64,000 bases of DNA from an uncultured Verrucomicrobiae bacterium (GTDB lineage: Bacteria > Verrucomicrobiota > Verrucomicrobiia > Chthoniobacterales > UBA10450), in contig CAWFGO010000001.1 in NCBI GenBank assembly GCA_963815455.1, positions 64,001 to 128,000 on the forward strand, read 5' to 3'. The position numbers and the translations under genes were made by a program. The notes under the pieces were generated by a model. It did no database searches. It saw nothing but the letters and a program-made list of their open reading frames with translations, and had not been told where the DNA came from. How positions within the stretch are numbered: position 1 is the first letter of the stretch; the number at the start of each line of letters is the position of its first letter. Below are positions 1 through 64,000 of this stretch, piece after piece.

Positions 1-134
1 CCGAATAGAACATCGACAAGTTGTTCCTCCGTCGCCGTTACTTCGTTTGGCGCCCGTTCGTATTCGGCGAGATCGCGAATAAGTTGGAGAATTGTCGGCA
101 CATCGTTTCGCGTGGCTGTTTTTATTGTGATCAT
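1..134 (-). CDS. GNAT N-acetyltransferase (diamine acetyltransferase-like), 5' part only; runs off window edge
   Basis: Manual translation MITIKTATRNDVPTILQLIRDLAEYERAPNEVTATEEQLVDVLF; GGAG RBS upstream; not in ORF track because truncated. Confidence 0.8.
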   Translation of the reverse strand, partial: MITIKTATRNDVPTILQLIRDLAEYERAPNEVTATEEQLVDVLF

Positions 135-279
135 TTTAAAATCTCCAAGTTCGTTTTGCTCTCGGCTTACCCTCCGCGAGCTCGTGGACACAATCCACTT
201 CCCAGCCAGATATTACCGGCCTAATGCAAGCGCGTCTTGACAAACGGCATCCGCGAAGTCAATCGAGTACGTGTCCCGA

Positions 280-813
280 ATGAAAATGGCCGCAAATCTC
301 TTGCTCGCGGGGCTGCTCGTTTTGGCCGCCGCCGGAATGATGGCCCAGGATGAGCCGAGGCTCGTGCCGGACGTTGTCGATTATCAGAAGTTGATTCCCA
401 TTTTGCCAAAGGCGCCTGAGGGATGGACCGCGGACGAACCGGAAGGATCGACAGAGGACGTGGGCGGATTCAGGATCACCAACGTGCATCGCGATTATCG
501 CAAAGGCGAAGGCGATAAAGCGCCGACGGTCGCGATCAGCGTTCTCGATTCGGTCTCCAATCCCGATTACGTGACCGCGACCAGCGCGAGCTGGAATCGA
601 AACAGTGAAACCCCCGAGGGCTACAGCAAGTCGGTCACGATCGATGGCCACCCGGGATTTGAAGCCTACGAAAAAGAGCAAAAACATGCATCGCTCTGGG
701 TGATGATCGCGAACCGTTACTTTGTGCAGATCGAACTGCAAAACCAGGATCCCAAGGAGCTGCAGGAATGGATCAAGCGAGTCGATCTCAAAAAACTCGC
801 CGGGATCAAATGA
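280..813 (+). CDS. Secreted hypothetical protein
   Basis: Hydrophobic signal peptide (LLLAGLLVLAAAGMMA-QD); start 271, 280 or 286 uncertain. Confidence 0.7.
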   Translation: MKMAANLLLAGLLVLAAAGMMAQDEPRLVPDVVDYQKLIPILPKAPEGWTADEPEGSTEDVGGFRITNVHRDYRKGEGDKAPTVAISVLDSVSNPDYVTATSASWNRNSETPEGYSKSVTIDGHPGFEAYEKEQKHASLWVMIANRYFVQIELQNQDPKELQEWIKRVDLKKLAGIK

Positions 814-875
814 ACGTGAGAGTGCGCCTGCGGGCCGGTCATGGACAGGGAAGTTTCTTGCGTCGTGTAACGCTT

Positions 876-1145
876 GTCATCCCGAACCGCGAAGACGGCG
901 AGGGACCTCGCGTCCGTAGTCCACGTTTTCTATTTCCTAGAAGCCAAGCCATTTCATAAATGGCGTCTTACGTTGTAGCCACGACAGCGGAGCGTGCCCT
1001 GAGCGGCAGTCGAATGGGTCGCCGTGTTCCGAGGCCGGAGACGCCCCGACAAAGCGGGGCGGCTACAGCGGGAATATTATGAGATCGCTCGCTTCTAGTG
1101 CGATCAATCGACTCGTGTGAGGTCCTTCACTTCGTTCAGGATGAC
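876..1145. repeat. GTCAT...ATGAC palindromic element (family A) containing nested elements
   Basis: Ends gtcatcccgaac / gttcaggatgac; internal CTAG-ended inverted repeat 937-1098 and TGTAG...CTACA element 974-1067. Confidence 0.75.
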
Positions 1146-1202
1146 AGATCGTCGAAAAGCGCGGGCGGCCGCTCGTAGCGGCGGAATCACAGCAACATCC
1201 GA

Positions 1203-1967
1203 GTGAAAATCGCGTCCTGGAACATCAATTCGTTGCGTAAACGCCAGGACCGTCTCTTCGCCTGGCTGGAAAGTTCGAAGCCGGACGTCGTTTGTTTGCA
1301 GGAAACCAAATGCAGCGACGATCAATTTCCCGTGCTCGCTTTGCAGGGCGCCGGTTATCATTCCGCGTATCACGGCGAGAAATCGTATAACGGGGTGGCG
1401 ATTCTTTCGAAAATGGAACCGCAAGAGGTGCGCGTGTCCCTCTGCGATGAAGTTGTCGATCCTCAAGCGCGCGTGATTTCGGCGAAGATCGACAATATTC
1501 GCGTGTTCTCCATTTACGCGCCAAATGGTCAGGCCGTCGGGTCGCCCGCCTATCACTACAAGCTCGATTGGTTCCGGCGGCTGCGCGATTGTCTGGCCAG
1601 GGAAAATTCTCTCGATCTTCTCGTGTGCGGCGATTTCAACGTCGCGCCCGAGGATGTCGATGTTCACGCACCCGATTTGTGGCGCGGCGCGATCATGTGT
1701 TCGGTCAAGGAACGACGGGCGTTCCAAGAACTAGGCAGGATCGGATTGCGCGACACTTTCCGGCTTCATCATCCCGAGGGCGATCTTTTCAGCTGGTGGG
1801 ATTACCGAATGCTCGCGTTTCCAAAAAACCGCGGCTTGCGCATCGACGCCATCCTGGCCGGCGAACCGTTGGCGAAAAAATGTTCCGATGCCGGAATCGA
1901 TCGGGAAATGCGCAAAGGAAAAGAACCTTCCGATCACGCCCCGGTTTGGGCACAATTCGAATTGTAG
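1203..1967 (+). CDS. xth: Exodeoxyribonuclease III
   Basis: MKIASWNINS, CLQETK, GDFNVAP, SWWDYR, GLRID, SDHAPV motifs. Confidence 0.95.
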   Translation: MKIASWNINSLRKRQDRLFAWLESSKPDVVCLQETKCSDDQFPVLALQGAGYHSAYHGEKSYNGVAILSKMEPQEVRVSLCDEVVDPQARVISAKIDNIRVFSIYAPNGQAVGSPAYHYKLDWFRRLRDCLARENSLDLLVCGDFNVAPEDVDVHAPDLWRGAIMCSVKERRAFQELGRIGLRDTFRLHHPEGDLFSWWDYRMLAFPKNRGLRIDAILAGEPLAKKCSDAGIDREMRKGKEPSDHAPVWAQFEL

Positions 1968-1985
1968 CGGCGGTCTCCGACCGTC
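1963..1985 (+). repeat. GTAG-type REP overlapping xth stop codon
   Basis: tgtagcggcggtctccgaccgtc; 21/23 identical to the reverse complement of 3243-3265. Confidence 0.7.
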
Positions 1986-1992
1986 GCCCTAG

Positions 1993-3846
1993 ATGAAATC
2001 TAATATCCACGTCTCAAATCTCCCGCCCAAACCGCTCCTGATCTGGGATGGCGACTGCCACTTTTGCAAACATTGGATTGAGCGCTGGCGCGAGATCACC
2101 GGCGGCAAAATCGACTACGCCACTTATCAGGATTTTGCCGACCGTTTCCCAGAAATTCCGCGCGCCCAATTTGAGCGCTCCGTTGTGTTCATCGACCAGA
2201 ACGGCAAAGCATTTTTCGCCGCCGAGGCCGTTTATCGCTCGTTGGGATGTCGATCTTCCCGAAGATGGATGGCCTGGAGTTACGATCATGTTCCAGGATT
2301 CGCCGCCGTCTCCGAGGCGGCCTACAAACTTATCGCGCGTCATCGCGGTTTCGGTTCGGCTGTTACCCGATTGCTCTGGGGAAACGATGTCCGGCCACCG
2401 ACTTATTTTTGGGCGAGAAAATGGTTTCTGCGCGCGCTCGGGTTTGTCTATTTGATCGCCTTTGCTTCGCTTTGGGTACAGGTGGACGGCCTCATCGGGG
2501 CAAACGGAATCTGGCCGATTAAAGAGGTTCTGCCTGTGGCTCAGGCGCAGCTTGGCTCGCATGCATATTCCCTTCTTCCTACCCTTTGCTGGTTCAATGC
2601 GAGCGACGGTTTTCTCCATTTCCTGTGCGGTGGCGGCGTTGTTTTTTCATTGATCCTGATTGCCGAAATCGCGCCGGCAATTTCGCTAATCGTCCTTTTT
2701 GTTTTTTATCTGTCGCTCACCATTGCCGGCCAGACGTTCCTGAATTTTCAATGGGACGTGCTCCTGCTCGAGATCGGATTCCTGTCGATCTTCTTCGCTC
2801 CGTGGCGAATTTGGCCGCGGTCAACGCCCGCGGCTACAGCGCCCGTGTCGCGCGCGGGTTTGTTCTTGCTCAAGTTTCTTCTGTTCAAATTGATGCTGAT
2901 GTCAGGTGTCGTGAAACTGACCAGCGGCGATGATTCCTGGTGGAACCTGACCGCGCTCGATTACCATTACTGGTCGCAACCGTTGCCGACAGTTTTTGCC
3001 TGGTGGGCCGACAAGAGCCCGGAATGGTTCAAACATTTTTCCGTCGCGTTTTGCCTGGTAGTCGAAATCGTCGTCCCGTTTTTCATTTGGGCCCCGCGAC
3101 GTCCGCGACTGGTTGCGGCCGGTTTGTTGGTCTTTCTGCAAATCGCGATCGCCATCACCGGCAACTATTGCTTCTTCAATTTGCTGACAATCGCATTGTG
3201 TTTGTTGCTGGTTGATGACGCCGCGCTGGGACTGAAAATGCCGGCGGTCAGAGACCGCCGCTACAGTGATAGATTGTCGATCTACGCCGGAGTTGCAGCG
3301 ATTGTAATCACTCTTCCCATCAGCGCGTGGCTGATTTACACGGGCTTTAAACCCGAGGCGCAATGGCCGCGGCCGCTCGAGATTGTTTACGGGCGATTGG
3401 AATCGTTCCGGATTGCTAACGGCTACGGACTCTTTCGGGTGATGACAAAGGATCGACTCGAAATTGTGATCGAAGGCAGTGCCGATGGAGTCGCGTGGCG
3501 GCCGTACGAATTCAAATGGAAACCGGGCGACGTGATGCGCGCGCCGGGATGGTGCGCGCCGCATCAACCGCGCCTGGATTGGCAGATGTGGTTCGCCGCG
3601 CTGGGGACGCCACAAAACAATCCATGGTTAGCTCGCACGCTCATCTGCTTGCTCCAGGGCAAGCGCGACGTGGAAGAGCTCTTTGCCCGAAATCCGTTTC
3701 CGGATGCGCCGCCTCATTACATTCGCGCCATGTTCTATCGCTATCGTTTCACGACAGAGCAGGAACGTCAGGAAACCGGCGCGTGGTGGACCCGCCAGGA
3801 ACTGCGCGAATACATGCCGGCATTTTCGCTCGATCAGCTGAGGTAG
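1993..3846 (+). CDS. DCC1/DUF393 thiol-disulfide domain fused to lipase maturation factor (LMF) family membrane protein
   Basis: N-terminal WDGDCHFC (DxxCxxC); LMF motifs FQWDVLLLE, YHYWSQPLP, NYCFFNLLT, HQPRLDWQMWFAAL. Confidence 0.9.
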   Translation: MKSNIHVSNLPPKPLLIWDGDCHFCKHWIERWREITGGKIDYATYQDFADRFPEIPRAQFERSVVFIDQNGKAFFAAEAVYRSLGCRSSRRWMAWSYDHVPGFAAVSEAAYKLIARHRGFGSAVTRLLWGNDVRPPTYFWARKWFLRALGFVYLIAFASLWVQVDGLIGANGIWPIKEVLPVAQAQLGSHAYSLLPTLCWFNASDGFLHFLCGGGVVFSLILIAEIAPAISLIVLFVFYLSLTIAGQTFLNFQWDVLLLEIGFLSIFFAPWRIWPRSTPAATAPVSRAGLFLLKFLLFKLMLMSGVVKLTSGDDSWWNLTALDYHYWSQPLPTVFAWWADKSPEWFKHFSVAFCLVVEIVVPFFIWAPRRPRLVAAGLLVFLQIAIAITGNYCFFNLLTIALCLLLVDDAALGLKMPAVRDRRYSDRLSIYAGVAAIVITLPISAWLIYTGFKPEAQWPRPLEIVYGRLESFRIANGYGLFRVMTKDRLEIVIEGSADGVAWRPYEFKWKPGDVMRAPGWCAPHQPRLDWQMWFAALGTPQNNPWLARTLICLLQGKRDVEELFARNPFPDAPPHYIRAMFYRYRFTTEQERQETGAWWTRQELREYMPAFSLDQLR

Positions 3847-3897
3847 GATCGACAATCGCGCCTTGGCGGGACGAGTGTTAGCGAGTATTCTTCGGCG

Positions 3898-4116
3898 ATG
3901 GCAAAGGAAGATCCCATCGTGGCGGAAGGAACGGTGACTCAGGTGTTGCCGGGCACAATGTTTCGTGTCGATCTTCCCGGCCAGCGCAATGTGCTGGCGC
4001 ACATCTCCGGTAAGATGCGTAAGCATTTCATTCGCATCGTGCCGGGCGACAAGGTCTCGGTGGAGCTTTCCCCTTACGATCTGACCAAGGCGCGGATCAT
4101 CTTTCGCGAACAATAG
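3898..4116 (+). CDS. infA: Translation initiation factor IF-1
   Basis: 72 aa; [30 protein letters not shown]. Confidence 0.97.
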
Positions 4117-4253
4117 CTGCCAGGGATACGGCGAAGGTAAGCGCGATCCGCGCGCGATTTTCGTTTCTATATATAAAAGATTTTCTGGCGCAGCGTTTGC
4201 TCAAAATGCCAAGCGCGCGGATATTTAGAGCAACACTAACTGGAGATTGACCA

Positions 4254-4604
4254 ATGCCTGAAGAAAACAAACATCGAGCGACTGGAATGGCAGACGCACA
4301 GAACAAATTCGAGAGCAGCAAGACACACGCACGGAAAGCAGCCGAGGACCTACGTTCGGCCGCCGGCGCAGTGGCCGGTGAATACCGCGGCCGGGCTGAG
4401 GAAGCCTGGGACGAAGCGCGCGGCAAGGCTGAAGAGGCCTGGGGTGAAACCCGGGGCAAAGCCGAACACGCCTGGGGCGAAGCCCGCGAGCGCGTCCGCA
4501 CGTTTCAAGAGGACGCCGAGGAATACGTCCGCGAGAATCCGACCAAGGCGGTTTTCACTGCGCTAGGGATCGGTTTTGTTCTCGGCCTGATTTTCCGGCG
4601 TTAA
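4254..4604 (+). CDS. DUF883/ElaB/YqjD family membrane-anchored protein
   Basis: C-terminal YVRENPTKAVFTALGIGFVLGLIFRR; three 11-aa repeats RG(R/K)AE(E/H)AW. Confidence 0.85.
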   Translation: MPEENKHRATGMADAQNKFESSKTHARKAAEDLRSAAGAVAGEYRGRAEEAWDEARGKAEEAWGETRGKAEHAWGEARERVRTFQEDAEEYVRENPTKAVFTALGIGFVLGLIFRR

Positions 4605-4614
4605 TTCCTCGCTA

Positions 4615-5046
4615 ATGACTGGCGAGACCATGCGGTCCCGCAATCCCGCGGGGCGCGCCGGCTTTTTCAATAATTTGCTGGCGTTCGTTAATGCGCTGGC
4701 TGCATTTATTGAGAGTCGTCTCGCGCTTTTCGCGAAAGAGTCAAAGGCGGCGGTTGGCCAGTTACTGGGCGTGCTGGCCTGCCTCGTTGCGGCACTACTG
4801 TTCCTTGCCGTGGGATACGGCTTCCTGATCGTGGGAGCGATCGCCGGGATCGCCAGGCTCCTCCAAGTACCGTGGCTCTGGGTCGCTCTCGCGGCGGCCG
4901 GTGTGCATTTCGTGCTCGTCCTGATTTTATTGCTGGTCGCGCGCACCCTGATGATAAGGCCGCCGTTTCGTGAGCTGACAGCGGAATTAAAGAAAGATCG
5001 AGAATGGCTAAAGAATCTGGACGAAACAGACCAGTCGACGAACTGA
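4615..5046 (+). CDS. YqjE-like (phage holin family annotation) membrane protein
   Basis: Two TM helices, C-terminal ELKKDREWL, follows YqjD-like gene. Confidence 0.75.
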   Translation: MTGETMRSRNPAGRAGFFNNLLAFVNALAAFIESRLALFAKESKAAVGQLLGVLACLVAALLFLAVGYGFLIVGAIAGIARLLQVPWLWVALAAAGVHFVLVLILLLVARTLMIRPPFRELTAELKKDREWLKNLDETDQSTN

Positions 5047-5378
5047 AAGAAGAGATCGCCGTCTCGCGCGAGGAAGTCTCCCGCAATCTTCGCGGGTTGC
5101 GCTACGAATTGGATTTGCCGCGAAAGATCCGGAACTCATTTCGCGATGAGCCGCTCCCCTGGATTACAACGGCAGCAGCGGTGGGGATTTTCATCGTTCT
5201 AATGGCCACTCGCCGCAAAAGGGCTCACGTTGATGTAAAAGCCCTCGCCAAACCACCCGGCAAACTTCTAACGGTGGGGTTTGCCTTGGGCGCCTTGCGG
5301 ATTGCCGCCGGTTTGCTCAAGCCGGTAATCCTCCGTTTTGTGGAAAAAAAAGTACGAGACTACACAAGCGAATCCTGA
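5004..5378 (+). CDS. Hypothetical membrane protein (third gene of yqjD-yqjE-like cluster)
   Basis: Overlaps previous gene; amphipathic N-terminus then hydrophobic segments. Confidence 0.65.
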   Translation: MAKESGRNRPVDELKEEIAVSREEVSRNLRGLRYELDLPRKIRNSFRDEPLPWITTAAAVGIFIVLMATRRKRAHVDVKALAKPPGKLLTVGFALGALRIAAGLLKPVILRFVEKKVRDYTSES

Positions 5379-5463
5379 AGGAAATCGTAGGGCGCCCTGT
5401 CCAGCGACCCGGATTTTGAGTTTACGCGCGGGCCGCGGCGCGTGATTATCTCGGCACCGCGCA

Positions 5464-6573
5464 ATGATTGCGAAATTTACTGAAAAGACCGGCGCCACCC
5501 AGTCGCATCCGCTGGCCCATGTCGATGACTATTTGGCGATCGGCCAGCAAGCTGGCGCGTCCGATATTCACCTTGGCGTAAATGTCCCGCCGATCTGGCG
5601 ATTGCACGGAACGCTCCAACCGATCTGGCCAGACGCTCCCTCTCTCACCGCAAAACAAACCAAAGCGCTGGCGGAAGGCTTTCTAGCCGACGCACAAAAG
5701 GCTCAGCTGACCGAGCGCGGCGATGCCGATTTTGCCTATGCGAATTCGTTTGGCCGGTTTCGCACGAGCGTGGTGCGCCAACGGCTCGGCGTCGATGTTG
5801 TTTTCCGCATCATCAACACCGCCGTCCGCACGATGGACGAGCTTGGTTTGCCCGAGCACCTCAAACTCCTTACGCGTTATCAGAACGGTCTGATTCTCGT
5901 GACCGGGTCCGTAGGCAGCGGCAAATCGACAACATTAGCCGCGCTGGTCGATCAAATTAACGTCGAACGCCGCGAGCACATCATTACACTGGAGGACCCG
6001 ATCGAGTACATCCTGGAACCGAAAGGATGCCACATCACGCAGCGCGAGGTGCACACGCACACACGTTCGTTCGGGGCCGCGCTGCGCGGCGCACTACGGG
6101 AAGATCCCGATGTGATCATGGTGGGCGAAATGCGCGACCTGGAAACCATCTCGCTCGCCATTACCGCCTCCGAGACCGGCCATCTGGTGTTGGGAACGCT
6201 GCACACCAGCAACGCCTCGCGGACGCTCGACCGCTTGCTGGACGTGTTTCCGGTCGATCAACAGGAACAAATTCGAGTCATGGTGAGCGAATCGTTGCGC
6301 GGAATTATTAGCCAGCAACTGGTGCCGCGTCTCGATGGCCAGGGGCGCGTTCTTGCCCTTGAAATACTAACGAACACGCCGGCCGTGGCCAACGTCATTC
6401 GTGAAGCCAAGACTTTCATGCTGCCTGGCATCATTCAGACCGGCAAGAAACAAGGGATGCAACTAATGGACGATGCCCTTGTCGATCTTTATAGAGGCGG
6501 GCTCATCAGCGCCGAAGAAGCCTACGCCCGGGCCGATCAAAAACAGGAAATGCGGACGCAGCTCGCGAAATGA
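5464..6573 (+). CDS. pilT: Type IV pilus retraction ATPase PilT/PilU family
   Basis: ASDIHL, GSVGSGKSTT, TLEDPIE, ALREDPDVIMVGEMRD, GTLHT. Confidence 0.93.
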   Translation: MIAKFTEKTGATQSHPLAHVDDYLAIGQQAGASDIHLGVNVPPIWRLHGTLQPIWPDAPSLTAKQTKALAEGFLADAQKAQLTERGDADFAYANSFGRFRTSVVRQRLGVDVVFRIINTAVRTMDELGLPEHLKLLTRYQNGLILVTGSVGSGKSTTLAALVDQINVERREHIITLEDPIEYILEPKGCHITQREVHTHTRSFGAALRGALREDPDVIMVGEMRDLETISLAITASETGHLVLGTLHTSNASRTLDRLLDVFPVDQQEQIRVMVSESLRGIISQQLVPRLDGQGRVLALEILTNTPAVANVIREAKTFMLPGIIQTGKKQGMQLMDDALVDLYRGGLISAEEAYARADQKQEMRTQLAK

Positions 6574-6701
6574 CGAAACACGAATGACGAATTACGAAAC
6601 AATGACGAATTACGAAGCCCGAACCTCAGCGTTCGAGCAGACTTCGTCATTCGGATTTCGTTATTCCTTCGTGCTTCGTCATTCGTCATTCGTCATTCAG
6701 T
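6571..6701. repeat. Inverted arrays of degenerate heptamers (GACGAAT / ATTCGTC)
   Basis: tgacgaa...atgacgaattacgaa facing ttcgtcattcgtcattcgtcatt. Confidence 0.8.
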
Positions 6702-6702
6702 C

Positions 6703-7872
6703 ATGGCTTACCTGGATCAATTCCTAAGCGTGATTGTCGATCAAGGCGGGTCCGACTTGCACATTGGCGAAGGGCAACCGCCCAAAATGCGCCGGCATGG
6801 CGACGTGATGCCGATCCGCGAGGAGCCGGTGTTGCGCGACGAGGCGATGTCGATGTTGAGCGAGGTTTGTGGCGAACATAACTGGAAGATCTTCGAGGAC
6901 CGCGGCGATCTCGATTTTGCTTACGAGATGGATCAGAAATCGCGGTTCCGCTGCAATTACCTAATGCAGGCAAACGGTTACGGTGCGGTCTTTCGTTTGA
7001 TTCCGAGAAAAATCGCTACGCTGGAAGAGCTCGGCATTCCCCTGGTGGTCAAGGAATTTGGTCATTTGCGCGGCGGGCTGGTCCTCGTCACCGGCCCGAC
7101 CGGTTCCGGGAAATCGACCACGCTGGCAGCACTGGTCGATTACATTAATGAAAATTTCTCTCGCCACATCGTGACGATCGAAGAGCCGATCGAGTTTGTG
7201 CACGACACCAAGCGCAGTGTCATCACCCAGCGTGAAGTGCCCGGCGATTCGGAATCCTTTCCGACCGCACTGAAGGCCGCGCTGCGCGAGGATGCCGACA
7301 TCGTTCTGGTGGGCGAAATGCGGGACTTGGAAACGATCTCGCTCGCGCTCACGGCCGCGGAGACCGGCCTTCTTGTTTTCGGGACCTTGCACACCAATAA
7401 TGCGCGAAAGACGGTCGATCGCATGGTGGATGTTTTCCCATCGGCCCGGCAAGAGCAGGCCCGTGCCATGCTCGCCAATTCGCTGCGCGGTGTTCTGGCC
7501 CAGTTGCTCTTGAAAAAAGCGGACGGTTCCGGCCGAGTCGCCGTGAATGAGATCTTGATCTCAAATCCCGCGGTCGCGTCCATCATTCGTGAAGGGTCGA
7601 CCCAAAAACTCCAGGACGTGATCGTCTCCGGCAAAAGCCAGGGCATGCAGTTTATGGACGACGCCATTTGGGCGCTGTTGCAACAAGGCATCGTCACACC
7701 GCACGAAGCCTTCATGAAAGCGATCGACAAGAATCGATTTAAGAATTTTTTGCCGCCCGAAGATCAGCATCTCGGCGACGCGGCCGGAGCTGCGCCAGGC
7801 GACGAGAAACGCGCGCCCGGAGACTTCGTCAAGCGCGCTGGCGCCGGTGCCGTTCGCGGGCCACGGCGGTAG
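6703..7872 (+). CDS. pilT: Second PilT/PilU family ATPase
   Basis: GSDLHI, GPTGSGKSTT, ALREDADIVLVGEMRD, GTLHT. Confidence 0.92.
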   Translation: MAYLDQFLSVIVDQGGSDLHIGEGQPPKMRRHGDVMPIREEPVLRDEAMSMLSEVCGEHNWKIFEDRGDLDFAYEMDQKSRFRCNYLMQANGYGAVFRLIPRKIATLEELGIPLVVKEFGHLRGGLVLVTGPTGSGKSTTLAALVDYINENFSRHIVTIEEPIEFVHDTKRSVITQREVPGDSESFPTALKAALREDADIVLVGEMRDLETISLALTAAETGLLVFGTLHTNNARKTVDRMVDVFPSARQEQARAMLANSLRGVLAQLLLKKADGSGRVAVNEILISNPAVASIIREGSTQKLQDVIVSGKSQGMQFMDDAIWALLQQGIVTPHEAFMKAIDKNRFKNFLPPEDQHLGDAAGAAPGDEKRAPGDFVKRAGAGAVRGPRR

Positions 7873-7890
7873 CATTCTCAAACGGCCCGC

Positions 7891-8769
7891 CTAACCGCGG
7901 CGGCGTTTGCGGGCCCGGGCTTCGAGCTGCTGTGCTTTGCGCACTTTGCCGAGTGAGCGCAACAAGTCGGCATAATTCGAGGCGACGATTTCGTAATCTT
8001 CGGGCGGCGTCTCCGTCGTCTCTTCCCAGGTCTCGAGCGACGCGCGATAAAGCTCGGCCGCTTTGGCGTAATCGCCGCGCGAATGATAGACCACGGCGAG
8101 GTTACACTTCGATTGCGCGATGTCGGGGTGCGCCGGCGGCAGTGATTTCTCGCGAATATCCAGCGCGCGCAGATGGATCTTTTCCGCCTCGGCGTATCGG
8201 CGCTCGTTGGTATAAAACACGGCCAGATTATTGAGAACCGACGCGACGTCGGGATGATTTGGCCCGAGCTGTTTCTCGTAGATTTCCAGCGCGTGCAAAT
8301 AATATGGCTCGGCTGCTTTTTGCCGCCCGGATTTGCGAAAAATCAGCGCGACATTGTTGAGCATCGTGCCCAGATCCGAATACGGCAGATCGTCCAGCTC
8401 GGTCCCGGCGGCGATGGCCTTTTCGTAGAAGCGGATCGCTTCTTCCGACTGGCCAAGGTTGTCGCACAAGAAAGCCAGGCGGCGAGCGGACTGAAAAATC
8501 GCGGGACCGTCGGGCACCGTTGCTTTGTCTAAAATGGAATGCGCCTTGAGGAGGTGCGCCTTCGCCGCGGTGCGATCACCGGCTTGATCGAGAAGTTGCC
8601 CAAGCTTTTCGTAACTCAACGCCAGTGAGCCGTCGTTATCGGGAAAGGCGCGCTTGGCCAAGTCGAGCGCGGTTTCGGCAATGCGAATCGCTTCGGGGAG
8701 ACGATTACTGGCGCGAAGGTTGTCGAGCTTGTCGTTGAGAATGACCCATAGCTTTTGCTCGCCTTTCAT
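7891..8769 (-). CDS. Tetratricopeptide repeat protein
   Basis: LGPNHPDVASVLNNLA-type TPR repeats. Confidence 0.85.
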   Translation of the reverse strand: MKGEQKLWVILNDKLDNLRASNRLPEAIRIAETALDLAKRAFPDNDGSLALSYEKLGQLLDQAGDRTAAKAHLLKAHSILDKATVPDGPAIFQSARRLAFLCDNLGQSEEAIRFYEKAIAAGTELDDLPYSDLGTMLNNVALIFRKSGRQKAAEPYYLHALEIYEKQLGPNHPDVASVLNNLAVFYTNERRYAEAEKIHLRALDIREKSLPPAHPDIAQSKCNLAVVYHSRGDYAKAAELYRASLETWEETTETPPEDYEIVASNYADLLRSLGKVRKAQQLEARARKRRRG

Positions 8770-8775
8770 CGAACA

Positions 8776-9285
8776 TCACCAGCCCTCGCTCAATTGACTA
8801 ACCAACCGCGTCGCCAGCTCTTCCGTTGCCAGCGGCAACGCCTGGCGTTCATCCGTGGTCACGTCCGTGCCGACGAAGAAACTCGTCGTGCCAACCGCTT
8901 CGGCAGGCGGCGCCAGCGGCTTTCCGTCGCGACCGACCAGCGTGTATCTCACGCGCATGTTTAGGTTGAATTCGGTCGTGGCGAGCACGTTGCCACGCAC
9001 CGAACGCGCCGGGGAACGGCCGATGTGAATGATATCGCCTTTCAACGTCGCATCGGCGTTTTCATCGCTGGCAATCCGAAATGTGCCATCTTGTTGAAAC
9101 TGCTTGATCACTGTGGATGTAAGTAATACTTCGATCCGCGGGATCAGCGTGGAGTTCTTGAAAGTCGGCACTGCAATCGAGTGAATCTCGCGGAGGTAGT
9201 AAGGTTTCGCCGGGCCGATGTGATAGCCCAGGCAACCGGTTAGGCACAAGCCGGAGATAATGATTGCCCCTGAGAAAGCTTTCAC
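8776..9285 (-). CDS. lptE: LPS assembly lipoprotein LptE family
   Basis: Lipobox-like LTGC followed by GYH; IAVPTFKN; downstream of bamD. Confidence 0.8.
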   Translation of the reverse strand: MKAFSGAIIISGLCLTGCLGYHIGPAKPYYLREIHSIAVPTFKNSTLIPRIEVLLTSTVIKQFQQDGTFRIASDENADATLKGDIIHIGRSPARSVRGNVLATTEFNLNMRVRYTLVGRDGKPLAPPAEAVGTTSFFVGTDVTTDERQALPLATEELATRLVSQLSEGW

Positions 9286-10637
9286 GGCGTCGGCGAAACG
9301 GAGGCTTCCGGCGTCGGGGTTTCCTCCGGCGTGGGAGACACTTCCGGTGTCGCAGTTGCGTCGGGAGTGGCCGTCGCTTCGGGCGTAGAGGTTGGCTCGG
9401 GCGGCGTTGACACGTCCGAACTGTGCGCAGGTCCCAGGGAAGATGGCGGCAACATCAAATCGATTGCCGGCGGCGGGGACTGACTTGGCGATGACGACGC
9501 AGGCTCCTCCCGCCGCGTCTCGCTCGGCGTAGGTGTGCTTGCGGACGCCTGACTTTCGGCAGCCGGCCTGGGTGCACCCGCTCCGCTACCCTCTGACTCT
9601 GGCTTCTGCTTTTCCGCTTCCTTTTTCTTTTTCTCCGCCGCCTCCGCCGCAACAAATTCCGGCTGGAGCGCAGCCTCGCCGACTTTGCGGCGCAACTGAT
9701 CGATCCGTTTCTTGGCCTGCTCGCTCTCGCGCGAACCCGGCTGTTGGCGAATCACTTCATTATAATAAATCACCGCCGCGCGAAAATTCTTCTGCTTGTC
9801 GTAAAACTGCGCAACCTTAAACGAGCTCGTGGTTTGTTTGCCCTCGAGCAATCTTAAATTTGCCTGCGCCTGCGCCGCCTTCTCGCTGTTTGGATGGCGA
9901 AAAAGAAAATCCTGGAAGGCAGTCTTCGCGTTGGTCGTGGCCGCGACGTCTTTGGTTCCGCCGCGCGCGGCGGTAAACCAAATGTAGCCAATCTGATATT
10001 GCGCATCCGCCGCCACCGGCTCGTTCGGGAATTTATCTACCACTGCCTGGTAAGCTTGAAGAGCAGCGTCATTTGCCCCCTGTTTCTCGCGGGCCAGGCC
10101 AATGTCGAATTGAGCGCGGGCAGTGTACTTGCCGAAAGGCGCTGTCCGTACCACCGCTGCGAAAATATCCACCGCTTTATCCAGCGCCGAGGCCATCGGG
10201 ATTCCAAGAAATTTTAGCTTCCGGCCCGCCAGATAAATTTCGCCGATACGAAATTGCGCCTCGATTGCTTCGTTAAAATGCGGACTGGTCGGATATTTCT
10301 CCACCAAAGTTCGGTACGACTCCGCTGCGGGAATATATAGGCGCAATTTTTCCTGTAATTCGGCCGCGCGATACTGCGCTCCCGGCGCCAGTGCGTCCTT
10401 GAAATAACGCCGCGACAGCGTCTTATAAGCCGAGATGGCGCGTTTATAGTTACCCCGCTTTTCCGCCTTCTGTCCTTCCTCGAACAACTCCTTGGCGTTT
10501 CCGCTCAATTCCTCCTCGCCCGGGGCCACATATTTCGTCTTCTCGTTCGGCTTGAATACCACCGGGGCCTTCATCGCCAGCGGAAAACCGACCAGTGCAA
10601 TGATGAAGAAAATGAGGCCGCGAACGCTGAAATTCAT
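9282..10637 (-). CDS. bamD: Outer membrane assembly factor BamD-like TPR protein with Pro/Thr-rich tail
   Basis: TPR repeats (KYPTSPHFNEA, VAQFYDKQKNFRAAVIYY); low-complexity TPEA tail. Confidence 0.8.
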   Translation of the reverse strand: MNFSVRGLIFFIIALVGFPLAMKAPVVFKPNEKTKYVAPGEEELSGNAKELFEEGQKAEKRGNYKRAISAYKTLSRRYFKDALAPGAQYRAAELQEKLRLYIPAAESYRTLVEKYPTSPHFNEAIEAQFRIGEIYLAGRKLKFLGIPMASALDKAVDIFAAVVRTAPFGKYTARAQFDIGLAREKQGANDAALQAYQAVVDKFPNEPVAADAQYQIGYIWFTAARGGTKDVAATTNAKTAFQDFLFRHPNSEKAAQAQANLRLLEGKQTTSSFKVAQFYDKQKNFRAAVIYYNEVIRQQPGSRESEQAKKRIDQLRRKVGEAALQPEFVAAEAAEKKKKEAEKQKPESEGSGAGAPRPAAESQASASTPTPSETRREEPASSSPSQSPPPAIDLMLPPSSLGPAHSSDVSTPPEPTSTPEATATPDATATPEVSPTPEETPTPEASVSPTP

Positions 10638-10772
10638 GGGGCTTGGCAGGGTAGTTTACTTATCAATTCCGTCAAGTTGCGCGGACCAGGCAAAAGGGAG
10701 TAATGGAGTGCTGGAGAAATGGAGTATTGATTTCATTCCCGGCCATCATTTCGGATACTTCATTCGCCCACT

Positions 10773-11648
10773 GTGAACCTCAGCGATCAACAAAAAATAC
10801 GAATCGGCGCCTGCGCCTGGACCTTTGAGGAATGGAAGAGGTCGTTCTATCCCGCTGAGTTGCCGGAATCTCAATGGCTGGAATTTTACGCGCGCTATTT
10901 CCCGGCCGTGGAAGTCGATTCGACCTTTTATGGCGCACCCGCCGGGCAAACGGTGCAGCGCTGGGTCGAAGCCACGCCGGCCAGTTTTCGGTTTGCCTGC
11001 AAGCTTCCCCGTGAAATAACTCACGCCTGCCGTTTGCGCGATTGCCGCGCGGAGCTAACCGCCTTCCTTCAAGCGATCGAACCCCTGGCGCCGAAGTTGC
11101 AAGTGATCCTTATTCAACTCCCGCCTTCGTTCACGCCGAAAGATGGCCGCCAATCGTTGCGGAAATTCCTCACCCAGTTGCCAAAATCGTTCCGATTCGC
11201 CGTCGAATTTCGGCATCCCGGTTGGCATCGTCCGCAGATCATCAATCTCCTCGAGAAACATCGCGTCTGCTGGGTCTGGGCCGATACCACTCCGCTCAAC
11301 GAACGAAATCTTGCGCCATTTGAATTTCTCCCGCGCACCGCCGATTTTCTCTATCTCCGGTTGCTGGGTGACTACACCACCAAATACGACGCCGATGGAA
11401 AACATCTCCATCGCTACCACAAACTTCTGTGGAAACGCGAAGCCGCTCTCGATAGTTGGGCGGTTCGAATCGAACGTCACCTGTCCGAAGTCCGCAGTGT
11501 CTGGGCCTTTGTCGGTAATCACTTCGAAGGGTTCGCTCCCGAAACAAGCCAGCGTCTCGCCCAACGCCTCGGATTCGAATTACCGTTGCCCTCCGAAACC
11601 GAGAAAACTCTCTCCGAGCAAGATCGCGCCCAGCTTGAATTGCTCTAA
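10773..11648 (+). CDS. DUF72 domain protein
   Basis: VEVDSTFY, CKLPREITH, IQLPPSF, AVEFRHPGW, YLRLLG. Confidence 0.9.
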   Translation: MNLSDQQKIRIGACAWTFEEWKRSFYPAELPESQWLEFYARYFPAVEVDSTFYGAPAGQTVQRWVEATPASFRFACKLPREITHACRLRDCRAELTAFLQAIEPLAPKLQVILIQLPPSFTPKDGRQSLRKFLTQLPKSFRFAVEFRHPGWHRPQIINLLEKHRVCWVWADTTPLNERNLAPFEFLPRTADFLYLRLLGDYTTKYDADGKHLHRYHKLLWKREAALDSWAVRIERHLSEVRSVWAFVGNHFEGFAPETSQRLAQRLGFELPLPSETEKTLSEQDRAQLELL

Positions 11649-11667
11649 TCAGGGACGCTCAAATTCC

Positions 11668-11806
11668 GTCGTCCTGAGCGACGCGAAGGACCCCGCGAAA
11701 GGCCAATAATTGCCGCATTTCGTGACGCGCGACTGCCGGCCAGACAATGTAAACGCTCGCGTACTAACAGTTCGACCGTGAGATCCCTCGCTACGCTCGG
11801 GATGAC
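11668..11806. repeat. Family A palindromic element (long subfamily)
   Basis: gtcgtcctgagcg...cgctcgggatgac; interior resembles copy at 39103. Confidence 0.8.
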
Positions 11807-11809
11807 AGA

Positions 11810-13110
<1,301 letters not shown>

Positions 13111-13120
13111 GGCGCAAATT

Positions 13121-13259
13121 ATGAATGACGAATGACGAATGTCTAATGACGAAGGAACGACGAAATCCGACTGGCCGAAACTGCCATGGACAGTTTGATG
13201 TCGTATCATGCGACATCAAACTGTCCTAAGCGCTTAACTTCATTCGGGCTTCGTCATTT
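13121..13259. repeat. Heptamer inverted array enclosing a 39-bp palindrome (13188-13226)
   Basis: atgacgaatgacgaat ... ggacagtttgatgtcgtatcatgcgacatcaaactgtcc ... ttcgtcatt. Confidence 0.8.
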
Positions 13260-13312
13260 TGGCCGGGCCAACTCGCACGTGACAACGATTCGCCTGGGCC
13301 GATACTTTCCCC

Positions 13313-14358
13313 GTGGAAACCCTCAGCCTTCTCGGCGTCGCCCTTGGTCTAGCGTATCTCTCCGGGATCAATCTTTATCTGACCGTCTTCGCCACCGGCC
13401 TGGCGATTCATTTCCACTGGATCACGCTCGCGCCCGCCTATCAATCGCTCGAAGTGCTGGGCGATCCCGTTGTGATCATCATCTCCGGCGTTCTCTATTT
13501 TCTCGAATTTTTTGCCGACAAAATTCCCTGGGTCGATTCGGCCTGGGACGCCGTCCACACCGTGATTCGGCCAATCGGCGGCGCGCTTCTCGCCATTCAG
13601 GTGCTCGGGCATCCCACTCCGGCTTTCGCAGTGATTGTCGGATTGCTTGGCGGCGGCACCAGCCTGGTTGCCCACACCGCCAAAGCTGCCACGCGTCTCA
13701 CCAGCAACACTTCGCCCGAGCCATTTTCGAACATCGCACTGAGTCTGGGAGAAGATGCGGCGGTTCTCGGCGGTCTGGCGCTCATCCATTACAATCCCCT
13801 GTTCGCTCTGTTCGTCTTCGCGCTTGCCATCGTCGGCTTCCTTTATTTTGCGCCAAAGATTTTGCGCGCTATGAAATCAAAAATCTGGCTGGCCTTGAAA
13901 AAGTTGAATGGCCCGGCCGATCTCGGCACTCCGGTCCAACTTCCTCTCGCCCTGCCGGCCCGGCTGGCCGCTGTGTTCAGTCGCGAAAATGTTCTTGGCG
14001 AAACGACCGCCTGGGCTGCGCCGTGCATCAGCGGACGCGGTCGCCGCATCCCGGCGAATCTTTTTGGCGCGCTGGTCGCCACCAATGAGGAGCCGAGAAA
14101 GCTGCGGTTCGTTGCGCGAAAAAATGGACGGCCATTTTCCCAGACCGATCGATCTCGAAGGCTCGATGGTCGCGCACGAGCCAAAATTTCTGTCCGAAAA
14201 TCTCATTATCTTCCCGGCCGCCGGCAAAGGTCCAAAATATCTTGTTCGTGTTTCCCCGGCCGCACGCCGCGATGGTGGAACGGATCGTGGAATATTTGCG
14301 CGAGCGTTTGGGTCGGCACGAGCCCGCGGAGGAAGCGGTGGTTGCGAGCGCAGAATAG
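13313..14358 (+). CDS. DUF4126 domain membrane protein (frameshifted in 3' part)
   Basis: SGINLY, LEFFADKIPWVDSAWDAVHT, SPEPFSN motifs; C-terminus continues in other frames. Confidence 0.85.
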
Positions 14359-14448
14359 GTGGATCGAGCAGTCTCCTTACTCGATGCTGAAAAAGAAACG
14401 CCTTCGGCGCCTGAATTAGCATCGCCCGACGGAGCGGTCGATCCACCT
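14357..14448. repeat. GGTGGATC...GATCCACC palindromic element (family E)
   Basis: Similar copies at 24360-24449 (inverted) and 54068-54154. Confidence 0.8.
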
Positions 14449-14482
14449 TCCCCTCTCACGCGCGCTGCGATACAACCGAAGC

Positions 14483-15869
14483 ATGCGAGGACAGCCTGCC
14501 GATCGCTACGCCGAAATGCGCGAATAGCGCCGCGTCCGCGAACGCGCTTTGTTTCCAACGTTGCGCACACCGAGCGAGCTGGAGCTGCAGGCGCGCTGGT
14601 TCGCCGGCGATTTCGGGCAAACAATTGTTTCCCCAGCCGGCGACAAGATCGACATTGTCCAGTTTGGCACCTGGAACCGCGAAGCCGGGCCGGATTTTCG
14701 CGACGCGGCGGTTCGTTGAACGGCGGCGAGCCGATTCGCGGCTGCATCGAGATCGATCTGGCCGATCGCAATTGGGAGACGCATGGCCACGCAACTAATC
14801 CGGCGTTCGAGGATGACCGTGCTCCACGTCTTCATTGATAAAAGCGAGCGCGAATTTTTTACTCGGACGAAATCGAATCGCGAAGTGCCTCAAGTGCGCA
14901 TCGATCTCGACACGTTGCCGGAAAACTTCAGCGCGAACATTCCGCTGGCGCGACCGGGGCGTTGCCAGGCGCCGTTGAGAAATCTGCCGGAAGATCAAGT
15001 CGTGAGCATTCTCGACGCGGCGGCCCAGTTTCGTTTAGACAAAAGGCGGCGCGCATCCGGCGCAAGATCGACAACTGCCAGTCCGGCTCGGACCATCGTT
15101 CGACGAAGTGCTGTTTCAGGAATGGCGGCGGCGCTCGGTTACAAGGAGAACAAACTGCCGTTCACTCTGCTGGCGCAACGTTTGCCGCTGAAGTTTTTGC
15201 GCGAAACAATGCGCTGACTGCGAAGCGCTGCTCTTCGGAGTCGGCGGTTTTCTGCAGACGCCCGATCTCGCGGTTTACCAAAATCGACGCGAGAATACGT
15301 GAGCAAATTATGGGACAGTTGGTGGCCTTATCGCGACGAATTCAAACAATTGATTGTGCCAAAAAAGTTTGGAAAATCAGTGGCACCCGACCGGTCAACC
15401 ATCCTCAGCGCCGTCTGGCGGCGTTGGCGGCTCTCGCATCAATGGCCAACGTTCGCGAAGCGTTTCGAACGGATAATCAACCGGCGTTGAAACATTTTCT
15501 CCTCGGCCTGCAACATTCGTTTTGGAATTTTCATTACACACTCACAGCAAAAGCGTCGGCGAAAGAGATGGCGTTGATTGGCGAATCGCGCGTCGCAGAC
15601 ATTTTGGCGAACGTCTTTTATCCCTTCGCGTTTTCCGAAGGGCCGCGATCTCTGGCACGATTTCGAGAAATTGCCGGCGCCGTCTGTCCAATCGCCGGCT
15701 CGCAACCGGCGCAACGCGTTTGTTCGGAGACGATCCACGCCGCAAGGAATTTCTCAAAACCGTCGCCGGTCAACAGGGCCTCCTCCAGATCTACGAAGAT
15801 TTCTGCCTGCAGGATAACTCCGATTGCGCGCAATGTCCGTTCCCCGAGCAAATGAAGAAATGGGTGTAG
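14483..15869 (+). CDS. DUF2851 family protein (multiple frameshifts)
   Basis: ELELQARW, WNREAGPDF, WETHGH..NP, ALGYKENK, RPVNHPQRRLAAL, QQGLLQIY..FC...CAQC fragments. Confidence 0.8.
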
Positions 15870-15925
15870 CGGCGGGCGTGTCGCCCGCAAACATTTGAAA
15901 CTGCGGCCGCACGGCCGCCTCTACA
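15866..15925. repeat. TGTAG...CTACA REP doublet
   Basis: tgtagcggcgggcgtgtcgcccgc...ggccgcacggccgcctctaca; heptamer run (ttgaacg/ttgagcg) follows at 15938-15972. Confidence 0.75.
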
Positions 15926-15986
15926 TTCTCCCGAAAATTGAATGTTGAACGTTGGACGTTGAGCGTTGAACGTTTTGCTCTTCCAC

Positions 15987-16598
15987 ATGCACCAGCTTTC
16001 TCGCAGGCAGAGCGCTTTCACCCTCATCGAGCTTCTGGTCGTCATCTCGATCATTATCATTTTGATGGGGCTGCTTTTTCCCGCGTTTCGCGGCGCCCAG
16101 GATCAGGCGAAAAAAGTCGAGGCCAAGAACGATCTCGCCCAAATCGTGAATGCGGTGAACGCGTTTTATGCGGAATACGGTCGTTACCCGACTGACTCGA
16201 CAATCGATATTACCTACGGACCAGCCGGCGTCGGCAATGATACGTTATTTAACGAGCTGCGTAGCACGGGCGCAATCATCAACACGCGAAAGATCGTTTT
16301 CCTCAACGCTCCCGATGTAAAAGATCCCGGCAACCCGCGGTCGGGCATTGGAACAACTGTCGGAGCCGGCCAATTTTTCGATGCCTGGGGAACGCCCTAC
16401 AGCATTTCGCTCGACGCCGATTACGACAATACGATCACGAATCCCTACGGCGCGGGTGGTGGAGCCGGCGCCGATCCGCTTCGGCAAGGGGTCCTGGCAA
16501 GGTCGTTCGGCAAAGACAAAGCAGCTGGCAACAAAGGCGACAACGTTTACAGGACCGCCGCCGGCGTCCAATCCGACGACGTGATTTCGTGGCAGTAA
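15987..16598 (+). CDS. Prepilin-type N-terminal cleavage/methylation protein
   Basis: AFTLIELLVVISII; D.WGTPY motif. Confidence 0.9.
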   Translation: MHQLSRRQSAFTLIELLVVISIIIILMGLLFPAFRGAQDQAKKVEAKNDLAQIVNAVNAFYAEYGRYPTDSTIDITYGPAGVGNDTLFNELRSTGAIINTRKIVFLNAPDVKDPGNPRSGIGTTVGAGQFFDAWGTPYSISLDADYDNTITNPYGAGGGAGADPLRQGVLARSFGKDKAAGNKGDNVYRTAAGVQSDDVISWQ

Positions 16599-16659
16599 CC
16601 GCCGGACTAGCCAGTTTGAGGATCGACAATTTCGATTTCGACTGCTGTAGTCTCGTAAC

Positions 16660-17172
16660 GTGAGACGATCAGCAATCTGGTCGAGTTTCTGCGCAATTGG
16701 AGCGCTCCTTTTCGCGGCGCAGCTTTCCCGCGCTTCCGCGCAAATTGTCGAAATCGTGTCCAGCAACGATTGGAACGCCGCGGCGGTCCGCCTCGAGATC
16801 AGTCGCAGTCAGCGTCAGGTGACGTTGTATCGCGGCCCAATCCAGATCAAAAGCTATTCAGTGGCGATTGGTCGTCCCGGCTGGGAAACACCGACAGGAA
16901 AGTTTCACGTTCTCCAGATGCAAAAGAACCCGACTTGGAAGCATCCACTGACCGGCGAAATTTTTGGCGCGGGCGATGAAGGCAATGAGCTTGGGCAGTA
17001 TTGGATCGGATTTTTGACGACCAGCAAGGGCGCGATTGGATTTCACGATACGCCGCATCCGGAAACAGTTGGAAAAGCGGTGTCGCACGGTTGCGTGCGA
17101 ATGTTCGAGGACGATATCGCGGATTTGTTCCGGCAAGTCCGCGTCGGCACACTTGTCACCGTCGTGCCATAA
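16660..17172 (+). CDS. L,D-transpeptidase (YkuD family)
   Basis: VAIG..GWETPTG; IGFHDT...AVSHGCVRM. Confidence 0.9.
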   Translation: MRRSAIWSSFCAIGALLFAAQLSRASAQIVEIVSSNDWNAAAVRLEISRSQRQVTLYRGPIQIKSYSVAIGRPGWETPTGKFHVLQMQKNPTWKHPLTGEIFGAGDEGNELGQYWIGFLTTSKGAIGFHDTPHPETVGKAVSHGCVRMFEDDIADLFRQVRVGTLVTVVP

Positions 17173-17228
17173 CTCAGTCGCGATTGTAATCGTCGATCTT
17201 GCGCAATCGTCGTCGCGTCGATTTCAGC

Positions 17229-19238
17229 TCACCACAACGCCTGGACCGGATTTGGCGGATGAATCAATTCCGGCGGCGGCGGACTATCTTTGAGATAATT
17301 ATCAACTGCTTCCTTGCTGGCGTCGTCGATGTTCTTGCCCGCCTCTCTTTCGGCCTCGTGCGCTTTTTCCGCGACTTTCTCTGCGTTACGCAAATTGCCC
17401 ATCGCGCTCTTACCGTCGTCGGTCTTGCTGAAATCCTGTTTAAAATCGTTCTCGAGCTTCTTCAATTGATTATCGAGTTTCTTAAACGCGTCTTTGTCGG
17501 CGCCCGTCGCGCCAGCAGCCTTGGCTTTCTTCTCGGCATCATCACGCTGACTTTTCAAGTCGTTATAGCTTTTCTTTTGATTGAGGAACTCCTTGAACTT
17601 CTCGTTGTAATTATCTAAAGCCTCGTCTTTGAGCTGATCGGTCCAGCCAGCCTTAAACTTCTTCTCCAGCCAATCGGCAAACGGATACTCTTTTAGAAAT
17701 TTGTCCCACCAATCGAATCGGTAAACGTAACCTTTTTTCTTTTTGCCCTTTTTATCCTTCTTATCCTTTTTCGGTTTCTCTTTTGTTCCGGGGCCGGGAG
17801 TTGGCGTGTCGTTTGAAATATTGACGGTTGTCCCTGTCGCCAATTCTTCCTCCTCCGGTTCTTCCAGTTCCTTGGCCTTGGTCGAAGTCAGTTCCACTTT
17901 TTCGAAGATCGTGTCGATGCCCTCGTCGACTTTCTTTTTCGTCTCCGGCTTCATCGGCCCTTTTTCTTCGATTTGTTTGTAGACGACTTTTTGAAGGTCT
18001 TCTTTCGTAGCCGGAGTTGAGCCCGTGATTTGGCAGATTTGTGGGTCGCTCCAAACGCTCCACTGAATCACGATGTCCTTCTGCTTTTGCTTATCGTGGT
18101 AGGGCAATTCCTTGAGCTTGCCTTCTTTTTGCAATTCCTCGGCGGCATCGTACTTGGAACTGGCCAGCCGAAGCATCTCGTTTGCATCCTTCGGCCGGAG
18201 ATGCGAGCCGGCCATTTGCGTCGGGCCCCCTTCATTGATCACCAGATCGCCAGTCTCGCCTTTGCCGACTGGCGGTTTGCTTCGGTCGAGACAAACCCCA
18301 TCCATCGGCACTGTTTTGCTCTGGTTCGGACCAAGCTGAACCATCTGTTCCTTCGGACAGGCGTAATGCTGATTCTTCCCGCTGCTAGATTCCAACACCA
18401 TCGCCGGAATGACAAAGCTGACCGCCTGGTTTGTTAGGTTTTGAATTCTGCAATCGGCAATGTGGCCGATGGTTGCGCCGGTCCCAGCCAGTTCCAAAGC
18501 GACGGTCTTCTGACCAAGCAGCAAAGAAAGCGTTTTCTCCGGAGCTTTCTCAGACGAGGGCGACGGAGATCGCGTTGGGCTCGGTGATCCCTCCAAAACT
18601 AATCCGGCCGATCCCCATTTTTTTTGCAAATCACCCAGAAACGCACCGAGTTTGGGGAAACTGTTCGGATCGGACACCATGCCTTCCGAGTTTTCCCATT
18701 CTCCCGTCTTAGGATTCCGTTGCTGCGTTTTCCAAACGTCGGTCTTCCCGTCCTCCCAACCTTCAAAGGAGTATGTGACCCCAGTCGCAGGATTTTTCCC
18801 GCTCGAATCGTAGGTTTGAAAACGATCGTAAAGCATCGTGCCATCTTTGGTTGAGAAAACCTGATCCGTCTTTGACTGAAGAGTCTTTCCATCTTTCAGA
18901 TAATTGTAAGTGGTGACCGTTGTTCGATTCGTGTTTGGGTTCGACTGAACAAACACCGCCATCGCCAGCTTTTCCTGTTTCTTTCCAAATTTGACCCACT
19001 CGATCTTGGTAAGGTTTCCGTCCTTGTCCCGAGTCGTCCGCTTCTCACCAGTGCCAACAAAGGGCCCACTTTGAATACCGTCTTTACCGAAACTCACCCT
19101 TTCACTCGCGGTCGTGCCGCCGTCCAGGTTTTTTGTAACTTTCGGTTCGTCGCCGCAAACGGAAATGACGAGGCCAAACCAGCTCAGAGCGAGCAACACC
19201 CGCCATGCTCCACCGGATGCAGGGCTATTTGAACTCAT
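17229..19238 (-). CDS. Secreted multidomain hypothetical protein with a domain shared with the upstream gene
   Basis: Signal peptide, beta-rich N region, SP linker, shared domain GTGATIGHIAD...GVCLDRSKPP...QWSVW, Lys-rich helical C-terminus. Confidence 0.8.
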   Translation of the reverse strand: MSSNSPASGGAWRVLLALSWFGLVISVCGDEPKVTKNLDGGTTASERVSFGKDGIQSGPFVGTGEKRTTRDKDGNLTKIEWVKFGKKQEKLAMAVFVQSNPNTNRTTVTTYNYLKDGKTLQSKTDQVFSTKDGTMLYDRFQTYDSSGKNPATGVTYSFEGWEDGKTDVWKTQQRNPKTGEWENSEGMVSDPNSFPKLGAFLGDLQKKWGSAGLVLEGSPSPTRSPSPSSEKAPEKTLSLLLGQKTVALELAGTGATIGHIADCRIQNLTNQAVSFVIPAMVLESSSGKNQHYACPKEQMVQLGPNQSKTVPMDGVCLDRSKPPVGKGETGDLVINEGGPTQMAGSHLRPKDANEMLRLASSKYDAAEELQKEGKLKELPYHDKQKQKDIVIQWSVWSDPQICQITGSTPATKEDLQKVVYKQIEEKGPMKPETKKKVDEGIDTIFEKVELTSTKAKELEEPEEEELATGTTVNISNDTPTPGPGTKEKPKKDKKDKKGKKKKGYVYRFDWWDKFLKEYPFADWLEKKFKAGWTDQLKDEALDNYNEKFKEFLNQKKSYNDLKSQRDDAEKKAKAAGATGADKDAFKKLDNQLKKLENDFKQDFSKTDDGKSAMGNLRNAEKVAEKAHEAEREAGKNIDDASKEAVDNYLKDSPPPPELIHPPNPVQALW

Positions 19239-20758
19239 GGCTTCGGCTCTTCCTTTTTTTCGTCGACCGGCTGGTTTTCGCCTTTCGCCTCTTTCCCGGT
19301 CAGCTCAACGTTCTGGAAGAGATCGGGCGTCTCTAGTTCTTTCGCCTTCTCGCCCGTGATCTCAATCTTTTCAAAGATCGTGTCAATGCCCTTGTCGATC
19401 TTCTTCTTGGTGGCGGAGCTTGGTGTCCCTTTTTCCTCAACCTGTTTGTAGACGACCTTCGTCAGGTCTTCTTTTGTTGCCGCCGGCGTTTTTGAGATCT
19501 CGGAAATTCGCGGGTTGGTCCAGGTGGTCCATTGAAGCAAAATTTCCCTCTGCTCCTTTTTGTTTTTGTAGGGAAAATCTTTGAGCTCACCGCTTTTCTG
19601 AACCTGGTCCACGGCGTCGTAAATCGACTGGCAAATTCGCAGCAAACCGCCGGCGGCCTTCGCCGTAATATGACAATCAGAATGTTGCGCGACGCCGGGA
19701 TCGACCGTGTTCAGCACGAGTTCGCCGCTGCCGCCTTTTTCCACCGGCGGCTTGTCCCGATTAATACAAACGCCTTCCAACGGGACTATCTTGGTTTGAT
19801 GAGGCGTCAGCGTGACCTCCTGCGGCTGGGGACAGGCGTAGTCCTGGTTCTTGCCGCTCTTCGATTCAAGGAGGAGGGCCGGGATGACAAAAACCAGCGA
19901 GCCATCCGACAAGTTTTGCAGTTTAAGGTCGGCCACATGTCCGATCGTTTCGCCGGTGCCAATCGTTTCCACTTTAACTTTCTCGGGCTCCTTCCCACTT
20001 CCATTCGAATGCGACAACACATCCATCGGCTGAGCGGTAATAAAGAGGAGCAGGTTGCGCTTGTGTGGGGGATCTTTCACGAACAGCCCGCCCAGCACGG
20101 GAATTTGTCCTAGCCCGATCGTAACATCGTTAGTCGATTTCTGTTCGTCCTGGGCCCGCTGCTGGGGTTCATTTCCTGTTACCGACTGAATCCTGGGATT
20201 GAACGTCATTTCCATGCTGCCATCTGCGTTCACCCGCGGCTTGATCTCCAGAATGAGCCCCCCATCTGAAAATCCGACCGATTGGGGGACGTAAACGTTC
20301 GCCGGCTGATTGCTCGGAATCGTAATAACCGGTTGCGCAATTACGTTGACGCCCTTCTCGTGATCGAACGCCTTCAGAATCGCGTCAGATTGCTCGCGCG
20401 TGAGCAGGCCAGTGAGGTTGATGTTGCCCGGTTCCGCATCGTCGGGGAAAAACCGCTGGTCAATGATTTTAGTTGAGGGAGACGCGCCCAGACCCAAAGC
20501 CGTCGCCTGCGACGAAGAGAGGTTCGACGCATCGGAAGACAATTTCCCAAGCGCATCAGCAATGCGCGCGTCGATCCCCAATTCGCGCGTCGTGTTTCGA
20601 CTCACCTCGACAAGCTTGGCTTCGATCTGTACCTGCGGCGTCAACGTTTCGGCAAAGGTCAATTGGCCGAAGAAGAGGCAGCTGGACGCAACAATGGTGC
20701 CGGCGGCCATGAACAGGCGCACAACCGCGATCCGAACGTGCGATGTTGTCGCCATCAT
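19235..20758 (-). CDS. Secretin-like domain fused to unknown domain
   Basis: PQVQIEAKLVEV..RELGID, IAQPVITIPSNQPA, GLILEIKPRV, LGQIPVLGGLF, LLLFIT; C-half paralogous to 17229-19238. Confidence 0.75.
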   Translation of the reverse strand: MMATTSHVRIAVVRLFMAAGTIVASSCLFFGQLTFAETLTPQVQIEAKLVEVSRNTTRELGIDARIADALGKLSSDASNLSSSQATALGLGASPSTKIIDQRFFPDDAEPGNINLTGLLTREQSDAILKAFDHEKGVNVIAQPVITIPSNQPANVYVPQSVGFSDGGLILEIKPRVNADGSMEMTFNPRIQSVTGNEPQQRAQDEQKSTNDVTIGLGQIPVLGGLFVKDPPHKRNLLLFITAQPMDVLSHSNGSGKEPEKVKVETIGTGETIGHVADLKLQNLSDGSLVFVIPALLLESKSGKNQDYACPQPQEVTLTPHQTKIVPLEGVCINRDKPPVEKGGSGELVLNTVDPGVAQHSDCHITAKAAGGLLRICQSIYDAVDQVQKSGELKDFPYKNKKEQREILLQWTTWTNPRISEISKTPAATKEDLTKVVYKQVEEKGTPSSATKKKIDKGIDTIFEKIEITGEKAKELETPDLFQNVELTGKEAKGENQPVDEKKEEPKP

Positions 20759-21126
20759 TACTCTTTGGGCGATGTCGTCGCAGAATTATCCGATGAGGCT
20801 ACGTTCTTTGCTTTCTTTCCCGTTAACTTCACACCGATAAAAGGATTGGATTCGCCCGTGTTGGTCTCATTCTTTTTGGTTCTGGATCTATCGTGACTCT
20901 GGGAAGTGGACGATCCTTCCGACACAGCAAAAGGATCGGCCTCGCGCTTGCGCTGACCCACACCGCCAAGATCGACACTCCCGCCAATTCCGACGCCGCC
21001 GTGGCCGCCGCCATGCCCGCCCTCTTTCCCCTTACCGCCCTTGCCGCCGCACCCGCCAAAAACGTTTCCGCTGAAAATCAAAACGCCCGCCAGAACACAG
21101 GCAACGAATCTGGTTGTTTGTTTCAT
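20758..21126 (-). CDS. Small secreted Gly-rich hypothetical protein
   Basis: Signal peptide, strong RBS (aggagaaagga), TAATG overlap with next gene. Confidence 0.7.
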   Translation of the reverse strand: MKQTTRFVACVLAGVLIFSGNVFGGCGGKGGKGKEGGHGGGHGGVGIGGSVDLGGVGQRKREADPFAVSEGSSTSQSHDRSRTKKNETNTGESNPFIGVKLTGKKAKNVASSDNSATTSPKE

Positions 21127-21142
21127 GGTGATGTCCTTTCTC

Positions 21143-21673
21143 CTATTTGGCCAGAGAGGTCAGCGGCAGGACAACCGCTTGTCCGCCCGGTAACACAATC
21201 TGGAGTTTCTTTTCGGCCGTGAAAATTTCCTTCGGCCAATCGACTTTTGTGTAAGCGTAATCCCCTTTCGGTCCGAAAATCTTGTTCAGGTTAACGCCGA
21301 CGCCGGCGCCGTGAAGCCCCGAGGTGCCGCCGTATCCACCAACCGATACCGGGAGGCCGGTATTCTCTTCATGTCCCACTTTGCGATCCTCGCGAAACAC
21401 TGGTTTCGCCGCGGCGCCGCTCTTGTCGATCAACGCGATTTGCCCGGGCTTAATCAGCTTCTTATCCGCGCCGGAAACACGAATGATGATTCGCGTATTC
21501 TCCGGCTTGGCTTGATGCAATGTGTCGCCGATGGTTTCGATTGTGTAAGCGCCGCGTTTGGCCGTGTTATGCACCGGTGTGAGCGTGCCGCCCTTTCGCG
21601 AGCCCGCCTCGACCTGAAAATCGACAATCAATCCGGCAAGGAACAATGCGACGGCAATAGATACTTTTCTCAT
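21143..21673 (-). CDS. Secreted hypothetical protein, first gene of operon
   Basis: GGAGGT RBS, signal peptide MRKVSIAVALFLAGLIVDFQVEA. Confidence 0.75.
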   Translation of the reverse strand: MRKVSIAVALFLAGLIVDFQVEAGSRKGGTLTPVHNTAKRGAYTIETIGDTLHQAKPENTRIIIRVSGADKKLIKPGQIALIDKSGAAAKPVFREDRKVGHEENTGLPVSVGGYGGTSGLHGAGVGVNLNKIFGPKGDYAYTKVDWPKEIFTAEKKLQIVLPGGQAVVLPLTSLAK

Positions 21674-21952
21674 GGCAGTTTTACCTCCGAGTTTTGGTCA
21701 TCACTGGACCATTGGTTGCAACGCGACGTCGATACACGAATCGCGCAAATTACCCCAAGAACCCCGACAGCCCTGCTGAAACGACAAAGTTTCATGTCGT
21801 GGACCCCTCAGATTAGCCGTTGCCCAGATCGATTGTAAAGAGCGTTTTTGATCCCGCCTTCTGCGCTTGCAAATCAAACATCGACACCGAATCCATTTGC
21901 CGCGCTTGACTTGACTCTCTCAACCATCAACTATCAACTTTCAACTCTCTCC

Positions 21953-22023
21953 GCGGGTGTAGTTCAATGGTAGAACGGCAGCTTCCCAAGCTGCATACGG
22001 GAGTTCGATTCTCCTCACCCGCT
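21953..22023 (+). tRNA. tRNA-Gly (CCC)
   Basis: Acceptor gcgggtg/cacccgc, anticodon arm gcagc-ttCCCaa-gctgc, T-loop gttcgatt; CCA not seen (tca follows). Confidence 0.95.
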
Positions 22024-22127
22024 CACTTTGCTTTCATCGCCGCCGATTTGGAGTCGCTCGCACAACGTCCGCGAAGTGCTCAAGGTCGGATGACTCCGCG
22101 TCCTTCGTGACCTTTGTCGAGGTTCCA

Positions 22128-24299
22128 CTATTTCCCGCCACCGAAAAATTTGCGCAGGGTTTGGAAAAGTTTGTTGGGCAGCTCGGCCGCTTTGCGGGCT
22201 GGGTCTTGAAATCCGCGGGCGAACATTTGATCGCCGCCATGAATCTCGCACGGTTGGCTCGGAATCTTATCGACCGGCAGATCGATTTCGTAGGCCGTTC
22301 CGGCTTGCTGGCAACCGGTGGTGGCCAGATGATTTGAAATCGAGCACACCATCGCCTGCTGGATCGGCATGGTGGGTTGCAACGGTTGTGGCGGATAACG
22401 TTGGGCGGCTTTGTTCATCACCTGGACCCAGACAGGCAACGCCAATGCCGAGCCGTAGCCGCGCGGCATAATCGTGACCGGTTGATCGAACCCAACCCAT
22501 ACGCCGCAGGTGACCGTGCTGGTGTAACCGACGAACCAGGCGTCCTTGTAATCGTTGGTAGTGCCGGTCTTGCCCGCGGCCGGCAATTTGAAGCCTAACG
22601 AACGCGCGCTCGCTGCCGTCCCGCTGGTGAGCACGTCTTCCATTAACTGCGAGGTCATCCAGGCCGCGCTGGGATCGAGAGCCGGCACCGAAATGTGCGC
22701 GGCCCGATAAATCGGGCGGCGATCCTGATCGTCGATCCGTTCGATGATGTAGGCCTGCTTGCGCACCCCGGCGTTTGGAAAAACGGCGTAGGCCGCGCTC
22801 AGATCGCGCAGATTTGTTTCGAATGAGCCGATATAAATCGCCGGGCCGCGTGGGACATTCTGGCTAAGGTTGAGCGTGTTCGCGATTTTTTGCACGGCGT
22901 CGAGCCCAGCGAATTGCCCGACGCGCACGCTCATGGTGTTGCGCGAATGGACCAGTCCGTAGGAACATGGCTCGATCCCGCCGTAAGTGCCGTCGGAATT
23001 TCCGGGCGACCAATTTCCGGCGCCTTGAATCTCGCCCGGTTGAATCGGCCCGTCACTAATCGCCGCGCCGGGAAGAAGTCCATTGGTAAACGCGAGCGTG
23101 TAAACAAACGGCTTAAACGCCGAGCCGACCTGGCGATTGGTCGGCGCGAGCGCGCGATTGAATTTACTCTGCGAATAATCGCGGCCTCCGACAAGTGCCC
23201 GAATCCCGCCGCTGGCGTTGTCGATCGCTACGAGCGCGCCTTCGAGGTAAGGCATGGCCGAATCTTCGCCATTCTCCGGTGATTTGTAATTCGCTTTGAC
23301 CGGATGATTGAACCCCGGCTGTCGTTCGATTTTGGTCAGTTGCGTCTCCAGCGCTGCTTGAGCGGAATTTTGCACCGCCGGATCGAGCGTCGTGTAAATA
23401 AACATCCCGCCGTTGTCGATCTGGTCCTGGGTCAGAAGCAGGTTCAAATCGCGCTGGACCGCGTCCATCGCGTAATTTTCCTGGATTTGCAGCATCCGTT
23501 TCGGATGCGTGTTGACCTTTGCCTGGCGGGCTTGGGCAGCCTGCGCGGCCGAGATTTTTTTCAATTCGACCATGCGCTTCAGGACCGCGTCGCGTTGGGC
23601 AGCCGCACCTTTCGGATTCTTCAAAGGCGAAAACCGGTTCGGGCTGCGAATCAGGCCGGCCAGCAACGCCGCCTCGGACAAGTTCAACTTTGAAGCGTTC
23701 TTGCCGAAGTAGGCTTGCGACGCGGTCTCCACGCCGTAACAACCCGCGCCGAAATAAATTCGGTTAATATAAAGCTCGAGAATCTGCTGCTTGGTAAACT
23801 CGCGCTCGATGCGCAACGCGACCATCGCTTCGAGCATTTTGCGACTGATAGTGCGTCCGCCCAACGGAAGACTATTGCGGGCGAGCTGCTGGGTGAGACT
23901 GCTGGCGCCTTCCCGGGCCGACAGGCTCAGAACATCGCGAGCCAGGGCGCGCAAAACCCCGCGAAAATCGATTCCGCCGTGCTGGTAAAAACGCGTGTCC
24001 TCGCGCACCAGCAACGCATCGATAAACAACGGCGAGATTTCGCTGAGCGAAACCTTGAGACGATTCGCGCCGGCCAGGCGGCTGTAAATCTTACCATCGA
24101 CATCGAACACCGTGTTGCGTTCCGGCATTTGCCCCACCCGCTTCATGTCGAAGGTTTCCGCCCAAACCCCGTAGAATACGAGGACGCACAGGCCGATGCC
24201 GGCGACAACGCCGAACAGACTCAATTTCCAGCCGTAGCGGAACCAACGGCTGTTTCCGTTCTTTTTCTTGCCGGATCGGAGACGCGCGAAAAATTTCAT
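22128..24299 (-). CDS. Class A penicillin-binding protein (PBP1A family)
   Basis: EDTRFYQHGG, GASSLTQQL, SAFK (SxxK), SRN, KTGT. Confidence 0.95.
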   Translation of the reverse strand: MKFFARLRSGKKKNGNSRWFRYGWKLSLFGVVAGIGLCVLVFYGVWAETFDMKRVGQMPERNTVFDVDGKIYSRLAGANRLKVSLSEISPLFIDALLVREDTRFYQHGGIDFRGVLRALARDVLSLSAREGASSLTQQLARNSLPLGGRTISRKMLEAMVALRIEREFTKQQILELYINRIYFGAGCYGVETASQAYFGKNASKLNLSEAALLAGLIRSPNRFSPLKNPKGAAAQRDAVLKRMVELKKISAAQAAQARQAKVNTHPKRMLQIQENYAMDAVQRDLNLLLTQDQIDNGGMFIYTTLDPAVQNSAQAALETQLTKIERQPGFNHPVKANYKSPENGEDSAMPYLEGALVAIDNASGGIRALVGGRDYSQSKFNRALAPTNRQVGSAFKPFVYTLAFTNGLLPGAAISDGPIQPGEIQGAGNWSPGNSDGTYGGIEPCSYGLVHSRNTMSVRVGQFAGLDAVQKIANTLNLSQNVPRGPAIYIGSFETNLRDLSAAYAVFPNAGVRKQAYIIERIDDQDRRPIYRAAHISVPALDPSAAWMTSQLMEDVLTSGTAASARSLGFKLPAAGKTGTTNDYKDAWFVGYTSTVTCGVWVGFDQPVTIMPRGYGSALALPVWVQVMNKAAQRYPPQPLQPTMPIQQAMVCSISNHLATTGCQQAGTAYEIDLPVDKIPSQPCEIHGGDQMFARGFQDPARKAAELPNKLFQTLRKFFGGGK

Positions 24300-24359
24300 C
24301 CCAGGAACTATGACAATCTAGCCACAGATTGGCTCAGATTAAACTAGCACCGTACAGCT

Positions 24360-24449
24360 GGTGGATCGGCCGCTCCGCCGGGCGATGGTAAACAAATGCG
24401 GCTTTGCCGCCTAATCTTAGCATCGAGCAACGGACTGCTCGATCCACCT
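24360..24449. repeat. Family E palindromic element
   Basis: ggtggatcggccgctccgccgggcgatg...gactgctcgatccacct. Confidence 0.8.
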
Positions 24450-24485
24450 TGCCGCGAAAGGGGATCGCGTGCGGAGAAACGTCCT

Positions 24486-24821
24486 CTACAAATTCAGCTT
24501 CACCGTGCCTTCGTGCAGCTCGTTCGGGCACGGGGCGTTGGTGGGAACGTCAGTCGGCGCGTCGCTCGACTGGACAACCCTGTTGTCGATTAAGTACTGC
24601 TCGACTTCCTCGCCGCTGATATCGGCGAGCATCTTGCCGTCGATCTCGACACAGGGCGAAAGCGGCTGGCCGCTTTTGGTTTCCATCTCCCAGCGAAACG
24701 CGGGATTCTGGATGATGTCCTTTTCGGTGTAGGGCAGATTGTATTTTGCCAGCACAGCGCGGACTCCGGCGCTCCATCCGCAAGTGGTCTTAAGGTAAGC
24801 AGTGATTTGAGGCGTATCCAT
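24486..24821 (-). CDS. Glutaredoxin-like protein
   Basis: CGWS motif, SGQPLSPCVEIDG. Confidence 0.8.
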   Translation of the reverse strand: MDTPQITAYLKTTCGWSAGVRAVLAKYNLPYTEKDIIQNPAFRWEMETKSGQPLSPCVEIDGKMLADISGEEVEQYLIDNRVVQSSDAPTDVPTNAPCPNELHEGTVKLNL

Positions 24822-24963
24822 TGGGCTCAATTTAGCATGCGAACCACAGCGTCACAATTTTTCCTTTCCCCACGTTAGCGAATCTCGCTCGTACGCCGGC
24901 GCGTGAGCGCATGATTTTTCGTTCGGCGTTTGACCCAAATGCCGCTACAACTTCCTTCCAGCG

Positions 24964-25485
24964 ATGAATCCGTCTCTTCCAATTCTGAGCGCGCTGATCG
25001 GCGCAGTCATTTTGCTGCTTGGACGCAGATTGTTCTGGTTGTGCGTGGCAGCTGTCGGGTTTGCGGCCGGCATTGAGATGGCGCCGCTTCTTGCTCACCA
25101 GCCGTCGCCCGTATTGGCGCTGACGTTCGCACTCGTGCTCGGATTTGTCGGAGCGCTCTTAGCTCTGTTTTTACAGAAACTCGCGATCGGCATAGTAGGA
25201 TTCCTGGCCGGCGGGAAATTGGCGACTGCAATCCTTGCCACCTTTTTTGTTCAGCAGACGAATTATTCCGCCATCACGTTCCTGCTCGGGGGAATCATCG
25301 GAGCGATCCTGCTTCTGATTTTGTTTAATTGGGCGCTGATTGTTCTCTCTTCCGTTGTTGGCGCATATTTAATTCAGAGCGCGGTCGTGCTGCCTTCGAC
25401 GGGAACGGCCATCCTGTTTATCGTGCTCGCGGTCATCGGTATGGTCGTCCAGACGACGGCCATGCGACGGACGCGCATCGTTTAA
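24964..25485 (+). CDS. DUF4203 membrane protein
   Basis: GRRLFW..AVGF; multiple Gly-rich TM helices. Confidence 0.75.
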   Translation: MNPSLPILSALIGAVILLLGRRLFWLCVAAVGFAAGIEMAPLLAHQPSPVLALTFALVLGFVGALLALFLQKLAIGIVGFLAGGKLATAILATFFVQQTNYSAITFLLGGIIGAILLLILFNWALIVLSSVVGAYLIQSAVVLPSTGTAILFIVLAVIGMVVQTTAMRRTRIV

Positions 25486-25525
25486 TTTTGCTGACAATTG
25501 CGGAGCGGCCTGAAAGAATTGGCCC

Positions 25526-25723
25526 ATGAGCTCACAAGCAACTGGATTACGCGTCGCGAGTGTCATTTTTGCCCTCGTTGCCATTGGACATCTGTGGCGT
25601 GTGATCGTTCATGCGCACGTGGTGATCGGCACCACAGAAATCCCAATGTGGCTAAGCGTGGCCGGGCTTATCATCGCTGGAACGCTCAGTATTTGGATGG
25701 GGCGACTATCCGCCCGCGGCTGA
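25526..25723 (+). CDS. Small two-TM membrane protein
   Basis: IFALVAIGHLWR...IPMWLS pattern. Confidence 0.6.
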   Translation: MSSQATGLRVASVIFALVAIGHLWRVIVHAHVVIGTTEIPMWLSVAGLIIAGTLSIWMGRLSARG

Positions 25724-25816
25724 AACGACTTCGTACAACGGCCACAAAGGTTCGCAACGGCAAATAATCTCCTGTGATCCTTTGTGTTCGTCGTGACCTT
25801 CGCGTAAGTAACGGCT

Positions 25817-27340
25817 TCAATGCCGAAAATGCCGGATGCCGGTGAAGATCATCGACATGTTTCGTTGGTCCGCGGCGGCGATCACTTCGTCGTCACGCAC
25901 AGAACCGCCCGGCTGAATGGCACAGGTGGCGCCGGCCTCGGCCGCGGCGATTAGGCCGTCGGCAAATGGGAAAAAAGCGTCGCTGGCGATGGCACTGCCC
26001 TTGAGCGAAAGCCCCGCTTCCTCCGCTTTCCAAATCGCGATGCGCGACGCGTCGATCCGCGACATCTGACCCGCGCCAATGCCGAGCGTCCGATCCGGCG
26101 CGGCATAGACGATCGCATTCGATTTCACGTGCTTAACTACGCGCCAGCCAAAAAGCATCGCCTCCAGTTCGGTCTTGGTCGGCTGCCTTTTCGTCACCAC
26201 ATTTTGCGGAATCTCACTCGATCCATCCGGGTCCTGCACCAAAACGCCGCCAAACACCGAGCGGATGTCGATCTTCGGCCGGGCTTCGTTCACCGAAGTG
26301 AGCAACCGAATCAGACGCAGATTTTTTTTCTTCTGCAAAACGGCGCGCGCGGTCGGTTCGAACTCCGGCGCGATAATCACCTCGCTGAAAATTTCGCCGA
26401 TCACTTTCGCCAGCGGCTCGTCCAGCGGCCGGTTGCAAACAATGATCCCGCCAAAGGGTGCCTGTTTGTCGGTCGCATAAGCTTTTTCCCACGCCTGGCG
26501 AAGATCGACATCGGATCCGACGCCGCACGGATTGGTGTGTTTGAGAATCGCCACCGTCGATTCGTCAAATTCGCCGATCAAATTCGTGGCCGCGCTGATG
26601 TCGAGAATGTTATTAAAAGACAGCTCTTTGCCGTGAAGTTTTTCAAAATGCCGTTCAAAATCGCCGTAAAGCGCGGCGGTCTGGTGCGGGTTTTCCCCGT
26701 AACGCAACCGGCTGACGAGTGGCAGTGAAATCGAGAACGAAGCATCGGTCGCCTGCTCCTTGTTGAGAAAAGTGCCGATGGCCCGGTCGTACTCCGAAGT
26801 TTTAATGAACGCCTTGATCGCGAACCGCTCGCGCAATTTCAGAGTGGTCTCTCCTTTGTTGTCGCGCATCGCTTCCAGCAACGTGTCGTAATCTGATGGA
26901 TCGACCACGACCGTCACCGATTCGTAATTTTTCGCGGCGCTGCGGATCATCGAAGGCCCGCCGATGTCGATGTTCTCGATCGCTTCGGCCAGTGTGACGT
27001 TCGGTTTCCGGATTGTTTCTTCGAACGGATACAGATTTACCACCACGAGATCGATCGGCTCGAACCCGCACTCGCGGGCCTGCGCTTCGTGTTTGGGATT
27101 GCCGCGCTTGAAAAGCAGGCCGCCGTGGACGCGCGGATGCAGCGTTTTTACTCGTCCATCGAGCACTTCGGGAAACGCGGTAAAACTGGAAATCTCGCGG
27201 ACCGGAATTTTTTCTTTGCGCAGCAACTCGGCGGTGCCGCCCGTGGAGATGATATCGACGCCCTGACGCTCGAGCGCGCGAGCCAGCGCGGCGATGCCGG
27301 TTTTATCCGAAACAGAAATGAGAGCGCGGGAAATTTTCAT
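25817..27340 (-). CDS. purH: Bifunctional AICAR transformylase/IMP cyclohydrolase
   Basis: [46 protein letters not shown]. Confidence 0.97.
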
Positions 27341-27360
27341 GGTGAGACTAAAACTGTCAC

Positions 27361-27441
27361 GTCATTCCGAGCGAGGTCGAGGAATCCCGTTGCGAAACCT
27401 TAAGTAATACCACGGGATCCTTCGACTTCGCTCAGGATGAC
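27361..27441. repeat. Family A palindromic element
   Basis: gtcattccgagcgaggtcgaggaatccc...gggatccttcgacttcgctcaggatgac. Confidence 0.85.
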
Positions 27442-27456
27442 TTCAAGCGCCTCGCT

Positions 27457-28401
27457 TCAGCGATCCAGGATGACGTTTTTGGCCGCAGGGTACAGCACCG
27501 GGCAGCAGCCGATCGTTTCGCAAAAGGCCTTGCTGAAATGGCTGAGGCTCGAATAACCGACTTCCGTGGCGGCTTCGGTGACATTGTAACGGCCAGTGCG
27601 CAACAGCTCGGCCGCGCGCTCCATACGCACATTTCTTAGATATTGCGGAATGGTGAGACCAACCTCGCGTGAAAAAATTCGGCTCAGATAAAACGGACTG
27701 CACCCGACTTCCTGGCCGAGCATTTCCAGTGTCGGCGGGTTGGCCAGGTCGCGCGCCAGAACTTCCTTGACGCGTTCGACCCGCTCGCGGGCCACGCGCT
27801 TTTGCCGCATGCAAAAAAATTCCGGGTCCTTCGGCGCGAAAAGAAAATGCGCCATGAGCTCGAGCGCTTTGCTTTGGTACCAGAGAATCTGGGCCGCTTT
27901 CGGCACCGGCGGCTCGGTCAGACTCGCGATGACGTCGCGCTGTTGGATCGACATCGGACGGGTGGGCGCGACCACGCTTTCGTTTTTGCCGTCAAAAATG
28001 ATCCGGCGAATCTGCGGTTCAAGCCCGTCTTCGTTTTGCACCAGCTGTTTCTGCAAATGATCGCGCGAAAATTCGAGCGTGACGAATTGATGATGATCGC
28101 GCGCGTGACGCGATGCCGGTAACGGTTCGTCGGCCACGGCGTAGTAGCCAGAATTGCCGGGGAGATAATCGCCGCGCTCAGATCCCCGTCCGCCAACCGC
28201 GCCGCGGCCGTCGAGATTCAAACAAAACTCGAGACTCTGTGAATGAAAACTTCGTCCCCAATCGAGTGCTCGTTCGGTTCGAAAATCGTGCCATTCGATG
28301 CTCACTCCAAGGCGATCGAAATCGCCGTAAAGTTGACGCCATCCGCGGGCGACCCGGGTCCATGCGCCGTGCTCGGCGTGCGCTGCTTCGTTCGAAGTCA
28401 T
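27457..28401 (-). CDS. AraC family transcriptional regulator
   Basis: C-terminal HTH: RMERAAELL...VTEAATEVGYSSLSHFSKAF. Confidence 0.92.
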   Translation of the reverse strand: MTSNEAAHAEHGAWTRVARGWRQLYGDFDRLGVSIEWHDFRTERALDWGRSFHSQSLEFCLNLDGRGAVGGRGSERGDYLPGNSGYYAVADEPLPASRHARDHHQFVTLEFSRDHLQKQLVQNEDGLEPQIRRIIFDGKNESVVAPTRPMSIQQRDVIASLTEPPVPKAAQILWYQSKALELMAHFLFAPKDPEFFCMRQKRVARERVERVKEVLARDLANPPTLEMLGQEVGCSPFYLSRIFSREVGLTIPQYLRNVRMERAAELLRTGRYNVTEAATEVGYSSLSHFSKAFCETIGCCPVLYPAAKNVILDR

Positions 28402-28422
28402 TCCGTTTAATTTCGCTCCAAA

Positions 28423-29377
28423 TTACAGGCGCGGATGGGGCGAATGCAAGGAGGGTTTCACTTCCTCGAGCGCCGCCCGGTCCCATTGCCCGAGTTTCGC
28501 GGCGGCGTCATAAGTGCTCTGGGCGAATTCCAGCAGCGAGGCATCGGGCGACTTGGCCGTGCGAACAGCGTCGTACAGGTAGAACAAACTCGCGCATCTT
28601 GCCGTAATACGACGCGACGTCCGGGAGGATTTTGGCCCCGGCAAATCCCGCCGGTTCCGGATAAGCGTATGAGTAAAATATCGGCGTTGGCGCAGCGGGG
28701 TTGCCCGGCCAGAAACCGAGGCTGCTCACCTCCTGCGAGTATGCTTCCCGCGTGATCGCATCCGGGAGATGCGGGATGCCTCCGGGATGCGGCGGCGCCG
28801 GGCGTCCGGAAAAACGGGTCACAGCCAGATCAAAGCTGCCCCAGAAAAAGTGGACCGGACTGCACTTGCCGCAAAACCTGGAACGGAATTCTTTGAATAC
28901 TCGATCGCTTTGCACGAGAACACGCCAAAACCGATTCGCATACTCGGGATCGTAAGTACGATGTTGTTCGTCGCGATCGAATGCCACCGGGTTCTCGATT
29001 TCATTCGGCAGAACGTTGATAGTGACCGGCAATTCCATTTCCTGCAGCGCATTCATCACCTCTTCGTAAAATTTGGCCACAGACTGGGGACGCAACTTCC
29101 ACATGCGTGCCGCGCCATCGCTTTTGAGGATGCGCAATTCGTGATCGATGAAATCGAAACGGATTTCGAACGTAAAATTACCGTGCGGAATCGGCGAAGT
29201 GGTCAAGCCTCGAGAAGTGACATAGAGCGTGACGTGCCAGGAATGATTTGTCCACGGAGTCTGGGCCAAACGAATCTTGCCCACGATTTGCGTCCACATG
29301 TGCAGCGTGGTCGCGGTGTCCTGCCATTTTTCAAAAGGCAGGGCCGGCCAAAACTTATCGAGTTCGTCGGAGCGCAT
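28423..29377 (-). CDS. DUF5996 family protein (frameshift near 28590)
   Basis: TLHMWTQIVGK, NHSWHVTLY, SPVHFFWGSFDLAVTRFSG; tail YDAVRTA..LLEFAQSTY in another frame. Confidence 0.85.
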
Positions 29378-29385
29378 CTTACTCT

Positions 29386-29504
29386 GTCATCCCGAGCGCA
29401 GTCGAGGGATCCCGTTGCTGAACCAACACCTCAAAAGACCGCCGCAATAGTTTTCGGCTTCTCATCGGGATTTCTCGACTTCGCTCCGCTCCGCTCGAAA
29501 TGAC
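29386..29504. repeat. Family A palindromic element
   Basis: gtcatcccgagcgcagtcgagggatccc...gggatttctcgact...ctcgaaatgac. Confidence 0.85.
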
Positions 29505-29509
29505 ATTAA

Positions 29510-30208
29510 CTAATCGCCGGCAATAAAATCGGCGAAGGAACGGCGCACTTTATGGAACATGTCGCTCGCTTCATCCTGGGCGCGATGAAATGTGTCTTTG
29601 ATTCGCGTCTTCGCGGTGCTCAAAATTCCGCGGTCGTTTTCCTTGCCACGATCTTCATCCGTTTCCACATCTGCCATGGTCGTCCCATCGAACATTCCTT
29701 CGGTCCGTGTGACCGTGCCGCGGTTTGCACCGATATAGATGGTCCCGACCGGTCGCGATCGATTCTGCAAGGTCACGATCCAGGTGGGTTCGCCACGCTC
29801 ATCTGTACGCAGTGTATAACTGGCGGTTTCAAAACGAGTATTCGATTTCTCGGCAGTATGACTGGCCACGCTGAACGCTCCGCTGGAGTCGAGATTCAAA
29901 CGCGCCGTCTTAATCGTCGCTCCTTCGCTTGATCCGGTCACCGAGCGGACCGGGGTGCGCTCGGAAACGATCCGGCCGCCGGCAACCTCCACTTCACGGA
30001 CGCCGCCGCGCGCCTGAGGATCGTCGAGCATGATCTTCCATGTCTCCGGTTGCGGGTCGCCCTCCGCGCCGGTAACAGAAATAACGTGATTGACACGATC
30101 GCGGCCCAGTTGCGACCCGACGACGCGCAAGGCTTCGTAAGCCGTGGCATGCTCCTGAGCAAAAGCCGGCGTGGCCAAAAGCAGAACCGCTGCAAACGAT
30201 CTCCACAT
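29510..30208 (-). CDS. Secreted hypothetical protein
   Basis: Signal peptide MWRSFAAVLLLATPAFA-QE. Confidence 0.75.
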   Translation of the reverse strand: MWRSFAAVLLLATPAFAQEHATAYEALRVVGSQLGRDRVNHVISVTGAEGDPQPETWKIMLDDPQARGGVREVEVAGGRIVSERTPVRSVTGSSEGATIKTARLNLDSSGAFSVASHTAEKSNTRFETASYTLRTDERGEPTWIVTLQNRSRPVGTIYIGANRGTVTRTEGMFDGTTMADVETDEDRGKENDRGILSTAKTRIKDTFHRAQDEASDMFHKVRRSFADFIAGD

Positions 30209-30321
30209 GAGTGAAATTGAACAGCGGTTAAGGCTGCTGTCCATCGGGTTTTGCGCAAACTCTCCTTCCCACTTGAATCGGCCCGGATGCGTGTCCAGCT
30301 TCCAAGGTTCCCCAATCGCGA

Positions 30322-30723
30322 ATGAAGACGAAGAAAATCGAGTTTAGCAGCCACACCGGCAATCTCGCGTCGATGCGTTGTCTGGTTCGTGAATTTCTCG
30401 ACCGTTATCCATTCTCGGAGAAAGAGCGGATATTGATGGTGCTCGGCGTGGACGAAGCGTGCACCAACATCATTCGCTACGCTTATGATTTGCGCGACGA
30501 TCAGCCGATTGCCTTGTCACTGGAAGAATTGCGCACCTGCGTCCGTCTGCGGCTGCGCGATTACGGACAGCAAACCCGACCGCACGAAATGCGCGGCCGC
30601 CCTCATGACGCGGTCAAGCCCGGCGGACTCGGCCTGCATCTCATTCGCAACGCGTTCGATGAAGTGAATTATGTGCTCAAACCGCGCGGGACCGAGCTGG
30701 TGCTCACGAAGAAATTGGAATAA
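30322..30723 (+). CDS. Anti-sigma factor / RsbW-like ATP-binding protein
   Basis: DEACTNIIRY, RDYG, GGLGLHLI. Confidence 0.88.
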   Translation: MKTKKIEFSSHTGNLASMRCLVREFLDRYPFSEKERILMVLGVDEACTNIIRYAYDLRDDQPIALSLEELRTCVRLRLRDYGQQTRPHEMRGRPHDAVKPGGLGLHLIRNAFDEVNYVLKPRGTELVLTKKLE

Positions 30724-30747
30724 TCGATGATCGACGCGCCGCTGACT

Positions 30748-30808
30748 GTAGGGGAAGCTGATAGCTTCCCAAGCATAAACGGGAGAAGCTGTCAGCTTCC
30801 CCTGCAGA
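30748..30808. repeat. GTAG-type REP doublet
   Basis: tgtaggggaagctgatagcttccc...gaagctgtcagcttcccctgca. Confidence 0.75.
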
Positions 30809-30812
30809 ATTA

Positions 30813-31823
30813 ATGACGCCCCAAATGAAACCGCCGGAACCGGATATCGCGTTCGAAATTTCGCTGCGGCCGCCCGCTTTCAGTGAGTTCACCGGCCAGC
30901 TGAAAGTGCGCGAGCGGGTGGAATTGATGGTGGAAGCGGCGACGAAACGTGGCGATGTGCTGGAGCATATTTTATTAAGCGGGCCGCCAGGTCTCGGGAA
31001 AACGACGCTGGCCTACATCATTGCCAACGCCATGGGGGTGAAAATCAAAAATACGAGCGGTCCCGTGATCGAAAAAGCAGGTGATCTCGCGGGATTGCTT
31101 ACGAGCCTTGAGAAAGGCGATGTGCTCTTCATCGACGAGATTCACCGGCTGCAGCCAACCATCGAAGAATACCTTTATCCGGCGATGGAAGACTACAGGG
31201 TCGATATCATCATCGATCAAGGCCCGCAGGCACGCAGCCTCCGGCTGAATCTGCCGAAGTTCACGCTGGTCGGCGCCACGACGCGCGCCGGAATGGTCAG
31301 CGCGCCGCTCCGCTCCCGCTTCGGAATGTCGGCGCGCCTTGATTATTACAACGCCGAGGAGATGCAAAAGATCATTCTGCGCAGCGCGCGTCTGCTTGGG
31401 GTCGAGATCGATTCTGCCGGCGCAACTGAGATCGCCACTCGATCGCGCGGCACGCCGCGGACCGCCAACAATCTGTTGCGATGGGTCCGCGATTATGTGC
31501 AGGTCAAAGCCGATGGCAAGATCAACGCAGAACTGGCCGATCGCGCACTGGTCATGCTCGAGATCGATCGCGACGGCTTCGATCAATGGGACAAGCGCAT
31601 CATCGAGACCTTGATCCACAAATTCAATGGCGGGCCGGTCGGATTGAGTTCGTTAGCCGTTGCTGTCGGCGAAGAGGCCGGGACGCTGGAAGAGGTCAAC
31701 GAGCCGTATTTGATCATGGAAGGTTACATCCGCCGCACCGCTCAGGGCCGCGTCGCGACACCAAACGCCTATCGAAAGCTCGGATTGAAACCGCCCGCCG
31801 GCTCGCAGGCCGAATTATTGTAG
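30813..31823 (+). CDS. ruvB: Holliday junction branch migration helicase RuvB
   Basis: [30 protein letters not shown]. Confidence 0.97.
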
Positions 31824-31836
31824 CCAAGATGCCTTC

Positions 31837-31928
31837 GTCATTCCGACCGAAGCGAAGCGAAGTGGAGGAATCCCGCGACGCCGCCTTTCGGTAATGCCAC
31901 GGGATGTCTCGACTTCGCTCGACATGAC
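31837..31928. repeat. Family A palindromic element overlapping probable xseA start
   Basis: gtcattccgaccgaag...ctcgacttcgctcgacATGac. Confidence 0.85.
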
Positions 31929-33219
31929 AGAAACGGCTGATCTCTTCCCGCAAACCGCAAAGGTTTTTACCGTTGCCGAGCTGACGCGACAGATTCGCGG
32001 CGCGCTCGAGACCAAATTCGGCGCGGTTTGGGTGCAGGGCGAAATTTCCAATTACAAGCTGCATCCGAGCGGACACCAATATTTCACGCTCAAAGACCAG
32101 CGCGCGCAGATCGCTTGCGTAATTTTTCGCAACACCATGGCGCCGTTGCGAGAACCCCTTGTCGATGGAACGCAGGTCCAAGTCTACGGCAACGTTTCCG
32201 TTTTCGAAGCGCGTGGGCAATACCAGATCAGCGTGCAAATCCTCCAGCCGCGGGGGCTCGGTTTGCTTCAGGCGAAATTTGAAGCGTTAAAACGCAAGCT
32301 CGAGGCTGAAGGACTTTTCTCGCCGGAACGGAAACGTCCTTTGCCCAAGTTTCCGCGGCGAATTGGGATTGTTACTTCGCCAACCGGCGCCGCCATTCGC
32401 GACATGCTCAATGTTCTGCAACGCCGCGCCCCGTGGCTTCAGATTTTGATCAATCCGGTCCGCGTGCAGGGAACCGGCGCGGCAGCGGAAATTGCCGTTG
32501 CCATCCGCGAACTAGCCACGCCCAATGAAAAATTTGCCGCTGTCGATCTTATCGTGGTCGCCCGCGGCGGCGGCAGCATCGAGGACCTGTGGGAATTCAA
32601 TGAAGAAATCGTGGCCCGGACGATTGCCAGCGTGACCGTGCCGATCGTTTCCGCGATCGGCCATGAAATTGATTTCACAATTGCCGATTTCGTGGCCGAT
32701 CTGCGCGCGCCAACGCCTAGCGCGGCAGCCGAATTGATCGTGCCAGACGTTGTCGATCTTCGCCGGCACATTGACTCCAGCGCGCGCGGACTGGGACGCG
32801 AGTTGCTCAATCGAATGCGCGACGCCCAGCAACGGCTCGATCACGCGCGCGAGACTTTGCGACGCTGCCTCGCCCACAGGATCGACAATTACAAACGCGG
32901 CCTTCTCCACATCGTCGCGGCGTTACAGTCGCGCAGCCCGGCCCGCGAGTTGGTTCTTCGCCGCAATCGCCTGGTCGATCTTCGCCGGCGTTTCGTCGAG
33001 CTGCCCGCGCGGATTCTGGAAAATGCCAGGCACCGTTTCCGCGAGGCGGAAGGAATGCTGCGCGTCCTCGGCCCTGAAGCCACGCTGGGACGCGGCTTTT
33101 CAATCACGACCGACGAATCCGGCAAATTGATCCGGAGCGTGACGGCCGTTCGTCCGAAAATGAAAATTCGAACCCGCGTCAGTGACGGCGAATTCGGATC
33201 GACAATCAGCGAGCGCTAA
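31924..33219 (+). CDS. xseA: Exodeoxyribonuclease VII large subunit
   Basis: VWVQGEISN, SGHQYFTLKD, TSPTGAA, RGGGSIEDLW, RAPTPSAAAE. Confidence 0.95.
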   Translation: MTETADLFPQTAKVFTVAELTRQIRGALETKFGAVWVQGEISNYKLHPSGHQYFTLKDQRAQIACVIFRNTMAPLREPLVDGTQVQVYGNVSVFEARGQYQISVQILQPRGLGLLQAKFEALKRKLEAEGLFSPERKRPLPKFPRRIGIVTSPTGAAIRDMLNVLQRRAPWLQILINPVRVQGTGAAAEIAVAIRELATPNEKFAAVDLIVVARGGGSIEDLWEFNEEIVARTIASVTVPIVSAIGHEIDFTIADFVADLRAPTPSAAAELIVPDVVDLRRHIDSSARGLGRELLNRMRDAQQRLDHARETLRRCLAHRIDNYKRGLLHIVAALQSRSPARELVLRRNRLVDLRRRFVELPARILENARHRFREAEGMLRVLGPEATLGRGFSITTDESGKLIRSVTAVRPKMKIRTRVSDGEFGSTISER

Positions 33220-33225
33220 AGATTT

Positions 33226-33930
33226 CTACTGCGTCAGGGTCGAGTTCAGATCTTCGTCAACAGTCGTTTCTACCTGACCGGGCAGAACGCCCAGAAGCGA
33301 TTTCGCCGTAGCCTGCTGCCTTTTGTAATAAGTGCCGTCTCCGCCTTTGTGAAATATCACGAAGCCTTTGTCACCGAATGGAACGCCCGGCGCGGTCGAG
33401 ATCGCGATGGCTGGGTTGTCGCTGTAGGTAAAATTCCTTGTCGCCAGGAAGATGACATTTGCCCCATCGCTCTCCTTTACCCGGTAAATCTTGAACGCGC
33501 AGTTGCTGGTGCCATTAAAGGGGGGTTGCAATGAGCCCTGGCTGCTACTGCTGGTAGGAGCAATGTATCTTCCGTTCCAGGGAGTAATGCCGGCCGTCGC
33601 GAACACTTTCAGATCACCCGGCTTTAAATAATCGTTATCAACAAGCCGCTGAACAAATTGCGGAACGGTAGTGATTTGAACGGTCGAATCCGTGGAAGCG
33701 GCCAAATCTCCGGGCCAACCATACTTGGCATCACCCGTTTGTGTCCCGTCCGTCGCCATGGCAAACGTCGCCAGATGCACCTGACGAGCATTGCTCACCG
33801 CCTGCGTTAGCTGACCCCGGGTGAGCGCGCCAGTAATGGCCGGAAGCGCAAATGCCGCGATGGTGGCAATGATCGCGATGACGACCAGCATTTCAATCAA
33901 AGTAAAGGCAGCGCGGCTTCTTGTAGTCAT
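33226..33930 (-). CDS. Prepilin-type N-terminal cleavage/methylation protein
   Basis: AFTLIEMLVVIAII. Confidence 0.88.
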   Translation of the reverse strand: MTTRSRAAFTLIEMLVVIAIIATIAAFALPAITGALTRGQLTQAVSNARQVHLATFAMATDGTQTGDAKYGWPGDLAASTDSTVQITTVPQFVQRLVDNDYLKPGDLKVFATAGITPWNGRYIAPTSSSSQGSLQPPFNGTSNCAFKIYRVKESDGANVIFLATRNFTYSDNPAIAISTAPGVPFGDKGFVIFHKGGDGTYYKRQQATAKSLLGVLPGQVETTVDEDLNSTLTQ

Positions 33931-33978
33931 GAAGGCAAGTGAGATGGACCGCAAAAATCGCGGGAAATGCGTAAGAGG

Positions 33979-36181
33979 TCAAGCTTGGAACTTAAACGCA
34001 ACCGTTGCCAGCGGCGGCAACTGAATCAGGATCGACTGCTCGCGCCCCATCCATTGTCGATCCTCGCTCTGCACGCCGCCCAAATTTCCGACATTGCTCC
34101 CGCCGTAGGTCTCGGCATCGGTATTGATGATCTCGCGATAAAATCCGGCGCGCGGCACGCCGAGACGGTAATCATGGCGCACCATCGGGGTCGCATTCAC
34201 GACAAACACGATCGTCTCGCCGTCGCGCGATTTGCGCATAAACGAAACCACGCTGTTATCGGCGTCGTGAAAATCGATCCATTCAAAACCGTCGTAGCTG
34301 TCGTCCTGCTGCCACAAGGCCGGCTCGCTCTTGTAAGTGTAATTGAGATGTTGCACCAGCCTGCGCAGACCGTCGTGGGCCGGAAGATCGACCAGGTGCC
34401 AGTCGAGGCTCGTGTCGTGGTTCCATTCGCGCCACTGCCCGAATTCGCTCCCCATGAAGAGCAGCTTTTTGCCGGGCTGCCCGTACATCCATGCATAAAA
34501 CATTCGGAGATTTGCAAACTTCTGCCATTCGTCCCCCGGCATCTTCGACAACAGCGAGCGTTTTCCGTGGACGACTTCATCGTGACTCAGCACCAGGATG
34601 AAATTTTCCTGGAACGCGTAGAGCAAAAAGAACGTGATGTTACCGTGGTGAAAACGGCGGTAGATCGGATCGAGCGACATGTACTCTAGGAAATCGTGCA
34701 TCCAGCCCATGTTCCATTTGAGCCCGAACCCGAGCCCGCCGAGATAAGTCGGGCGCGACACACCCGGCCATGAGGTCGATTCCTCGGCGATGGTCATGAT
34801 GCCCGGAAAACGCTCGTAGCAGATTTCGTTGAAGCGCTTCAGAAAATAAATCGCGTCGAGATTTTCGCGGCCTCCGTAAACATTCGGAATCCATTGCCCG
34901 GGTTTTCTCGAATAATCGAGATACAGCATCGACGCCACCGCATCCACGCGCAGACCGTCGATGTGATATTTGTCGAGCCAGAAAAGCGCATTCGCGATGA
35001 GAAAATTGCGCACCTCGTTCCGGCCGAAATTAAAAATAAGCGTGCCCCAATCCTGATGTTCGCCCTGGCGCGGATCCATGTGCTCGTAAAGATCGGTCCC
35101 GTCGAACTCGGCCAGCGCGTGTGCGTCCTTCGGAAAATGGGCCGGTACCCAATCCATGATCACGCCGATGCCAGCCTGATGGCATTTGTCGATGAAATAG
35201 CGCAGCTCGTCGGGCGTGCCGAACCGGCTCGTGGGCGCGTAATAGTTTGTGACCTGATATCCCCACGAACCTTCGAAAGGATGTTCTGCAATCGGCAGCA
35301 ATTCAATGTGGGTGTAGCCCAGTTCGAGCACGTAGGGCAGGAGCGTGTCGGCAAGTTCGAGATAAGTCAGTTGTCGATTATCTTCATCAGCCCGGCGTCG
35401 CCACGATCCGAGATGGACTTCATAAATACTGAGCGGACTCCGCGGCCAATCTTTCGAGCGACGTTGCTCCATCCATTCTCCGTCGCTCCATTTGTAACGC
35501 TCAAGGTTGTAAACGAGGGACGCTGTCGATGTTCCGTGCTGGCCGAAAAATGCGAACGGATCGCTCTTGAGCAAAAGCGCGCCGGTCTGGGCGCGGATTT
35601 CGAATTTGTAGTGCGCGTTTTCTTTCACGCCGGGCAAAAATAATTCCCAGGTGCCGGCGCCGAGAAGTTTGCGCATCGGATTCACGCGACCGTCCCAGCC
35701 GTTGAAATCGCCCACCACGCTGACCCGCTGCGCATTCGGCGCCCAAACGCAAAAGTAAACGCCCGATTCGCCGCCGATGCTGCGCAGATGCGCGCCAAAT
35801 TTTTCGTAGAGCTGCCAGTGTTGTCCCTCGGCAAACAAATGCAGGTCCACTTCGCCCATGATCGGGCCATATTGATACGGATCCCGCATCACCAGCTCCG
35901 AACCGTCCCAGCCCGTCAGACGAATCCGATAATCGAGCTCGCGTCTTGCTCCCGGCACGTTCGCGCAAAAAAATCCGTCCCGATGAATCTTCTCCGCCGC
36001 AATGTGGCGACTCTCCATTCCGCACGATATCGATCTTCTTCGCATCGGGCCGAAAGACGCGAATGACCAGATCATCTCCTGCTCGATGCGGTCCGAGAAT
36101 CCGGAACGGATCGGAGTGCGTGCCGGACAAAAAACTGTTCAACTCGTCCGGCGGCAGGCTGGCGACTTCGAACGGCTTCAT
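33979..36181 (-). CDS. glgB: 1,4-alpha-glucan branching enzyme (frameshift near 36000)
   Basis: HSDPFRILGPH, VWAPNA, YEVHLGSW, LRVDAVASMLY, AEESTSW, LSHDEVVHGK. Confidence 0.95.
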
Positions 36182-36269
36182 GTGTCACCATCGTATCTCC
36201 CTCTTGTGATGTCGAGTGGATGACAAATGCACTTTGATTGCGCGCTCTTGCTCGCATACGCTTGGAACG

Positions 36270-37200
36270 GTGCAAACGACCACGCGCGATGCAGTTGATG
36301 AGTTGCTCGAGACTTACGGTGAGACCGGCGGCATAAATTATCTCGAAGCCGCGGCGCTCGCTCCCGTCGCGGCTCTCCATCGAAGCGGCTTGCGCAGAAT
36401 TGATGAGCCTGATGTTCCCGGGGTTCCGCAGCGAAGCGTTGGTCAGCTCGGAAGATCTGGCCGATACCACGCGCACCCGGGTAAGAAATTTGCGCGCCCG
36501 GCTCAAGACCGAAATGTGCCGGAGCCTGGGCAAGATTCCGCCGGACAAAGCAACCGAAGCGAAAGCCGAAGAACTCTTGAATGGGTTCATGGCCGAGCTG
36601 CCGTCGGTGCGTCGCATTCTCTGGACAGATATCGATGCCGCCTACGAAGGCGACCCGGCGGCGAAGAGTTACGAGGAAATCATTCTGGCGTATCCGGCGC
36701 TGGAAGCGATCGCGATTTATCGAATGGCCCATCTTCTCTACGACAAAGTGCCGCTGATTCCGCGGATCATGACCGAGTGGGCCCATAGCCGCACCGGGAT
36801 CGACATCCACCCCGGCGCAAAAGTTGGATCGCATTTTTTTATCGATCACGGCACCGGTGTCGTGATCGGCGAGACAACCGAGATCGGCTCGCGGGTCAAA
36901 CTTTATCATGGCGTCACCCTCGGCGCGCGCAGTTTTCAAAAGGATAATCACGGCAAAATCAAAAAGGGCGGGAAACGTCATCCCAAGGTCGAGGACGACG
37001 TGACGATTTATCCAAACTCGACCATGCTCGGCGGTGAGACCGTGATCGGCGCACGATCGACAATCGGCGGCAACGTTTTCCTGGTCCAAAGCGTGCCGCC
37101 GGATTCGCTCGCCTATTACGAAGAGAAACAGCTGCGAAGATCGTTCCCAAGCGGAGCCACAAGCCGCGGCACCACCGGCGCGACGAATTCAGCGCGATGA
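36270..37200 (+). CDS. cysE: Serine O-acetyltransferase (EpsC/CysE type; frameshift near 36360)
   Basis: AYEGDPAA, TGIDIHPGA, FIDHGTGVVIGET, KRHP. Confidence 0.9.
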
Positions 37201-38486
37201 TCTATTTCGATTACAACGCCACGACGCCACTGTGCGATCCCGCCCGCGCGGCGATGCTCCCTTATTTGGATCGACATTTTGGAAATCCGTCGAGCGTTCA
37301 CGCGGCTGGACGCGAAGCGCGCGCGGCAATTGATGATGCGCGCGACAAACTCGCCGCGTTCATCGGCGCCAAATCTCATGAAATCATTTTCACCAGCGGC
37401 GGCACCGAATCGTGCAACCTCGCCGTGCTCGGTTTGGCCCGAACAAAGTGGCATCGGCATCCTGCCGATGGGACATCGCCTGGAAGGCGATGCCACATCA
37501 TCTCGAACAAGGCCGAACATCATGCGGTTCTCAACGCGATCGAGCACTTGGAAAAGCATGAAGGCTTCGAAGTGACGTGGCTCGGCGTTTCAGAAAACGG
37601 AATCGTCGATCTTAATCAGCTTGCGGAATCGATTCGTCCGGAGACGCGGCTGGTTTCGATCATGACCGCGAACAACGAGACGGGTGTGATTCAACCGATG
37701 CGTGAAATCTCGGCAATCTGCCGGGCCAAAGGGGTTCTGCTGCACAGCGACATGGTGCAATCATTCGGGAAGATCAGTCCCGTCATTCCGACCGAAGTGG
37801 AGGAATCCCGTGATGCCACCCTGAAGGTAATGCAACGGGGTCCTTCGACCCCGAAAGCTTTCGGGGCTCAGGATGACACTGATTTTCTTTCACTGGTCGA
37901 TGCCGCCAGTTTCGCCGCTCACAAATTTTACGGGCCGAAGGGCGCAGGATTTCTTTATCTGCGCAGTGGATTGTCGATCCAGCCAATGATGTTTGGCGGC
38001 GCGCATGAAAACCAACGACGGCCCGGGACGGAAAACGTTGCCGCGATCGCCGGGATGGCCGCGGCCGCGGAATGGACGTTGCGCGACCGCGAGACCGAAC
38101 AAGAACGCGAAGCGCAACTGCGCGATGATTTGTGGACACGCATTTCGAGCAACTTCTCCGCCGCAGTTCAAAACGGCGATACGGGACAACGGCTCTCCAA
38201 CACTCTCAACGTAAGTTTTCCCGGCATCGACTCGGAGACGATGCTAATGGCGCTCGATTTGGAAGGCGTTTGCGCATCAAGCGGATCGGCCTGCATGGTC
38301 GGCTCCGTCGTTGCCTCGCACGTCTTGCTCGCCATGGGTCTGCCGATGGAACGCGCCGGCTCAGCGGTTCGGTTCTCGCTCGGCAAATGGACGACCATGA
38401 ACGAAATCGATGGCGCCGGTAACGCGATTCAACGCATTTGCGACCGGCTAACGAAGGCGAAACAGAGCGAATATGCCGTTGTTTAG
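37197..38486 (+). CDS. iscS: Cysteine desulfurase (IscS/NifS) with two repeat-derived in-frame insertions
   Basis: YFDYNATTP, FTSGGTES, NNETG, DMVQ, HKFYGPKG, SSGSAC. Confidence 0.93.
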   Translation: MIYFDYNATTPLCDPARAAMLPYLDRHFGNPSSVHAAGREARAAIDDARDKLAAFIGAKSHEIIFTSGGTESCNLAVLGLARTKWHRHPADGTSPGRRCHIISNKAEHHAVLNAIEHLEKHEGFEVTWLGVSENGIVDLNQLAESIRPETRLVSIMTANNETGVIQPMREISAICRAKGVLLHSDMVQSFGKISPVIPTEVEESRDATLKVMQRGPSTPKAFGAQDDTDFLSLVDAASFAAHKFYGPKGAGFLYLRSGLSIQPMMFGGAHENQRRPGTENVAAIAGMAAAAEWTLRDRETEQEREAQLRDDLWTRISSNFSAAVQNGDTGQRLSNTLNVSFPGIDSETMLMALDLEGVCASSGSACMVGSVVASHVLLAMGLPMERAGSAVRFSLGKWTTMNEIDGAGNAIQRICDRLTKAKQSEYAVV

Positions 38487-39099
38487 GCAGCTCGAACTTG
38501 GAATTAACGCACCTGTAGCCGGGGTCGATGACCCCGGTCTCTTGGCTCTTTGGAAGCAAGCTGCCGGCGGGACCATCGATCCCGGCTACAACGGCGCGAA
38601 GAGCGAGGCCGCATTGCAGACAAGAGCCTGTGATCTGCTGCGGGCCAACGGGGCCAATCGAATCGCATCCCAGGTTCGCGTGGAATGGAACGCACGGTTG
38701 AGAACCTGCGCCGGGCGCGCTGATTACCGGCACAAATTGATCACGTTAAGCCCTGAGCTCGCCCGCCATCCGGGCGAAATCGAACGCACGCTGCGACATG
38801 AGCTGGCTCATTTTCTCGCACAATTCCGGGCCGGGCGACGCCGAATTTCACCGCACGGTAAGGAATGGCGCCAAGCTTGCCGCGATCTTGGGATCGGTGA
38901 TGAAAAACGTTGTCACAATCTTCCCTTTGCATCGACCCATCGCCGCCACCGCTGTTTGTATCGCTGCCCCAGGTGCTGGCGTGATTTCCCGCGGGTCCGA
39001 CGAATCCACCGACCAGTTGCGTGTCTGGCCTGTTGCCGTTCGCACAATCGTGGAAAATTCGATGCGCGCTTCAGATTGCGACTCGTGAGCGCTGCCTAA
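38473..39099 (+). CDS. SprT-like zinc metalloprotease
   Basis: WNARLRTCAG, HELAH, HGKEW, CxxC pairs. Confidence 0.88.
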   Translation: MPLFRQLELGINAPVAGVDDPGLLALWKQAAGGTIDPGYNGAKSEAALQTRACDLLRANGANRIASQVRVEWNARLRTCAGRADYRHKLITLSPELARHPGEIERTLRHELAHFLAQFRAGRRRISPHGKEWRQACRDLGIGDEKRCHNLPFASTHRRHRCLYRCPRCWRDFPRVRRIHRPVACLACCRSHNRGKFDARFRLRLVSAA

Positions 39100-39102
39100 T
39101 CT

Positions 39103-39242
39103 GTCATCCTGAGCGAAGCGAAGGACCCCTCGAACGCGATTCCGCCGGCGCATGTCCCAGCGCACAACAGTCGGCCCAGACGATGTGAACGCTTGCGTGT
39201 TTTTAGACCAGTGGCGAGGTCCCTCGCTTCGCCCGGGATGAC
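39103..39242. repeat. Family A palindromic element (long subfamily)
   Basis: gtcatcctgagcgaagcgaaggacc...ggtccctcgcttcgcccgggatgac. Confidence 0.85.
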
Positions 39243-39263
39243 AAACGCGAAGCGCAGATCACC

Positions 39264-40407
39264 CTAGATTTCCTTATCGCTCCCCTCGCCTTTCACGGCT
39301 TTCTCTCCCCGCAGCTTCGCCTGGATGAACACGTCGATGTTGCCATCCATCACGTCCTGCACATTGCTCGTTTCCGCTCCGGTGCGGTGGTCTTTCACCA
39401 TTTGATAGGGCTGAAAAACGTAAGATCGAATTTGGCTGCCCCAGGCGATCTCGCCTTTTTCTCCGTATTGCCGTTCGATTTCGGCGCGCTTCTTGTCTTC
39501 TTCCAGTTGATAAAGCTTCGCTTTCAACATTTTTAGCGCGAGCTCGCGGTTGCGCCCCTGGCTGCGTTCGGCCTGACAGGCGACCACGATTCCGCTCGGC
39601 TTGTGTAGAATGCGCACGGCCGTTTCGACTTTGTTAACGTTTTGCCCACCCTTCCCGCCCGCGCGGAAGGTGCTAACCTCGATGTCAGACGGATCGATTT
39701 CGATCGGCGTGGAATCCGCGATCTCGGGAACCACATCGACACTGGCAAAAGAGGTATGACGCCGTTTGTTGGCGTCGAACGGCGAGATGCGCACCAGCCG
39801 ATGGACGCCCCGCTCAGTTTGCAGATAGCCATAAGCATAATCGCCGCTGACCAGCAACGTAACCGACTTGATGCCCACTTCTTCGCCGGTTTGAACATCG
39901 ACAATCTGCGATTTGAAACCGCTGCGCTCGATCCAGCGCTGGTACATCCGCAGCAGCATGTCGGCCCAATCGCACGATTCCGTGCCACCCGCGCCGGAAT
40001 GGATCGTCACGAACGCGTTGGCGCGATCGTTGTCGCCGGAAAGAAATTGGCGCAGCTCGAATTCCGCTAGCTGATGTAAAAGCCGCTCATGCTCCGTCGT
40101 AACGTCGCGCTCGGCCTGGGCTCGATGCGTTTCATTTTGCTCTTCCGATGCCAGTTGATGCAGTACTTCAAAATCAGCGATCGCGCGTTCCAGTTCGCGA
40201 AATGGATTGATGAGCGAACGCAACCGCGAGACTTCTTCGACATCGCCCTGGGCCCGCTCCCGGTTCGACCAAAAATCAGGCGCGCTCATTCGCGCCTCGA
40301 TCGTGCCTAAATCCTTCTCCAGTTTCTCGACGTCAAAGAAACCTCCGCAAATCGCGGACGCGCGATTTTAAGTCTTCCGCATCGACAGTCGAGATTTCAG
40401 TTGGCAT
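39264..40407 (-). CDS. prfB: Peptide chain release factor 2 with programmed +1 frameshift
   Basis: SPF and GGQ motifs; leader [24 protein letters not shown] then CTT TGA C. Confidence 0.96.
40332..40346 (-). promoter_or_regulatory. prfB frameshift signal
   Basis: Minus strand GGAGG-TTT-CTT-TGA-C: internal SD plus slippery codon and UGA. Confidence 0.93.
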
Positions 40408-40442
40408 GCGGAGAAGATAACTGACCGATTACGGGATGCAAA

Positions 40443-40513
40443 GTGTAGCGGCGTTTGTGCCAAACGCCGAACCAAGCGAACAGGCCCTCGCCGCGGCGAG
40501 CGCCTCTACAACT
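40443..40513 (+). repeat. REP doublet, left flank of RAYT
   Basis: gtgtagcggcgtttgtgccaaacgcc...ggcgagcgcctctacaact; near-identical direct copy at 40979. Confidence 0.92.
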
Positions 40514-40528
40514 CAATATGACTGGTTC

Positions 40529-40984
40529 ATGCCCAACAAACCGCCGCGGCTCGACTGGATATTTCAGTCGTACGATCCGCCTCTTTTCTTTGTTACGTTC
40601 AATACTGCTCACCGAAAGAAGCTCCTCGCAAACGCAACGTTGCACGACTCGTTTGTTGAGTTCGCGAGGGCCGGCGAATCGCATGGCGTTGGCGTCGGGC
40701 GTTATGTAATCCTACCCGACCATGTGCATCTCTTTGTGCGCGGGGATCGAAGCTTTGTCTTGTCGCAATGGGTCCGCATGTTGAAAAGAAAACTATCCAC
40801 GGCGATTTCAGCCGAACCACCACATTGGCAACACGGATTTTTCGATCATCCAATCCGGCACAGCGAAAGTTACGCAGCGAAATGGGAATACGTGCGACAA
40901 AACCCAGTCCGCGCAGGATTGGTCGCGACACCCGAAGAATGGCCCTGGCAAGGTGAAATCGTTAGAATCGAGGCCCAGGTGTAG
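40529..40984 (+). mobile_element. REP-associated tyrosine transposase (RAYT, IS200/Y1 HUH family)
   Basis: FFVTF, YVILPDHVH (HUH), WQ.GFFDH.IR, EYVRQNPVRAGLV, WPW. Confidence 0.92.
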
Positions 40985-41049
40985 CGGCGTTTGTGCCAAA
41001 CGCCGAACCAAACGAACAGGCGCTCGCCGCGGCGAGCGCCTCTACAACT
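40979..41049 (+). repeat. REP doublet, right flank of RAYT
   Basis: Two mismatches relative to left copy; supplies the RAYT TAG stop. Confidence 0.92.
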
Positions 41050-41407
41050 ACCTGCGCGCTGAATCTCTCTTCTTCGCGTTTTGTGGCGACTCCAGGCGAA
41101 AGATGACTTCGCCTTCTTTCATCAGATCGAGTTTATCGCGAGCAATCGTTTCGAGGTAAACGGAGTCGGTCTTGAGCAAATTGACTTCGCGGGTCTGACG
41201 CGTGAGCAATGTTTTCTGCTCGTTGACCTGCGCTTGCAGATTGTCGATCTCAGCGCGGCTTTGCGTGAGTTTCTTATAGGGCGGCACGAACAAACTCACC
41301 ACTCCGAGCCAGACCGCCAAGAAAAGAAGGACGATGACGATCCGGTTCAGCCGTTGCCAAAGTGTGGCGTCGCGTCGGGCACGGAAATCTCCGTAGGTCT
41401 GGTCCAC
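41048..41407 (-). CDS. Septum formation initiator (FtsB/DivIC family)
   Basis: Single TM, coiled coil, YLETIARDKLDLMKEGE; directly after eno. Confidence 0.85.
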   Translation of the reverse strand: MDQTYGDFRARRDATLWQRLNRIVIVLLFLAVWLGVVSLFVPPYKKLTQSRAEIDNLQAQVNEQKTLLTRQTREVNLLKTDSVYLETIARDKLDLMKEGEVIFRLESPQNAKKRDSARR

Positions 41408-41408
41408 G

Positions 41409-42740
<1,332 letters not shown>

Positions 42741-42936
42741 TCAAGCCATTTGGAGATTCGCAGCTCACGCAACGGGCTCCGCTCATTCGCTATTCATTCC
42801 AAGATCCGGACGAAGTCCTGCAATTGCGCCTTCAGGAAAATGGTTCGCGACCAACGAGTCCTTCGTCATTGGTCATTCGTCATTTCTTGCGTCTCCATGG
42901 CGCCGGCTCTGGCCGAGCCCCTTGGTTGGTGGGTTA

Positions 42937-42972
42937 GACAGATTCATGTCGCATATGCGACCTGAATCTGTC
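42937..42972. repeat. 36-bp palindrome (one mismatch) just past PaaX-like stop
   Basis: gacagattcatgtcgcat|atgcgacctgaatctgtc. Confidence 0.92.
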
Positions 42973-42978
42973 CTTCGC

Positions 42979-43764
42979 CTAAGCGGGCCTGAACGTACGC
43001 AGCTGGTGGCCCGCTTCTCGCAGCACCTGCATACGACGACGCCATGCCCGTTGCCCGAGATAATCGCGCGGCAAAATTGGCGATGGCAATAAGGGGTCGA
43101 TAGCAATCGCATTTAACCATCCGTCGCGCTCGGCTGCAGCCCAGCGCCGCAATTCCTTTGCCGCATTCTCATTCTTCAGTGCGCCGCCCGGTCGCTGGTC
43201 GATCACTTTCAGGTGCTGGACATAGCGGCGGTTGATTCGCTCGAAGTCCCAAGCGCCTGCAACAATGTCCGCATCCGATTCTCCTCCACACGGTCGCACC
43301 TCTAATAGGACCAGGGATTCCACGTTGATTTTCCCGCCACAAAGAATCTGCTCTTCTCCCTCCAACGGGTCGGGCGTAATCCAGACGCTGTTTTGTAGGT
43401 AACCAAACCCTTTGCTGCGCAGATAACGTCGCAACCGGTCCCGCTGAGAATTTTTTCGCGTGGGCACGTCGAAAAGCACCATCCGCCATTTTCCATCCCA
43501 AGGCCGAGCCCAGCGTTCTTTCGGATCGCGTCCACCAAGGACATGAAGTCGGCCTTGCGCCGTCAATCGATAGAGTCTGTCCTCCATCGCATTGGCTTTT
43601 CGCTCAATCCACTGTTGTCGTTCCAGCCTCGAAATGCGTTTGAGCATTCCATTTCGGTAGGCCCAGCTTTCGAATGAATCGTCGATATTTCGAAAACTCG
43701 GACGCATCAGTTGGTCGGCGGTCCAGAGTAAATAATAGAGAAACTCCTCGGTCTTCGGACTCAC
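42979..43764 (-). CDS. PaaX-like protein (winged-helix-like N-terminus, Cas2-like central domain, PaaX C-terminal domain)
   Basis: YRLTAQG, WDGKWRMVLFDVP, LRSKGFGYLQNSVWITP, AWDF, DPLLP..ILP. Confidence 0.88.
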   Translation of the reverse strand: MSPKTEEFLYYLLWTADQLMRPSFRNIDDSFESWAYRNGMLKRISRLERQQWIERKANAMEDRLYRLTAQGRLHVLGGRDPKERWARPWDGKWRMVLFDVPTRKNSQRDRLRRYLRSKGFGYLQNSVWITPDPLEGEEQILCGGKINVESLVLLEVRPCGGESDADIVAGAWDFERINRRYVQHLKVIDQRPGGALKNENAAKELRRWAAAERDGWLNAIAIDPLLPSPILPRDYLGQRAWRRRMQVLREAGHQLRTFRPA

Positions 43765-43797
43765 GACCGATTATCACAAAAATCTCGCGTCACTTCA

Positions 43798-43837
43798 AGG
43801 CCAGTTTCATGTCGCATATGCGACATGAAACTGGCCT
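43798..43837. repeat. 40-bp perfect palindrome upstream of PaaX-like gene
   Basis: aggccagtttcatgtcgcat|atgcgacatgaaactggcct. Confidence 0.95.
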
Positions 43838-43962
43838 GCTGCCGGGATGGAGATTTGGTAAAAGGCGCAGGCCGTGAATTATTGGCGCTATTGTTTGCGT
43901 CGCTTGAGAGAAGGCGCCGCTACAATCCGCCAGGGGTGGAGCAACGATCAACGACGGCGATG

Positions 43963-44298
43963 CTATTTCCCCGGCTCCGCACCTACGGCAACTTTGGCAA
44001 GGATCGGTTCCACGTCCGGATCGGCCTTTATCATGCCCGCTCGCAGCGCGTCACGAAATTCCTGAATCGCCTTGTTGCGCTTTTGAAAGGCGGCCTTTAC
44101 AGCAGGATCTTGCACTGCCTTTTGCTCGGCCGCGCGCAGCTTTAGCTGCTCGTCCAGCGATAAGTTATTGACCCTCTCTTCTCGCTCCCGCACCTGTTTG
44201 CGTAGATCGCTGTCATCCACCCCCTGGGAGAAAGCACACGGTGCGATCTGAGTGATAGCGAACACAACCAGCGGGAGAGCGAATGCTTTGAGTCTCAT
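43963..44298 (-). CDS. Small secreted helical hypothetical protein
   Basis: Signal peptide; charged helical body ending MIKADPDVEPILAK. Confidence 0.7.
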   Translation of the reverse strand: MRLKAFALPLVVFAITQIAPCAFSQGVDDSDLRKQVREREERVNNLSLDEQLKLRAAEQKAVQDPAVKAAFQKRNKAIQEFRDALRAGMIKADPDVEPILAKVAVGAEPGK

Positions 44299-44321
44299 AA
44301 GAAAAAAAGTAGCACAGCGCT

Positions 44322-44912
44322 TCAATCTTTGCGACCAGTCCCAACACGTTGACGATAGAGTGCAGGATCGACAACGGCAGCCATTGCGTTGAGATCCATG
44401 TCCTGCTCAAGAAACCCGTTAATTTCTTTAGCTGCGCCGAGCGGTTCACGAAGAACCCGGCCATGCTCGATGCCGAGGAATCGGCAGGTGGGTTGCGTGG
44501 CCAGCCATTCTTCAATTTGGGCCAGCTGACTCGCGTAGACTTTCGCAAGCATGGCCTCGTCTGCGCTGGTTTTACCTTGCCGCTCCAGCATCACGCGCTG
44601 ACTGGCGAGAATTTCTTCCATGGGCCGCTTCATCAGGATAATGCGATATTGAAATCGGCCGTCGGTTGGAAGTTCACGTAGAAGAAGGTGAATGATCTTC
44701 ACGACCCGTCCACGCGCCTGGTCGAGCCAGAGTTTGTCGCTGCGCAGTCGTTTCACCGGCTCGAACTCAAAATAGCCACGCGGATTACTTTCATCGGGCG
44801 CGCGCAAGTCGTCCGTCAATGGAGGTAGTCCTCCCGCGACGAGCATTTGCATCATGAGCGAAGTGCCAGATCGCGGGAGTCCGCTCACGACGGTGATAAA
44901 ATCGCGCTGCAT
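44322..44912 (-). CDS. Sulfotransferase family protein
   Basis: PAPS-binding loop VSGLPRSGTS; NPRGYFE. Confidence 0.88.
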   Translation of the reverse strand: MQRDFITVVSGLPRSGTSLMMQMLVAGGLPPLTDDLRAPDESNPRGYFEFEPVKRLRSDKLWLDQARGRVVKIIHLLLRELPTDGRFQYRIILMKRPMEEILASQRVMLERQGKTSADEAMLAKVYASQLAQIEEWLATQPTCRFLGIEHGRVLREPLGAAKEINGFLEQDMDLNAMAAVVDPALYRQRVGTGRKD

Positions 44913-46927
44913 TAATCGACAGTTGGCTGAGGTAATCCCTCGGCAAGGATGCGTTTTACAATGTCACGATGTTTGTTGGCTGTTTCTGTTCGGCCTACGC
45001 GATTGGCAATTTTTGAAACGTAACGATGGGCAAGCAGGAAGTCGGGACGCATGGCCAGACAGATCTCAAACGCCTGCAATGCACGCTCGTACCAGCCGAG
45101 CCGGGAGAGGACCGCTCCGAGCTGGAAATGGGCGATTGGAAAATCGTGAAACAGAGAAATCGCCTTAAGACCGCACTGAACGCCATCTTCCAGACGCCCC
45201 TGCCGGGGAAGGGCAACACTCAGGCCGTAGTATGCTTCGGCGTTGTCCTCATCCAGTTCGAGCGATTTGCGAAATGCCGTTTCCGCTTCGCGCCAGCGGC
45301 GCAGTCGCAGACACGCCCGGCCAATCCGACAAAGTAACCACGGATCCTGCGGTCCATGAACCAAGGCACCTTCAAAATGCCGGAGCGCACCCGCGACATC
45401 GTCCGTAAGCCAACAATGGAAACCGCGGAAGAGCGCCATTTGCTTGGCATCCGGTTTTAGAACCTGGAGCTGATCCAGAACGCGACCGAGCGCCTTAGCA
45501 TCGCCCGCCGATACGGCTGTCTGACCGGCGAAAGCAACGTAGCGCGCTTCCTCGGGAAATTGCTGCGCCAACTCTTCGGCTAGAGCGAGAGCAGCAGCTG
45601 GTTGTTTGCCGTCGATGTAGCTGCAAGCCAGATTGAATTTCTGTTCTGCGCGCGCCCGGGCGATATCGCGCTGGATGTCTTCGCCAGGCGCTTCCAGATA
45701 GCCCAGCTCGACGAGCTGATGCAGCGCGGCCGCCGCGGCCTCGGGGTCGTCGGCGATATTTTTTGTTTCGCCACCATTGACAGCGGGGTCGGGAACGTCC
45801 TCCCATGAAGCAATGCGCTCGAGTTCCGGCATTTCTTGGAAAGCGTTGACCAGCACCTTGCCTTCCATATCCCGGCCTATCGGCAGGCCGAACATCGAGA
45901 GAACGGTGGGTGCTATGTCCAGGAGGGTAGCACCGTGAACAATGTCGTCCTTTTTGATTCCGGGACCAGCGAGCACAAAGATGCCGAAATTGCGGTGCCA
46001 CTGCGCGGGGTCGACTTCGCCCGTGGGACGCCTCGCCCCGTTGAGAAAGCCGTGGTCCGACACGATCATGACGTGCGCGTCCGGACCGGCCAGCTCGAGC
46101 AAACGGCCCAGCATCTGGTCGTGGAATTCGTAGGTCGCGTTCATGACGCCCTGGAAAACTTCAAAAAGATCGGGGCGCACGTGTTCCATTCGGGGCGGGT
46201 GAAAGACCATGAAATCGTGTCCTATGTGATCGATCGCCTCGTAGTAAGCGGAGCAAAAATCCCACGGCATCTCTTCCATCACCGCAGTCGTGACCGCGTG
46301 CAGTGAGGCGCATTCGGCCAGTCGTTTTGCGAATGAGTGAAGTAGACGGCGAACCTCCGGGTCGCGTTGATCGAGCTGTTGTGCCAGCGGGATGAACTGC
46401 GAAAGCATGGGACCGGTCACCTCACCCGGATGGAGACGCAGTTCCGCGAGCGACTCGGCCAGATGAGCAGGCTGCACACTATTTGGCTGTGGCGGCCAAT
46501 TCGCCGGCGTGGCGGAAGCGGGAGCAACCGGAAATTGGTGAGAAATACAGATGCCTTTGATGACTTCGGCCGGGTGACTCGCGTACCAGCCTACGGCGTG
46601 ACAGCGTTTGCCGGCCTGCGACAAGATATTCCAGAGCGCTTTGCACTTTCGCGTGCCGCTTGAGGTAGGCCTCAGGGCCGCACCATCCGGGGTCGGCTCT
46701 ACAAATCCGTGCACACCGTGAAGGTAGGCCCGTTTGCCGGTTGCAATTGAAGTCCAAAGAACCGGCGACAAAATTGGCTGGAGGGTCAGGAGGTTTCCCA
46801 TGACGCCGCCATCTACCAATCGCTTCAGATTGGGCATTCGGTCCGCATCGAGCAGCGGATGAATCATTTGCCAATCGGCCGCATCCCAGCCCACTAGCAG
46901 AAGTTTTTGTGCAATCGGTTCGATCAT
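44912..46927 (-). CDS. Alkaline phosphatase superfamily (type I phosphodiesterase) protein with C-terminal TPRs
   Basis: GWDAADW, LSPVLWTSIATG, DHIGH, VSDHGF, LVELGY then TPRs. Confidence 0.88.
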   Translation of the reverse strand: MIEPIAQKLLLVGWDAADWQMIHPLLDADRMPNLKRLVDGGVMGNLLTLQPILSPVLWTSIATGKRAYLHGVHGFVEPTPDGAALRPTSSGTRKCKALWNILSQAGKRCHAVGWYASHPAEVIKGICISHQFPVAPASATPANWPPQPNSVQPAHLAESLAELRLHPGEVTGPMLSQFIPLAQQLDQRDPEVRRLLHSFAKRLAECASLHAVTTAVMEEMPWDFCSAYYEAIDHIGHDFMVFHPPRMEHVRPDLFEVFQGVMNATYEFHDQMLGRLLELAGPDAHVMIVSDHGFLNGARRPTGEVDPAQWHRNFGIFVLAGPGIKKDDIVHGATLLDIAPTVLSMFGLPIGRDMEGKVLVNAFQEMPELERIASWEDVPDPAVNGGETKNIADDPEAAAAALHQLVELGYLEAPGEDIQRDIARARAEQKFNLACSYIDGKQPAAALALAEELAQQFPEEARYVAFAGQTAVSAGDAKALGRVLDQLQVLKPDAKQMALFRGFHCWLTDDVAGALRHFEGALVHGPQDPWLLCRIGRACLRLRRWREAETAFRKSLELDEDNAEAYYGLSVALPRQGRLEDGVQCGLKAISLFHDFPIAHFQLGAVLSRLGWYERALQAFEICLAMRPDFLLAHRYVSKIANRVGRTETANKHRDIVKRILAEGLPQPTVD

Positions 46928-46992
46928 TGCAGTCAAATCAGAGGGACTAATCTACGCTACAACGGCGATTGCTCGTTGTCCCCTGACTAAGC

Positions 46993-47033
46993 AAAAACCG
47001 CGCTCACGCCAACCATTCGGCGCGAGCGCGGTT
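46993..47033 (-). terminator. Probable intrinsic terminator after PEP-CTERM gene
   Basis: Stem aaccgcgctc/gagcgcggtt followed by T run on minus strand. Confidence 0.65.
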
Positions 47034-47068
47034 CTGTTAGAATGAACGGTGCGCGGTAGCTATTTCAA

Positions 47069-47797
47069 TCAAGCTGCGTGCTGCCGGCGCCACCTGCGCA
47101 GGCCAGCCGCACCTGCGGCCAAAGCGCCGATGGTCAGAAGCGCCACCGTCGAAGGCTCGGGAACGACAGTGATCGGCGCTCCGGTATTATCGAAACTCCA
47201 GCCTAGTACCGTTACAGGGAAGCCACCCACATCGGGCGCGTCCGCCGCCCCGAAAGAGGCGACCTTGCTGGTCGCGAAGTTATTGAGGGCCGGGGCGCTG
47301 TTGGTGGTGGTGGTCATCGTCAGATAGCCATAGTTCGTCACGCCAAGCCCGTTGACGAAAGCAAATCCCAAGATATGCGTGCCGCTCATGAGATAAGGTG
47401 AACCCGTTGTCCCCAGAATCGCGCGAGTATATGTCGAAGCAGGGCCGACCACGGTGCCAGGCGCGAGATCGAGATAAGGGCCAGTGGCTGTTGCCGCAAC
47501 TCCTCCTGCCGGAGCTGCTGACCAGTAAAACCCGAGCTGAGTGAGACCGGCTGCGGCATAAGGGTTGAAGTCCCAACCTGGATTCGCGCCGCCCGAACCG
47601 GCGGTCGCGCCCGTCTCAAGGTTAATATAAACGCCGCCAAAGGTCATGGGGACCGGGATCGGCGTACTAAATGTAATGATATCCGCTTCAGCTTCCTGCG
47701 GTACCGCGGCGGCGGTGCCGACGAGCGCTGCTGCGCACATGCCAAGACGAACGTTAACGGAAGAGGGATCGAGTTGAAGAATGTTTTTGTCTTTCAT
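47069..47797 (-). CDS. PEP-CTERM sorting domain protein
   Basis: VVPEPST + TM + RRWRR; N-terminal leader ending AEA-DII. Confidence 0.92.
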   Translation of the reverse strand: MKDKNILQLDPSSVNVRLGMCAAALVGTAAAVPQEAEADIITFSTPIPVPMTFGGVYINLETGATAGSGGANPGWDFNPYAAAGLTQLGFYWSAAPAGGVAATATGPYLDLAPGTVVGPASTYTRAILGTTGSPYLMSGTHILGFAFVNGLGVTNYGYLTMTTTTNSAPALNNFATSKVASFGAADAPDVGGFPVTVLGWSFDNTGAPITVVPEPSTVALLTIGALAAGAAGLRRWRRQHAA

Positions 47798-48014
47798 AAG
47801 CTTAATGAAGTAAGGATATAGCTTGCAGTTAGAGGCGGTTGTATGGGTTTCAGTTTCTAAAGTCAATAATAAAATGCGCCCGGAACCGGAAAATTTCCGC
47901 CAAAGGGCGAGCTCACTTTTAGGCGTTTAGTCCAGGTTCCGGCGCTAACCCGATTGATTCCACGGAGCGACATTCCCATTGGCAATTTCGCTGGACCGAC
48001 CGATAATTCGACTC

Positions 48015-48827
48015 ATGACCGCTTGGGGAAGACTCGTGGCAATGGCGTTGGTGATGAGCATTTGCGCCGTCATTGGCGCGGAATCGCCCCGGCTTTCCTC
48101 CGATCAACTGGCCAAGGCGATTAAGAACGACGCCATTAGCATCCCAACTCCGGGCGAGCTTTTTGCCGCTCTGTCCAAGCCAGGGAAACCAAATTGGTCG
48201 GGCCAATATCGCGCACCGATGCCGATGACTTATCGCAACCGCGCCCAGATCGCGCTCAACCTTGGGGGGCTGATAGCCGACGGATTCGTTGCCGTCGAAG
48301 CGAAGGACAGCCAGCAGGTCAAAAATATCGGCGCGGACATTATCAAGCTCGCAAAAGCTCTCGGGGTGAGTGAAAACCTGCTCGGCCGCGGCAATAGCAT
48401 TAACGAATTTGCCGAGAACGACGATTGGGACACGCTGCAGGAGGAACTGGAAGCGACCCAGAACGAAGTGAAATCGTCGATGCAATCGCATAGCGATCAG
48501 GATCTGGTCATTCTCGTGAGTCTGGGTGGATGGATTCGGGGCACGCAGGTGGTTAGCGCAGCGATTCTGCAAAATTACGACGAGCGCAGCGCCAGGGTTC
48601 TCCGTCAGCCGGCCCTGGTCAGCTTCATGCAATCCAAGATCAACGATGTCTCGCCCGAGCTGCGCAATGAGACCCTGGTCAAGAACGTCAGCGAACAACT
48701 CGACGGGATGGAAAAACTGGTTTCGTTTCCCTCCGGCAAAGCGCCGACTGAAGAAGAGGTGCGCAAAGTGAGCGAAGCGGCCGGTAAGATGATGGAGACG
48801 ATCCGGACCAAGACCGACACAAAATGA
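48015..48827 (+). CDS. Secreted helical hypothetical protein
   Basis: Signal peptide; IPTPGELF, ALNLG, GGWIRG; first gene of operon. Confidence 0.75.
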   Translation: MTAWGRLVAMALVMSICAVIGAESPRLSSDQLAKAIKNDAISIPTPGELFAALSKPGKPNWSGQYRAPMPMTYRNRAQIALNLGGLIADGFVAVEAKDSQQVKNIGADIIKLAKALGVSENLLGRGNSINEFAENDDWDTLQEELEATQNEVKSSMQSHSDQDLVILVSLGGWIRGTQVVSAAILQNYDERSARVLRQPALVSFMQSKINDVSPELRNETLVKNVSEQLDGMEKLVSFPSGKAPTEEEVRKVSEAAGKMMETIRTKTDTK

Positions 48828-49255
48828 AGCGGCGTCTGTTTCTCCTGTCGATCCTCGTCCTGGCCTTCAGCATTTCCGCGCGAGCCCAGACCGATACCGA
48901 AGTTGACGCCCGCAAAGCCGCGCTCGATCTGGCCGGGGCCTTCAGCAACGACGGATTCAAAATTCGCGACGGTCACTGGTGCGGCACGATCAAGCCGCAC
49001 GATCACGCTCTCATCGCCGTCAATCTTTACGCGGGAAATCAGTATTGGTTTACCGCCGGCGCGACCGATCTGGCCAAAAAGATTAGTGTGAACCTTTACG
49101 ACGAAACCGGAAAACAGGTCGTGACGGAAAGCTATAACTCAGGGGAAAAAGCAGCCGCCGGATATTCGCCCACCAGCAGTGGGCAGTATTACGTCTCGGT
49201 CGATCTGGTCGATGGCAAGGAAAGCAGTTTCTGCCTCGTCTATTCGTATAAGTAG
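48824..49255 (+). CDS. Secreted hypothetical protein (beta-sandwich-like)
   Basis: Signal peptide ..SARA-QT; ATGA overlap. Confidence 0.75.
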   Translation: MKRRLFLLSILVLAFSISARAQTDTEVDARKAALDLAGAFSNDGFKIRDGHWCGTIKPHDHALIAVNLYAGNQYWFTAGATDLAKKISVNLYDETGKQVVTESYNSGEKAAAGYSPTSSGQYYVSVDLVDGKESSFCLVYSYK

Positions 49256-49326
49256 CGGGCGTCGTCCTGATCTGGACGCCTCTTAGTTGAACGTTGGGCG
49301 TTGAGCGTTGAGCGTTGAGCGTTGAG

Positions 49327-49602
49327 ATGATCTCGCTCCAGGTTTTTTATGAAGGCACCGTGCAAGGTGTCGGTTTTCGCTGGTCGGTCCGCCACATCGC
49401 CAAAGGCTTTGATGTCACAGGCTGGGTCCGCAATTTGCCCGATGGCCGAGTGGAACTTCAGATCACCGGCGAAGAAAATGAAGTGCGGGCCTTTCTTGAA
49501 GCGATCGCAAAAAGCGAGCTGCGCGGCCTGATCCGGAAACAAACTGAATCAAAACTGCCCGAGCCCGTCACAGCGCGCGGCTTCGAAATTCGCCATGACT
49601 GA
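49327..49602 (+). CDS. acyP: Acylphosphatase
   Basis: [21 protein letters not shown]. Confidence 0.92.
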
Positions 49603-50452
49603 TTCGGCTGTCGCCATCAACGGGCTGACGAAGGTTTTTCCGGTCCCGTTCCGTCGACACGGGATCGTGGCGGTGCGCGATCTCGATCTTCAGGTGAATC
49701 CCGGCGAAGTTTACGGCTTGCTCGGGCCTAACGGATCGGGTAAAAGCACTACGCTCAAGATCATTCTCGGCCTCGTTTCGCCGACGCGCGGCCGCACCGA
49801 AATTTTCGGCCGCAACAGCCGCTTGGTTGAGAGTCGCGACGCGGTTGGTTTCTTGCCGGAGAATCCGTATTTCTACAAATATCTCACCGGCGAAGAGACG
49901 CTGCGATTTTTCGGAAAACTTTGCGGGCTCAACGACTCACGCCTAAAGAACCGCATCGGCGAGTTGCTCGATCTCGCCGGTCTGACAAAAGCGCGAAGCC
50001 TGCGCCTGGGCACTTATTCGAAAGGAATGCTCCAACGCATCGGGCTGGCCCAGGCGTTGATCAACGAACCGAGACTGGTCGTCCTCGACGAACCGACGGC
50101 CGGTGTCGATCCCGCCGGCTCACGCGATATTTGCAATTTGATTCTCGATCTTAAACGGCGCGGAATCACCGTGCTGCTTTCGTCGCATTTGCTGGCGCAG
50201 GCCCAGGAAATTTGCGATCGCGTGGGCATTCTCTCAAATGGCATCCTGGTGCGCGAAGGCCGGCTGGACGAGCTGATCGCGATTGAAAACCAAACCGAGC
50301 TCGTTTTGAAAAATGCTTCCGGCGCGTTGCTGAACGAAATCGAAGCCCTCGCCGCCAAATCGAACGCCAAAGTGATCGAACAACGAAGATCGACAACGAC
50401 CTTGGAGCGTCTCTTTCTCGAAACGACGTCTGAACCGGGCGAACAAAAATGA
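49595..50452 (+). CDS. ABC transporter ATP-binding protein
   Basis: [22 protein letters not shown]. Confidence 0.95.
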
Positions 50453-50547
50453 ATTCTCCGCAGATTTCGCAGATTTACGCAGATTGGGAGCCCAGAAAAT
50501 AATCTGCAGAAAATATGCGTTAATCTGTGGACCAAAAACTCTTGTCG

Positions 50548-51435
50548 ATGACAGAAAGACAATATCGCTCGTTTTCCCTGGCGCGCATTCTCGCGATCAC
50601 GGCCAACACGTTGACCGATCTGACCCGGCAGAGGGTTTTCTATGTTCTGCTGATGTTCGCGCTGCTTTTGATCGGCAGCTCGATCTTCATGGCTCGATTC
50701 ACTTTCCAACAGGAATTCCAAATCCTGAAAGATATTTCGCTCGGTGCGATGTCGATCTTTACATCGTTGCTGGCGATCCTGGCCACGGCGCGGCTGATTC
50801 CGCAGGACGTCGAGGACCGCACTGTTTACACGATTCTGGCCAAGCCGGTGCCGCGTTTCGAATATGTGCTTGGAAAAATCGCCGGCGTTCTCCTGCTTCT
50901 TGGGATCAGCGTGCTGGTGATGAGCGCGCTTTTTCTATTCGTGCTTTACGTGCGCGAGCAATCGGTGCTGCACGAAACAACGCGCCAGATGTCGGCCGCA
51001 CCGCGAGAGCAGCTCGACGCTGCTTTGCGCGCCGTCCGGGCTTCGGCGCTGAACATCGATATCTTCCCAGGCATCGCGATCATCTATTTAAAAGCATGCC
51101 TGCTCGCCGCGTTGACCCTTTTCGTTTCCACTTTCGCCACTACAAATATTTTCACCGTCGTGGTGATGGTCTTTGTTTATTTCATCGGCCACCTGCAGGC
51201 GACCGCGCGCGAGTATTGGTTGCAGGAACACAGCAGCGGTTGGATCACGCGTGCATTCCTGGCTGTCGTGGCGCTGCTGTTTCCCGATTTGCAGGCATTC
51301 AATCTGGTCGATGATATTGTCGCGGGCGCGGCCATCCCATTGGGCCTGTTTCTAAACACTGCCGCGCTCGGCATTTTTTATACGGCGATCTATACTTTGC
51401 TGGCTGCATTCGTGTTTCAGGGCAAAGAGCTATGA
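50548..51435 (+). CDS. ABC-2 type transporter permease
   Basis: Six TM segments; DRTVYTILAKPVPRFEYVLGK. Confidence 0.88.
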   Translation: MTERQYRSFSLARILAITANTLTDLTRQRVFYVLLMFALLLIGSSIFMARFTFQQEFQILKDISLGAMSIFTSLLAILATARLIPQDVEDRTVYTILAKPVPRFEYVLGKIAGVLLLLGISVLVMSALFLFVLYVREQSVLHETTRQMSAAPREQLDAALRAVRASALNIDIFPGIAIIYLKACLLAALTLFVSTFATTNIFTVVVMVFVYFIGHLQATAREYWLQEHSSGWITRAFLAVVALLFPDLQAFNLVDDIVAGAAIPLGLFLNTAALGIFYTAIYTLLAAFVFQGKEL

Positions 51436-52191
51436 TGCGTTCCCTTTTGTCGGTTGCGATGGTGCTCGCGTTTGGCGTAATCAAACTGCCGGCCGAGCAC
51501 GCTCTCTTCGGGCAACATCGACAACAGCATTTTCTCGGCGTCGAATTCAATCTCGATCTTGCGAGAACAGATCGGGCAGCTCGGCTTCATCGCCGCACTC
51601 AGCGGATTTCGCGCAGCCGTCGCGGACGTTCTTTTCATCCAAGCGCACGTCGCGTGGGAACGAACGGAATGGGGCCGCGTGCTATTGCTGTTTCGGCAGG
51701 CCACGACTTTGCAGCCGCGCTCGATTTTGTTTTGGGACATGGCCGCGTGGCACATGGCCTGGAATGCCAGCGTGGCCGCAATGAACGATCCAACTCAGCC
51801 CCGCCTTGCCTTGCGCGTCAAAGCCCAGCGGGAATATTTTGCGCTGGGCAAGGATTTTCTCGAACGCGGCATCGCGAACAATCCCGATAAGCCGCAGCTC
51901 TACGAATCGCTGGCCCGGCTTTACCAGCAGAAATATCACGATCACGTGCGCGCCTCGGAATATTACGCAAAAGCCGCCGCCCTTCCCGGCGCGCCGAGTT
52001 ACGACAAACGATTTGCCGCCTATGAGCTATCCTATTGCGAAGGGCGCGAGCGCGAGGCCTACGAACGCTTGCACCGGCTTTACGAATTGGGCGAGAAAGA
52101 GCGTGTGCCTACGTTGATCGCGCGGATAAAGTTTCTCGAAAACAAACTCGATATTCCGCAGGATCAGCGGATTCTCGATCGCGCGCCGTAA
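51432..52191 (+). CDS. Membrane-anchored TPR-like hypothetical protein (frameshift near 51560)
   Basis: N-terminal TM in one ORF; LSGFRAAVAD, WHMAWNAS, FLERGI..NP in the next. Confidence 0.7.
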
Positions 52192-52201
52192 GGCGTTCGC
52201 T

Positions 52202-52930
52202 ATGCCAATGCGTTTTGCTATTTTTAGTGACATTCACGCCAACCTCGAGGCGCTCGACGCCGTTCTGGCCGATGCCAACGAGCGCGAGTGCACCCATTTT
52301 GTTTGTCTGGGCGACATCGTTGGTTACAACGCAAACCCGCACGAGTGCGTCGAGCGCGTGCGCGAGATGGATTGCCCGATCGTGAAAGGCAACCACGACG
52401 AGCAGGCGTCGCTGGTCGAATCGTCGCGCGACTTCAACGAGCTGGCCGAGCACGCCATCGACTGGACTCGCAATCATCTGATCGAGGAAGACAAGACTTG
52501 GCTGCGCGAATTGCGATTGCAACGTCAGGTGCGCGATTTCACCATCGTGCACGCCACCCTCGATACCCCGGCCCAATGGGGCTACGTCTTCAATAATCTC
52601 GATGCGGCGGCGAGTTTCACCTATCAGCACACCACCGTTTGCTTTTTCGGTCACACCCATGTGCCGATGGCATTCATTCGAGACGACGGAGTGAAACGAA
52701 TAAAAATCGAACAACTGCGCATCGAGCCGGGCAAGAAATATTTCATCAATGTCGGGAGCGTCGGTCAGCCGCGCGACGGCAACTGGCGCGCCGCCTATTG
52801 CATTTACGACATCGAAACCGCCAACGTCGAACAACGCCGCGTAAAATACGATTTGGAAACCGCCCAGGAAAAAATTATCAAAGCCGGCCTGCCCGATCTC
52901 CTGGCCGAACGATTGGCACTCGGAAGGTAA
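52202..52930 (+). CDS. Metallophosphoesterase
   Basis: SDIHAN, GDIVGY, GNHD, GHTH, GSVGQPRD. Confidence 0.93.
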   Translation: MPMRFAIFSDIHANLEALDAVLADANERECTHFVCLGDIVGYNANPHECVERVREMDCPIVKGNHDEQASLVESSRDFNELAEHAIDWTRNHLIEEDKTWLRELRLQRQVRDFTIVHATLDTPAQWGYVFNNLDAAASFTYQHTTVCFFGHTHVPMAFIRDDGVKRIKIEQLRIEPGKKYFINVGSVGQPRDGNWRAAYCIYDIETANVEQRRVKYDLETAQEKIIKAGLPDLLAERLALGR

Positions 52931-52951
52931 GATCGACAAGTAATGGAACCC

Positions 52952-53062
52952 GTCATCCTGAGCGAATATGCCAGTCCGGCGCGGACCGAAGGATCCCGAT
53001 GAATTACTTTAAAGCTCCAGCTACGGGATTCTTCGACTCCGCTTCACTCCGCTCAGAATGAC
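52952..53062. repeat. Family A palindromic element
   Basis: gtcatcctgagcg...gggattcttcgactccg...cgctcagaatgac. Confidence 0.8.
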
Positions 53063-53074
53063 GACATACACTTT

Positions 53075-54058
53075 GTGAAATCAATTTTAGTGATCAAACC
53101 CAGTTCGCTCGGCGACATCGTCCATACGTTGCCCGCCGTCGCTGCTGTCCGCGACACATTCCCCGAGGCCGTGATCACCTGGGTCATCAATCCCGAGTTT
53201 TCCCCGCTCCTGCGCGGAAATCCCGATGTCGATCATGTCCACATTTTCCCGCGAAATGATTTCAGCGGCATCGGCGCGCCGCAAAGTTTCGGGCCATGGT
53301 GGAAAACCACGCGATCGCTAAAGCCCGACATGGCTCTGGATTTTCAAGGCTTGCTGCGCAGCGCGCTCATCGCGAAAATTAGCGGCGCCAAAGAAACTCT
53401 CGGGATGAACGATGGCCGCGAAGGCTCGCGTTTGTTCTACAATCGCTCTGCCAGGGTCAATCGCCGCGAGCACGCGGTCGAACGCTACCTCAAGCTGGCC
53501 GAGCTGGCCGGCGCCAAAATCGGGAACGCGCTCCGTTGTCCAATCCCAAGCGGCGATCCGCTCCCGCGGTTCGATGAATATCCGCCGTATATTCTGCTGC
53601 ATCCTTTCGCCCGCGGTGGCGGCAAATCGCTTTCCAACGCGGTCATCGAAGAAATCTGTGTCGCCTTTGCGCCCACGCGTGTCGTCGTCGTCGGAAAATC
53701 GCCGCGCAAAATTAATGCGCCCGATAATTGCGTTGAGCTGACTAATCAAACCACGCTGCTCCAGTTGATTCATCTCATCCGCAAAGCGCATTTCGTGATC
53801 AGCGTCGACAGCGGACCGATGCACATCGCCGCAGCGGTGAGGGACAATCTCCTGTCGATCCACACCTGGACCGATCCCCGCCGCGTCGGCCCTTATAATC
53901 CCGACGCCTGGATTTGGAAACACGGCCGCATGCTGCGCATGCGCGAATTGGAAACAACCAAGCTCAAAAGACGCGGCCGCCAATTCAAACCCAAGGACGT
54001 CCCCGCGATCCTCGAACTCATTCGCCCTCTGGTGCCGATCGATCCGATGCTGGCTTGA
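53075..54058 (+). CDS. Glycosyltransferase family 9 (LPS heptosyltransferase-like)
   Basis: KPSSLGDIVH, DFQGLLRS, DSGPMHIAAA. Confidence 0.92.
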   Translation: MKSILVIKPSSLGDIVHTLPAVAAVRDTFPEAVITWVINPEFSPLLRGNPDVDHVHIFPRNDFSGIGAPQSFGPWWKTTRSLKPDMALDFQGLLRSALIAKISGAKETLGMNDGREGSRLFYNRSARVNRREHAVERYLKLAELAGAKIGNALRCPIPSGDPLPRFDEYPPYILLHPFARGGGKSLSNAVIEEICVAFAPTRVVVVGKSPRKINAPDNCVELTNQTTLLQLIHLIRKAHFVISVDSGPMHIAAAVRDNLLSIHTWTDPRRVGPYNPDAWIWKHGRMLRMRELETTKLKRRGRQFKPKDVPAILELIRPLVPIDPMLA

Positions 54059-54067
54059 GATCGATCG

Positions 54068-54154
54068 GGTGGATAAAGCAGTCCCTTGCTCGATGTTAAG
54101 TCAGGCGGCGAAGCCGCGTTATTAGCATCGCCCGACGGAGCGGCCGATCCACCT
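54068..54154. repeat. Family E palindromic element
   Basis: ggtggataagcagtcc...tcgcccgacggagcggccgatccacct. Confidence 0.8.
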
Positions 54155-54175
54155 CAGAAACTACCGGACGTTTGC

Positions 54176-56812
54176 TCAGCGTTTCGCCTGGAAATCGGCC
54201 AGGAGCTTTTCGTACTTCAGCGTGGAAGGATGATTCGGGCCCAGGACTCTGCGCGCACCTTCCGCCGCGCGGCGCGCAAACTCGTTCGCTTCGGAAATCT
54301 TGTTCTGCCGGACCAGGCCGCGGGCGAAATCGTAGCAGGATTCCAAAGTATCGGGATGAGTCGGCCCAACTATCTTTTCCCGCAGTTGAAGGACGTTGCG
54401 CATTTCGGCATCGGCGTCCTGGCCCTGATCCATTTGCGTTCTGGCCAGGCCGCTGCGGCTGGACAACGTAATCGGATGCTCGGGCCCGAGCACCTTCTCT
54501 TCGAGCTTGATCAGGTCCCGAAACTGCGCTTCGGCCTCGGCATACTTGCCTTCGCCTTCGAGAATATTGGCCAGGGTGTCACGAGCACCGAGCGTGGCGG
54601 GGTTCTCCGCGCCGCTGGTCGCTTCCAGACGTCTGACGACCGGCCAAATTTCGGCCTCGGCCTCGGCATACTTGCCTTGTCGAGCGAGCGAGTCGGCAAG
54701 GTTGTTGCGGCTTCCAAGTGTATCGGGATTTTCCGGCCCGAGCACTTTCCTTTCGATCCCGATAAGCTGGCGAAACTGCGCCTCCGCTTCAGCATATTTG
54801 CCCTCGTTTTGCAGCATCACCGCGAGATTGTTGCGGCTCCCAAGGGTGTCGGGATGCTCCGGCCCGAGCACTTTCTCCCGCAGGCCTAACACGTCGCGAA
54901 ATTCGGCCACCGATTCCGCATATTTTCCCTCCGCTCCGAGCACCCCGGCAAGATTGTCGCGGGCTCCGAGTGTATCGGGATGTTCCGGGCCGAGCACTTT
55001 CCCCCTCAGTTTGATGACCTCACGAAACAGCGCTTCCGCGTCGGCATACTTGCCTTCATTTTGCAGCGTGACGGCGAGATTATTGCGATTGTCGAGCGTG
55101 TCAGGATGCGTCGGCCCGAGCACTTTCTCTTCCAGTTTGATCAGATCCCGAAACTGCGGTTCCGCCTCGGCAAATTTGCCCTCGCTTAGTAGCGTCGTAG
55201 CGAGCTTGTTACGGCTTTCAAGGGTATCGGGATGCTCTGGTCCGAGCACTTTTCCCCTGAGTTCCAGCACTTGTCGATATTCGGCTTCCGCTTCAGCATA
55301 CTTGCCTCGACTCAAGAAGGTGAAAGCCAGGTTGCCCCGGGTCCTCAGAGTGTCGGGGTGCTCAGGTCCGAGCACTTTTCCTCGGAGTTCGAGCACCTGT
55401 CGATATTCGCTTTCTGCATCCGTATACTTGCCTTCGCCCATGAGCGCGTTGGCCACACCGTGACGGCTGGAGAGCGTGTCAGGGTGTTCGCGGCCAATTA
55501 CCTTTTGCTCCAGCTTGATGACCTCCCGAAACCCGGCTTCCGCTTCGGCATATTTGCCTTGCCGGTAAAATGCGTAGGCCAAACGGGCCCGACTTCTCAG
55601 GGTGTCGGGATGTTCCGGACCGAAAACACGAGCGCGTACTTCAACAACGCTGCGCAGTACTTTTCCCGCGTCGCTGTATTGCCCCTGATCAATGAGCAGA
55701 TCGGCAATTGCGTATTGAACTTCCGACCAATCTTCCGGGTGGCGATCGCGATCAGTCAGTTTCTCAGCTTCGCGGAAGTATTCCATCGCGTGAACGTATT
55801 GAATGCGTTTCTGCGCCGACAGGCCCGCCAGTTTTAGACCAGCGACCGCAGCGCCCAACTTTGGCGGCGCACTTTTTTGTGCCTCGTCCGCCGCTTGCAA
55901 AGCCAAACGCTCCGCTTCGACATAGTCTTTCGTCACGTAAGCGGCGTTCGCGCGCTCGAAAAGACTCGCCTTGGGCGATTGCTTCAGTTGCTCGGCAAAC
56001 TTTGGGAGCTTTTCTCGAAGGACTTTCGGGTCAAGCCCGAGCTGTTTCCCGAGCTCGCTGTAAACGCGTTCCTCCAGTGCCGCCTGGTTTTCACCGGCTC
56101 GAGCTTGAACGTTCTCGACGATCGCGCCTCTTGGCCGCGCGGTGGTTTCGCCGGTTTGAGCCTGGCGCGCCCGGGCCTCGATGTTTGGATAATCCATGAT
56201 GCCTTCCCGCAGCTTGGCAATCTCGGACTTCATCTCGGCCTGGCCGTGCAGTTGCCAGATTACCAAACCGACGATGACCACAAGCAGCGCCGTAATACCC
56301 AACGCCCACTGTTTCACTCCGCGTCGAAGCTGGGTAAGATCGTCGCGCAGTTTGAGAACACTCGCCTCCAGTCCTTCGGTCGTGGTCAGAGAATGGTAAA
56401 CGTGCGTGTCGGACTGCAACGTGCGGCGATAGGCATCTTGCAATTCGCGAAGCTCTTCCGGCTCTGGTTCGTGGGGATCGATCGGAAAGGTTTCGTCGAT
56501 GAAAAGATACCAGACCTTCTTGTCCCGTTTTCGCGCATAGAGCCCTTCGTACTGGGTGTAACTAACCCGGCCGAATTCTTCATCCGCTCCCGGCGGTTCC
56601 GCGCCGTAACATTGTCCAACGAGTTGAACGACGCCCTTGCACTGATCGATTTGCTGGCGCAGCAATCCGCGCAGATCCCCGCCCTCGGTCCCGAAAATAT
56701 CCTGCCACACCGGCTGATAGCCCAAAAAGGTCAGCGTGTTAGCGACCAGTTGCCGAGCGCTGCGAAGCTCACGGCTCACCGCAGAAACGAAAATCAGGGG
56801 ACGCGGAGTCAC
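54176..56812 (-). CDS. DUF4062 domain + TM + TPR array protein
   Basis: IFVSAVSREL, VQLVGQCYG, SYTQYE (DUF4062-like); one TM; twelve G(P)EHPDTL-type units about 42 aa apart. Confidence 0.88.
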   Translation of the reverse strand: MTPRPLIFVSAVSRELRSARQLVANTLTFLGYQPVWQDIFGTEGGDLRGLLRQQIDQCKGVVQLVGQCYGAEPPGADEEFGRVSYTQYEGLYARKRDKKVWYLFIDETFPIDPHEPEPEELRELQDAYRRTLQSDTHVYHSLTTTEGLEASVLKLRDDLTQLRRGVKQWALGITALLVVIVGLVIWQLHGQAEMKSEIAKLREGIMDYPNIEARARQAQTGETTARPRGAIVENVQARAGENQAALEERVYSELGKQLGLDPKVLREKLPKFAEQLKQSPKASLFERANAAYVTKDYVEAERLALQAADEAQKSAPPKLGAAVAGLKLAGLSAQKRIQYVHAMEYFREAEKLTDRDRHPEDWSEVQYAIADLLIDQGQYSDAGKVLRSVVEVRARVFGPEHPDTLRSRARLAYAFYRQGKYAEAEAGFREVIKLEQKVIGREHPDTLSSRHGVANALMGEGKYTDAESEYRQVLELRGKVLGPEHPDTLRTRGNLAFTFLSRGKYAEAEAEYRQVLELRGKVLGPEHPDTLESRNKLATTLLSEGKFAEAEPQFRDLIKLEEKVLGPTHPDTLDNRNNLAVTLQNEGKYADAEALFREVIKLRGKVLGPEHPDTLGARDNLAGVLGAEGKYAESVAEFRDVLGLREKVLGPEHPDTLGSRNNLAVMLQNEGKYAEAEAQFRQLIGIERKVLGPENPDTLGSRNNLADSLARQGKYAEAEAEIWPVVRRLEATSGAENPATLGARDTLANILEGEGKYAEAEAQFRDLIKLEEKVLGPEHPITLSSRSGLARTQMDQGQDADAEMRNVLQLREKIVGPTHPDTLESCYDFARGLVRQNKISEANEFARRAAEGARRVLGPNHPSTLKYEKLLADFQAKR

Positions 56813-56825
56813 CTGTCTTCAGGTA

Positions 56826-58780
56826 TCAAGTTGTGCCGCCTGTGACAAGCGCCGATGCAGCCGTGCGGCGCACATGATATGCCGGCAGCGTGCCATACCC
56901 TTTCGCCATCGGGGTTTGCCCTACGTAATCGCATGTAAAACCCTGCTCGTGACGCGCCGCCGCGAGCGCGGCGAATAATTCGCTGGCATAAACTTGCCCG
57001 GGCGGAGTAATCGGCTCGATCCGCGCGGCCCGGCTCACATGCGTCCCGCTATAGCTCCGGCTCCCGGTAATCGGGTCGTTGAATTCGTAAACCGGCCCCG
57101 CATGAAGCCCGATTCGAAGATTCAGGCCGGTTCGAAAACCTTTCTCCTCCCACTTTGTCGCGGCCACGAATTCGGCCAGAGCCAGCGCAAAATTTCCCGC
57201 AACATCGACATCGGAAAACACGAAGTAGAGGCCGTCGCCCCATGTGTTTTTCGCGATAATGCTTTCCCGGAATTTCTCGCTCAACTTCGCGATTCCCCCG
57301 AGAAAATATTGCACAAACCGCGGCACCTCGGCCTCGCTCAACTTGCTGAAGCCGACCGCATCGGCAAAAAGGATCGCCACGATACGCGAACCAAATCCTT
57401 CCGATCCGGTAGGGCGAGACTCCGTAGAACCGACAAATTTTTTCGCTCCGCGGCGCCGCGCAACATCGGCGATAGAGGCAAGATCGACAATCTCCGGCTC
57501 GTAACCGAGGCTTCGCCAAGCTTGGACGGCGCTGGCTGCCCCGCCCGGACCATCGCCGGTTAGGCCATCCCAGACCGCCATGGGAATCAAATCCGTATCC
57601 AGTCGATGCGCACGAATCGTCGCCAGGCCGAGAATGAGATCGTTACAGAATTCGTAGGACACACCGCCAATTTCGAGCCGTTGACTCGAAGCAGTAATCA
57701 CCCGCGCCGCCCGCTCGAGAACCCGAGTCGAAGCGCGCGCGCCAATTCGTCTTGGGCAAGAAATCGACGCTATCGCGCAAAAATTCCTCTTCCACATAAG
57801 GCAGCACGACGGAGATCTTCGCGCCGTGATCGAGCATGGCTTCCAGAAAAAGAATGTCGGAGCCGCATGCAGCCGAAGCGAAACCAAACCCAGGCTTCAA
57901 TCTGTCGATCCTATTCTGAATTTCCTGCGCGACGACTGGTTCGAGTTCCGGGGGAAACCGCGGCGCAGGCCGATCCGCTCGATCGATCATATGCCCGGCA
58001 AATATCATCACGCTGGGAATGTGAAGATACTTGTCGATCCAATTCGAGGTCTCGTTCCAATGCGTGAGAATCAGCCGCGCATTCCGCCGGCTGGAATTGA
58101 GGTCGCCGTAGCGATTTTTTCCCAATTCGGCGGCCCGTGCATACCATTCTTCCGCCTGCTTCCAATCGCGCAGGATCAGGGCCGCTTCTCCGAGCACTGC
58201 AAGTTCCCAGTAGGAATCTCCGGCCGGACTTTGAATTTCCTTCAGGCATTGTTCGCGCACCGCATTGGCAATCTCTCGAGCACGCTCAGTCTCATTCGTA
58301 AGAAGGCTCATGGTAGCCGCGTTGATCCCGGTCCAGTAACCACCGGTCGCGCGATAGGCCTCGGCATAGATTTCCGCCGCGCGCGCGAGGAATTTTTCGC
58401 GTTCGCCCGGTGTGGCCGCGGTCGCGGCCAGATCTTTGTAAGTGCGGCCGAGCATGCCGAGCGTTTCTTCACCGGTTTGACCTTCGCTGCGTAATTCTTC
58501 CAGAGCCGCGTTGGCTCGTTCCGTTGCTCCGCTCCGCGCCAGGGCGAGGCCCCGCAGTTGCCGTAACCGGATGTCGGCTGAGAATTTCGTTAAGCCTTCA
58601 TGAACCACATCGTAGGCCAGTAACGGTTCGCCCTGCGCCAGAATGCGTTCGCCCAGACACGCGATACGCTTCAGCAGATTGCGACCATTCCTCCGGCTCG
58701 CGCGCCCGCCAGATTGCCATCAACTCCGCAACGTCGGCCGACGCAGCGCGTTCAAGCAACTTGTCGATCTTGTCCGGCAC
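56826..58780 (-). CDS. TPR/DUF4071-like domain + AGHMID domain + class III nucleotidyl cyclase (two frameshifts)
   Basis: ETLGMLGRTYKD, YWTGINAAT, FAGHMID, ACGSDILF; LFADAVGFSKL, NTWGDG, RIGLHAGPV, VSRAARIE. Confidence 0.85.
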
Positions 58781-58789
58781 TTTCGAATT

Positions 58790-59492
58790 TTATGCCTTGC
58801 CCGCTCTTTGCCGAAGAACAATTTCGGCCATTGGCAGATCGCGCGGATATGTGATCTTGAAGTTGAAATCCTGATTCGGGACGAGAACGATTTTGCGACC
58901 AAGATGTTCAACCGCGGAAACTTCATCGGTCACCACAAGCTTCTTGTCGGTCACTGCGCGGTAGGCTTCTTCCAGCAGCTTTATCTCAAACACTTGCGGC
59001 GTTTGCATCGCGTAAACTTGGTGGCGATCGACCGAACCGGTCACAACCAAATCATTATCCGAGCCGGATGGATCAACATCGGCCCGCTTGAGTGTGTCAC
59101 TGATCGGCTCGGCCAGGGTCGCCGCTCCGTGAGCACGGCCGGCTTCGAAAACGCGCGTGATTTTCTCCGGCGTAATGAGCGGCCGGGCCGCATCGTGAAC
59201 AGCGACAAAATCAGCGCTCGGATCGAGATTCTCCAGGCCGATGCGACACGGAGTCGTAACGCTCGGCACCGCCCGCCACGATCTTTCTCGTCTTTGTTTG
59301 CGGCCCAAGGAGCTTGCGCAGTTCGGCGAGACTGTCGCTGCGCCCGACGAGAATAATTTCATCTACGCAGCTCGTGCGTTCGAACGCCTCGATGGTATGC
59401 GCGATCACCGGCTTGTTCGCCAACGGCGCAAAGAGCTTGTCGAAGCCCATCCGCTCGCTGCTGCCGGCGGCGACGATGATCGCGGTTAGCAT
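58790..59492 (-). CDS. ispD: 2-C-methyl-D-erythritol 4-phosphate cytidylyltransferase (frameshift near 59240)
   Basis: AAGSSERMG, GGAERYDSV, VHDAARP, QTPQVF, TDE, NFKITYP. Confidence 0.92.
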
Positions 59493-59545
59493 GGTTGAGA
59501 GCGTTGAGTCGTCTGACAGAGTTGAGAAGAGGTCGAGATATCCAC

Positions 59546-60019
59546 TCAACCTCTCAACGTTCTCAGCTCACTCAATTGTTTCTGCACTTCCGCGCTCAAT
59601 GTCTTGCCATCGGCGCGGCCGGCAACTTTCTCTTGCAATGCTTTCATCACCGCGCCCATCTGCGCTTTCGACGTGGCGCCGGTCTCGGCGATCGTTTCGC
59701 GCACGATCTTCGCCAAATCATCCGCGCTCATCGCCTGCGGCAAATACGAACTTAAGATCGACAATTCTTCCTTTTCCTTCGCCGCCAGCTCCGGCCGCCC
59801 GCCTTTCTCAAAACTCTCGATCGAGTCCTGCCGTTGTTTGACCTGCTTGCGAATCACTTGCGTTGCTTCGCCATCGTTCAGCACGCCTTCCGCGCCCGAT
59901 TTTTCGATCGCCGCATATTTTATGGCGGCTTTAAGCATGCGCAGGACGCCCAACTTGGTCGCATCCTTGGCGCGCATCGCCTCTTTCAAATCCGAATCGA
60001 CTCGTTCCGAGAGTGTCAT
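59546..60019 (-). CDS. yqeY: GatB/YqeY domain protein
   Basis: LKEAMRAKD, KQRQDSIESF, MGAVMK..GRADG. Confidence 0.9.
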   Translation of the reverse strand: MTLSERVDSDLKEAMRAKDATKLGVLRMLKAAIKYAAIEKSGAEGVLNDGEATQVIRKQVKQRQDSIESFEKGGRPELAAKEKEELSILSSYLPQAMSADDLAKIVRETIAETGATSKAQMGAVMKALQEKVAGRADGKTLSAEVQKQLSELRTLRG

Positions 60020-60058
60020 GCGGTCAGGCTACGATAGCGGTAGAGCCGCGCAACTCAA

Positions 60059-60985
60059 TCAGGCCAGGATTTCGGCGCATTTGCGCGCCGACTCGGCATC
60101 GCTCACCGAGACAACATCGACATCTTTGCGCGTTCGCTTAAGTAAGCCGGCGAGAACGCCGCCGGGCCCAAGTTCGATGAAAAAATCGCAGCCGAGACCA
60201 AGCAGCCGCTCCATGCAATCGGCCCAGCGGACCGTGCTCGTGACCTGGTCCTGCAATGTGCGATGAACATCCGGCAGAGTCTTGACCTCGTCGCCAGTCA
60301 CGTTGCTGATAACAGGAAACTGAGGCAGCTGCATCTGCACATCGAGAAGAGCAGACCCGAGCTTTTGATACGCGCTGTCCATCAATCGCGAGTGATATGC
60401 GCCCGCAACGTTGAGCATTGTTGCCCTGCGAATTCCATATTCCCTGGCCACGCCGACCGCCGTTTCCACCTTGGCCAGTTCACCCGAGATCACGATCTGA
60501 CCGGGTGAATTGATATTGGCAACATCGACATCCTCGGCTGCCGCCAGGCGACGCACGTCATTTTCTGCGCCGCCAATCAACGCCGCCATGCCGCCGGTTG
60601 TTGCGGAACAGGCTTCATCCATGAATTTGCCGCGCTTCTGCACAAGCAAAAGACCGTTCGCAAAATCAAACGTACCCGCCGCTGCGTGCGCGGTCAGTTC
60701 GCCCAAGGATAACCCGGCTGCGCCGCCAATAGGAAAACTACCCGCCAGGTCGCGCACAGTCGCCAGACACGCGAGGCCATGAACATAAAGCGCCGGCTGA
60801 CAATTGCTCGTCTTGGTCAGCTCTTCGATCGGACCATTCCACGCAATCTCGCTCAATTTGCGGCCGAGGGTTTCATCCGCCTTTTGGAACATCTCCGCCG
60901 CGACGGGAAATTGATCGGCCAGATCGCGCCCCATCCCGACGGCTTGCGCACCTTGCCCGGCAAACAATAGTGCAATTTTCTTCAT
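60059..60985 (-). CDS. fabD: Malonyl CoA-ACP transacylase
   Basis: FAGQGAQ, GLSLGE, AGAYHS, ELGPG. Confidence 0.95.
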   Translation of the reverse strand: MKKIALLFAGQGAQAVGMGRDLADQFPVAAEMFQKADETLGRKLSEIAWNGPIEELTKTSNCQPALYVHGLACLATVRDLAGSFPIGGAAGLSLGELTAHAAAGTFDFANGLLLVQKRGKFMDEACSATTGGMAALIGGAENDVRRLAAAEDVDVANINSPGQIVISGELAKVETAVGVAREYGIRRATMLNVAGAYHSRLMDSAYQKLGSALLDVQMQLPQFPVISNVTGDEVKTLPDVHRTLQDQVTSTVRWADCMERLLGLGCDFFIELGPGGVLAGLLKRTRKDVDVVSVSDAESARKCAEILA

Positions 60986-61118
60986 AGCTTCAGTTAGTTA
61001 ATCGCAATCTCTCAATAGGGCGAGCCTCTTCTCCTTCTATCGTACCGCCCGTCATCCTTTTTCCTTGCCAAAGGCAACTCCCCCGGCATAACAAGGACCG
61101 CCGTTAACCCAATTCGTC

Positions 61119-61655
61119 ATGAAAAATTATCTAATCTGCCTGCCGCTTTTGTTTCTTACCTCCTGCGCCACCATTACTCGTGGCGTCCACGAAAAACTCT
61201 ACGTAAACAGCGATCCGTCAGGAGCGAATGTTAAACTTTCGACCGGTGAAAACGGTGTCACCCCAGCAAAATTCGTAAAGAGCCGCCGAGGTGAATCGTT
61301 CACGGTGACGGTGTCCAAGGCAGGGTACATTCCCCAGACGGTAAGAGTTGAAAGCAAATTTTCCTCAACTGGAGGAACGGCAATGGTGGGCGGCCTTCTG
61401 GCTGGCGGAGTTATCAGCGGAGGCATCGATGCCGCAAGCGGCGCCTACAATTCTCTCTATCCGAACCCAGTTTCGGCGAATTTGGTTCCAACTGGCAAAG
61501 CCGGCAAGCGTGCCAGGAGCGAGCCCGCAATCGAGCTAGCTCCAGCCCCGCCGAAGAAAACTTCATCGCCCAAGCCCAAGCCAACGCCGAAGCCCAAATC
61601 AACGCCAAAGCCCACGCCATCCCCAACGCCAAGTCGCTCGTTCCGGCCGCGCTAA
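61119..61655 (+). CDS. PEGA-like lipoprotein with Pro/Lys tail
   Basis: Lipobox LTSC, SDPSGA, GVTP, IDAASGA. Confidence 0.78.
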   Translation: MKNYLICLPLLFLTSCATITRGVHEKLYVNSDPSGANVKLSTGENGVTPAKFVKSRRGESFTVTVSKAGYIPQTVRVESKFSSTGGTAMVGGLLAGGVISGGIDAASGAYNSLYPNPVSANLVPTGKAGKRARSEPAIELAPAPPKKTSSPKPKPTPKPKSTPKPTPSPTPSRSFRPR

Positions 61656-61808
61656 CGGCGCAGGCGTGAAGTTTCTGGTTTGAATTAGATCAGACGGAGC
61701 TGCGCTCCCCGTGCGAGAGCGCGATTTCTGGTAACGCGTGCGCTATCCAGTAGAAATTGCTCTTGCACCTCGTCACCGACTCGCGAGCGTAAATGAGTTG
61801 TCGATCCT

Positions 61809-63065
61809 ATGGCCTTCACTGTGCGCGAAATTGAATCTCCCGATCCGGTAACGCGAGTTGCGGCGGCGGACGCGCGGTTGCGCCAGGACGATGACGATAT
61901 CGGCGAGAAAATGGTGCTCAATATGGGGCCGTCACACCCGGCCACCCACGGCGTGCTGCGGCTGGTACTCGAACTGGACGGCGAGATCATTGTTAAGGCC
62001 ACGCCGGATGTCGGCTTTCTGCATCGCGGAGATGAAAAAATCGCCGAGAACATGCAGTACAATCAGTTCGTCCCCTACACCGACCGGCTCGATTATCTCG
62101 CGCCGCTCTCGAACAATGTCGCTTACGCGCTGGCGGTGGAAAAGTTGATGGGTTGGGACATCCCGCCGCGCGGCCAGGCGATTCGCACGATTTGCTGTGA
62201 AACGTCGCGCATCTCGTCCCATTTGATGGGCCTTGGCGCCATGGCTCTCGATCTCGGCGCGATGAGCGTTTTTCTCTACACTTTTACCGAGCGCGAAAAA
62301 CTCTACGATCTTTTCGAGCTATTGACCGGCGCTAGGTTTACCACCTCTTACACGCGGGTTGGCGGACAGATTCGCGACTTGCCGGACAAGTTCATCCCGC
62401 AACTCAACAAATTTCTGGACGAGTTCATCCCGCAACTGGACGAGATCGACAAGTTGCTCACTCGGAACCGTATCTTTGTCGATCGAACGAAAGACATCGG
62501 GGCGATCCCAAAGGATCGCGCGATTGCCTACGCCCTCTCGGGGCCGAACCTGCGCGGCAGCGGAATCGACCACGATTTGCGCCGCAAACACCCGTATCTC
62601 GATTACGACCAATACGATTTCGATGTCATCGTCGGCAGCGCGGGTGATTGCTACGATCGCTATTTAGTGCGCATCGAGGAGATGCGGCAAAGCGTCCGCA
62701 TTTTGCGGCAAGTGATCGACAGATTGCCGGGTGGCCCGATCAATGTGGTCGATTGGAAAAACATGACGCCGCCGAAATCGCACGTGATGACGAAGATGGA
62801 AGAACTCATCCATCATTTTATTGTCGTGACGGAGGGCCCCAATGTGCCGCCTGGCGAGATTTATTTCGCCACCGAAAATCCGAAAGGCGAGCTCGGTTTT
62901 TACATCAACAGCAAGGGCGGTGGCGTGCCGCACCGGTTGAAAATCCGGGCGCCATCATTTGTAAACCTGAGCATCTTGCCGGAACTCTTGCCCGGTTGCA
63001 TGGTGAGCGACGTGCCTGCGGTCCTCGGGAGTCTGGACTTCGTGATGGGTGAATGCGACAGATGA
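61809..63065 (+). CDS. nuoD: NADH-quinone oxidoreductase subunit D
   Basis: NMGPSHPATHGVLRL, DRLDY, ENPKGELG, GECDR. Confidence 0.96.
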   Translation: MAFTVREIESPDPVTRVAAADARLRQDDDDIGEKMVLNMGPSHPATHGVLRLVLELDGEIIVKATPDVGFLHRGDEKIAENMQYNQFVPYTDRLDYLAPLSNNVAYALAVEKLMGWDIPPRGQAIRTICCETSRISSHLMGLGAMALDLGAMSVFLYTFTEREKLYDLFELLTGARFTTSYTRVGGQIRDLPDKFIPQLNKFLDEFIPQLDEIDKLLTRNRIFVDRTKDIGAIPKDRAIAYALSGPNLRGSGIDHDLRRKHPYLDYDQYDFDVIVGSAGDCYDRYLVRIEEMRQSVRILRQVIDRLPGGPINVVDWKNMTPPKSHVMTKMEELIHHFIVVTEGPNVPPGEIYFATENPKGELGFYINSKGGGVPHRLKIRAPSFVNLSILPELLPGCMVSDVPAVLGSLDFVMGECDR

Positions 63066-63367
63066 GTATGAAATTATCGACCCTGCGAATTTCGGTTCTA
63101 TCGATGTGCCTGTTGGCCGGGCTAATTTTAACCGGCTGTGATCGAGGCGGAACACTGACCCTGGCGAACTATAACAAGGTCACCGTTGGGATGTCCAAAA
63201 CGCAGGTAGAAAAGATTCTCGGCCCCCCGACCTCAGTCGAGAAGATCGACATGTTTATCTTCAAGAAGACGACATATCGGTACGAGGCCGGCAAAAAATT
63301 TGCGATGATTACTTTCAAGAACGACGAGGTGGATAGCAAAGATACCAATCTGGGCACGTCACCTTAA
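63062..63367 (+). CDS. Small lipoprotein (SmpA/OmlA/BamE-like)
   Basis: Lipobox LTGC; GMSKTQVEKILGPP. Confidence 0.75.
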   Translation: MSMKLSTLRISVLSMCLLAGLILTGCDRGGTLTLANYNKVTVGMSKTQVEKILGPPTSVEKIDMFIFKKTTYRYEAGKKFAMITFKNDEVDSKDTNLGTSP

Positions 63368-63375
63368 TTGCGAAC

Positions 63376-63684
63376 ATGCCGACCCTGAGCCTTCTTTCCC
63401 GCACCGTAGCGCGTTGGCCTTTCCTGCTCATGCTCGTGCTCGTGTTCATGCTCGAAATCTCCTGCTCCAACCGGCGAATCACCGCGGCCAATGTCAATGA
63501 AGTGGTCGAGGGAATGTCCAAGAAACAGGTGGAGTCGATCCTCGGTCCGCCTACTTCAGTCGACAACGCCGATTTCGTTTTGATGAAAAAAATGACTTAC
63601 GTCTACCGGCAGGATAACGGCAGCGTGACGGTCGTTTTCAAAGACGACAAGGTCATCGAAAAACAAAGCACGTTGTCCGAATAG
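63376..63684 (+). CDS. Small lipoprotein, paralog of preceding gene
   Basis: ISC; GMSKKQVESILGPP. Confidence 0.72.
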   Translation: MPTLSLLSRTVARWPFLLMLVLVFMLEISCSNRRITAANVNEVVEGMSKKQVESILGPPTSVDNADFVLMKKMTYVYRQDNGSVTVVFKDDKVIEKQSTLSE

Positions 63685-63695
63685 CTTTTCCTCCG

Positions 63696-64000
63696 GTGGA
63701 CTCGACGAGCACGAATGTTCCCGCCGAGGTGGAGCGGAAAATGGATGAAGCGATCGCGCGCTATCCGCAAGATCGACAACGGAGCGCGGCGATGCCGCTG
63801 TTGCATCTCTGGCAGGAACATTTCGGATTCATCAACGACGATGCGGTGACCTGGATCGCAACTAAGCTCGGGCTTCAGCCGATCAATATTCTCGAGCTGG
63901 TCACGTTTTACCCGATGTTTCGCACTGAAGCGGCGGGCAGAACACACATCCGGGTCTGCCGCACGCTGAGCTGCGCCATGGCGGGCGGTTATCAGGTAAT
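63696..64000 (+). CDS. nuoE: NADH-quinone oxidoreductase subunit E, 5' part
   Basis: Manual translation ...IARYPQDRQRSAAMPLLHLWQEHFG...VTFYPMF...IRVCRTLSC; truncated by window. Confidence 0.92.
   Translation, partial: MDSTSTNVPAEVERKMDEAIARYPQDRQRSAAMPLLHLWQEHFGFINDDAVTWIATKLGLQPINILELVTFYPMFRTEAAGRTHIRVCRTLSCAMAGGYQV

Follow-up and report, generated by a model that had tools for sequence, protein, structure and literature searches.

Cys-Gln thioester domains (TEDs) have so far come from Gram-positive adhesins only, in the literature that we searched. They are defined by three motifs, [YFL]C-Phi-zeta, Phi-Q-zeta-Phi-Phi, and TQxx-Phi-W, and the structure of these domains does not depend on the thioester (PMC4450167). 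The ARPP proteins have an absolutely conserved cysteine and glutamine in a beta-barrel that is inserted in a beta-meander sheet, and sugar cross-linking was proposed for them (PMC9503650, in the portion available to us). Among the secretins, a mitochondrial GspD without N-domains still oligomerises in membranes, according to the accessible part of PMC8134430.

In a 64,000-nucleotide stretch of DNA from an uncultured Verrucomicrobiae bacterium (the window), four genes on the minus strand encode proteins that invite comparison with these groups (Table 1). The junctions are, in order, a 16-bp gap with AGGA/GGAG, TAATG, and ATGA, and all of the reading frames are open. Each protein has a hydrophobic N-terminal stretch (the best 11-residue Kyte-Doolittle mean is 2.0-3.0, which is a crude test of signal-like character). 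Lysine makes up 8-13% of these proteins, or the 96th-99.9th percentile among 2262 ORFs in the genome, as compared to 3.5-4.8% in three neighboring genes. The close coupling, the gene sizes, the signal-like N-termini, and the lysine-richness that were reported in a preliminary description of this DNA were all found again, as were the flanking L,D-transpeptidase (a YkuD match) and tRNA-Gly(CCC). The cassette sits on the 5' side of the tRNA and its GC3 is not anomalous (9th-65th percentile), so we rejected integration at the tRNA's 3' end. Scans for promoters and terminators gave results at chance level. An anti-phage defense role was considered and set aside, as none of the four proteins had PADLOC matches.

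Table 1. Positions in the window of the cassette genes, their modules and motifs, and the flanking genes.
Feature	Position	Strand	Basis or remark
Pilin-like gene, 630 bp from gene 4	15966-16598		N_methyl and T2SSG matches
L,D-transpeptidase, convergent	16660-17172	+	YkuD match
Gene 4, 669 aa	17229-19238	-	ORF
Gene 4, C-terminal module	17229-17738	-	Lys/Asp/Ala-rich
Gene 4, second Cys-Gln domain copy, residues 246-461	17856-18503	-	Gln290, Cys316, Gln392/Trp396
Gene 4, [FW]xx[VI]x[LIM]Txxx[AG]K	17871-17906		motif
Gene 4, N-terminal module, about residues 30-215	18594-19151	-	Thr/Lys-rich, beta-repeat-like by eye
Gene 3, 507 aa	19235-20758	-	ORF
Gene 3, [FW]xx[VI]x[LIM]Txxx[AG]K	19340-19375 and 19283-19318		same motif, two copies
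Gene 3, Cys-Gln domain, residues 259-478	19325-19984	-	predicted beta-barrel and helical subdomain; candidate circularly permuted thioester domain
Gene 3, QWTTW, Gln409-Trp413	19520-19534	-	central helix; equals TED QxxPhiW motif
Gene 3, Cys331 codon	19766-19768	-	candidate thioester cysteine (GVCIN)
Gene 3, Gln305 codon	19844-19846	-	candidate thioester glutamine (NQDYA)
Gene 3, truncated secretin core, residues 37-250	20009-20650	-	PF00263, 30.7 bits; optional module
Gene 2 (P0002), 122 aa	20758-21126	-	ORF
Gene 2, [FW]xx[VI]x[LIM]Txxx[AG]K	20806-20841	-	motif
Gene 1 (P0001), 176 aa	21143-21673	-	ORF
tRNA-Gly(CCC), divergent from gene 1, 279 bp away	21953-22024	+

The four genes are a syntenic, optional accessory cassette of related soil bacteria. 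The preliminary description saw an operon built around a secretin fusion, but the constant part of the cassette is the domain that genes 3 and 4 share (the Cys-Gln domain), not the secretin. As that description had noticed, the two copies are similar (residues 261-473 of gene 3 match residues 246-456 of gene 4 with 53.5% identity across 213 amino acids, E = 4e-77); it missed that this domain is the core and that it has the motifs of thioester domains. Across 96 related loci, the Cys-Gln domain was present in all 96, gene 1 in 51, gene 2 in 55, and the secretin part in just 6 (and in none of the 11 loci with both PBP1A and a pilin gene as boundaries), so the secretin is not the center of the cassette. 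Among 201 genomes from the family, 11 contain the Cys-Gln domain and 10 contain gene 1, and all 10 also have the Cys-Gln domain. Gene 1 is thus a constant single-copy partner that co-occurs with the core domain, and gene 2 goes along with gene 1. The Cys-Gln domain family forms 622 clusters at 50% identity, with hosts from Verrucomicrobiota, a planctomycete, and Bacteroidota (by the names of the records). None of the refuting outcomes that the preliminary description had named (non-syntenic homologs, decayed fragments, or a described system) was observed.

The other parts of the cassette vary. The modules that flank the core domain fall into 37 N-terminal and 38 C-terminal clusters. The N-terminal module of gene 4 belongs to one of these 37 and has no family match; its C-terminal module belongs to the most common C-terminal cluster (40/115), and this type also occurs in fusion with certain secretin forms and certain gene-2 proteins. 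Gene 1 is predicted to be a signal-like N-terminus followed by an Ig-like beta-sandwich with a low-confidence glycine-rich loop (pLDDT 78.7). Its best fold matches are generic (CrdA with Z = 7.9, DUF4426 with Z = 7.5), and it could not be assigned to a family, with ESM matches at 0.82 or less. Gene 2 encodes a low-complexity secreted protein with two motifs that are conserved in the alignment, the glycine-rich GVGxxxDLGGxGxR..E..PF and F-x-x-V-x-L-T-G-x-x-A-K. A six-frame scan of the entire genome found [FW]xx[VI]x[LIM]Txxx[AG]K just four times, each time within the cassette, and two of these copies form the final helix of the Cys-Gln domain. A complex prediction for the core domain, the gene-2 motif region, and gene 1 scored 0.01, which counts neither way.

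Family profiles identified no T2SS, T4P, or Tad ATPase, platform protein, or pilin within the cassette. The earlier statement that the locus has none of these holds for the cassette itself but not for its surroundings, as a pilin-like gene lies near gene 4. This gene is a resident neighbor that is present at empty sites too: in four genomes (G011, G032, G034, and G035), the pilin and PBP1A matches are 138-312 bp apart with no cassette, so a functional link between the cassette and the pilin gene is unsupported. The L,D-transpeptidase is an occasional companion (8/96 loci); in L076 and L102 it lies within the cassette. Elsewhere in the genome, there are three full-length secretins, 10 T2SSE-family matches, and 6 T2SSF matches in three ORFs.

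In the Cys-Gln domain, Gln305, Cys331, and Trp413 (gene 3 numbering) are invariant in an alignment of 193 near-complete copies, and Gln409 is kept in 189 of them. The glutamine and the cysteine are also invariant in 130/130 barrel units, including distant relatives with around 25% identity. A second cysteine (Cys309) is kept in only 159/193 copies, so a disulfide does not explain Cys331. No histidine or aspartate is as invariant as these residues among the 193 aligned copies. The cysteine motif is GVC, or VC/IC in the window's clade and GYCxD/GFCxD in distant relatives; the glutamine motif, 26 residues earlier, varies as NQDYA, NQHYA, or YQPYI; and the central helix has QWTTW or QQTFW. Of the features that define TEDs, the domain has the invariant cysteine in a beta-strand ([YFL]C-Phi-zeta), the glutamine motif (193/193 and 130/130), and the central-helix motif (TQxx-Phi-W, although the preceding threonine is not conserved). 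The glutamine motif is not C-terminal to the helical subdomain, as it is in TEDs; instead the order is Gln-Cys-QxxxW.

The structure model of the domain (pLDDT 95.3) is a beta-barrel with a helical subdomain. In the model, the cysteine is at the end of a strand (E64-73), the QxxxW motif is in a helix (H142-156), Gln47 is two residues before a short strand rather than within one, and the domain ends in a helix. Among the best 50 of 48,161 chains, only four TED entries cover both subdomains, and the others align at most 95 residues; these four are 5a0g (Z = 6.0, 125 residues aligned, rmsd 3.5), 5dcq (Z = 5.4, 133 aligned, rmsd 4.0), 2xi9 (Z = 5.4, 129 aligned, rmsd 4.0), and 6fwv (Z = 5.4, 112 aligned, rmsd 3.7), all of which score under about 8, the noise level of the tool, and unrelated beta-sandwiches tie with them in Z score. 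The alignment to 5a0g stops at residue 252, before the thioester glutamine (Gln267), which is what a circular permutation predicts. Foldseek against PDB and BFVD had nothing at E = 0.001 or better, and a VIA structural second look found no TED, neither of which excludes the fold. There were no Pfam or NCBIfam TED matches in 48 aligned members or in the genome (PF08341). One of 20 distant relatives (P0245) had the Pfam TED as its best match, on the QWxxW helix (E = 0.05; 14.5 bits, cut-off 22). When PDB sequences were searched with profiles of the core domain, all of the matches were noise, such as designed helical repeats. Our best reading is that the Cys-Gln domain is probably a circularly permuted, TED-like covalent-capture module that has been combined with dozens of different N- and C-terminal partners, the mini-secretin among them.

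We propose, with moderate confidence, that this is an accessory cassette whose proteins are likely exported by Sec, whose core domain likely forms an internal thioester with which it would bind amines of a target covalently, and in which the secretin is swappable. The predicted fold would be a TED-like barrel with a helical part, in which the strand with the glutamine has moved from the C-terminus to the N-terminus. The thioester (Cys331-Gln305 in gene 3 and Cys316-Gln290 in gene 4) would form spontaneously and pass the glutamine's acyl group to a lysine or a cell-wall amine. The variable modules may set the reach or the target, and genes 1 and 2 may be a dedicated adaptor or chaperone. The mini-secretin might oligomerise or dock on the cell's own secretins, which would cluster several reactive domains without forming an export pore. 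If there is any export beyond the periplasm, it could proceed via the T2SS/T4P machinery that is encoded elsewhere.

Alternatively, the cysteine and glutamine could be the catalytic pair of secreted ARPP-1-like or transglutaminase/amidase-like enzymes that have sugars, the cell wall, or proteins as substrates and variable modules for targeting, with no stable internal thioester. We consider this unlikely. The N-terminal barrel does align to ARPP-1 with the glutamine and cysteine in register (hhalign E = 0.0045, and 0/100 column shuffles scored as high; ARPP-1 is also an ESM lead at 0.81), and the conserved pair in ARPP, with its proposed sugar cross-linking, would fit an enzyme. However, the similarity covers 56 columns of the barrel only, the helical half has the TED QxxPhiW motif and aligns to TEDs, and there is no triad histidine or aspartate as invariant as the glutamine, cysteine, and tryptophan. 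We found neither a PF20208 match, in the window's genome or in the aligned members, nor the beta-meander core. The function of ARPP is itself putative, and a thioester might equally be formed by its own Cys-Gln pair.

Another idea is that the domain is a TED-derived scaffold that keeps the cysteine and glutamine for structure or for non-covalent binding, so that these proteins would be polymorphic surface decoys or adhesins. The highly variable, lysine-rich, low-complexity appendages suit this idea, and the weak structural scores leave room for substantial divergence. But a lone invariant cysteine and glutamine across around 25% identity is hard to explain structurally, and TEDs do not depend on the thioester for their structure; we view this idea as quite improbable.

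Judging by sequence comparison, the secretin-like domain of gene 3 is genuine and under purifying selection. As previously noted, gene 3 has secretin motifs: it passes the cut-off for Pfam's Secretin family (PF00263, 30.7 bits vs. 27.5) while scoring far below the NCBIfam cut-offs for full-length secretins, and it is similar to the genome's own PilQ-like secretin (P0163, hhalign 98%) and to PilQ/GspD in PDB (E = 1e-12). For 21 pairs of secretin parts, dN/dS was under 0.4 in all 13 computable pairs (8 were saturated) and 0.18-0.32 in the three unsaturated pairs; given these values and the open frames in the window, we rejected the idea of decayed fragments. The core begins at residue 37, right behind the signal-like segment, with no N0-N3 domains, and it has shortened gate hairpins, one lost hairpin, a deletion of about 26 amino acids near the amphipathic loop, and no C-terminal S-domain. 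It thus lacks both the periplasmic N-domains and the combination of a complete barrel hairpin with an amphipathic loop. There are at least 30 such fusion proteins, and 0/30 combine a match to the GxTxxxGG strand with one to the amphipathic-loop pattern (loop only in 8, strand only in 14, neither in 8; by eye, P0193 has traces of both), whereas the cell's own secretin has both. On a quick IQ-TREE tree of the core domain (113 of 197 rows), the secretin label was gained or lost at least 6 times within one clade, where some of the secretin-free rows are fragments. One relative has a frameshifted paralog. The cut-down secretin is likely one of many interchangeable attachments. Given the distribution (6/96 loci) and the missing parts, we rejected the new secretion system that had been suggested as unlikely, and with pore-assembly parts missing and complete secretin machineries encoded elsewhere, the suggested stand-alone outer-membrane scaffold is not supported.

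In a more speculative reading, which we doubt as a whole, the fusion imitates a secretin and carries a covalent harpoon. Its mini-secretin would co-assemble with or cap a T4P/T2SS secretin of its own cell or of a neighbor, or make its own ring; the permuted thioester domain would lock onto a passing or bound pilus, phage, or competitor protein; and the separate copy of the domain's final helix in gene 2 would activate or protect the reactive site. ARPP-1 would then also be thioester proteins, within a broad Gram-negative superfamily for covalent capture. Least probable of all is a stand-alone outer-membrane secretin ring, formed by gene 3, through which the other three proteins would be displayed or exported as a new secretion or surface system: despite the true homology, the purifying selection, the many fusions, the loop-like LGQIPVLGGLF that is kept in the window's copy, and the oligomerisation of the N-domain-less mitochondrial GspD, the secretin part is missing from 90/96 loci (including all 11 with PBP1A and pilin boundaries), comes and goes on the tree, matches the strand and loop patterns together in none of the 30 fusions, and lacks N3, which is described as needed for pore assembly in the source text available to us.

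If our preferred reading of the cassette as a covalent-capture system is true, then covalent adhesion chemistry would extend to environmental Gram-negatives, with 622 clusters from soil Verrucomicrobiota and other phyla. The fusion is a case of a secretin core being reused as a passenger module, and we saw no such report in the literature that we searched. Similarly, neither the Cys-Gln family nor a permuted TED nor a secretin-TED fusion was described in that literature, whose coverage leaves out most subscription journals. As a natural minimal secretin, gene 3 could also be a tool for asking what ring formation requires.

Compared to T4P and T2SS secretins (PilQ and GspD; PF00263), gene 3 shares the order of the core beta-strands and is nearest to PilQ-type proteins, but its core is just ~200 amino acids, with short gates and no N0-N3 or S-domain; also, the fusions lose the barrel strand or the amphipathic loop, are dispensable, and are fused ahead of the Cys-Gln domain. 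Like gene 3, the truncated mitochondrial GspD has part of the C-domain only, with no N-domains or S-domain, but, in the available text of PMC8134430, it still has the amphipathic loop and the two transmembrane strands, has GspE/F/G partners, and has no fused cargo domain. ARPP-1 (PF20208) shares the barrel and the conserved glutamine and cysteine, in the same order and with similar spacing, but its barrel lies within a beta-meander sheet, while the cassette's barrel is followed by a TED-like helical subdomain. The predicted barrel and helical subdomain of the Cys-Gln domain may correspond to those of the class I TEDs (CpTIE-TED 5A0G, Cpa 2XI9, FNE 5DCQ, and SfbI; PF08341) and of the class II TED BaTIE (6FWV). 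These TEDs share the invariant cysteine and glutamine and the QxxPhiW helix motif with it, and they too are found in secreted modular proteins with Pro/Thr-rich linkers. Unlike the Gram-positive TED proteins, the cassette proteins have no LPXTG, isopeptide stalk, or surface anchor that we could see. The cassette domain is usually mid-protein, scores below all TED HMM cut-offs, and comes from Gram-negative lineages, and its motifs are in the order Gln-Cys-QxxxW instead of the Cys-QxxxW-Gln of TEDs.

The preliminary description listed four closely coupled minus-strand genes (176, 122, 507, and 669 aa), and our recheck of the sequence agrees with it on both lengths and junctions. By a crude test, all four proteins have the hydrophobic N-terminal stretch that was described as signal-like, and their lysine content is indeed high (96th-99.9th percentile of the genome's 2262 ORFs). 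The secretin motifs of gene 3 correspond to residues 37-250, which match Pfam's Secretin family with a score just over the cut-off. The domain common to genes 3 and 4 spans 213 aa at 53.5% identity, and we found no further copy of it in this genome. The reading frames of the cassette are intact, unlike those of the nearby serS region, where serS and its neighbors are broken (see table), probably by assembly frameshifts in this long-read genome. The pilin-like gene beside the cassette is a conserved neighbor of tRNA-Gly and PBP1A whether or not the cassette is present, and it was matched in 29 of 36 genomes from the family. At other sites, this genome encodes several ATPases and platform proteins as well as three full secretins.

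Features of the cassette region (window coordinates) and of related loci (locus coordinates)
Feature	Location	Strand	Remark
serS and neighbors	11810-13209 and 13313-15855		split into overlapping frames
Pilin-like gene (N_methyl, T2SSG)	15966-16598	+	630 bp from cassette, opposite strand
L,D-transpeptidase	16660-17172	+	cassette companion in 8/96 loci
Cassette (genes 1-4)	17229-21673	-
Gene-4-like paralog, one of three (relative G023)	L015:10859-12357		split into three overlapping frames
Cassette copy	L023:6231-9381		adjoins tyrosine-recombinase-like and OmpA-like genes (by eye); PBP1A not there
Small planctomycete gene	L033:7765-8307		upstream of two core-domain genes

Patterns of the shared domain, searched in GTDB genomes and metagenomes, gave 17 + 79 = 96 related loci; record names among them include Chthoniobacterales, Ca. 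Udaeobacter, and Verrucomicrobia. (Short contigs are common in this set, and there are some near-copies.) The metagenome loci come from the best 80 of 98 matches, ordered by likeness to gene 3, so the sample is biased toward secretin forms. Profile searches detected the shared domain in all 96 loci and the secretin part in 6; in between are gene 2 (55 loci), gene 1 (51), the pilin (37), PBP1A (20), and the L,D-transpeptidase (8). The secretin is optional, and the idea of an operon built around it is not supported. Counting by eye, 11 loci have PBP1A at one border and the pilin at the other (L020, L022, L024, L027, L032, L060, L061, L072, L074, L075, and L099); genes 1 and 2 are present in all of these and the secretin in none. 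The cassette's core consists of genes 1 and 2 together with the shared domain, which is present in one to four copies.

Across 201 whole genomes from the family, the window's own among them, the shared domain is present in 11 and gene 1 in 10, all of which have the shared domain. (Three unpublished genomes, G003, G008, and G015, are counted here, and no positive claim depends on them.) In four relatives, just 138-312 bp separate the pilin from PBP1A, which marks the cassette as an accessory insertion and its site as variable. In L076 and L102, the L,D-transpeptidase has cassette genes on both sides, and the four empty sites leave too little room for it; we speculate that it could tether proteins of the cassette to peptidoglycan. 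The split paralog in L015, which could reflect either frameshifts or assembly errors, is one of three in G023, which shows local duplication and turnover. The recombinase-like neighbor in L023 suggests that the cassette is mobile.

The shared domain has no sequence matches in Pfam, NCBIfam, or PDB. It forms 622 clusters at 50% identity, which include the planctomycete locus, Bacteroidota-named proteins, and tandem two-copy proteins. Of 197 single-copy proteins, 184 begin with Met, and the N-terminus is hydrophobic in 162 of these. Clustering gave 37 groups for the 148 N-terminal extensions of the 197 proteins and 38 for the 115 C-terminal ones; the largest N-terminal cluster is the secretin (n = 28), in a sample that was enriched for it by using gene 3 as the query. 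Modules of the reprolysin-like metallopeptidase or eCIS-core type occur in some core-domain proteins (P0198, P0218, P0244, and P0264), and by eye P0264 also shows a papain-like pattern of Cys and His. Only two glycines, Gln305, Cys331, and Trp413 (gene 3 numbering) are invariant in 193 distinct near-complete copies, and the Gln and Cys are kept in all 130 barrel units of more distant proteins.

We somewhat favor a mechanism in which cassette proteins would leave the cytoplasm through Sec, the core domain's Cys and Gln would form a thioester, and the acyl group would be passed to an amine on a target, with variable modules (the mini-secretin among them) determining position, valency, or target. 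That the invariant pair instead belongs to a Cys/Gln enzyme seems unlikely to us, and a non-covalent adhesin or decoy is more doubtful still. The cassette is real and, in the parts of the literature searched, undescribed (we found no earlier account there of the cassette or its domain family); its nature is different from what was proposed. It is a modular cassette, probably for covalent capture, that carries an optional mini-secretin fusion.

Gene 1 is strongly conserved (65-86% identity), with a generic Ig-like sandwich as its predicted fold and an unresolved Gly-rich loop. Gene 2 is largely low-complexity; it has a strand motif rich in Gly, and the helix that closes the core domain recurs in it. 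All four occurrences of this helix motif in the whole genome lie within the cassette, which suggests a docking or regulatory tag common to its proteins. The small planctomycete gene also ends in the motif (WKGIEMTGPGAK), so this free-helix partner is conserved between phyla. In many gene-2 homologs (L017, L018, L024, L032, L035, and others), the N-terminus is a Cys-rich segment, CPCxPCxCxPCxC, and a stretch rich in His and Gly comes next; the window's copy retains only one Cys. This segment is possibly metal-binding or a disulfide knot.

The secretin part of gene 3 aligns with solved PilQ and GspD structures and, at a probability of 98%, with the PilQ-like secretin that this genome itself encodes. 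It lacks N0-N3, since its start lies directly behind the signal-like segment. Both gates are cut short, the region near the amphipathic loop has lost 26 residues, and the shared domain takes the place of the S-domain. Among 30 fusion proteins, 8 have the amphipathic-loop pattern, 14 have the GxTxxxGG strand pattern, 8 have neither, and none has both. The secretin part remains under selection (in the three pairs without saturation, its dN/dS is 0.18, 0.29, and 0.32, compared with 0.08-0.12 for their shared domains). A quickly built tree covers 113 core domains, and its 19 secretin-fused rows all lie inside one 31-row clade (SH-aLRT 98) whose other 12 rows are secretin-free, which fits a single capture followed by loss or replacement. 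Since a truncated mitochondrial GspD can still oligomerize (PMC8134430), the truncated secretin part may form a ring. Gene 3 has a secretin-derived domain yet fails the structural requirements of full secretins, and we consider a stand-alone secretin system very improbable.

The barrel of the shared domain aligns weakly with ARPP-1 (E = 0.0045, using 9 ARPP sequences; 0 of 100 shuffles scored as high), and the alignment pairs the Gln and the Cys with their counterparts. Both residues are described as absolutely conserved in ARPP (PMC9503650). In the ARPP-1 proteins at L113-L120 and L123, they line up in register with the two residues of the candidate thioester, and ARPP-1 may therefore be another Cys-Gln thioester protein.

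The closest comparison is to the thioester domains (TEDs) of Gram-positive adhesins. The AlphaFold model of the shared domain (pLDDT 95.3) has a beta subdomain (1-93), in which a strand ends at Cys73, and a helical subdomain (108-217), with Gln151 and Trp155 on a single helix. Foldseek found no significant match to this model in PDB or BFVD. Among the top 50 of 48,161 chains, only CpTIE-TED, FNE, Cpa, and BaTIE cover both subdomains, with Z of 5.4-6.0 over 112-133 residues, values within the tool's noise; the CpTIE alignment, likewise within noise, ends at 252, before Gln267. The available text of a 2026 TED paper keeps TEDs within Gram-positive phyla and contains neither "Gram-negative" nor "permut" (PMC13685950). 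The Gln, Cys, and Trp of the shared domain fit all three TED motifs as Walden et al. define them (PMC4450167), but the Gln motif comes first. Although it is not a TED by motif order or HMM score, the shared-domain protein likely works in the same way.

Follow-up and report, generated by a model that had tools for sequence, protein, structure and literature searches.

Two unrelated protein families are known to be encoded between their own palindromes, with related repeats dispersed elsewhere in the genome. In the first of these, the REPtron, a RAYT gene (encoding TnpA-REP, a protein of the HUH/Y1 type) lies between its own REP or REPIN palindromes, the repeat types are lineage-specific, and dispersed copies occur in intergenic regions, where they number in the hundreds. 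RAYTs are described in parts of PMC5581495 and of bioRxiv 10.1101/2021.07.10.451892 as mostly vertically inherited, chromosomal, low-copy genes, and parts of the same two sources and of PMC8266576 describe how the repeats shrink after the gene is lost. The second is Ssn of the NTS/SRM system, where a small gene has a copy of its own palindrome on either side, with homolog-specific variants and dispersed copies; part of the report of Chenal et al. 2025 (PMC11893778) describes Ssn as a monomeric GIY-YIG single-strand nuclease of about 94 amino acids (aa), and PaaX and Cas2 go unmentioned in its main text.

The protein discussed here has its closest structural relatives elsewhere. PaaX repressors (PDB 8A39 and 3L09; Rv0674, 3KFW; TIGR02277) combine a winged helix-turn-helix (wHTH), a Cas2-like domain and a C-terminal helical domain. 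According to part of PMC9493321, the E. coli PaaX site is the palindrome TGATTC-N27-GAATCA, which spans 39 bp with a free middle of 27 bp, and PaaX represses its own promoter. Cas2 and VapD share a ferredoxin fold with an Asp on the first β-strand and a Gln-x-Ser motif, and in a Cas2-prespacer structure from E. faecalis the Asp and Ser at the matching positions hold Mg at the prespacer's minor groove (part of PMC10491678).

The family considered below is neither a paa regulator, nor a RAYT, nor an Ssn, and it resembles RAYT and Ssn in its working. It is likely a third, undescribed system of a gene plus its own repeat beside REP/RAYT and Ssn. No paper on a gene of the PaaX/Cas2 fold lying between its own palindromes was found in searches that covered mostly open journals, in their main texts.

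The locus, its surroundings and its protein

The window is a stretch of 64,000 nucleotides from a 3.62-Mb genome that is 90% complete (G000, with contigs C3 and C7 among others). On its minus strand, at 42979..43764, an ORF call gives a PaaX-like gene of 261 aa with a GTG start. A perfect 40-bp palindrome, reported in an earlier note on this DNA, is indeed found 33 bp ahead of the start at 43798..43837, with its centre, CATATG, 53 nt from the start codon; no other perfect palindrome in the whole genome is as long, the runner-up being 24 bp. The 36-bp palindrome that the note placed after the gene lies at 42937..42972, 6 bp beyond the stop and about 205 bp ahead of eno, and has one mismatch (17/18 pairs). 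Both copies carry the core that they were said to share, and the arm differences between them, which had been described as self-complementary, amount to two compensated pairs. The upstream palindrome is the predicted binding site of a dimer of the protein. Next to it, at 43770..43798 on the minus strand, lies a sigma-70-like promoter match (TTGAAG, 17 nt, TG-extended GATAAT) whose -35-like hexamer adjoins the end of the palindrome and which ends 5 nt ahead of the GTG. It is a consensus match only, in a region where the scan gives two matches against 0.6 expected, and an mRNA made from this predicted promoter would be leaderless. The same genome holds a paralog at C3:349195-349980, 66% identical. 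It has uppS on one side and a radical-SAM gene (by Pfam) on the other, a different palindrome pair and zero solo copies.

The statement that the window has no paa catabolic genes, cas1 or CRISPR array extends to the genome, on single queries. With E. coli PaaA, PaaB, PaaC, PaaK, PaaX, Cas1, Cas2 and CasE there were zero tblastn matches at E 1e-3 in the 90% complete genome, a check from which a distant Cas1 would escape; PaaZ, PaaD, PaaE and PaaG gave only matches of 23-33%, all to general enzymes. Runs of 18-mers at CRISPR spacing were absent from 7/7 contigs. An Rfam scan of the 64-kb window returned a single tRNA and nothing else.

Several other repeats occur in the same DNA. A RAYT gene lies at 40436-40984 on the plus strand of the window (NF047646, 92 bits), 2 kb from the PaaX-like gene, and is bracketed by 71-bp direct repeats at 40443-40513 and 40979-41049 that both begin with GTAG; about a dozen RAYT-like places are found in G000 by tblastn. 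A second RAYT, frameshifted and lying between its own GTAG repeats, is at C3:385639-386143. An 18-bp perfect palindrome at window 37849-37866, present at 8 other places (at least 9 in the genome), belongs to another repeat family, and the coding region at 54456-55623 contains at least 9 in-frame repeats of 126 bp (42-aa units).

The protein starts with N-terminal helices and a winged HTH (about aa 31-75), continues with a middle domain of the Cas2/VapD fold (aa 87-163) that carries D99, R108, Q124 and S126, and ends with a helical PaaX_C domain (aa 172-242). Pfam recognizes PaaX_M at E 8e-20 and PaaX_C right at its cut-off, and the score for the PaaX equivalog TIGR02277 is 68.7 bits against a cut-off of 264.55. 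Cas2 profiles also stay below their cut-offs (Pfam 17.3 vs 23.8 bits; TIGR01573 21 vs 24.5), and PADLOC gives weak Cas2 matches only. An AlphaFold2 model (pLDDT 89, 85 sequences in the alignment) superposes along its whole length on Rv0674 (3KFW) with Z 13.1, rmsd 4.6 and 212 aligned residues, and on E. coli PaaX (VIA) with Z 12.9, rmsd 6.3 and 231 aligned. The middle domain matches Cas2 proteins at Z 7-8.5, with 3EXC at Z 8.5, rmsd 3.3 and 72 aligned. Unlike Cas2 and VapD, this domain is fused to a wHTH and PaaX_C, has no cas1 match or array in its genome, and no antitoxin neighbour was seen. In profile searches, in which the window RAYT scores 92 bits, the protein has zero matches to Y1_Tnp/HUH and NF047646, which sets it apart from RAYTs, and zero to GIY-YIG, which sets it apart from Ssn; an H-u-H motif occurs in only 4/85 rows of the family alignment.

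The Asp of the first strand, pointed out earlier in the motif VLFDVP, is D99. Among 49 full-length proteins from the loci described below, D99 is kept in 48 (the single exception is a frameshifted copy), R108 and Q124 in all 49, and S126 in 48; Tyr235 is invariant among full-length members. E. coli PaaX has Glu and Ala at the Asp and Gln positions and retains the Ser, and five other canonical PaaX-type proteins also lack the Asp, so that canonical proteins differ from the palindrome-bracketed family in lacking the Cas2 Asp and Gln. D99 could be structural, or could bind metal and do nothing more. Among 50%-identity clusters the family counts 827 representatives at E≤1e-10, the weaker of which include canonical PaaX, and 231 at E≤1e-30. 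In the Atlas, PaaX_M clusters are unnamed or auto-named only, and are mostly from Verrucomicrobiota. Short members of about 170 aa without PaaX_C (L012-L016, L198, L202-L204, L206, L208 and L210) retain the Asp/Gln-x-Ser and mostly the palindrome bracket; their records are titled Saccharibacteria, Gammaproteobacteria or metagenome contigs.

The palindrome bracket across the family

To follow the layout across homologs 63 loci were collected, of which nine were left out (3 duplicates, 4 fragments, 1 without flank and 1 canonical PaaX). A repeat common to the upstream and the downstream flank, at a local score of at least 14, is present at 48 of the remaining 54; at the same threshold the figure is 82 in 2862 for cross-locus pairs and 14 in 600 for long ORFs of G000. 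An independent set consisted of 27 metagenome loci, one viral and one plasmid locus (29 in all). After 10 had been dropped as duplicates or for a short flank, it gave 14/19 bracketed loci; here all 13 with the Asp and Gln-x-Ser are bracketed (two of them near-identical), as against one of the six without the full motif, and that one lies on AT-rich sequence. Canonical PaaX-type genes are bracketed in 0/6 cases, with scores of 8-13.5. The expectation that both flanks of homologs would carry lineage-specific palindromes is borne out at the 48 loci, with arms private to each gene. The family further differs from the PaaX repressor in that the sites stand on both sides of the gene, the entire site is palindromic and its centre is conserved.

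The centres of both palindromes could be placed at 40 of the 54 loci, and family-wide they read C-R-N-N-Y-G, with C at 152/160 half-sites and a purine at 160/160. A variable central dinucleotide is thereby enclosed in a conserved 6 bp, and this shared centre contrasts with the private outer arms. Palindromes are 36-44 bp long across the family, and in 16/40 loci the upstream one is centred at -50 to -59. Outer-arm sequence correlates weakly with wHTH sequence (Mantel 0.21), a figure confounded by kinship. One homolog, in a record titled as a Blastochloridaceae MAG (L011), is bracketed by palindromes of 64-66 bp, about 1.6 times the usual length.

A conserved 6-bp centre around a variable dinucleotide would also suit an att-, dif- or lox-like recombination cassette, in which the gene would be cut out by crossover at the centre, a solo staying behind, and solos would act as landing sites. 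Paired solos 123-170 bp apart do occur and could be remnants of such events, and the invariant Tyr235 could be read in the same sense. Against this, variants in the compared cassettes are shared 31 times within a copy, 18 times between outer and inner halves and 16 times in direct order, and the 18 against 31 does not speak for a central crossover. The empty mutS-TPR and uppS-hemN junctions described below carry no palindrome, the members of about 170 aa are bracketed though they lack the domain with the Tyr, and profile searches found no recombinase, integrase or transposase domain in the 261-aa protein. It would surprise us greatly if the unit proved to be a cassette of this kind.

The earlier note took the compensated arms as a sign of selection on a hairpin or cruciform, and on this point the evidence is divided. 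Pooled over seven genomes, compensated non-consensus pairs number 91 vs 53 in re-paired halves, with significance in G095, G394, G553 and G598, none in two others and a value below expectation in G195 (1 vs 4.2), in a test whose copies are related and in which G598 mixes subtypes. In the largest set, the 25 copies of G154, there is no such excess: arm pairing is 380 vs 386 in shuffled arms, and compensated non-consensus pairs are 9 vs 11. Conservation in G154 instead falls into two blocks per arm, positions 2-8 and 13-22, between which 9-12 vary freely, and this speaks for a dimer that binds the duplex. No excess of arm symmetry is seen beyond position ~19 in the same seven genomes, and the idea of a symmetry reaching into the flanks was dropped on that account. 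An arm-pairing excess in G550 (162 vs 129) was set aside because it is confounded by three paralog subtypes.

These observations bear on the possibility that the protein is a hairpin-recognising single-strand nuclease, RAYT- or SsnA-like, whose substrate is the folded palindrome and not the duplex. The compensation in four genomes is unpredicted by plain duplex binding; three solos of G095 are perfect palindromes with differing spacers, a soil relative of the G000 cassette has one compensated pair, and predicted hairpins are stable, at -22 to -14 kcal/mol. Winged helices, on the other hand, read duplex DNA. The same soil relative has two uncompensated changes, and G154 and G195 lack compensation. 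A GTAG-type tag 5' of the family palindromes, as in REP, is not enriched (11/80 vs 15% at random positions), the SRM motif of Ssn is matched by 0/80, and conservation follows the duplex-site pattern rather than that of RAYT repeats. Moreover, in E. coli, template switching at quasipalindromes can perfect them without selection on the hairpin (part of PMC7202029). A hairpin nuclease is for these reasons judged improbable. In our reading the palindrome is probably a duplex site that from time to time regains its symmetry; a nick in the centre, if it happens, could stimulate template switching.

Solo palindromes and the inheritance of the gene

A third, solo copy had been reported at 13188 of the window. 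It is real (13188-13226), and lacks the exact core, since an additional base sits in its centre and leaves 17 pairs around a 5-nt loop. It lies inside another repeat family, between two divergent genes, an ORF starting at 13313 (+) and a gene at 11810-13209 (-) that from its translation we take to be serS-like; the latter is split across two frames, probably by an assembly error. Further solos of G000 are at C3:387113, C3:387283 and C7:4440, with a weak site at C3:630129, which makes four solos, or five with the weak site, and two of the four touch other repeat families. The two at C3:387113 and C3:387283 are 170 bp apart, follow a gene that is presumably mutL-like, and lie 1 kb from the frameshifted RAYT.

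Solo number tracks the presence of the gene, a correlation that the earlier note had proposed to look at. Among 26 congeners examined with a permissive pattern, the five gene carriers have 31, 25, 25, 23 and 20 copies, and the 21 gene-less genomes have 7, 3, 1, 1, 1, 1 and fifteen zeros (one zero being the unpublished G008, which enters no other result). The 7 and 3 copies belong to the gene-less G075 and G196 and stand at orthologous sites; a perfect 5/26 correspondence of palindrome and gene, obtained at first with a narrow pattern, was rejected as an artefact because these two have related copies. The carriers form one clade (support 86 in a congener tree of 18 rows, with G220 lacking the marker), so the contrast is close to a single event. 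Intergenic copies that are scattered and dwindle once the gene is lost are likewise a feature of RAYT/REP, here within one clade and not independently, and the 4-31 copies contrast with the hundreds found there. In 301 family genomes, seven have at least five exact cores of one type, and 6/7 carry the gene. Distant carriers have their own cores in 15 (9 solo; G550), 22 (G598), 9 (G553) and 9 (G022) copies. Four carriers of an ill-fitting palindrome type have 0 copies by pattern, and three gene-less controls have 1-3.

The gene itself is patchy. It was found in 16/300 family genomes and 20/400 phylum genomes, often in 2-3 copies each, in a survey with one query over incomplete genomes. Its neighbours differ widely (mutS, uvrB, uppS/hemN, tyrS, prfB and a VWA pair, from 58/104 flanking ORFs scanned). 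Patchy presence upstream of eno, another expectation, is what is seen: the cassette is missing there in 5/5 relatives and present in a soil contig about 93% alike, with no joint skipping the cassette among the contigs examined, while uppS and hemN are adjacent without gene or palindrome in 4/5 relatives. Within one genus the gene occupies a mutS-TPR junction in the single clade of carriers. In the sister pair G075/G196 it is cleanly missing, leaving a junction of 73-75 bp without palindrome, and the outgroup G115 retains at this site (C41:40030-40390) a truncated, frameshifted remnant with one palindrome. Other decayed copies are a frameshifted full-length gene in G203 (C32) and a 5' fragment ahead of uvrB in G023 (C3:1406337).

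Intact copies are under purifying selection, with dN/dS of 0.11-0.23 compared with 0.06-0.09 for a neighbour gene. Paralogs of one genome at different sites group together within G598 and, for two of them, within G550, and the two G000 copies belong to one clade; other paralogs that share a genome sit on long branches. Viral contigs and plasmids are nearly free of the gene, with one weak viral match, and plasmid matches are only to canonical PaaX-like proteins at less than 33%. This scarcity and the lack of near-identical copies (the G000 paralogs being the 66% pair above) are unlike an insertion sequence, and no target duplication was found outside the two palindromes. Metagenome contigs yielded no close relatives (best 59%) and no recent jumps of a whole cassette. 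The unit is mostly vertical, often lost, its solos then decaying, and occasionally duplicated to new sites.

Solos tend to lie at gene ends. Most of the 22 solo loci of G154 are close to a gene's 3' end. The gaps that they occupy are convergent in 7 cases, tandem in 12, divergent in 1 and unclear in 2, and 7 convergent to 1 divergent departs from the G000 baseline of 46:87 (Fisher p 0.005; the codon model of the script's gene caller comes from G000 and serves distant genomes poorly). In a second set, 14 solos from G550, G588 and G095, 4 lie in convergent and 3 in divergent gaps, so that the convergent bias is not universal. Nine solo sites compared across congeners include some common even to gene-less genomes and others present in only some. 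At one of them a hairpin that G220 and G075 have in unbroken form is interrupted by a block of about 66 bp containing the palindrome; block insertion accounts for the gain of this solo, and a search for the donor of the block found none.

These positions weigh on the alternative raised earlier, that the gene encodes an ordinary autoregulated repressor whose regulon includes eno and serS. Its PaaX fold, the promoter match adjoining the upstream site, the placement of the 13188 solo between divergent genes and the 3/14 solos of the second set in divergent gaps would all be natural for such a repressor. It would leave unexplained the second site after the stop codon in most homologs, the unrelated neighbours from locus to locus and the absence of the cassette from eno and uppS-hemN in the relatives just given, as well as solos that prefer convergent gaps and are gained and lost among congeners. 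The downstream site, varied neighbours and convergent solos make it very improbable.

Some solos may owe their position to other elements. In G195 five of them (L291, L310-L313) ride inside a MITE-like repeat of about 480 bp with terminal inverted repeats of about 18 bp, one family palindrome standing in mid-element. RAYT-family matches are present in 13/13 genomes tested, and another enzyme could therefore move the palindromes. G598 is unusually expanded in this respect, with 148 RAYT-model matches, most to the C-terminal half and in frames of about 340 aa; its core doublets and triplets (L325, L328, L331, L327, L329 and L062) are 36-65 bp apart and REPIN/BIME-like, two doublets having a common spacer.

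The protein might only bind, acting in autorepression, as a roadblock or in chromosome organisation at gene ends without any cutting. Its palindromes would then spread as passengers of MITEs, REP/BIME mosaics or ordinary recombination, and would persist for as long as the genome has the protein. The MITE-like carrier, the solos beside or inside other repeats, the general presence of RAYTs, the solo sites conserved across congeners and the regulatory ancestry of PaaX are all consistent with this account. Yet the flanks of the 22 G154 solo loci share no sequence, the gene-less G075 and G196 are RAYT-rich and have few palindrome copies, and the Asp with Gln-x-Ser and the conserved centre go hand in hand with bracketing, and canonical PaaX has neither. 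We consider binding alone an unlikely account of the unit, while giving it real weight.

A model of the unit and what it would mean

The reading we favour, to which we attach about an even chance, is a gene-plus-repeat unit whose protein binds its palindrome, represses itself and occasionally nicks its site to seed copies. The protein would very probably bind its own 36-44-bp palindrome as a double-stranded cognate site. Once bound it would, with fair probability, repress its own promoter. An occasional nick at the palindrome centre that seeds or renews copies is the least certain step, and perhaps a doubtful one; only four or five solos in G000, and none for its paralog, speak against propagation. 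If the dimer geometry of PaaX carries over to a site of 36-44 bp, the outer block would be taken by the winged helices and the dyad by the Cas2 pair. Two winged helices would then grip the lineage-specific outer arms at positions ~13-20 from the dyad, and paired Cas2-fold domains would sit over the C-R-N-N-Y-G centre, where Asp99 and Ser126 could fix a metal to the DNA backbone, as in complexes of Cas2 with a prespacer; the dimeric state and its geometry are thus presumptive. That the dyad and the Asp/Gln-x-Ser are both conserved here, and that dyad, Asp and Gln are not in canonical PaaX, is what leads to a model of binding, autorepression and nicking. A bolder version, in which a Cas1-free Cas2-fold enzyme, acting alone and steered by its fused winged helices, holds the ~40-bp palindrome as duplex in the manner of Cas2 with a prespacer, cuts at the dyad and drives insertion at gene ends, is tentative and, in our judgement, rather unlikely.

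The parallel that the earlier note drew with RAYT-REP stands in the palindromes at both flanks, their lineage specificity, the patchy gene, the solos at 3' ends and the copy number that follows the gene. Restriction of homologs to an upstream site, stable synteny and solos at conserved promoter positions only, which the note named as contrary outcomes, were not seen.

The PaaX-like family would be the third to be encoded between its own palindromes with dispersed repeats, and would bring to this arrangement a repressor fold with a Cas2 core that probably reads duplex DNA. It accounts for a class of orphan genes that carry the annotation "PaaX" or "Cas2" in genomes that have neither paa nor CRISPR genes. 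As the predicted site is written beside each member, the family offers a ready set of orthogonal protein-DNA pairs of 36-44 bp. If the Asp is catalytic, its members are candidate rare-cutting nucleases and would allow a direct test, outside CRISPR, of the disputed nuclease role of Cas2. If the protein does propagate its palindromes, it would be a third protein family to have taken up a REPtron mode of life, and a present-day model for the roles of Cas2 and palindromic repeats before CRISPR.
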